Source: a virus
Taxonomy: Duplodnaviria > Heunggongvirae > Uroviricota > Caudoviricetes
Virus record (IMG/VR): IMGVR_UViG_2563366850_000002
DNA length: 3,198 nt
Direction: 5' to 3' (one strand)
This document shows positions 1 through 3,198 of this stretch, one piece after another; position 1 is the first letter of the stretch, and the number at the start of each line of letters is the position of its first letter. The notes beneath the pieces are model-generated. The model was not told where the DNA came from. It worked only from the letters and a program-made list of their open reading frames with translations, and made no database searches. The translations under genes were made by a program, and so were the position numbers.

Positions 1-351
1 ACCGTCGCCCCCGCCCGTCTGCGTGAGGCCATCAAGTCAGGCATGGCGGAGACGAATGCGGAGCTGTACGAGTACCGCGAACAGAAAATTGCCGCCGGTT
101 TTACGCGTCTGGCGGACGTCCCGGCGGACGACATCGACGGTGAAAGCATCAAGGTTTTTTACTACGAGCGCGCCGTGTGTGCGATGGCGACCGCGTCGCT
201 TTATGAGCGTTACCGCGGCGTGGATGCCAGTGCGAAAGGCGACAAGAAGGCCGACAGCATTGACAGCACCATTGATGAACTGTGGCGGGATATGCGCTGG
301 GCGGTGGCGCGTATCCAGGACAAGCCGCGCTGCATCGTGAGTCAAATCTGA
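1..351 (+). CDS. L: Head completion/stabilisation protein gpL (P2-like), C-terminal ~116 codons plus stop; 5' end lies outside the window start and the N-terminal part is at 3015..3198
   Basis: Frame 1 is open from position 1 and reads TVAPARLREAIKSGMAETNAELYEYREQKIAAGFTRLADVPADDIDGESIKVFYYERAVCAMATASLYERYRGVDASAKGDKKADSIDSTIDELWRDMRWAVARIQDKPRCIVSQI, ending at TGA 349..351. This matches my recollection of the P2 gpL C-terminus. The stop overlaps the next start by 1 nt (TGATG), as expected for adjacent phage late genes. Confidence 0.85.
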   Translation, partial: TVAPARLREAIKSGMAETNAELYEYREQKIAAGFTRLADVPADDIDGESIKVFYYERAVCAMATASLYERYRGVDASAKGDKKADSIDSTIDELWRDMRWAVARIQDKPRCIVSQI

Positions 352-554
352 TGAAGACCTTTGCGCTACAGGGCGACACGCTCGACGCCATTTGTGTCCG
401 GTATTACGGGCGCACTGAGGGCGTGGTCGAGACTGTGCTCGCCGCAAATCCGGGACTGGCTGAACTGGGTGCGGTGCTGCCGCACGGCACCGCCGTCGAA
501 CTGCCCGACGTTCAGACCGCGCCCGTGGCTGAAACTGTCAATCTGTGGGAGTAA
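351..554 (+). CDS. X: Tail protein X (P2 gpX-like, small LysM-like protein), 67 aa, apparently intact
   Basis: ATG at 351..353 and TAA at 552..554. The translation MKTFALQGDTLDAICVRYYGRTEGVVETVLAANPGLAELGAVLPHGTAVELPDVQTAPVAETVNLWE matches recalled P2 gpX in length and sequence. Native L-X-Y order is preserved. Confidence 0.85.
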   Translation: MKTFALQGDTLDAICVRYYGRTEGVVETVLAANPGLAELGAVLPHGTAVELPDVQTAPVAETVNLWE

Positions 555-557
555 CGC

Positions 558-842
558 ATGACAGCAGAAGAAAAAAGCGTCCTGTCGCTTTTCGTGATTG
601 GGGTGCTGATTGTTGTCGGCAAGGTGCTTGCCGGTGGTGAACCCATCACCCCGCGTCTGTTTATCGGGCGCATGTTGCTCGGTGGTTTTGTCTCGATGGT
701 TGCCGGTGTTGTTCTGGTGCAGTTTCCTGACCTGTCACTGCCTGCGGTGTGCGGCATCGGCTCCATGCTGGGTATCGCCGGTTATCAGGTGATTGAGATT
801 GCCATTCAGCGCCGCTTTAAGGGCAGGGGGAAGCGGAATTAA
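558..842 (+). CDS. Y: Holin (P2 gpY-like), 94 codons; the last 2-3 codons may derive from the junction with the V fragment
   Basis: ATG at 558 is preceded by GGGAG about 7 nt upstream. The translation MTAEEKSVLSLFVIGVLIVVGKVLAGGEPITPRLFIGRMLLGGFVSMVAGVVLVQFPDLSLPAVCGIGSMLGIAGYQVIEIAIQRRFKGRGKRN has hydrophobic transmembrane segments and a basic C-terminus, and matches recalled P2 holin gpY. TAA at 840..842. Confidence 0.85.
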   Translation: MTAEEKSVLSLFVIGVLIVVGKVLAGGEPITPRLFIGRMLLGGFVSMVAGVVLVQFPDLSLPAVCGIGSMLGIAGYQVIEIAIQRRFKGRGKRN

Positions 843-1104
843 AACGGCCAGCGTGACGGCTTCTGATTCTGTTACTGCCACGGTGCCGGTGGTCATGGTG
901 AAAGCATCAACCCGCGTCACCCTGGACACACCGGAGGTGGTCTGCACCAACAGGCTGATTACCGGCACGCTGGAAGTGCAGAAGGGCGGGACGATGCGCG
1001 GCAACATTGAACACACCGGCGGTGAACTCTCATCAAACGGGAAGGTACTGCATACCCATAAACACCCCGGCGACAGCGGCGGCACAACCGGGGGACCTCT
1101 ATGA
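832..1104 (+). pseudogene. V: 3' fragment (~90 codons) of baseplate spike gene V (P2 gpV-like); the 5' ~120 codons are missing and there is no native start
   Basis: Frame 1 reads SGIKTASVTASDSVTATVPVVMVKASTRVTLDTPEVVCTNRLITGTLEVQKGGTMRGNIEHTGGELSSNGKVLHTHKHPGDSGGTTGGPL, ending at TGA 1102..1104. This matches the recalled C-terminal third of P2 gpV. The six-frame ORF 793..1104 starts at an ATG inside the holin gene in another frame and is not a native start. The ATGA stop/start overlap with W is preserved. Confidence 0.8.
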
Positions 1105-1448
1105 CAGCGCGTTATCTCGGAATGAATCGCAGTGATGGCCTGACTGTCACTGACCTTGAGCATATCAGCCAGAGTATCGGCGATATCCTGCGCACGCCGG
1201 TCGGCTCACGGGTGATGCGTCGTGATTACGGCTCGTTGCTGGCGTCAATGATTGACCAGCCGCAGACCCCGGCGCTTGAGTTGCAGATTAAGGTCGCCTG
1301 TTACATGGCGGTGCTGAAATGGGAACCCCGCGTCACCCTGTCATCTGTCACCACGGCGCGCAGTTTTGACGGGCGAATGACGGTCACGTTAACCGGCCAG
1401 CACAACGACACCGGCCAGCCACTTTCGTTAACCATCCCTGTGAGTTGA
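1101..1448 (+). CDS. W: Baseplate wedge protein gpW (gp25/GPW family), 115 aa, intact
   Basis: ATG at 1101 overlaps the V stop (ATGA). The translation MTARYLGMNRSDGLTVTDLEHISQSIGDILRTPVGSRVMRRDYGSLLASMIDQPQTPALELQIKVACYMAVLKWEPRVTLSSVTTARSFDGRMTVTLTGQHNDTGQPLSLTIPVS matches recalled P2 gpW with the expected length. TGA at 1446..1448. Confidence 0.9.
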   Translation: MTARYLGMNRSDGLTVTDLEHISQSIGDILRTPVGSRVMRRDYGSLLASMIDQPQTPALELQIKVACYMAVLKWEPRVTLSSVTTARSFDGRMTVTLTGQHNDTGQPLSLTIPVS

Positions 1449-1452
1449 AACT

Positions 1453-1626
1453 ATGCCGATTATCGACCTGAACCAGCTACCCGCACCGGATGTGGTCGAG
1501 GAGCTGGACTTTGAAACCATTCTTGCCGAACGCAAGGCGACACTGATTTCCCTTTATCTGGGAGCTTTACGCCGCAACCGGTGTGGATGCCGTACCGATT
1601 CGTTTTGCAGGCTCTTACCAGCGTGA
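1453..1626 (+). pseudogene. J: 5' fragment of baseplate gene J (P2 gpJ-like): about 35 native codons (1453..~1557), then out-of-frame read-through into FII-derived sequence, stopping at TGA 1624..1626 (57-codon ORF)
   Basis: ATG at 1453 lies 4 nt after the W stop. The N-terminus MPIIDLNQLPAPDVVEELDFETILAERKATLISLY matches recalled P2 gpJ, then the sequence diverges (LGALRRNRCGCRTDSFCRLLPA*). Native gpJ is about 300 aa. Confidence 0.8.
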
Positions 1627-1861
1627 CGATACCGGCGAAACGGTGGCCGTCGAGGTGGTCATGCGTGGACGTCAGAAAGAAATCGACACCGGCGAGGGTA
1701 AACAGGGAGAAGACACCGAGTCGAAAATCTCCGTGGTCTGCACTTATTTCCGGCTGACGATGGACGGTAAGGAGCTGGTCGAAATTGACACCATCAACAT
1801 GATTGAGAAGGTGAACGGCGTCGACCGGCTGGAGCAACACCGCCGCAATATCGGCCTGTGA
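1553..1861 (+). pseudogene. FII: 3' fragment (~100 codons) of tail tube gene FII (P2 gpFII-like), copy 1; no native start codon
   Basis: Frame 2 reads (F)IWELYAATGVDAVPIRFAGSYQRDDTGETVAVEVVMRGRQKEIDTGEGKQGEDTESKISVVCTYFRLTMDGKELVEIDTINMIEKVNGVDRLEQHRRNIGL, ending at TGA 1859..1861. This matches the recalled C-terminal ~60% of P2 gpFII. There is an in-frame stop at 1544..1546. The tracked ORF 1583..1861 begins at an internal GTG with no Shine-Dalgarno. Confidence 0.8.
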
Positions 1862-1868
1862 TTTTCAT

Positions 1869-1889
1869 CCGGTCAGCCTGGCTGACCGG
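1869..1889 (+). other. Perfect inverted repeat/stem-loop in the FII-E intergenic region (CCGGTCAGC ctg GCTGACCGG), copy 1
   Basis: A 9-bp perfect stem with a 3-nt loop, 8 nt after the FII stop. No run of T follows it, so it is not a canonical intrinsic terminator. It may be an RNA stability or attenuation element within the operon. Confidence 0.5.
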
Positions 1890-1917
1890 TTAACCCTGAT
1901 TCATAAGTGAGAAAACC

Positions 1918-2106
1918 ATGAACAAAGAAAATGTCATTACCCTGGACAATCCGGTCAAACGTGGTGAGCAGGTTATCGAACAGGTCACGCTGATGAAACC
2001 CAGTGCCGGGACGCTGCGCGGTGTCAGTCTGGCAGCGGTCGCGAACTCCGAAGTCGATGCACTGATTAACGTGCTGCCGCGCATGACGAACGCAAGGCGA
2101 CACTGA
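1918..2106 (+). pseudogene. E: Truncated copy of tail assembly chaperone gene E: 57 native codons fused at the duplication junction to 5 non-native codons (NARRH) and a stop
   Basis: ATG at 1918. MNKENVITLDNPVKRGEQVIEQVTLMKPSAGTLRGVSLAAVANSEVDALINVLPRMT is identical to the start of the full E copy at 2478 except N versus K at one residue. It diverges after 2088 into J-derived sequence read out of frame. The frameshift site and E' extension are absent from this copy. Confidence 0.8.
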
Positions 2107-2112
2107 TTTCCC

Positions 2113-2421
2113 TTTATCTGGGAGCTTTACGCCGCAACCGGTGTGGATGCCGTACCGATTCGTTTTGCAGGCTCTTACCAGCGTGACGATACCGGCGAAA
2201 CGGTGGCCGTCGAGGTGGTCATGCGTGGACGTCAGAAAGAAATCGACACCGGCGAGGGTAAACAGGGAGAAGACACCGAGTCGAAAATCTCCGTGGTCTG
2301 CACTTATTTCCGGCTGACGATGGACGGTAAGGAGCTGGTCGAAATCGACACCATCAACATGATTGAGAAGGTGAACGGCGTCGACCGGCTGGAGCAACAC
2401 CGCCGCAATATCGGCCTGTGA
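2113..2421 (+). pseudogene. FII: 3' fragment of tail tube gene FII, copy 2 (duplicate of 1553..1861)
   Basis: Identical to copy 1 at a 560-nt offset except one synonymous difference (1786 T versus 2346 C, ATT/ATC Ile). TGA at 2419..2421. Confidence 0.8.
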
Positions 2422-2428
2422 TTTTCAT

Positions 2429-2449
2429 CCGGTCAGCCTGGCTGACCGG
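2429..2449 (+). other. Same inverted repeat/stem-loop, copy 2 (inside the duplicated unit)
   Basis: Identical sequence at a 560-nt offset. Confidence 0.5.
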
Positions 2450-2477
2450 TTAACCCTGATTCATAAGTGAGAAAACC

Positions 2478-2753
2478 ATGAACAAAGAAAATGTCATTAC
2501 CCTGGACAATCCGGTCAAACGTGGTGAGCAGGTTATCGAACAGGTCACGCTGATGAAACCCAGTGCCGGGACGCTGCGCGGTGTCAGTCTGGCAGCGGTC
2601 GCGAACTCCGAAGTCGATGCACTGATTAAGGTGCTGCCGCGCATGACGGCACCGATGCTGACCGAGCAGGAAGTCGCCGCGCTGGAACTGCCTGACCTTG
2701 TGGCGCTGGCCGGTAAGGTGGTCGGTTTTTTGTCGCCGAACTCGGTGCAGTAA
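2478..2753 (+). CDS. E: Tail assembly chaperone gpE (P2-like), 91 aa, intact; analogue of lambda G
   Basis: ATG at 2478, TAA at 2751..2753. The translation MNKENVITLDNPVKRGEQVIEQVTLMKPSAGTLRGVSLAAVANSEVDALIKVLPRMTAPMLTEQEVAALELPDLVALAGKVVGFLSPNSVQ matches recalled P2 gpE. The native position after FII is preserved. Confidence 0.9.
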   Translation: MNKENVITLDNPVKRGEQVIEQVTLMKPSAGTLRGVSLAAVANSEVDALIKVLPRMTAPMLTEQEVAALELPDLVALAGKVVGFLSPNSVQ

Positions 2754-2905
2754 CGTTCCCGAAAAATCTGTCGGTCGATGACCTGATGGCGGATGTGGCA
2801 GTGATATTTCACTGGCCGCCATCAGAACTGTATCCCATGAGCCTGACCGAACTCATCACATGGCGCGAAAAGGCGCTCCGGCGAAGCGGAAACACGAATG
2901 AGTAA
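2478..2905 (+). CDS. E': gpE+E' (P2-like), made by programmed -1 ribosomal frameshift at 2726..2732; extension ends at TAA 2903..2905 (about 142 aa total)
   Basis: The slippery heptamer T_TTT_TTG sits in the E frame near the E 3' end. The -1 frame downstream is open and reads VAELGAVTFPKNLSVDDLMADVAVIFHWPPSELYPMSLTELITWREKALRRSGNTNE*, matching the recalled P2 E' C-terminus. Confidence 0.8.
2726..2732 (+). promoter_or_regulatory. Programmed -1 frameshift slippery sequence (TTTTTTG) for E to E+E' recoding
   Basis: The heptamer T TTT TTG is in the X_XXY_YYZ register relative to the E frame (codons TTT 2727..2729, TTG 2730..2732), with an extended open -1 frame downstream. Recoding at this kind of site in P2-like E/E' and lambda G/GT is established knowledge. 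Confidence 0.75.
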
Positions 2906-3014
2906 CAATGTAAAATTACCGAATGCGCCCCGCGCCAGGGCGGCACGCCGGTCAGTGAGGGTGAATCACCTGACACTGCACCGGCGTCCACCGCCCGACT
3001 TTTCAGAGGTGGTC

Positions 3015-3198
3015 ATGATGACGCTGATTATTCCGCGAAAGGAGGCTCCCGTGTCCGGTGAGGGTACGGTGGTCATCCCGCAACCGGCAGGCGACGAGCC
3101 GGTGATTAAAAACACGTTCTTTTTTCCCGATATCGACCCGAAGCGCGTCCGGGAACGTATGCGCCTTGAGCAGACCGTCGCCCCCGCCCGTCTGCGTG
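3015..3198 (+). CDS. L: Head completion/stabilisation protein gpL, N-terminal 61 codons; continues beyond the window end and is in frame with 1..351
   Basis: ATGATG at 3015 is preceded by GAGGTGG 4 nt upstream. The translation MMTLIIPRKEAPVSGEGTVVIPQPAGDEPVIKNTFFFPDIDPKRVRERMRLEQTVAPARLR matches the recalled P2 gpL N-terminus. The last 25 nt are identical to window positions 1..25 and the frames agree. Confidence 0.85.
   Translation, partial: MMTLIIPRKEAPVSGEGTVVIPQPAGDEPVIKNTFFFPDIDPKRVRERMRLEQTVAPARLR
3174..3198 (+). repeat. Terminal 25-nt identity with window positions 1..25 (ACCGTCGCCCCCGCCCGTCTGCGTG), consistent with circular or tandem-unit topology with a 3173-bp unit
   Basis: Direct comparison of the window ends. 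Joining them reconstitutes a 510-nt (169 aa plus stop) gpL ORF, the expected size for P2 gpL. Confidence 0.9.

Follow-up and report, generated by a model that had tools for sequence, protein, structure and literature searches.

A self-closing 3173-bp mosaic of P2 late genes in a decayed Escherichia coli prophage, consistent with a collapsed tandem duplication

Small circles made purely of phage DNA are known as plasmids of the lambda dv type, which retain the phage origin and initiator genes. Tandem duplications and amplifications that arise via very short junction homologies are established in Salmonella, E. coli and Acinetobacter (Roth, Andersson, Reams and Neidle). Such amplifications are usually held by dosage selection, and their repeats collapse in short-read assemblies. 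Decayed P2-like (Peduovirus) prophages are present in closed genomes, at pflA/pflB in NCTC9041 and at yegQ in FORC_082 and ETEC1701; these remnants carry several internal deletions that fuse gene fragments (I′/FI′ and V′/H′/FI′) and keep FII-E-T-U-D-ogr.

The DNA analysed in the present study, a stretch of 3198 nt referred to below as the window, resembles each of these in part. It matches the closed P2 remnants with 97–99% nucleotide identity in the same late genes, one of them (NCTC9041) at the same insertion site, and has internal deletions of the same kind, but its breakpoints are different and the examples examined contain no head-to-tail repeat. With the known amplifications it has in common a 2-nt head-to-tail junction, the retention of the normal downstream continuation, a nested smaller duplication and, as we propose, collapse during assembly, whereas its repeated unit is phage structural debris without a detected promoter. 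If closed, it would be, like lambda dv, a small circle purely of phage DNA, but it keeps none of the P2 replication region. As in an assembler's circularisation overlap, the contig ends are identical and their joining restores an intact gene, although this contig is not free-standing: it lies between sized gaps in a 3.24-Mb scaffold and has a 149-nt overlap with its neighbour. No literature was found under the accessions or the strain name.

The window corresponds exactly to a single contig in the draft genome of E. coli KTE156 (GCA_000351965.1, scaffold KB733421.1, at approximately 1,422,875–1,426,072). Positions 1–25 are identical with positions 3174–3198 (25 of 25 nt, both ACCGTCGCCCCCGCCCGTCTGCGTG), giving a period of 3173 bp, and such a match was obtained in none of 200 dinucleotide-preserving shuffles. 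Joining 3015–3173 to 1–351 gives a 510-nt ORF, the product of which is identical with gpL (WP_000988633.1) of an intact P2-like prophage (L007, 7918–8427) and covers the whole of the Pfam profile Phage_GPL (E = 8e-55). These data bear out the initial annotation, which had reported that the end repeats the start and that gpL is split across the ends. A closed or repeated unit is indeed implied, as it had said; closure of the unit is due to a T′-to-L junction, J5, and not to the 25-nt overlap. Two observations go beyond that annotation: the closing junction lies outside L (2918–2919), and the unit is itself a mosaic with two scars and an inner duplication. The features are as follows.

1–25, + strand: left copy of the terminal identity, within gene L; contig start, preceded by 6,695 N in the scaffold
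1–351, + strand: 3′ part of the gpL gene with its stop codon, which with 3015–3173 encodes an intact protein of 169 aa
351–554, + strand: gpX (tail protein X), intact
558–842, + strand: holin Y with an altered C-terminus (native ...GKP-stop, here ...GKRN-stop)
831–832, + strand: deletion scar J1, from Y (R18C 6985) to mid-V (R18C 10557), ~3.6 kb lost, shared bases AA
833–1104, + strand: C-terminal fragment of gpV (baseplate spike), with spike trimer and apex motif
1101–1448, + strand: gpW (gp25-like baseplate wedge protein), intact
1453–1556, + strand: first 104 nt of gene J
1524–2083, + strand: copy 1 of the inner 560-bp tandem repeat, comprising 41 nt of J, the C-terminal part of FII and a truncated E
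1554–1556, + strand: deletion scar J2, from J (R18C 11293) to mid-FII (R18C 18753), ~7.5 kb lost, shared bases TTA
2084–2643, + strand: copy 2 of the inner 560-bp tandem repeat
2087–2088, + strand: J3, head-to-tail junction of the inner duplication, from E (R18C 19287) back to J (R18C 11253), shared bases CG
2478–2753, + strand: gpE (tail assembly chaperone), intact
2786–2905, + strand: E′ reading frame (Pfam Phage_P2_GpE), intact
2898–2919, + strand: first 22 nt of the tape-measure gene T
2918–2919, + strand: J5, closing head-to-tail junction, from T (R18C 19558) back to the M/L spacer (R18C 5898), shared bases AC, sequence AAATTAC|CGAATGC
2920–3014, + strand: M/L intergenic spacer, beginning 2 nt past the M stop codon (R18C 5898 onward), 100% identical with R18C
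3015–3198, + strand: 5′ part of the gpL gene (head completion protein), continuing at window position 26
3174–3198, + strand: right copy of the terminal identity, within gene L; contig end, followed by 4,290 N in the scaffold

That this organization is not native to P2, as had been supposed, is confirmed by the make-up of the unit, in which two deletion scars link three pieces that are not adjacent in P2. Piece 1 holds the M/L spacer, L, X and the holin gene, piece 2 the V C-terminus, W and the start of J, and piece 3 the FII C-terminus, E, E′ and 22 nt of T. The window aligns as five same-strand collinear pieces, 97–100% identical, both with phage R18C and with an intact prophage that occupies the same pflB site in E. 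coli. The R18C parts kept are 5898–6985, 10557–11293 and 18753–19558; R18C 6986–10556 and 11294–18752 are absent, the gene order then loops from T to L, and the native order (L X Y K lysABC R S V W J I H G ... FI FII E T) is not followed. The ORFs of the unit are late structural or lysis genes without exception, and Pfam matches were obtained to Phage_GPL, Phage_tail_X, Phage_holin_3_2, Phage_spike, GPW_gp25, Phage_tube, Phage_TAC_7 and Phage_P2_GpE. The tail of holin Y is changed because J1 cuts 7 nt before the Y stop codon, and the endolysin and spanin genes downstream of holin Y are deleted. The J ORF passes out of frame into FII-derived DNA to form a 57-aa chimeric ORF ending at 1626. The two inner copies differ at two bases: copy 1 has a private C at 2070, and copy 2 has C at 2346, as in R18C, where copy 1, a sister strain (see below) and L007 have T; the difference at 2346 is a known P2 polymorphism and represents the allele of another P2-like phage. 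No P2 origin, cos site or late promoter was found in the 3173-bp unit, and the kept R18C parts, as we take it from the P2 map, exclude gene A with the origin and the genome ends with cos. Neither a sigma-70-like promoter nor a TGT-N12-ACA dyad was found in the window. The prophage is a remnant and is not functional.

Base-by-base comparison showed that exactly 2–3 nt are shared at all junctions. Longer microhomology, as suggested by BLAST overlaps of 5 and 11 nt, was rejected, as only these 2–3 exact bases are left by the same comparison. With so few exact bases, slippage between substantial direct repeats is also rejected, and the overlap is too short for mistaken joining in a k-mer graph, so that reads must span the junctions. 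The J2 scar is repeated at 2114–2116. At both J3 and J5 a downstream point is joined to an upstream point on the same strand, as in a tandem duplication, with J5 fusing the first 22 nt of T to the M/L intergenic spacer. J3 and J5 are seen in the KTE156 assembly alone. Exact searches with words spanning J5 gave no match in viral, genome or metagenome contigs, those with words spanning J2 gave none in genome and metagenome contigs, and J5 and J1 are both absent from 5,426 complete E. coli genomes; the source assembly was traced through the chimeric holin protein instead. The chimeric proteins are known from NCBI-derived sources only (NCBI, nr and UniRef), with no record in the independent Logan read assemblies, in which other rare holin variants are usually represented.

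The flanking sequence, which the initial annotation had proposed as arbiter, gives a partial answer, the window being a complete contig bounded by N gaps on both sides within a chromosomal scaffold and not a stand-alone circular contig. It sits inside the decaying P2-like prophage beside pflB, where the scaffold places it between the prophage genes M and T. Window positions 2771–2919 recur in the next contig, which then continues as a normal T-U-D-ogr, so that the right wild-type flank (the E′/T continuation) is present; the left wild-type flank, in which the spacer follows the last 381 nt of M, is unassembled and falls in the 6,695-N gap. The KTE156 genome thus holds both the normal E′/T continuation and the novel T′/L junction, a combination that is the hallmark of head-to-tail repeats. 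In the scaffold, 14,183 bp separate the M contig from the T contig. A single remnant copy would need only 2.8–3.4 kb, which gives an indirect hint of two or more copies, but the corresponding distance in intact prophages is 13.2–13.9 kb, which this span fits equally. Three gaps lie within 20 kb of the prophage, the first of which is given as 905 N where 1,513 bp are expected, i.e. it is off by ~600 bp. Gap sizes were rejected as a means of choosing between an array and an intact prophage, both of which fit within that error. The gaps beside the window contig are pure N and hold no contigs of the inner segments of an intact prophage. Both ends of the contig lie mid-L, a short way upstream of where the first differences from R18C occur, and not at the J5 branch point.

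A second assembly, from a distinct strain (GCA_000408785.1), carries both J1 and J2 and leads in a gap-free contig through these scars into T-U-D-ogr-pflB-focA-ycaO. This sister strain differs from KTE156 by seven private SNPs in T-U-D, and because the scars are common to a distinct strain and contiguous with pflB, they are inherited and chromosomal. The same prophage end, ogr-pflB-focA-ycaO, is found in closed genomes, in keeping with a P2-type chromosomal site. In the sister strain, too, the scaffold begins within L, at the base following a polymorphic site. These mid-L breaks are a hint of a second allele of L, which may come from a further P2-like prophage.

We consider it somewhat more probable than not that a chromosomal tandem duplication or amplification in a decayed prophage has been collapsed by the assembler into the window. 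An ancestor lost ~3.6 kb (from the end of Y to mid-V) and ~7.5 kb (from the start of J to mid-FII) by illegitimate joining at 2–3 shared bases, which left a compact block of L, X, the holin gene, V′, W, J′, FII′, E and E′, followed by T-U-D-ogr. Within this block two nested head-to-tail duplications would then have occurred in KTE156, again at 2-base microhomologies: an inner one at J3, duplicating 560 bp, and an outer one at J5, bounded by a point just past the M stop codon and by codon 8 of T, which produced the 3173-bp unit. The short-read assembler would have collapsed the tandem copies to one traversal that ran 25 nt past the point where it began, with a sized gap left at either side; about four to five units could be accommodated in the scaffold spacing. 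As the unit is without a P2 origin, cos site or late promoter, most likely it has no function and is a silent by-product of the decay of the prophage. A collapsed duplication agrees with the presence in closed genomes of other P2 remnants with independent internal deletions, one of them at the same site. Against it stand the need for two rare, nested duplications, for which no selective reason is evident, in a block where no promoter was detected, the unassembled left M/spacer flank, the break of the contig mid-L instead of at J5, the equally good fit of the 14.2-kb span to an intact prophage, the two base differences between the inner copies, the absence of J5 and J1 from complete genomes, and the restriction of the chimeric proteins to NCBI-derived sources.

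The initial annotation had listed a circle, a tandem array and an assembly artefact, and this list was the right one. An artefact is a possibility to be taken seriously, if clearly a less probable one: KTE156 may have one copy of the block, or an intact prophage with related P2 sequence elsewhere, with J5 and J3 being spurious assembler paths and the 25-nt closure having no counterpart in the DNA. The source might be, for example, a graph tangled by another P2-like prophage of partly identical sequence, or chimeric library molecules that had been over-amplified. The assembly is indeed poor here, as its three gaps and the ~600-bp error show, and several of the observations above would suit such an origin, namely the 14,183-bp span, the contig ending mid-L near the first sites that differ from R18C and the sister scaffold starting beside a polymorphic site, the allele at 2346 known in another P2-like phage, the restriction of J5 and J3 to one assembly, and the lack of Logan sources for the chimeric proteins, unlike most other rare holin variants. 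Both junctions are also backward jumps, such as might be expected from fragment circularisation in jumping libraries. However, junctions of that type are random per molecule, and jumping-library chimeras were rejected as the main source of the backward junctions; random chimeric reads do not reach consensus depth, and overlaps of 2–3 nt cannot come from k-mer graph mis-joins. Moreover, the unique 3.6-kb and 7.5-kb inner segments of an intact prophage would be expected as contigs where the gaps are pure N, and J1 and J2, which look the same in kind as J5 and J3, are confirmed in an independent assembly of a different strain.

That second assembly also bears on two readings in which J5 is real. 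P2 forms tandem double lysogens, and if two P2-like prophages lay head to tail at pflB, J5 would, like J1 and J2, be a simple forward deletion, running from T in the left-hand prophage to the M/L spacer in the right-hand one and giving L twice with no true duplication of the decayed block; the breaks in L, with their hint of a second allele, would suit this. We nevertheless think it unlikely, as J1 and J2 lie on both sides of J5 (by the closure and by the sister strain), so that the left copy needs identical scars, which places the duplication after the deletions, and an unscarred left copy would be expected to supply its unique inner genes as contigs between M and T, where there are none. We give least credence to an extrachromosomal 3173-bp circle excised from the remnant, i.e. 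the minicircle of the initial annotation, which would give the same closure and the same J5 junction. It would hold late-gene pieces only, and without gene A, the P2 origin and cos it could not replicate, be packaged or reach assembly-level abundance; in addition, the contig is scaffolded into the chromosome between M and T, and the sister strain has the J1 and J2 scars in its chromosome. Neither an origin or initiator gene nor a free molecule, as would mark an autonomous replicon, was found for the unit, and no entry among 72,556 plasmid records reaches 80% coverage of the window. The 9.8-kb unnamed ‘plasmid’ CP077217.1, which has an L piece at its end, is a linear record with IS66 genes and not a related circle. 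A circle common to both strains was likewise rejected, since a non-replicating circle is not heritable and the strains differ by the seven nearby SNPs.

Overlapping contig ends are thus no evidence of a circular element when the contig is part of a scaffold and has gaps on both sides, and contigs of this type are open to being mistaken for minicircles, plasmids or small phages. On the preferred reading of a collapsed duplication, the window offers a snapshot of prophage decay in which four illegitimate joins with 2–3 shared bases each lie within 3 kb, two being inherited deletions and two strain-specific head-to-tail duplications, and in which the lysis enzymes and most tail genes are lost. 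If a stable four- to five-fold amplification were true, the maintenance of a block with no detected promoter would pose a modest question. It is improbable, scarcely less so than the free circle, that a real several-fold amplification or a continually regenerated circle is kept by dosage selection in this clinical isolate; the candidate selected items would include, for example, the altered-tail holin, gpW, gpE/E′ or the in-frame T′-spacer-L fusion, and a decayed prophage fragment would then have been domesticated through amplification.

The initial annotation had proposed a circular or tandemly repeated unit of approx. 3.17 kb with gpL split across its ends, and both the identity of the ends and the rebuilding of gpL on joining proved to be correct. 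The first 25 bases of the window are the same as the last 25 (ACCGTCGCCCCCGCCCGTCTGCGTG) at a spacing of 3173 bp, and none of 200 dinucleotide-preserving shuffles gave any terminal match. Joining 3015–3173 to 1–351 yields a 510-nt reading frame, the 169-amino-acid product of which is identical with the head-completion protein gpL from an intact P2-like prophage and matches the Pfam family Phage_GPL over the whole profile.

BLAST against the P2-like reference phage R18C resolved the unit into five pieces, a map that also holds for an intact prophage in a complete E. coli genome, and every gene or fragment in the unit is supported by Pfam.

Pieces of the unit and their counterparts in R18C (BLAST; all on the same strand)
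2918–3198 plus 1–832, R18C 5898–6985: M/L spacer, L, X and holin gene Y
828–1564, R18C 10557–11293: V C-terminus, W and the first ~110 nt of J
1554–2088, R18C 18753–19287: FII C-terminus and part of E
2084–2124, R18C 11253–11293: second appearance of 41 nt of J
2114–2919, R18C 18753–19558: FII C-terminus, E, E' and the first 22 nt of T

The junctions between these pieces were placed by base-by-base comparison with both parental sequences.

Junctions in the unit
831–832 (J1), common bases AA: deletion scar, ~3.6 kb lost
1554–1556 and again 2114–2116 (J2), common bases TTA: deletion scar, ~7.5 kb lost
2087–2088 (J3), common bases CG, junction sequence CATGACG|AACGCAA: backward (head-to-tail) join that makes an inner 560-bp tandem repeat
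2918–2919 (J5), common bases AC, junction sequence AAATTAC|CGAATGC: backward (head-to-tail) join that closes the unit

The unit is thus closed at J5, by the fusion of T at codon 8 to a point 2 nt past the M stop codon and not within L; the 25-nt overlap simply marks where the contig was cut. Late genes missing from the contig are K, lysA/B/C, R, S, I, H, G and FI. The copies of the inner repeat (1524–2083 and 2084–2643), which comprise 41 nt of J, the FII C-terminus and part of E, differ from one another at two bases, i.e. C at 2070 compared with G at 2630, and C at 2346 compared with T at 1786. The C at 2070 is private and lies 17 nt from J3; the C at 2346 is the allele of R18C. Both copies also contain a near-perfect palindrome, CCGGTCAGCCTGGCTGACCGG, in the FII–E intergenic spacer (1869–1889 and 2429–2449), which may form a hairpin in the transcript and is followed by no T run.

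A look-up of the chimeric holin protein (558–839) returned two NCBI assemblies. In the draft genome of Escherichia coli KTE156 (GCA_000351965.1), a strain of the Broad Institute KTE series, the window is identical with positions 9444–12641 of the prophage locus (L002), corresponding to approx. 1,422,875–1,426,072 of scaffold KB733421.1. Because this match is exact and is bounded by runs of N on either side (6,695 on the left and 4,290 on the right), the window is one entire contig of the scaffolded draft. On the left, the neighbouring contigs carry terminase P, capsid N and codons 1–120 of M; the assembly is missing the final 381 nt of M. The right-hand contig contains an exact copy of window 2771–2919 and passes from it by the normal sequence (...AAATTAC AGGTATTG...) to T, U, D and ogr. 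A third gap of 905 N (L002 271–1175) stands in for the 5' end of P, most of O and the promoter region between them; the corresponding interval measures 1,513 bp in intact relatives, so that either the estimate is ~600 bp short or there is a further deletion. Exact searches of viral, genome and metagenome collections with the junction words gave no match, and J1 and J5 were found in none of 5,426 complete genomes.

The locus from a sister strain (L003, GCA_000408785.1; protein EOW62587.1) is a gap-free contig with its first base at window position 154, inside L. It has both the J1 and the J2 scar and a single copy of the 560-bp unit, and it extends past E, E', T, U, D and ogr to pflB, focA and ycaO. 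Junctions aside, 2070 and 2346 are the only positions at which it departs from the window, and it has seven private SNPs across T–U–D, so it represents a related yet distinct strain. Since this distinct strain has both scars in a sequence contiguous with pflB, J1 and J2 are inherited chromosomal deletion scars of a P2-like prophage at the pflA/pflB site, where strain USDA-ARS-USMARC-51408 has an intact relative. We also observed a 14-nt exact direct repeat, GGTGAAAGCATCAA, at 139–152 in L and 897–910 in the V fragment; the sister contig starts 2 bases past its first copy and 1 base past site 153, which differs from both reference phages, and this start point may reflect a second L allele or branching of the assembly graph.

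In the KTE156 genome the novel T'/L junction occurs alongside the normal continuation from E' to T, which would mean that L, and with it the whole block, is present in at least two head-to-tail copies, or that a circle exists beside the chromosome. We favour the former, in which two nested tandem duplications would have arisen by illegitimate recombination and been collapsed by the assembler, with the unrepresented copies lying in the gaps that flank the window contig. This is favoured because the reads must hold the junctions, as we infer from junction overlaps of 2–3 nt, which are too short for a mis-join in a k-mer graph. In the scaffold the M and T contigs are 14,183 bp apart; one copy needs 2.8–3.4 kb, and four to five units need ~12.9–16.1 kb, or ~10.7–13.3 kb if the remaining units are without the inner duplication. 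A free extrachromosomal circle is unlikely, as the unit keeps neither the P2 replication region nor the cos ends (judged by the P2 map), has scars that lie in the chromosome in the sister strain, and was scaffolded between M and T. The alternatives raised at the outset (circle, tandem array or artefact) were sensible. The evidence makes a minicircle less likely and a collapsed chromosomal tandem repeat within a decayed prophage more likely.

The main rival, which we regard as possible but rather doubtful, is that J5 and J3 are artefacts of assembly or of the library. In its favour, 14.2 kb is about what separates M from T in an intact prophage (13.2 kb in the E. coli prophage L007 and 13.9 kb in R18C), the gap sizes are rough, as the 905-N gap illustrates, and the end of M is unassembled. 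In addition, the contig breaks in the middle of L rather than at J5, the branch point, the sister scaffold likewise begins in L next to a polymorphic site, and inner copy 2 carries the R18C allele at 2346. The chimeric proteins are on record solely from NCBI-derived sources (NCBI, nr and UniRef), with two contigs for the 558–839 protein and one for the 1918–2103 protein, and none from Logan read assemblies; the protein of the inner duplication is found in KTE156 only. By comparison, 45,974 blocks contain the intact W allele, and other rare holin variants of the same cluster usually have a Logan source. Either the KTE reads are outside the index or an independent assembler missed the junctions. 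These observations would fit an assembly graph tangled by a second P2-like prophage. However, an intact late region would have given unique contigs of 3.6 and 7.5 kb, yet the gaps are pure N, and we retain collapsed nested tandem duplications as the favoured explanation.

The P2 late promoters, located upstream of O, V and FI, fall outside the retained pieces, so the unit lacks them. Neither a sigma-70-like promoter nor a TGT-N12-ACA dyad was found in the unit, which is most likely silent. The holin (558–842) keeps its full Pfam domain, with its C-terminus altered at the deletion scar (...GKRN* in place of ...GKP*), and is an orphan, its endolysin, LysA and spanin partners having been deleted. 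J5 also places the first seven codons of T in frame with the M/L spacer and L, giving a potential 208-amino-acid T'–spacer–L fusion (2898–3173 joined to 1–351; MSNNVKLPNAPRARAARRSV...), an agreement of frame to which we attach no weight because its chance is one in three.

Prophage decay of this kind is ordinary, and the phenomenon is of a type already known. Independent, internally deleted P2 remnants occur in the closed genomes of NCTC9041, at the same insertion site as in KTE156, and of ETEC1701 and FORC_082, at yegQ; their deletions fuse gene fragments (I'/FI', V'/H'/FI' and O'/M'), and all three keep FII–E–E'–T–U–D–ogrK. The right arm seems to be the part that P2-like prophages preferentially keep. 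A 9,844-bp linear record filed as 'plasmid unnamed2' of E. coli FDAARGOS_1379 (CP077217.1) opens with ~600 bp of sequence from P2 gene L and contains IS66 genes; it is probably not a plasmid but a residual piece of an assembly.

Follow-up and report, generated by a model that had tools for sequence, protein, structure and literature searches.

Reduction of P2-type prophages by short-homology deletions is a well-known process, and the pflA/pflB site of complete genomes carries both intact and differently decayed P2 prophages. NCTC9041 has an independently decayed P2 prophage with an I'/FI' fusion at this site, which is also the attachment site of the remnant in contig KE137287.1 described below, and ETEC1701 has one with a V'/H'/FI' fusion at the yegQ site. 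The window studied here, which is the whole stretch of 3,198 nucleotides that was analysed, is very probably an ordinary piece of such a decayed P2-type prophage, with late-gene blocks joined by deletions and a duplication, and without special function. As in the window, the late operons of NCTC9041 and ETEC1701 were trimmed by internal deletions, and FII-E-E'-T-U-D-ogr was kept at the host junction. Their breakpoints were different, and these finished genomes held neither a tandem duplication nor a self-closing join.

The closest intact relative was the prophage between pflA and pflB, which was 99.6-99.9% identical in two blocks, and over the intact pflA/pflB prophages (e.g. E. coli USDA-ARS-USMARC-51408, NZ_CP104114.1) the identity of the window was 97.8-99.9%. 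Gene order and orientation were the same as in phage P2 and these prophages, and the E/E' frameshift site was kept. Compared with both, the window lacked about 11 kb through two deletions, together with the late promoters, cos, ori and the early genes, and had an additional 560-bp copy and a head-to-tail join. No record covering at least 80% of the window was found among phage records, plasmids and complete E. coli genomes, and a literature search on the accession numbers found no mention.

The window proved to be one entire contig of the Escherichia coli KTE156 draft assembly (GCA_000351965.1, scaffold KB733421.1), and the strain name was carried by the protein records ELF21248.1, ELF21251.1 and ELF21253.1. 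Of the searches made, it was the exact protein match of ORFs arising at the joins that led to this source. It occupied positions 9444-12641 of the retrieved scaffold locus, with an N-run at each side (6695 and 4290 bases). The initial annotation was silent on this gap-flanked draft-contig status and on the terminal repeat. The scaffold was 3.24 Mb long; P, N and M' preceded the window in it, and T, U, D and ogr came after it.

Five segments of P2 (NC_001895), all on the plus strand and with 97-100% identity, tiled the window fully, which confirmed the segment origins that the initial annotation had wanted checked against P2. Window 2918-3198 plus 1-832 corresponded to P2 5903-6990, 828-1564 to P2 10667-11403, 1554-2088 to P2 19066-19600, 2088-2124 to P2 11367-11403, and 2114-2919 to P2 19066-19871. 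Identity and gene order thus placed the window in the late operons of a P2-type (Peduovirus) phage, of which three blocks were retained, namely M/L spacer-L-X-Y, V'-W-J' and FII'-E-E'-T'.

All genes and fragments lay on the plus strand. The head completion gene L was split in the linear window into a 3' part (1-351) and a 5' part (3015-3198), and was whole only via a 25-nt terminal direct repeat (1-25 = 3174-3198, 25/25 identical), across which the P2 coordinates were continuous, giving a closed unit of 3173 bp. Positions 3015-3173 and 1-351 together encoded the full 169-aa L (PF05926), identical to P2 L at 168/169 residues. X (351-554, 67 aa, PF05489) was intact and identical to P2 (67/67), and the holin Y (558-842, 94 aa, PF04550) matched at 91/92 residues, its C-terminus RN replacing the native last residue Q because the deletion join fell 7 nt ahead of the native stop. 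A V fragment without the native start codon followed (833-1104, residues 123-211), which held the spike trimer and apex motif (PF18715, PF18946). The gp25-like baseplate wedge gene W (1101-1448, 115 aa, PF04965) was intact, with 115/115 residues identical. Next to it, residues 1-35 of J (1453-1556, P2 match, no Pfam family) continued out of frame into FII, forming a 57-aa junction ORF at 1453-1626.

The tail tube gene FII was present as two fragments, copy 1 at 1557-1861 (residues 72-172, 101/101 identical to P2, PF04985 profile positions 76-165) and copy 2, a P2 match, at 2117-2421. After copy 1 came an extra, truncated E (1918-2106) with 57 native codons and five from the J fragment, which was deposited as a hypothetical protein (ELF21253.1). 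Intact E (2478-2753, 91 aa, 91/91 identical) was followed by the E' part (2786-2905), and by the P2 annotation E+E' (2478-2905) would be read through a -1 frameshift at the TTTTTTG run (2726-2732), with PF10109 and PF06528 across E/E'. The first seven codons of the tape measure gene T (2898-2919) ran in frame through the M-L intergenic spacer (2920-3014 = P2 5905-5999) into L. The deposited "hypothetical proteins" A31A_01581 and A31A_01583 were found to be ORFs created by the joins.

From the letters, L, X, Y, W and E/E' had been described as intact, and intact or nearly so they are, except that L is split in the linear window. The larger genes were absent or fragmentary in the window as stated. 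By comparison with P2, V, J, FII and T were fragments.

Four distinct joins connected the segments, all in direct orientation and with 2-3 nt of microhomology; the probability of such microhomology at four blunt joins is 6e-4. At the Y>V join (831..832, P2 6990/10667, microhomology AA), K, lysA, lysB, lysC, R, S and orf30 are gone, together with P_V, the 5' portion of V and the terminator of the O operon. At the J>FII join (1554..1556 and again 2114-2116, P2 11403/19066, microhomology TTA), the remainder of J and the genes I, H, G, fun(Z) and FI are gone, together with P_F, the 5' portion of FII and the terminator of the V operon. The other two joins run backward, one from E to J (2087..2088, P2 19600/11367-11369, microhomology CG), which is the join of the 560-bp duplication, and one head-to-tail from T to the M/L spacer (2918..2919, P2 19871/5903, microhomology AC). 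The two tandem copies of the 560-bp unit (1524-2083 and 2084-2643, plus strand) differed at 1526/2086, 1786/2346 and 2070/2630, with one private SNP per copy, so at least two versions of the segment were present among the reads.

Both deletion joins were identical in a second assembly (GCA_000408785.1, KE137287.1), which was gapless from the joins through T, U, D and ogr to pflB, focA and ycaO. The remnant is therefore real and its deletions are inherited, and it is chromosomal, lying beside host genes at the attachment site. In the collections searched, the Y>V and J>FII joins were on record in two assembly contigs only (three samples). Exact searches gave no match for J>FII in viral, genome and metagenome contigs, for T>L in viral and metagenome contigs, or for Y>V and E>J in viral contigs. 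The E>J and T>L joins were absent from KE137287.1, and the backward joins were not found in complete E. coli genome, plasmid or phage records.

The "non-functional remnant" of the initial annotation is borne out, since the virion genes are lost and the same deletion joins recur in an assembly reaching host DNA. The window, and with it the locus, has lost K, lysA, lysB, lysC, R and S and the whole of I, H, G and FI, and of V and J most is gone and of FII half; with such losses the remnant locus cannot build a virion. The window likewise held no complete head, tail and lysis set with cos, ori/A and int, as a complete or inducible P2-type prophage would. The suggested domain search returned only virion and lysis families of Pfam (GPL, tail X, holin 3_2, spike/apex, gp25, tube, TAC_7 and GpE), and the minus-strand ORFs gave no family match in the profile search. 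PADLOC detected no defence family in 10 ORFs of both strands, in agreement with the statement that no defence, toxin-antitoxin or other accessory system is present. An Rfam search of the window found no RNA family. A free replicon or satellite, a defence island and a structured RNA were all rejected (P2 tiling, Pfam, PADLOC, Rfam).

The reasoning that only small late genes survived turned out to be empty. Of the 21 P2 genes in 5903-19871, 15 encode proteins of 176 aa or less, and nine of these 15 (K, lysA, lysB, lysC, R, S, I, G and FII) were lost or truncated. When three blocks of 0.7-1.1 kb were placed at random, no gene above 176 aa was intact in 91% of the trials. Survival of small genes is thus no more than chance and a by-product of the small retained blocks (0.7-1.1 kb).

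The absence of late promoters was confirmed for the window itself. The annotated P2 activator sites and starts of P_P/P_O (3016-3127), P_V (10239-10308) and P_F (17555-17628) fell outside the retained segments. A late-promoter consensus TGT-N12-ACA was dropped since it matched none of the three annotated P2 activator sites; the pattern TTGT-N12-MMA, derived from the annotated sites, recovered all three and gave a single chance-level antisense match in the window. The proposed promoter prediction thus yielded no Ogr-type site beyond chance level, with none ahead of the operon within the window, and the sigma-70 scan gave 0 sites. The wider claim that native promoters are missing even for the intact genes was an overreach, for P, N and M' lie upstream in the scaffold and the P_P/P_O region sits inside the N-gap. 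The absence of promoters is a matter of where the contig ends and not a property of the locus.

L, X and Y are usually transcribed from P_O about 2.8 kb upstream, and P_O may lie upstream of the window in the scaffold gap. The two deletions removed P2 8399-8417, 9397-9433 and 15639-15666, which are the annotated attenuator and terminator of the O operon and the terminator of the V operon, so W and E/E' are now joined on behind L-X-Y and no annotated terminator separates them. Because the blocks have lost the operon terminators that lay between them, L, X, Y, W and E/E', if expressed at all, would depend on read-through from the Ogr-dependent P_O upstream of the window.

In the preferred reading of a decayed P2-type prophage, two illegitimate-recombination deletions at short homologies of 2-3 nt would have joined three blocks of an intact P2 late region. 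The backward joins E>J and T'>M/L spacer would most likely record that the remnant was duplicated or amplified locally in tandem, probably through similar template switching at short homologies, and the assembler would then have collapsed the array into one circular-looking, gap-padded contig. The joins, both forward and backward, resembled those of short-homology illegitimate recombination or template switching (1-5 nt); this likeness was read from the join sequences only, with two of the four joins independently verified. For a tandem duplication, the join itself and the normal exit 19871>19872 in the neighbouring contig were observed, the entry 5902>5903 would fall in a gap, and the gap sizes did not fit. 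Either a local tandem duplication that was collapsed or a mis-assembly underlies the backward joins.

Mis-assembly is a possible, though less probable, explanation for the backward joins, and perhaps for the placement of the contig too. Chimeric or mis-patched reads of a short-read and jumping-library assembly would then have produced the 560-bp repeat and the self-closing join, and the true locus would either be a simple remnant, as in the second assembly, or hold an intact prophage into whose gap a remnant contig had been misplaced. Of the four distinct joins, the "chimeric artefact" of the initial annotation may be right only for that of the 560-bp duplication and for T'>L, which no other contig shared. 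In favour of mis-assembly, the backward joins occurred in one draft contig alone among the collections scanned for each of them. The unit length (2.6-3.2 kb), which would be in the range of jumping-library inserts, also counts for it, as do the odd 25-nt self-overlap and contig ends at no meaningful point. Nevertheless, the backward joins showed the same 2-nt microhomology as the verified deletions, which would not be expected of blunt ligation chimeras, a loop walked twice is insufficient to account for the differing private SNPs in the two 560-bp copies, and the assembler kept both exits from P2 19871, implying read support for each.

Several features of the scaffold sit badly with the preferred reading of a remnant with a collapsed duplication. 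M' and the T contig lay 14183 bp apart, compared with 14207 bp for the intact P2 late region and 13224 bp for the closest intact prophage, i.e. within 24-960 bp of an intact late region depending on the reference used; the large flanking gaps thus bring the total to about an intact late region, which favours an artefact, and not to the approximately 6 kb of a remnant with one extra unit. Gaps as integer multiples of 3173-bp or 2613-bp units were rejected for poor fit. The contig ended inside L (P2 6154 and 6178), away from any join, and the entry adjacency 5902>5903, whose expected position is inside the gap, was absent from the KTE156 assembly. In favour of the preferred reading, in contrast, the neighbouring T contig repeated window 2771-2919 exactly and then ran onward into T, and the scaffold held both adjacencies 19871>19872 and 19871>5903. 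Again against it, the T-ogr contig differed from KE137287.1 at 10/4618 sites, whereas the window differed from it at private SNPs only. This mismatch, which is also in favour of an artefact, hints that two P2-like sequences were possibly mixed in one assembly.

It is unlikely that inside the KTE156 remnant the 3173-bp unit really forms an amplified head-to-tail array, or a circular by-product of one, with the seven codons of T' fused in frame to L. Without operon terminators, L-X-Y-V'-W-J'-FII'-E-E' would then form an endlessly repeating transcription unit, and a multi-step microhomology-mediated rearrangement would have been caught in the act during prophage decay. A domesticated module under selection, in which the holin Y or L, X, W and E/E' were co-opted or given a helper or satellite role, is very improbable. 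The surviving ORFs were 99-100% identical to P2 without frameshifts, ogr was kept downstream, and one long transcript is possible with the terminators deleted; but the non-coding spacer and the dead V, J and FII fragments were equally identical, which indicates recent decay rather than purifying selection, the joins had the narrow distribution given above, and the retained set had no coherent function and no accessory or defence family. A free 3173-bp circle of P2 late pieces in the culture, such as an excised or recombination minicircle, is scarcely credible. The 25-nt terminal repeat, the P2 coordinates continuous over the ends and T' in frame into L would suit it, yet all bases were late structural DNA without replication origin, A gene (P2 ori 29892), cos or integrase, no replication family was found in any ORF, and no small plasmid record matched. 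By established P2 biology such a circle could be neither replicated nor packaged, and the scaffolder had linked the contig into the chromosome between M' and T.

Taken as a whole, the description of the window's interior given by the initial annotation held and so did its remnant interpretation, while its inferences from gene size and on native promoters did not. The sequence is already deposited and annotated as E. coli KTE156, the decay process is already known, and the element is not a functional module. Caution is needed with such contigs, where "absent" promoters and large genes, like an apparent circularity, result from where the contig ends and from choices made in the assembly. The biological importance is small, one further whittled-down P2-type prophage being added. 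Should the backward joins prove real, the locus would offer a natural case, on a small scale, of deletions and duplications arising one after another through template switching at homologies of 2-3 nt.

The whole window could be tiled by five segments of the P2 reference (NC_001895), all in one shared orientation by local blastn, and it is P2 late DNA of a defective prophage. The M-L spacer, L, X and Y minus its last 7 nt were found from 2918-3198 into 1-832 (P2 5903-6990), followed by the last 277 nt of V, W and the first 112 nt of J at 828-1564 (P2 10667-11403). The 3' 308 nt of FII and the first 171 nt of E were located at 1554-2088 (P2 19066-19600), the J fragment again at 2088-2124 (P2 11367-11403), and the 3' part of FII, E, E' and the first 22 nt of T at 2114-2919 (P2 19066-19871). 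The first 25 nt of the window are identical to its last 25 nt and the P2 coordinates are continuous across the ends, so the contig is self-closing, with a repeat unit of 3173 bp.

The proteins X (67/67), W (115/115) and E (91/91) were identical to those of P2, and L matched at 168/169 residues, only if read across the window ends. Y matched at 91/92 with a new C-terminal RN; the deletion joining Y to V begins 7 nt ahead of the Y stop codon, leaving holin Y (558-842) nearly whole with only its last residue altered, whereas endolysin K and the spanins were deleted. Fragments were left of V (residues 123-211), J (residues 1-35), FII (residues 72-172, two copies) and T (codons 1-7), together with a truncated extra copy of E (residues 1-57). 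The slippery run of E/E' was kept at 2726-2732, and the matches at 2705-2727 that a simple scan suggested as a terminator were instead part of the E/E' -1 frameshift hairpin and T-run (2705-2737). A near-perfect palindrome of 21 nt, CCGGTCAGCCTGGCTGACCGG, was present in both copies of the FII-E spacer (1869-1889 and 2429-2449); it is native P2 sequence with no T-run after it.

The window corresponds exactly to 9444-12641 of L004, a locus within scaffold KB733421.1 (GCA_000351965.1). This source was reached through exact matches to three join-created ORFs, namely the 94-aa Y, the 57-aa J'/FII' ORF and the 62-aa truncated E, and according to its deposited proteins the strain is Escherichia coli KTE156. 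Runs of N, 6695 and 4290 long, flank the window, and three N-gaps (L004 271-1175, 2749-9443 and 12642-16931) break the prophage region. On the upstream side the scaffold carries a partial P, separated by a gap from N and from M, of which the first 120 codons are present; on the downstream side it has the last part of E' followed by T, U, D and ogr.

The two deletions, Y to V (831-832) and J to FII (1554-1556), are genuine and represent ordinary prophage decay, since the same joins are carried by the sister-assembly locus L005 (GCA_000408785.1, KE137287.1), an intact relative (L010) exists between pflA and pflB, and other decayed P2 prophages are known from finished genomes. The scaffold of L005 starts inside L, at P2 6312; it is gap-free across E, E', T, U, D and ogr and onwards to pflB, focA and ycaO. 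The four distinct joins of the window showed microhomologies of AA, TTA, CG and AC when measured against L010, and for blunt joins the chance of at least two shared bases at all four would be about 6e-4.

The two backward joins, E to J (2087-2088) and T' to the M/L spacer (2918-2919), were unique to this contig, and L005 had neither the latter nor the tandem duplication of 560 bp (1524-2083 and 2084-2643, three differences between copies). The window was otherwise identical to L005 except for one private SNP in each copy (2070C and 2346C) and the join base 2086. Both 2346C (pair 1786/2346) and 2070C (pair 2070/2630) were absent from L005 and from P2, and the copies each differed from L010 at a single position. 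A private base in each copy means that at least two versions of the segment existed among the reads. We give roughly even chances to a genuine local tandem duplication that the assembler collapsed; it is favoured by these different private SNPs and by the microhomology signature that the backward joins share with the verified deletions. In addition, an exact copy of window 2771-2919 is present in the neighbouring T contig, where the sequence goes on into T, so the assembly contains both exits from P2 19871.

Against such a duplication, neither contig end coincides with a join, both lying within L, and the distance from M' to T in the scaffold (two gaps plus the window, 14183 bp) is close to the length of an intact late region (P2, 14207 bp; L010, 13224 bp), not to the remnant with one extra unit (about 6 kb), and no integer count of units fits. 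Moreover, the T-U-D-ogr contig of KTE156 (L004 16932-20285 plus the tail of L003) differed from L005 (2058 onwards) at 10/4618 sites, unlike the window, which had no differences beyond its private SNPs; at the seven differing sites checked, this contig agreed with L010. The contrast hints that two P2-like sequences may have been mixed, that one strain may hold a second P2-like sequence, or that recombination may have occurred. Mis-assembly could be behind the two backward joins, a plausible reading to which we attach a rather modest probability. A free circle, which the closure of the contig on itself would allow, is very improbable, as it would lack an origin, the A gene and a cos site.

Around the repeat unit, the first seven codons of T run in frame without a stop through a 32-codon spacer to the L start (2898-3198 into 26-351), giving a predicted fusion ORF of 208 aa. 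The fusion is probably coincidental, because relatives too have an open frame ahead of L (phage R18C annotates a longer L). A minus-strand ORF of 116 aa (735-1085; L004 10178-10528) with no family match was among the recorded gene calls, and two ORFs created by joins (1453-1626 and 1918-2106) were deposited as hypothetical proteins A31A_01581 and A31A_01583; annotation artefacts are the probable explanation for all three.

The initial annotation stated that no native late promoter is retained, and this held for the window: all three annotated P2 activator sites and transcription starts lie outside the retained segments. The pattern TTGT-N12-MMA, read off the annotated sites, recovered all three in P2 and gave a single antisense match inside L at chance level, while TGT-N12-ACA was dropped because its positive control on P2 failed. 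A sigma-70 scan of the window returned nothing. The P_P/P_O region (P2 3016-3127) lies inside the scaffold gap spanning P2 2429 to 3943, so its loss cannot be asserted, and the promoter argument is an artefact of contig boundaries. The attenuator and terminator of the O operon and the terminator of the V operon, as annotated in P2, were removed by the two deletions. If P_O is present, a single transcript could extend from O to D by way of L, X, Y, V', W, J', FII', E and E'. The survival of only small genes was uninformative, as 15 of the 21 P2 genes within 5903-19871 are already of 176 aa or less, and nine of these 15 were lost or truncated. When three blocks (1088, 737 and 806 bp) were placed at random, none of the larger genes stayed whole in 91% of trials; the size argument is an artefact of small retained blocks.

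Plus-strand ORFs matched only virion and lysis families in Pfam, as had been expected, and the long minus-strand ORFs had no Pfam match. PADLOC detected no defence family among the window ORFs and Rfam no RNA family, and the window did not qualify as a complete prophage, an autonomous element, or a defence or toxin-antitoxin system. Its identity, its synteny, its position within chromosomal sequence and the reproducibility of the deletion joins all point to a defective prophage. The intact prophage L010, in a finished genome, is 99.6-99.9% identical to the window in two of the blocks, while the finished genomes of NCTC9041 (also at the pflA/pflB site) and ETEC1701 (at yegQ) carry P2 prophages that decayed independently and show different internal deletions. 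NZ_CP104114.1 (1692317-1713505) exemplifies an intact prophage at the pflA/pflB site. The reading as a non-functional remnant was right; that as a chimeric artefact may apply to the two backward joins, but not to the Y to V and J to FII deletions. For a specialist, this is the unsurprising, ordinary decay of a P2-type prophage.

Follow-up and report, generated by a model that had tools for sequence, protein, structure and literature searches.

The entire 3,198-nt window, i.e. the whole stretch of DNA that was analysed, consists of P2-type late-gene sequence, as judged from its list of open reading frames (ORFs) and a Pfam scan. P2 itself (NC_001895), phage R18C (NC_049461) and the intact prophages of E. 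coli PapM-36-2 and O145 RM9872 served as references. All bases of the window map to these P2-like genomes, with 97-100 % identity and in the same orientation. Local blastn showed that window 2918-3198 followed by 1-832 corresponds to R18C 5898-6985, window 828-1564 to R18C 10557-11293 (97.3 %), window 1554-2088 to R18C 18753-19287, window 2084-2124 to R18C 11253-11293 and window 2114-2919 to R18C 18753-19558. The same blocks were found with canonical P2 (blastn), and the two intact E. coli prophages agree where compared, the RM9872 stretch ending before FII, E and T. P2 gene order is held in every block, and colinearity with R18C, P2 and the two prophages is broken solely at the junctions. There are four distinct novel joins, designated J1, J2, J3 and J5, each with 2-3 nt of microhomology.

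All genes retained from the phage lie on the plus strand. The window starts within head-completion gene L, of which it contains the 3' 351 nt (1-351; 98.4 % identical to R18C 6154-6504; Pfam Phage_GPL, E = 6e-38). Gene X, encoding the 67-aa tail protein X, is intact (351-554; Phage_tail_X, E = 4.4e-32, profile positions 1-60 of 60) and is followed by holin gene Y, by the remnant V' of spike gene V and by an intact gene W for a baseplate wedge protein of the gp25 type (1101-1448, 115 aa; GPW_gp25, E = 2.3e-14; R18C blastn). The remainder of the window is made up of fragments of the baseplate gene J, the tail-tube gene FII, the tail-chaperone gene E and the tape-measure gene T, together with one intact copy of E. 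L, X, Y, W and E were all found to be full length and free of frameshifts (ORF list, Pfam). A promoter scan detected no sigma-70-like promoter across the whole window, including none newly formed at J1, and terminator-like sites in the window did not exceed the shuffled expectation.

The junction between the holin and spike genes

The ORF at 558-842 (94 aa, stop codon TAA at 840-842) encodes a full-length P2-type holin. It covers positions 1-86 of the 86 positions of Pfam profile PF04550 (E = 2.3e-42; 143.7 bits, with a cut-off of 25) and is 98 % identical to P2 gpY in a protein alignment. Alignment with four native 93-aa holins showed that residues 1-92 are native and that the protein ends in GKRN, whereas the native holins end in GKQ or GKP. 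R93, N94 and the stop codon are read out of frame from V sequence, while K92 is native, with its third base contributed by V. A preliminary description of this DNA had suggested that the three residues KRN derive from the junction; this applies to the arginine and the asparagine, but not to the lysine. By analogy with the tail of the lambda S protein, the added arginine in the cytoplasmic tail might shift the timing of hole formation.

The sequence derived from V starts at 832 with S122 of gpV, in a frame different from that of the holin, much as had been proposed before. V' (832-1104; alignment with gpV of P2 and PapM-36-2; Pfam Phage_spike, E = 3.7e-30, and Apex) consists of gpV residues 122-211 plus the stop codon. 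It thus retains 90 of 211 codons (~43 %) rather than the 3' third of the gene estimated earlier, and comprises the spike beta-helix and apex only. The N-terminal domain is lost and there is no native start codon. On the minus strand, an antisense ORF of 142 aa (735-1163) crosses the scar. Public gene calls hold a 116-aa version of it, without a Pfam match. It was called because V' lacks a start codon, and it is almost certainly spurious.

Both flanks of J1 align to the references at E = 0, so that chance is no issue: window 1-832, spanning L, X and Y, equals R18C 6154-6985 (98.4 %, local blastn), and the block from 828 to 1564 spans the 3' part of V, W and the 5' part of J. The preliminary description had placed the breakpoint at about 831 to 842 and had asked for an alignment with a P2 reference. 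Such alignments revealed the same deletion with P2, R18C and the two prophages, and base-by-base comparison with these four references located the breakpoint at the low edge of that range. Agreement with Y is perfect up to and including 832, and agreement with V is perfect from 831 onward, which places the crossover inside the dinucleotide AA at 831-832. The native Y side reads ...AAGGGCAGGGGGAA and continues beyond the breakpoint as aCaGTAATG, the native V side reads ...acGGtAA and continues as GCGGAATTAAAACGG, and the window reads ...AAGGGCAGGGGGAAGCGGAATTAAAACGG across the junction. The exact microhomology is AA only, surrounded by an imperfect GG.AA (GGGAA versus GGTAA or GGCAA, one mismatch). 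The pentanucleotide AGCGG, previously put forward as possible microhomology, belongs to V only and just its first A is shared with native Y; on the Y side the four references read GGGGGAA followed by aCaG or aCcG, with AA alone in common.

Compared to R18C the deletion at J1 measures 3,576 bp, and compared to P2 it measures 3,681 bp. According to the R18C and P2 annotations it removes the last 7 nt of Y, the genes K, lysA, lysB, lysC, R and S, a non-essential gene of the orf30 type and V codons 1-121. It also removes the O-operon terminator (P2 9397-9433) and the pV activator site (P2 10239-10266), together with the pV promoter and the V transcription start. The direct joining of Y to V at codon 122 and the absence of K, lysA, lysB, R, S and roughly the first 120 V codons, as claimed in the preliminary description, are thus confirmed by the R18C, P2 and gpV alignments. 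The list of losses given there was incomplete, however, as lysC, the orf30-type gene, the O-operon terminator and the pV site and promoter have disappeared as well. No sequence of K, lysA, lysB or lysC is present anywhere in the window (ORF list, R18C blastn). Instead of a complete holin-endolysin-spanin cassette, V codons 122 onward directly follow the holin stop codon.

Further joins and the self-closing contig

The second deletion, J2, lies at 1554-1556. Here the first ~35 codons of J (J', 1453-1556), exact on the left side up to 1556 (R18C 11285), are joined at codon 35 to FII at about codon 72, out of frame and with TTA shared. Compared to R18C, J2 deletes 7,470 bp, comprising the 3' part of J, the genes I, H and G, a variable region, the pF promoter, FI and the 5' part of FII. 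The join creates a chimeric J'-FII' ORF of 57 aa (1453-1626), which is publicly annotated as a hypothetical protein. The retained 3' part of FII (1554-1861; Phage_tube profile positions 76-165 of 165; R18C blastn) precedes the first 57 codons of E (1918-2088; ORF list, R18C blastn), which are cut by J3. At J3 (2087-2088) E codon 57 is joined to J at about codon 26, with CG shared (R18C comparison). From this point on a second copy of the J fragment, J2 and FII' follows (2087-2421), as a direct repeat at 560-nt spacing.

The repeat is part of a 560-nt tandem duplication of window 1527-2086 in 2087-2646, with J3 as its seam. J2 is copied at 2114-2116, and since the duplication includes J2 it is the later event. 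The duplicated copies differ at 2 positions only, 1786 (T) versus 2346 (C) and 2070 (C) versus 2630 (G). The C at 2070 changes K to N in the truncated E and is absent from the three covering references and from a second assembly that carries the locus (see below). This second assembly contains one copy of the 560-nt unit, with the allele of copy 1 at 1786/2346 and that of copy 2 at 2070/2630, which indicates either that each copy mutated once or that the second assembly collapsed the repeat.

The intact copy of E encodes 91 aa (2478-2753; Phage_TAC_7). The slippery site TTTTTTG for E/E' (2727-2733) is intact in this second copy, while the first copy of E is cut upstream of the slippery site. 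A GC-rich hairpin before the slippery site (2705-2733) was flagged by the terminator scan. The FII-E spacer harbours a near-perfect 21-nt palindrome, CCGGTCAGCCTGGCTGACCGG, at 1869-1889 and 2429-2449. The palindrome is also found in R18C and the PapM-36-2 prophage and has no exact match in canonical P2.

Near the right end of the window the first 7 codons of T (T', 2898-2919; R18C 19537-19558) are followed by J5 (2918-2919), where T codon 7 is joined, with AC shared, to a position 3 nt after the M stop codon. In reference coordinates this is a backward jump of 13.66 kb. The window then runs through the M-L intergenic region into the 5' 184 nt of L (2918-3198, L from 3015), with 100 % identity to R18C 5898-6178. 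Positions 1-25 are identical to 3174-3198 (25 nt), which makes the contig self-closing, with a period of 3,173 nt. J5 is in frame with L and opens an ORF of 208 codons around the cycle (2898-3198, then 26-351), consisting of 7 T residues, a 32-residue translated spacer and full-length L.

If R18C sequence were joined at random, at least 2 nt of microhomology would be expected with p = 0.16 per junction and p = 6.5e-4 for all four. This argues for illegitimate recombination assisted by microhomology, or for template switching, and against blunt joining.

Genomic context and occurrence of the junctions

An exact look-up in NCBI records was performed with the junction-specific holin (ending in GKRN) and the 57-aa J'-FII' fusion product. 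Both were found on two records, KB733421.1 and KE137287.1. KB733421.1 is a 3.24-Mb scaffold of GCA_000351965.1, E. coli KTE156, in which the holin has locus tag A31A_01578. The window is identical to the stretch of this scaffold between two N-runs. KE137287.1 is a 965-kb scaffold of GCA_000408785.1, in which J1 and J2 are identical base for base and in which L, X, Y joined to V', W, J' joined to FII', and E run unbroken into intact T, U, D and ogr. J3 and J5 are absent from it. The two assemblies differ at one base over window 154-2088 and at 10 of the 4,416 nt in the T-ogr region, and GCA_000408785.1 probably represents a different isolate from KTE156, although KTE156 is the only strain name given for the two protein accessions. 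As J1 and J2 occur in both assemblies, both deletions would predate the split of the two isolates. The junctions thus lie within large E. coli chromosomal scaffolds, and J1 and J2 constitute an inherited defect in the assembled sequence of both.

The occurrence of the junctions elsewhere was studied by megablast with 161-nt junction windows as queries, a match requiring coverage of at least 80 % of the junction window. J1 was found in 0 of 5,426 complete E. coli genomes, 1,514 of which have P2-type matches to both halves, and in 0 of the 84 matching phage records. J2 and J5 were likewise found in none of the 5,426 complete genomes, and no plasmid record showed the arrangement when the whole window was used as megablast query. 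Exact patterns across J1, J2 and J5 gave no hits in viral contigs, JGI metagenome contigs or GTDB representative contigs. A native phage in which the region downstream of the holin is colinear with the window, which would have contradicted the preliminary description, was encountered in none of these 5,426 genomes, 84 phage records and plasmids.

In the KTE156 scaffold the window has N and M on its left and T, U, D and ogr on its right. The left contig breaks off within M (R18C 5516); beyond it come 6,695 N, then the window and then 4,290 N (N-runs at 1389-8083 and 11282-15571 of the fetched KB733421.1 stretch 1414792-1434980). The right contig starts at R18C 19410, is identical to window 2771-2919 (149 nt) and diverges exactly at J5 into T. 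Because of this fork the segment from E' to T' must be present at least twice, once before T and once before the M-L spacer. The 381 bp of M between the end of the left contig and J5 are missing from the assembly. The M-to-T distance in the scaffold is 14.2 kb, versus 13.9 kb in an intact phage, while the assembled sequence amounts to 3.2 kb only. The locus could, on account of this distance, hold more than a simple remnant, e.g. a co-resident intact P2-like prophage. The gap sizes were also compared with whole numbers of 3,173- or 2,613-nt units, without a clean fit.

The self-overlapping ends raise the question whether the window is a free circular DNA of 3,173 bp, either an excision or recombination by-product of the prophage or a mini-replicon, with J1 as one of its seams. 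The identity of 1-25 and 3174-3198 and the joining of T' back to the M-L spacer at J5 are in agreement with a circle. The contig is moreover cut at an arbitrary point inside L and not at the forks, which is how assemblers appear to treat isolated cycles. However, the window maps only to R18C 5898-6985, 10560-11285 and 18753-19558, segments without a replication gene, an origin, an initiator or a cos site; the R18C replication genes (26138-29996) and genome ends fall outside the mapped blocks. In the second assembly J1 and J2 run on into T-U-D-ogr and the chromosome, searches of viral contigs and plasmids gave no J5, and a collapsed tandem duplication yields the same assembly graph. A free circle is for these reasons considered unlikely. 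Local duplication or amplification of the already-deleted remnant would be the simplest reading of the cycle.

A more elaborate version of such an amplification is that the KTE156 remnant exists as a multicopy 3,173-bp unit, L-X-holin-V'-W-J'-FII'-E'-J'-FII'-E-T', present as a chromosomal array or circle and perhaps selected for its dose. A tandem array of about four units could then account for the ~14 kb separating M from T; alternatively, the unit could form a multicopy circle. All seams would result from 2-3 nt of microhomology, as in a template-switching (MMBIR-like) event, and a raised dose of the holin or another kept gene might benefit the host. We regard this possibility as very unlikely.

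It could also be argued that the join of Y to V' is an assembly or library chimera and that the real genome has an intact region from Y through K to V. The window is indeed a small and odd contig between two large N-gaps, closing on itself by a 25-nt overlap, M and T are as far apart in the scaffold as in an intact phage, and J3 and J5 are not reproduced in the second assembly. J1 and J2, however, recur base for base in the second assembly, within an unbroken 965-kb scaffold. The overlap of 2 nt at J1 makes a de Bruijn (k-mer) mis-join impossible, and random chimeric reads are singletons that form no contigs. Furthermore, the genes expected in the deleted intervals are absent from scaffold KB733421.1. 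A chimera is accordingly judged highly improbable, and J1 appears, with some residual doubt, to be a genuine and lineage-private deletion scar rather than a mis-join.

Prophage decay and its consequences

Compared to its intact relatives, the locus has lost K, R, S, the 5' part of V, the 3' part of J, I, H, G, FI and the 5' part of FII. The explanation favoured here, which as a whole is given a probability of roughly 85 %, is that J1 is a genuine deletion junction and that it belongs to a defective P2-like (Peduovirus) prophage residing in the E. coli KTE156 chromosome. An illegitimate, microhomology-assisted join would have linked the penultimate codon of holin gene Y to V codon 122 with the loss of ~3.6 kb, and a second deletion of 7.5 kb, J2, would likewise have been inherited by both lineages. 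The head-to-tail joins J3 and J5 would have arisen subsequently in KTE156 only. Together with the self-overlapping ends, these two joins may reflect a local tandem duplication or amplification that was collapsed by the short-read assembler into a 3,173-nt cycle. The retained genes are intact and 97-100 % identical to those of live phages, from which it follows that the deletions look recent. J1 represents ordinary prophage decay and is accompanied by other scars in a remnant that is heavily rearranged.

The locus resembles the late region of P2 and other Peduovirus members in the M-L spacer and in L, X, Y, V, W, J, FII, E, E' and T. It differs from that region by the four novel joins, i.e. the losses of 3.6 kb and 7.5 kb, the 560-nt duplication and the linkage of T' to the M-L spacer. 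Defective P2-like prophages are well known in E. coli, among them the ogrK / D' remnant of strain K-12 and the remnant of E. coli B. Another example is Sp13 of the O157 Sakai strain (PMC2669165). Such prophages are, like the present remnant, chromosomal P2-type elements that lost morphogenetic and lysis genes by internal deletion. The breakpoints in the Sp13, K-12 and E. coli B remnants differ from those described here, where the head genes N, M and L as well as T-U-D-ogr have been kept. Defective prophages with deleted lysis and morphogenesis genes are commonplace; the breakpoints reported here are new, but their kind was already known.

R-type tailocins also derive from a P2-like tail and lysis region. 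They have kept the sheath, tube, baseplate, fibres and full lysis cassette and have lost the head, whereas the remnant shows the reverse: FI, I, H and G are deleted and FII, J and V are truncated. Tailocin, plasmid and mini-phage readings were rejected on the basis of gene content.

P2 has the lysis cassette Y-K-lysA-lysB-lysC (roles according to NC_001895). In the remnant, as in P2, the holin Y is full length, but the remnant has lost K (endolysin), lysA (lysis timing) and the two spanin genes, and RN stands in place of the final holin residue. The notion of an intact holin without an endolysin, put forward in the preliminary description, is thus literally true (PF04550 full length, K absent). 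This framing matters little, because the remnant has also lost tail completion, baseplate, fibre and sheath functions and half of the tube gene.

Some consequences for transcription can be anticipated. With the O-operon terminator and pV gone, V', W and J' have come to follow Y within the late O operon and would be transcribed as read-through passengers. The O-operon promoter is presumably located upstream in the scaffold, beside N and M. P2 late promoters need Ogr or the delta protein of P4 (also annotated in NC_001895), which suggests that the orphan holin would be made only if the retained ogr is expressed or if a P2- or P4-type phage infects the cell. Late transcription driven by Ogr or delta would then yield a holin without endolysin or spanins, and the prophage is most likely incapable of cell lysis or of building a tail.

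That the holin-only arrangement is a selected module, either a domesticated holin or a trap fired by Ogr or delta supplied by an incoming phage, might be read from the intact frames of holin, L, X, W and E and the ogr gene kept downstream, but it is extremely improbable, as the junction occurs in only two assemblies among all collections searched, the 97-100 % identity to live phages means that recency alone explains the intact frames, and the adjoining V', J' and FII' are plainly debris. Nothing in the data points to selection for this arrangement.

The locus has little importance beyond annotation. Junction products are publicly listed as hypothetical proteins, namely the 57-aa J'-FII' fusion, a truncated E of 62 aa and the 116-aa antisense ORF, and these three are best read as debris. 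Of wider interest is a technical point: a short, self-overlapping contig that holds phage genes only can be taken for a small circular virus or satellite. In this case it most likely stems from a draft bacterial genome in which a local duplication was collapsed. For the P2-like family, the locus shows inactivation of a prophage by a few large, microhomology-mediated deletions, with the surviving genes left intact.

Follow-up and report, generated by a model that had tools for sequence, protein, structure and literature searches.

The DNA examined here, a stretch of 3,198 nt hereafter called the window, holds a short open reading frame that begins as the P2 baseplate protein gpJ and then leaves it abruptly, and the question it raises is whether this is a native gene arrangement, a fault of the draft assembly or the trace of a deletion. 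Our reading is that the junction between J and the tail tube gene FII (J'-'FII) is very probably an in vivo deletion scar of about 7.5 kb, left by decay of a chromosomal P2-like (Peduovirus) prophage and not a new element.

The window was mapped by BLASTN to three references, phage R18C, phage P2 (NC_001895) and the intact prophage of E. coli USMARC-51408. It resolved into a same-strand mosaic of P2-like (Peduovirus) late-region DNA made of six collinear pieces, which were 97-100% identical to the three references and followed the P2-like late-gene order (Table 1). The pieces meet at four distinct junctions, which we call J1 (Y' to 'V), J2 (J' to 'FII, present twice), J3 (E' to a J fragment) and J4 (T' to the M/L spacer). 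The first-pass annotation of this DNA had described the J'-'FII fusion; it overlooked that the scar is duplicated in a 560-nt tandem repeat, that there are four junctions overall and that the contig closes on itself.

Table 1. Segments, genes, gene fragments and junctions of the window, with the corresponding P2 coordinates of the six collinear segments.
Feature	Window position	Strand	P2 position	Content or remark
Segment	1-832		6159-6990	'L, X, Y minus two codons
Segment	828-1564		10667-11403	'V, W, J'
Segment	1554-2088		19066-19600	'FII, E'
Segment	2088-2124		11367-11403	J fragment, second time
Segment	2114-2919		19066-19871	'FII, E, E', T codons 1-7
Segment	2918-3198		5903-6183	M/L spacer and L start
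L 3' part, X	1-554	+		L to 351, X 351-554
Y'	558-842	+		holin gene minus last 2 codons, joined to 3 foreign codons
Junction J1 (Y' to 'V)	831-832	+		AA; ~P2 6991-10666 removed, ~3.6 kb
'V	828-1104	+		3' part of baseplate spike gene V, from ~codon 121; out of frame with Y'
W	1101-1448	+		baseplate wedge gene, intact, 115 aa, PF04965
J'	1453-1556	+		first 34 2/3 codons of baseplate gene J (gpJ residues 1-35)
Junction J2 (J' to 'FII)	1554-1556	+		TTA microhomology, both parents; imperfect 8/11 similarity over 1554-1564; ~P2 11396-19065 removed
'FII	1557-1861	+		3' part of tail tube gene FII: residues 73-172 and part of codon 72; PF04985 match
E' (first E copy)	1918-2088	+		tail assembly chaperone gene, cut after codon 57; ORF ends 2106
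Junction J3 (E' to J fragment)	2087-2088	+		CG, from base comparison
Scar copy 2 (J2b)	2114-2116	+		J' to 'FII repeated
'FII copy 2	2117-2421	+		from ORF, Pfam and BLASTN mapping
E complete and E' extension frame	2478-2905	+		E 2478-2753; extension frame 2786-2905
T'	2898-2919	+		tape-measure gene, first 7 codons
Junction J4 (T' to M/L intergenic)	2918-2919	+		AC
M-L intergenic and L start	2920-3198	+		L start at 3015; begins 3 nt past M stop

The J'-'FII junction was confirmed and lies inside the interval 1545-1565 in which the first-pass annotation had placed it. Window positions 1453-1556 encode gpJ residues 1-35, gpFII residues 73-172 follow in another frame from 1557, and the breakpoints were identical on all three references. 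In a base-by-base comparison with these references the J sequence matched exactly through 1556 and the FII sequence exactly from 1554, placing the switch within the shared TTA at 1554-1556; the pairwise comparison with P2 J and FII that had been suggested earlier thus fixed the breakpoint at these bases. The gpJ N-terminus is intact to about codon 35, as had been claimed, with 34 of 35 residues identical to P2 gpJ. The fusion ORF (1453-1626) encodes 57 aa, in which codon 35 is the last gpJ codon and 22 out-of-frame codons lead to the stop at 1626, the same count as had been given before. P2 gpFII residues 73-172 were identical to the translation of 1559-1861 at 100/100 positions, and the switch is out of frame as described earlier (J in frame 0, FII in frame 1, that is +1 relative to J). 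Chance is not an issue for either match because the alignment E-values are near zero.

Neither fragment resembles a complete gene. Intact gpJ homologues are 302 aa long with three Pfam domains (N, middle and C), and residues 1-35 are what the window encodes; the PF04985 match in 'FII is a match to a fragment of a tube protein that measures 172 aa in full. The 'FII fragment had been described as lacking both a ribosome-binding site and a start codon. The first half of this description held, as direct reading of the sequence upstream of the GTG at 1583 revealed no evident Shine-Dalgarno-like sequence, but the second half did not, since that GTG is in frame and gene callers take a 92-aa ORF from it. 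The earlier conclusion that neither gene is likely to be functional nevertheless stands. The 'FII product would be non-functional because it would lack the first 72 residues of the tube protein and because no Shine-Dalgarno sequence is evident at GTG 1583, and we infer that J' and 'FII are both pseudogenes with non-functional products.

How much DNA is missing at J2 depends on the reference: 7,673 bp when counted on P2, 7,459 bp on R18C and 6,796 bp on the intact prophage that is closest. All three figures agree with the several kb that had been predicted to be lost, from the rest of J through I, H, G and FI into the 5' part of FII. By the P2 annotation, the loss covers J from codon 36, I, H, G, the V-operon terminator, a fun(Z)-type cargo region, the pF activator site, FI and FII codons 1-71. 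At J1 the P2 annotation and the mapping indicated loss of K, lysA, lysB, lysC, R, S and orf30 together with the O-operon terminator, the pV promoter site and the 5' part of V; the holin is nearly complete, and the endolysin and spanins are gone. The late-gene set is incomplete on both counts, with K, lysA-C, R, S, 5' V and most of J absent and likewise I, H, G, FI and 5' FII between the junctions. J1 and J2 between them take away two late promoters, pV and pF, as well as two operon terminators, and pO is now the only promoter upstream of what remains of this region (X, Y', 'V, W, J', 'FII, E, T, U and D). Judged by this gene content, the KTE156 element is a defective remnant rather than a functional phage. 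With endolysin and spanins, R, S, most of the baseplate, fibres, sheath, pV and pF lost, it would be expected to form no tails, lyse no cells and give no plaques.

On scaffold KB733421.1 of assembly GCA_000351965.1 (E. coli KTE156), the window coincides exactly with a contig that has a gap of 6,695 N before it and one of 4,290 N after it (positions 1854-8548 and 11747-16036 of the KTE156 locus, L002); it carries locus tags A31A_01578-01583. When ~15 billion proteins were searched, the 57-aa J' fusion ORF and the 94-aa Y'V fusion ORF were each found in exactly two assemblies, and the carriers of both were the same two, GCA_000351965.1 and GCA_000408785.1. Both are short-read draft assemblies (KB/KE scaffold records), which we take to come from the same sequencing centre and pipeline. 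In GCA_000408785.1 the locus (L003) is 11,473 nt long, contains no N and reads 'L-X-Y'V-W-J'FII-E-T-U-D-ogr followed by pflB-focA-ycaO. The gap-free run of ogr into host pflB-focA-ycaO is a finding from this sister locus. This gap-free 11.5 kb locus continuing into host genes indicates that J1 and J2 are genuine, inherited scars of a chromosomal prophage.

The two KTE strains differ by 10 SNPs in T-D (2058-6195 of L003 against 16037-20174 of L002), from which it follows that they are two separate isolates that share J1 and J2 by descent. The 10 differing sites in T-D form a mosaic of reference-like alleles, and the window part differs at only 2-3 sites; judged from the alleles, another P2-like prophage may have contributed to this mosaic, either through recombination or through admixture in the assembly. 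An intact counterpart occupies the same pflA/pflB site in strain USDA-ARS-USMARC-51408, with its ogr end adjoining pflB. This prophage was 97.8-99.9% identical over the shared segments and 99.6-99.9% identical outside 'V-W-J'.

The remaining two junctions belong to KTE156. Positions 1527-2648 (+ strand) consist of two head-to-tail copies of a 560-nt unit, ~1527-2088 and 2087-2648, which comprises J codons ~26-35, the J2 scar, 'FII, the intergenic region and E codons 1-57. Because the unit contains the scar, the duplication postdates the deletion. Two positions distinguish the copies. At 1786/2346 they read T and C, where the sister strain has T and every reference C; at 2070/2630 they read C and G, where G is found in all others, the sister strain included, and this private C is 18 nt away from J3. 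In the sister strain the 560-nt unit is single copy and J3 and J4 are absent, so that the head-to-tail copies and the novel J3 and J4 are seen only in the gap-flanked draft contig of KTE156. Window positions 1-25 are identical to 3174-3198, and this 25-nt sequence is part of a continuous stretch of gene L (continuing at 26-351), so the contig closes as a 3173-nt cycle through J4. Past the downstream gap, the next KTE156 contig begins with window sequence 2771-2919 and then runs into T, which means that the assembly graph branches exactly at J4. On the other side, the preceding contig ends in M codon 120, 382 nt short of the right breakpoint of J4. Across J4, T' reads in frame through 32 spacer codons into complete L, giving a 208-aa ORF that is probably a coincidence.

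Given that large N gaps flank it and that two of its junctions are lacking in the sister strain, the KTE156 contig is not a trustworthy picture of the chromosome. We lean towards J3 and J4 being a real nested tandem duplication or amplification in KTE156. Reads across these junctions must have existed because a 2-nt overlap cannot misjoin an assembly graph, and J3 and J2b lie only 26 nt apart. Alternatively, J3 and J4 are a fault of the library or of the assembly, to which a second P2-like prophage in KTE156 may have added; such a prophage is hinted at by position 2346, which carries the ancestral (intact-phage) C allele. KTE156 may thus hold either a second P2-like prophage or a multi-copy array. 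A look-up with the W protein for a second P2-like locus in KTE156 returned only unrelated intact prophages, and W is too common for a locus search (45,974 index blocks). Circularisation in a mate-pair (jumping) library was rejected as the main explanation of J3 and J4. Blunt ligation would not be expected to select for microhomology, and reads of that kind are singletons, while the 26 nt between J3 and J2b mean that the two were read together repeatedly. An autonomous circle (plasmid or mini-phage) was also rejected, as the 3173-nt cycle has no ori, gene A or cos. The cycle maps only to P2 5903-6990, 10667-11403 and 19066-19871, with the P2 ori (29892), gene A and cos elsewhere, and it was found in no plasmid record (72,556 records).

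The gap sizes of the scaffold were considered as well. The gaps and the contig together give an M-to-T span of 14.2 kb in KTE156, against 13.2-13.9 kb in intact prophages and ~2.9 kb for the deleted form. A multi-copy array, if present, would account for the ~14 kb span. We discarded the gap sizes as evidence for either an array or a contig misplaced within an intact prophage, since neither an n-copy array of the 3173-nt cycle nor misplacement predicts the individual gaps; the sum of the gaps alone resembles the intact M-to-T distance, and another gap at the same locus is off by ~600 nt. The gap sizes in KTE156 are non-decisive.

Breakpoints, losses, inheritance in two assemblies, chromosomal context and an intact counterpart are direct observations, and the deletion reading adds a course of events to them. 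In the prophage that sits between pflA and pflB of a rare E. coli lineage, to which KTE156 and one sister KTE strain belong, RecA-independent illegitimate recombination or replication slippage would have acted at sites sharing only TTA within an imperfect 8/11 match; the outcome would be an out-of-frame fusion of J codon 35 with FII codon 72. A second deletion of like style, Y' to 'V and ~3.6 kb long, would have disarmed the prophage together with J2. Exact microhomology of 2-3 nt was present at 4/4 junctions (AA, TTA, CG and AC). For random same-strand junctions in an intact prophage the probability of at least 2 nt is 0.16, and for all four junctions having at least 2 nt it is 6.7e-4. We infer that the 2-3 nt of microhomology are the signature of RecA-independent illegitimate recombination or replication slippage.

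Other origins were weighed against this one. Were the junction a library chimera or misassembly in the KTE156 draft, with the real prophage intact, several features of the draft would fall into place: the window is a 3198-nt contig set between large N gaps, the implied span is near that of an intact prophage and far from that of the deleted form, the contig closes on itself within a prophage region that is fragmented throughout the draft, and the C at 2346 hints at reads from a second prophage. We regard this as very unlikely because J1 and J2 also stand in a gap-free contig of another strain that continues into host genes. In addition, a 3-nt overlap cannot create a de Bruijn misjoin, and the same random chimera arising in two separate libraries is implausible. 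That the source is a phage, satellite or tailocin-like element in which an FII-like gene natively follows a short J-like ORF, the arrangement named earlier as a possible refutation, has next to no probability. Nothing speaks for it beyond the gene-caller ORFs of 57 and 92 aa, and against it the flanks are 97-99% identical to full-length J and FII with an abrupt mid-codon switch. All ten intact loci that share the same W protein have the full 302-aa J and the canonical V-W-J-I-H-G...FII order, and the 57-aa fusion ORF forms a singleton cluster.

The junction itself was also looked for in sequence collections. Megablast searches with the whole window and a 161-nt junction probe found J2 in 0 of 50,697 phage records, 72,556 plasmid records and 5,426 complete E. 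coli genomes, so that none of these closed genomes carries the J'-'FII scar. Exact-pattern scans for J2 gave 0 matches in GTDB species representatives, IMG/VR and JGI metagenomes. Corresponding scans gave 0 matches for J4 in metagenomes and IMG/VR, for J3 in IMG/VR and for J1 in GTDB representatives, and a literature search on KTE156 gave no match. The absence of J2 from the phage, plasmid, E. coli, GTDB, IMG/VR and JGI collections argues against a native arrangement, and rarity is expected of one particular deletion allele.

A further account keeps the scars real and changes how they formed, with J1 and J2, and later J3 and J4 in KTE156, produced by multi-step template switching at replication restart (MMBIR/FoSTeS-like). 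It would fit the presence of four junctions on the same strand inside 3.2 kb, each with 2-3 nt of microhomology, and likewise the constant co-occurrence of J1 and J2 and the private substitution 2070 C at 18 nt from J3. The co-occurrence is equally explained by common ancestry after two separate deletions, however, no intermediates have been sampled, J3 and J4 are known from one draft contig, and a single nearby SNP is no evidence of error-prone synthesis. We consider this account improbable. There is a similarly slim chance that MMBIR-like serial switching shaped the whole locus, with both deletions made in one event and the nested 560-nt duplication in a later one that also amplified the L-X-holin-W-E block (3.17 kb) in tandem, this block being retained as a multi-copy array. 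Decay of a chromosomal prophage by deletion remains our preferred reading for J2.

The scar is a known kind of thing, ordinary prophage erosion. That fixed prophages degenerate by deletion is well documented (PMC6379469; for the pool of defective prophages in O157, PMC2669165), and the KTE156 remnant resembles other defective (cryptic, 'grounded') E. coli prophages in that essential morphogenesis and lysis genes are deleted and frame-shifted, truncated fragments are left. It differs from eroded E. coli prophages in being young, with surviving segments 97-100% identical to active P2-like phages, and in having breakpoints that can be read to the base. Relative to P2 (NC_001895) and its cluster V-W-J-I-H-G / FI-FII-E-E'-T-U-D, the gene order is alike and the DNA identity is 97-99%. 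Unlike P2, the remnant is without ~6991-10666 and ~11396-19065, and in KTE156 only it has the 560-nt duplication and the T' to M/L back-junction.

Two closed genomes carry comparable remnants. That of NCTC9041 (L010) lies at the pflA/pflB site, has I' to 'FI and cox to S' deletions and adjoins pflA at its int end; that of ETEC1701 (L009) lies at the yegQ site and reads V' to an H fragment to 'FI. Both are like the KTE156 remnant in that the fibre/sheath block is deleted and FII-E-T-U-D-ogr kept, and NCTC9041 shares its site. Unlike KTE156, they have other breakpoints and hence represent independent events, and neither has a tandem-duplicated scar. In one of the ten intact W loci (L011, 15870-18172), the stretch from G to FII holds IS21-family transposase genes, and gene calling gave no sheath gene there.

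Short-junction tandem duplication or amplification and MMBIR-type rearrangements reportedly occur in enterobacteria, as in the work of Reams and Roth and the lac work of Slack, Hastings and Rosenberg. The KTE156 contig is like such RecA-independent short-junction amplification systems in its nested same-strand head-to-tail junctions with 2-3 nt of microhomology; unlike them, it shows no evident selection and is known here from the contig alone. Four short-microhomology junctions and a duplicated scar in a gap-flanked, self-closing contig are the only mildly unusual aspect of the locus. Its importance is slight beyond annotation, where the 57-aa and 92-aa 'hypothetical proteins' of KTE156 (A31A_01581 and neighbours) should be marked as gpJ/gpFII pseudogene fragments. 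It also provides a clean, base-resolved case of a P2-like prophage disarmed by short-microhomology deletions of lysis, fibre and sheath genes, and the self-closing contig with its duplicated scar is a caution against taking gap-flanked draft contigs as chromosome structure. If J3 and J4 are real they would be a small natural example of nested microhomology-mediated duplication, and if the MMBIR-like reading is true the locus would be a natural, base-resolved case of complex replicative rearrangement in a bacterial chromosome.

Two elements of the surviving FII-E region were also seen. The slippery run of the E/E' -1 frameshift, TTTTTTG (T6G), lies at 2726-2732, with the P2 site 19685 mapping to 2733; it is kept only at the 3' side of the complete second E, as the first E copy ends before the run. 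A 21-nt palindrome, CCGGTCAGCC-T-GGCTGACCGG, is present in the FII-E intergenic region of both duplication copies, at 1869-1889 and 2429-2449. This palindrome is conserved P2 sequence and possibly forms an mRNA hairpin.

Follow-up and report, generated by a model that had tools for sequence, protein, structure and literature searches.

A 560-bp tandem repeat in a P2-like prophage contig of Escherichia coli KTE156: a probable assembly artefact beside two prophage deletions

The window, i.e., the whole 3198-bp stretch of DNA analyzed here, consists entirely of P2-like late-gene DNA. A BLAST comparison placed its bases at 97–100% identity to R18C and to the USMARC-51408 prophage, the one exception being a 41-nt second piece of J at 90%. 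Mapping to P2-like references revealed three gene groups that are not adjacent in a P2-like phage, L-X-Y, 'V-W-J' and 'FII-E-E'-T', whose pieces are co-linear and all lie on one strand (Table 1). Pfam assignments on the called genes comprised GPL, tail X, holin, GPW, tube and TAC_7. The co-linear arrangement of L, X, Y, V, W, J, FII, E/E' and T at high identity is that of a P2-like late region. The full lysis, tail and baseplate set of a functional phage is incomplete, with K, lysA-C, R, S, the 5' part of V, most of J, I, H, G, FI and the 5' part of FII absent from the window. Since lysis, tail and baseplate genes are missing, the prophage is defective.

Table 1. Features of the 3198-bp window, with positions counted from its first base. 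The sister assembly is GCA_000408785.1.
Feature	Position	Strand	Basis
M/L spacer, L, X, Y	2918–3198 and 1–832		P2-like mapping
V 3' part, W, first 104 nt of J	828–1564		P2-like mapping
FII 3' part, E codons 1–57	1554–2088		P2-like mapping
41 nt of J, second time	2084–2124		P2-like mapping
FII 3' part, E, E', 22 nt of T	2114–2919		P2-like mapping
25-nt terminal direct repeat, identical to 3174–3198	1–25	+	Repeat search, self-comparison
Y/V deletion junction, AA shared	831–832	+	P2-like mapping, parent alignment; also in the sister assembly
J/FII deletion junction, TTA shared; repeated at 2114–2116	1554–1556	+	Mapping, parent alignment; also in the sister assembly
Repeat unit, copy 1: J codons 25–35, J/FII junction, 3' 305 nt of FII, FII-E spacer, E codons 1–57	1527–2088	+	Self-comparison, repeat search, P2-like mapping
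Repeat unit, copy 2; runs unbroken into the remaining E, E' and the first 22 nt of T	2087–2648	+	Self-comparison, P2-like mapping
Duplication junction: E nucleotide 171 to J nucleotide 75–77, CG common to both parents	2087–2088	+	Parent-versus-window alignment
Truncated E reading frame, 62 aa: 57 E codons and NARRH from J DNA	1918–2106	+	ORF list
Intact E (2478–2753), with E+E' to 2905	2478–2905	+	ORF list, P2 annotation, Pfam PF10109 on called gene
Variant 1: 1786 T versus 2346 C, synonymous in FII	1786	+	T as in the sister assembly and the closest prophage
Variant 2: 2070 C (Asn) versus 2630 G (Lys), E codon 51	2070	+	18 nt upstream of the duplication junction
149-nt stretch that is also the start of the next scaffold contig	2771–2919	+	Scaffold comparison
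Closure junction: T nucleotide 22 to M/L intergenic DNA, 3 nt past the M stop codon; AC shared	2918–2919	+	Mapping, next-contig comparison, parent alignment

The sole record matched by the window is KB733421.1 of GCA_000351965.1, an Illumina draft of E. coli KTE156, in which the window is one entire contig within a region of P2-like prophage. KTE156 gave no match in a literature search. Runs of N lie on either side of the contig, 6695 to the left and 4290 to the right. The left neighbouring contig stops at M codon 120, and the right one opens with the last 149 nt of the mapped 'FII-E-E'-T' piece, parts from the window exactly at 2919/2920 and carries on normally into T, followed by U, D and ogr. 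Gaps and contig together amount to 14.2 kb, against the ~3 kb expected from the contig's own content; this total is about equal to the M-to-T distance of an intact P2-like prophage (13.2–13.9 kb). The contig also closes on itself through its 25-nt end overlap, as a circle of 3173 bp, or of 2613 bp without the 560-bp repeat, lengths near the insert size of a presumed 3-kb mate-pair library. Loss of coverage driven by base composition was considered as the cause of the contig breaks and dropped, because GC ranges from 0.44 to 0.67 across the window with no extreme stretch.

The repeat consists of two head-to-tail copies with a period of 560, whose identity is unbroken but for two mismatches in an offset-560 self-comparison, and the repeat search agrees. 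Tandem Repeats Finder, which has a period limit of 500, reported no repeat in the window, and the period was established by offset comparison in its place. At the duplication junction the E parent reads ...ATGACG|GCA and the J parent ...TTGCCG|AACG, with exactly CG in common. The initial annotation, drawn up from the DNA letters, had described a tandem duplication with these boundaries, two substitutions with their coding effects, a 2-nt CG overlap at the joint and a J/FII junction enclosed in the unit. The self-comparison proved the repeat, its limits and the substitutions to be accurate, alignment of the window with the parent sequences confirmed the overlap, and the mapping placed the J/FII junction inside the unit. 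Overlooked in that annotation was the circular closure of the contig, a mosaic that has two more junctions beyond those of the duplication and of J/FII.

Only the downstream copy of E is complete. It carries a slippery T-run at 2726–2731, which is the E/E' frameshift site in the P2 annotation, and an overlapping E', so that the arrangement of the gpE/gpE' programmed −1 frameshift is found in this copy alone; the T gene starts at 2898. The upstream E ends after codon 57, in agreement with the earlier claim that only the downstream E retains the frameshift site. Among public records, the 62-aa product of the truncated frame occurs in KTE156 only (scaffold KB733421.1). Truncations or fusions of gpE at codons 50–59, many of them independent, were also observed in other public gpE proteins (P0137, P0140, P0158, P0159, P0175, P0176, P0218 and P0006), in a list that holds cluster representatives only and is biased by the 62-aa length of the query. 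Codons 50–59 of gpE may be a rearrangement-prone spot, or the pattern may simply reflect this query bias. A widespread truncation of gpE at codon 57–58 was considered as the origin of the duplication breakpoint and set aside.

Four novel junctions were found in the window: Y/V, J/FII, the duplication junction and the closure of T onto the M/L spacer. The Y/V deletion spans ~3.58 kb and removes K, lysA, lysB, lysC, R, S, an orf30-like gene and the 5' 360 nt of V, while the J/FII deletion, of ~6.8–7.5 kb, removes the rest of J, I, H, G, FI and the first ~71 codons of FII. Exact microhomology of 2–3 nt is present at all four junctions (AA, TTA, CG and AC), a result expected in only ~0.06% of cases for four random blunt joins; at J/FII the exact TTA lies within an imperfect match of 8/11 bases.

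Only one further record, KE137287.1 of GCA_000408785.1 (the sister assembly), contains the J'-FII fusion reading frame and the altered holin that result from the deletion junctions. Its scaffold starts at the equivalent of window position 154 and continues free of N through Y/V, W, J/FII, a single FII-E copy, E', T, U, D, ogr, pflB, focA and ycaO, with neither the duplication nor the T-to-L closure. With the E-derived base 2086 of the duplication junction set aside, its only differences from the window are G at 2070 and T at 2346, and hence each KTE156 unit copy has one base that is absent from the sister assembly. Because two assemblies agree on them, the Y/V and J/FII deletions are taken as real. 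The statement in the initial annotation that the J-FII deletion came first fits an assembly that has the deletion without the duplication.

The E/J duplication junction is absent from 5426 complete E. coli genomes and from IMG/VR, and the J/FII and Y/V junctions are likewise missing from these complete genomes. Contigs from metagenomes, GTDB representatives and viruses gave no match to the J/FII junction; as this junction would accompany any copy of the duplication, its absence there bears on the duplication as well. No plasmid record contains the mosaic. In the collections searched, the Y/V and J/FII deletions are lineage-specific.

At the FII site C is the commonest natural E. coli allele and T the minority one, and a 57-mer with C at this site has an exact match in 1167/1546 complete-genome records. 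The E site is naturally G/A (9 vs 7 in a panel of P2-like loci), and the C at 2070 has an exact match in 0/1238 records. To find both copy differences on natural polymorphic sites would be unlikely for random mutations that followed a duplication; it is the pattern expected with alleles of different prophage copies, or with ambiguity where such copies differ.

The flanking DNA carries a similar signal. In the T-U-D-ogr flank, KTE156 and the sister assembly differ at 10 clustered sites, 9 of them synonymous (L005 15572–20189 vs L007 2058–6675), and at 10/10 of these sites the KTE156 flank has the allele of the USMARC-51408 prophage. This pattern suggests two prophage allele sets or recombination; in gene D, the KTE156-type and sister-type alleles are both common. 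Moreover, across the two drafts, three ends of contigs or scaffolds sit one base from natural polymorphic sites. The two bases that follow the left flank end at M codon 120 are polymorphic (L002 3434–3435), site 2770, just before the right flank start at 2771, is naturally G/C, and site 153, before the sister scaffold start at 154, is naturally A/G. Ends beside polymorphic sites are the pattern produced by two alleles with shared flanks in an assembly graph, which points to at least two P2-like prophages per genome.

The idea that all four breakpoints are glued branch points of such a graph was borne out in part. Two natural SNPs fall at or close to the J side of the duplication junction (offsets 0 and −3). 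Beside the T22 breakpoint the P2-like panel showed no natural polymorphism, the M/L breakpoint has one rare variant only, 11 nt away, and, like these two sides of the closure, both deletion junctions are not at SNPs. Dozens of unrelated drafts contain partial proteins with identical break positions (M codon ~120, several in L, and E codons 54–58).

We favor, at a probability of about 60%, the reading in which both deletions are real and the duplication is an artefact, either a repeat that the assembler failed to resolve or a mis-join, that mixes paralogous prophage copies. KTE156 would carry a P2-like prophage made defective by the real Y-to-V and J-to-FII deletions, together with at least one other P2-like prophage, which we infer to share long identical stretches with it. 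The 'FII-E-E'-T segment would then occur more than once in the read set, with alleles differing at natural polymorphic sites. An assembler unable to separate these copies could have produced a gap-flanked, self-closing contig in which the shared segment is passed twice, one pass with the T allele of FII and the other with the C allele. The passes would have been joined, on poor support, at E nucleotide 171, and nothing outside the contig backs this join. The 560-bp duplication, and probably the T-to-L closure, would accordingly not be chromosomal features. Chimeric mate-pair reads could supply the closure, the circle length of 2613–3173 bp being close to a 3-kb insert. The observations on which this reading draws are the provenance of the contig, its gaps and self-overlap, the lack of the duplication in the sister assembly and the character of the variant sites.

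Several points speak against an artefact. A junction with a 2-nt overlap is beyond a k-mer graph assembler, and reads joining E171 to J and T22 to M/L must exist. The two uncorroborated junctions also appear to resemble the two corroborated ones in their microhomology, a 560-bp circle is hard to reconcile with a 3-kb mate-pair chimera, and a real repeat could have been collapsed in the sister assembly. The scarcity of natural polymorphism beside the T22 and M/L breakpoints counts on the same side.

A possible, though rather unlikely, alternative is a real duplication that arose in the KTE156 lineage by a microhomology event after the J/FII deletion and left 560 bp head to tail in the defective prophage. 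Its source could be slippage during replication, a template switch or unequal exchange at CG, and it would have left behind a dead 5' piece of E and another FII fragment. Its junction stands in the deposited sequence, and some reads must back the E/J join; its 2-nt microhomology is like that of the two deletion junctions seen in two assemblies. The unit includes the J/FII junction, with the sister assembly as the pre-duplication state, and the base change near the duplication junction could reflect error-prone repair synthesis. However, the duplication is missing from the only other assembly with this prophage and from all collections searched, and both copy differences occupy natural polymorphic sites, one of them being the common allele, which would be rare for random mutation. 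The remainder of the contig is the same as in the sister assembly, which means that the duplication would not be old, and gaps flank a contig whose ends overlap. Two copies side by side in head-to-tail order and a single novel junction, as in a genuine duplication, are present in the deposited contig only; independent support came neither from a second assembly nor from other genomes, and the copy differences are not those of post-duplication mutation. The proposal in the initial annotation of a real microhomology-mediated or slippage duplication that is "not brand new" is thus unsupported, given the identity of the rest of the contig to the sister assembly and the polymorphic variant sites. 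Its own alternatives, slightly different templates or assembly errors, are the better fit to a gap-flanked, self-overlapping contig from a genome with apparently at least two P2-like prophages.

It is improbable that all four junctions are real and that serial template switching gave rise to a 3.17-kb mini-derivative, as an array or an excised circle, with a nested 560-bp duplication and a junction-associated point mutation. Also improbable is the related proposal that the 3173-bp sequence exists as a real circle or as a tandem array in the chromosome, in which four microhomology template switches would have built a mini-derivative from the P2 late region, with the 560-bp repeat as one of its joints. 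The sequence does close on itself with a 25-nt overlap and a junction at 2918–2919, its segments are co-linear and on the same strand with 2–3 nt of microhomology at each junction, and the large flanking gaps could represent more copies. Against this, every base belongs to P2 late genes: the window holds only late structural and lysis genes with their spacers, and with no ori, cos, rep gene or other initiator or packaging site it would neither replicate nor be packaged. The P2 ori is located in gene A. In addition, the mosaic is in no plasmid record, the sister scaffold leads from the same mosaic directly into T-U-D-ogr-pflB, and the left flank ends 387 bp before the expected start of an array. 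A small plasmid or satellite is ruled out by the same absence from plasmid records and of replication and packaging functions.

The contig behaves like short-read artefacts in repeated prophage regions in being gap-flanked, in overlapping itself and its neighbour, in ending at allelic sites and in containing alleles of two paralogues within one contig. It is unlike pure k-mer graph errors in its 2-nt overlaps, which call for some additional source, for instance chimeric mate-pair reads or a patching step. With microhomology-mediated tandem duplications it shares head-to-tail copies, 2-nt homology at the junction and a unit that postdates the deletion; it departs from them in a junction without independent support and in copy differences on allelic rather than random sites.

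The prophage itself resembles defective P2-like (Peduovirus) prophages of E. coli, such as the NCTC9041 remnant by pflB, in gene order and near-identity, and like defective Peduovirus prophages the window has internal deletions of tail and lysis genes. The sister-scaffold prophage adjoins ogr-pflB. Unlike other P2-like remnants, which have different breakpoints, the Y/V and J/FII junctions occur only in KTE156 and one other draft. Other P2-like remnants from E. coli or metagenomes (L011, L012, L013, L014 and L017) have FII cut at its 5' side and joined to O, a methylase region or kinases. This 5'-cut FII with varied partners shows frequent independent decay of the region.

The Y/V and J/FII deletions represent ordinary prophage decay, and the duplication is ordinary as well, whether real or an artefact. 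If true, it would be another functionally inconsequential rearrangement of a prophage in decay, with the E/E' pair still intact and the additional pieces of E and FII being dead fragments. The case calls for caution, as a seemingly clean microhomology duplication with diverged copies stands in an untrustworthy contig.

Two short sequence elements were also detected in the window. A palindrome, CCGGTCAGCCTGGCTGACCGG, lies in the FII-E spacer of both unit copies (1869–1889 and 2429–2449), with a 9-bp stem, a centroid energy of −16.5 kcal/mol and a z-score of −2.6; having no T tail, it is not a canonical intrinsic terminator. An Rfam search of the window matched no family, and a structured RNA was set aside on this ground. 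An exact 14-nt repeat, GGTGAAAGCATCAA, occurs at 139–152 in L and at 897–910 in V, with a chance expectation of ~0.02 per such window, and the sister scaffold begins two bases past the L copy of this repeat.

Follow-up and report, generated by a model that had tools for sequence, protein, structure and literature searches.

Tandem duplications and amplifications that have short junctions and that internal deletions later remodel have reportedly been described in enterobacterial chromosomes by the Roth and Andersson laboratories, and tandem duplications in P2 genomes are said to have been seen by electron microscopy in the 1970s by Chattoraj and Inman and in the Bertani laboratory. The locus studied here, from the draft genome of Escherichia coli KTE156, resembles both. 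With the chromosomal amplifications it shares head-to-tail joints with zero to a few nucleotides of microhomology, shortening deletions, nested duplications and direct orientation, but the KTE156 unit shows no gene apparently under selection and its joint is known from assembly alone. With the duplications of the 1970s it shares a direct duplication inside a P2 genome; those, however, were selected in phage stocks and were unsequenced, whereas the KTE156 unit is prophage DNA with disabling deletions of essential tail genes. A third point of comparison is the cyclic contig that arises from collapsed repeats, which likewise has overlapping ends, scaffold gaps and a neighbour contig that shares one end and then diverges. 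Collapse explains the cyclic shape of our contig but not its four non-homologous joints. Relative to the P2-like (Peduovirus) prophages (NC_001895, NC_049461 and NZ_CP104114.1), the block sequences are the same and the differences are in adjacency at these four joints.

We call the window the whole 3,198-nt stretch of DNA that was analysed. Within it, the interval between genes E' and L (positions 2906–3014) marks the closure of a cyclic KTE156 draft contig of 3,173 nt; it is a unique rearrangement joint or a mis-join in the draft assembly of an ordinary P2-like prophage. At about even odds (a probability of roughly 0.5), we read it as a genuine head-to-tail duplication joint in a P2-like prophage at pflA/pflB, belonging either to an array or to an intact copy together with a remodelled short copy, which was collapsed into a cycle during assembly.

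Structure of the Cyclic Contig

The window consists of P2 late genes only, all 3,173 nt mapping to late structural or lysis genes, and its positions 1–25 are identical to 3174–3198, which makes it formally circular. It is built of five P2-collinear blocks in a single orientation, 97–100% identical to P2 (NC_001895), to R18C (NC_049461) and to L007, an intact prophage between pflA and pflB. The canonical P2 order (M-L-X-Y-K...S, V-W-J-I-H-G, FI-FII-E-E'-T-U-D) is broken in the window by four non-native joints, with genome order kept except at two back-joints, and the scaffold as a whole preserves the outer order P..N-M...T-U-D-ogr. By BLAST, with all blocks on the plus strand, window positions 1–832 (the middle of L, X, and Y almost to its stop) correspond to R18C 6154–6985; 828–1564 (the 3' part of V, W and the first ~104 nt of J) to 10557–11293; 1554–2088 (the 3' part of FII and the 5' part of E) to 18753–19287; 2084–2124 (J again) to 11253–11293; 2114–2919 (the 3' end of FII, E, E' and the first 22 nt of T), collinearly, to 18753–19558; and 2918–3198 (the M-L spacer and the 5' end of L), with 100% identity, to 5898–6178.

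The called genes matched the Pfam families Phage_GPL, Phage_tail_X, Phage_holin_3_2, GPW_gp25, Phage_tube and Phage_TAC_7, and all lie on the plus strand. The head completion gene L (P2 6000–6509) begins in 3015–3198, continues at window position 26 and ends at 351; its 3' part, placed by R18C and P2 mapping, occupies 1–351, of which bases 1–25 close the cycle, and both pieces match Phage_GPL. There follow an intact X (tail protein X; 351–554; Phage_tail_X); Y', a 94-aa holin with a chimeric C-terminus (558–842); a 3' fragment of V (833–1104; R18C 10562–10833); an intact W (baseplate wedge; 1101–1448; GPW_gp25); the 5' 104 nt of J (1453–1556); a first copy of the 3' fragment of the tail tube gene FII (1557–1861; Phage_tube); and a first copy of the 5' fragment of E (1918–2088), which ends at the E/J back-joint at 2087–2088. 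The second copy of a 560-nt tandem duplication then occupies 2087–2646, the first being 1527–2086. By P2 annotation, E itself is intact (2478–2753), and E+E' (2478–2905) is read through a -1 frameshift at the T6G run near 2725–2733, corresponding to the P2-annotated frameshift site 19685. A terminator-like stem and T-run at 2705–2733 coincides with this slippery site and is not a terminator.

With L007 as the parent, the microhomologies are 'AA' at the Y/V joint, 'TTA' at J/FII, 'CG' at E/J and 'AC' at the joint between T and the M-L spacer (T/M-L); the 'TTA' of J/FII sits inside an imperfect 12-nt match. Y/V and J/FII are of the deletion type, joining upstream to downstream sequence. About 3.6 kb (K-lysA-lysB-R-S-orf30 and the 5' part of V) are absent at Y/V (831–832), and about 7.5 kb (the 3' part of J, I-H-G-FI and the 5' part of FII) at J/FII (1554–1556), so that the two together remove the endolysin, the spanins, R, S, the tail fibre, the sheath and half of the tube gene. 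E/J and T/M-L are back-joints, running from downstream to upstream sequence.

The 560-nt unit repeats J nt 75–104, the J/FII joint, the 3' part of FII and the 5' part of E. As it contains the J/FII joint, the duplication arose after the J/FII deletion. Each copy carries one private SNP, at 2070 and at 2346, positions where L007 and a second draft assembly described below share the ancestral base. The SNP at 2070 is a G>C change that replaces Lys by Asn in the truncated E, 17 nt before the E/J joint. Private SNPs in both copies imply that the sample held at least two distinguishable copies of the FII'-E segment.

The Interval between E' and L

The preliminary description had put the E' stop at 2905 and the L start with its Shine–Dalgarno sequence at 3015, with 109 nt between them, and both the list of open reading frames and the mapping to P2 agree. 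E' (ORF 2786–2905) ends with TAA at 2903–2905, and L starts at 3015 with ATGATG, matching P2 L position 6000 and preceded by a GAGG Shine–Dalgarno sequence at 3005–3008, 6 nt 5' of the start. It had also expected a novel junction within the 109 nt between the E'/T and M/L boundaries, to be located by aligning both boundaries to a P2 reference. A three-way alignment with L007 placed the breakpoint at 2918/2919: the two parents share just the 'AC' at 2918–2919, and the ends of the BLAST blocks, at 2919 and 2918, flank it. The string across the joint is ATTACCGAATG.

The left parent contributes the first 22 nt of T (2898–2919; R18C 19537–19558, P2 19850–19871, and L007 up to 29123), in which, as in P2, the ATG at 2898 overlaps the TAA of E'. 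The right parent starts 3 nt past the M stop TAA, and the native 95-nt M-L intergenic spacer, beginning 3–5 nt past that stop, occupies 2920–3014 and is 100% identical to R18C 5900–5994. The interval is made of T nt 9–22 and this complete spacer; M coding sequence is absent, and the 3' end of the gene natively upstream of L, which had been expected here, is not part of it. The TGA at 2956–2958, previously proposed as the end of a reading frame, does exist but is not a gene end, as it lies inside the native spacer and in neither the M nor the L frame. P2-like phages natively carry the E'/T overlap ATGAGTAA, the slippery site of E/E+E', the L start and the M-L spacer, and this spacer and L form one collinear stretch in 135 of 135 matching phage records and in ~1,570 E. 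coli genomes.

What is not native is the adjacency. The joint connects R18C position 19558 with 5898 on the plus strand; it is head to tail and leads from downstream to upstream sequence. Given the identity of positions 1–25 and 3174–3198, it closes a 3,173-nt cycle rather than bordering a large deletion. The preliminary description had instead seen a P2 element reduced by loss of T, U, D and the early and capsid genes, with L directly after E/E'. The joint is indeed novel and those genes are missing from the contig, but T, U, D and the capsid genes are not missing from the genome: in the loci examined, which stop short of the early region, T, U, D, ogr, N, the 5' part of M and P are found on the same scaffold beside the contig. 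With a cyclic window and a back-joint in place of a deletion joint, such an element is highly improbable.

M, the spacer and L natively lie in a single frame, with the M TAA as the sole interruption. Owing to this common frame, the start codon of T is now in frame with L; it also explains why some records, R18C among them, annotate L from an upstream GTG. From the T start the sequence reads through the spacer into L as a 208-aa fusion ORF (2898–3198, then 26–351) made up of T' (7 aa), spacer (32 aa) and L. The joint leaves L with the ribosome-binding site and ATG that it natively has, and probably has no functional consequence.

A consensus scan found no sigma-70-like promoters in the window, and Rfam gave no match for the interval at E <= 1. 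Each terminator-like hit of the window lies within coding sequence, and the stem and T-run of the E/E' frameshift account for two. With no promoter-like site and with these hits in coding sequence, we dropped a regulatory reading of the interval.

Hairpin of the Native M-L Spacer

The M-L spacer contains a GC-rich imperfect hairpin at 2938–2996 on the plus strand, with a minimum free energy of -51.5 kcal/mol and a z score of -4.4. No variation occurs in its arms, GGGCGGCACGCCGGTC and ACCGGCGTCCACCGCCC, among the P2-like, Klebsiella/Enterobacter and 186-like (Eganvirus) phages of alignment A1, while the genes flanking it are only ~70% identical between P2-like and 186-like phages. In a covariation check the stems never varied and so gave no covariation signal, and only one pair of a small hairpin was compensatory. 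The loop length varies by non-multiples of 3, so the element is non-coding; with no conserved U-run behind its stem, it is not a conserved intrinsic terminator either. Rfam holds no family for the hairpin. It belongs to the P2 phage family and not to the junction, and is possibly the more interesting of the two.

Scaffold Context in KTE156

The window is 100% identical to a contig (L003 8549–11746) in the 3.24-Mb scaffold KB733421.1 of E. coli KTE156 (GCA_000351965.1), the proteins of which are ELF21248-53. On this scaffold, gaps of 6,695 Ns upstream and 4,290 Ns downstream separate the contig from its neighbours. Upstream of the 6,695-N gap lie P, a gap over O, N and the first 359 nt of M. 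Downstream of the 4,290-N gap, the scaffold restarts with 149 nt identical to window 2771–2919 and then enters native T, with T (815 aa), U, D and ogr following in native order. The T-side native parent of the joint is thus present in KTE156 (L003 16037 onward), and the parent with the M stop and spacer falls in the 6,695-N gap.

An overlap of the next contig with 2771–2919, followed by native T, is the branch expected at a duplication joint, and self-overlapping ends together with scaffold breaks inside L, seen in both this and the second draft, are as collapsed direct repeats give. That the M-side parental boundary lies outside the KTE156 assembly counts against a duplication. The same layout, a contig N-gapped on both sides whose ends overlap by 25 nt and whose successor repeats 149 nt before running natively, would also be left by an assembly or library artefact. 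The prophage at pflA/pflB would then be intact, and the back-joints, perhaps all four joints, would not be chromosomal; proposed sources are chimeric molecules (such as the circularisation junctions of a ~3-kb mate-pair library), gap patching and cross-sample carry-over, the products of which would have been threaded into a cyclic contig. As a whole, an artefact of this kind is the main alternative, possible but less probable than a duplication.

Distances on the scaffold speak for the artefact. From the 5' end of M to E' the KTE156 scaffold spans 14,184 nt, and the intact span is 13,894 nt in R18C, 14,208 nt in P2 and 13,225 nt in L007; one short copy would give ~3.4 kb and an intact plus a short copy ~17 kb. 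The observed span best matches an intact prophage and so counts against a duplication, but the estimate for the O gap in KB733421.1 is off by ~600 nt. The O gene and P-O promoter region is represented by 905 Ns in KTE156 and by 1,513 nt in L007. Further gaps in the KTE156 prophage cover unique sequence (L005 271–1175 and 2749–9443), and M breaks after nt 359. Assembly breaks in unique sequence (O and the 3' half of M) indicate poor quality in this region, which again suits an artefact and weighs against a duplication. The poor assembly of the prophage may reflect a second related prophage or heterogeneous DNA.

A Second Draft Assembly

An exact look-up of the chimeric ORFs from Y/V and J/FII in NCBI assemblies identified two drafts, KTE156 and GCA_000408785.1. 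In the latter, scaffold KE137287.1 (L004) begins within L, at window position 154, and is gap-free through E, E', T, U, D and ogr into pflB, focA and ycaO. It has the same Y/V and J/FII joints and lacks both the 560-nt duplication and the T/M-L joint. The two shared joints are base-for-base common to the drafts (window 831–832 and 1554–1556; L004 675–679 and 1401–1403). The exact chimeric Y' protein and the 57-aa J/FII fusion ORF are found only in KTE156 and GCA_000408785.1, and the 62-aa E/J fusion ORF in KTE156 only.

Across the entire 2.6-kb unit no difference separates the drafts, but in T-U-D (L008 15572–20189 vs. L004 2058–6675) 10 of 4,618 positions do not match. The differences fall into five clusters, the first lying 62 nt beyond the breakpoint, and KTE156 carries the L007 allele at all ten. 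At the rate of the T-U-D flank, ~5.7 differences would be expected in the 2.6-kb unit, and none was seen. An identical unit beside a differing T-U-D flank behaves as a discrete shared entity. The recurrence of Y/V and J/FII in an independent draft supports real DNA, and two joints reproduced base for base in a second assembly with differing T-U-D flanks argue against an artefact.

A shared unit beside differing resident T-U-D sequences, overlapping contig ends that make the contig formally circular, and scaffold distances that suit an intact resident prophage plus an extra unit are also what an extrachromosomal circle would show. Homologous recombination within a tandem array could have released such a circle of 2.6–3.2 kb, or it could be a defective mini-derivative of the phage. 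Every base of it, however, belongs to P2 late structural or lysis genes; as it lacks a replication gene, cos and the P2 ori, located in gene A, it would be neither replicated nor packaged. It has no promoter-like site, and the second draft has the unit running straight on into T-U-D-ogr and host genes. An extrachromosomal circle is accordingly unlikely, and a small plasmid or a complete phage was rejected, there being no ori, rep or cos. A more elaborate idea is that the unit (spacer-L-X-Y'V'-W-J'FII'-E-E'-T') is a discrete P2-derived mini-element, present in identical form in two E. coli isolates with differing prophage flanks as a circle or a mobile tandem unit beside an intact helper prophage, that would act as a defective-interfering-like parasite, with the spacer hairpin perhaps serving as a cis-acting site; we give this very little credence.

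Searches for the Joints in Other Sequences

When the window and its joints were compared by BLAST with phage records, plasmids and complete E. coli genomes, the only matches were the separate parental blocks. The two sides of T/M-L occurred together in 0 of 50,697 phage records, 0 of 5,426 complete E. coli genomes and 0 of 72,556 plasmids; the preliminary description had named a relative collinear across 2906–3014 as the finding that would speak against it, and these collections held none. The exact 31-mer over T/M-L had no match in viral, genome or metagenome contigs. Exact strings of 29–33 nt over T/M-L and J/FII were likewise absent from viral, genome and metagenome contigs, and those over Y/V and E/J from viral contigs, the only collection searched for these two. 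None of the four joints was present in the 135 phage records or the 5,426 complete E. coli genomes, Y/V and J/FII each giving 0 of 5,426, and the exact chimeric proteins had no record among the Logan assemblies. Among the collections searched, the back-joints E/J and T/M-L are confined to this contig.

Intact counterparts were readily found. The P2-like D-ogr-pflB junction is present in 398 of the 5,426 complete E. coli genomes, and the closest genome examined, NZ_CP104114.1, carries a full-length P2-like prophage between pflA and pflB to which all window blocks map at 98.2–99.9%. The intact state of this closest prophage, with Y/V or J/FII in none of the complete genomes, counts against a duplication, as does the restriction of the back-joints to one contig. 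Back-joints seen in a single record, four joints missing from all complete genomes and chimeric proteins without a Logan record are, conversely, in line with an artefact. A literature search returned nothing usable on KTE156, P2 tandem duplications, the M-L stem-loop or ALLPATHS artefacts.

Origin of the Joint

The length of the homologies bears on how the joints could have formed. Mis-threading in a de Bruijn graph takes parents that share at least k-1 bases at the joint, and at all four joints they share 2–3 nt. From so short a match no k-mer graph could create the joints, so that reads must span them, and an artefact of graph mis-threading fails on this point. Homologies of 2–3 nt are instead typical of illegitimate recombination or template switching.

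Chimeric molecules from the library are a different matter. A back-joint has the topology of a circularised fragment, and the cycle length of 2.6–3.2 kb would, if the library was of the mate-pair type, be within the usual insert range. However, random chimeric molecules are each unique and should miss assembly coverage, and the 560-nt back-joint is far under the mate-pair insert size.

In the duplication reading that we prefer, illegitimate recombination would have fused T nt 22 to an upstream base, just past the M stop. The rearranged prophage copy, located between pflA and pflB, would also have the deletions Y/V and J/FII and the nested 560-nt duplication at E/J. The rearranged unit would then share blocks of 0.7–1.1 kb with itself or with an intact copy, and a short-read assembler would have collapsed these repeats into a cycle and set the cycle between gaps.

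Discussion

The contig described here calls for caution in reading viral sequence collections. A short, self-overlapping contig made entirely of phage sequence can mimic a tiny complete "circular viral genome" or a radically reduced phage; behind such a look-alike there may be an ordinary prophage, a piece of which was collapsed or wrongly joined in the draft. The joint itself carries little biological weight. If real, it would add a single clinical isolate to the cases in which duplication and deletion through microhomology erode a prophage.
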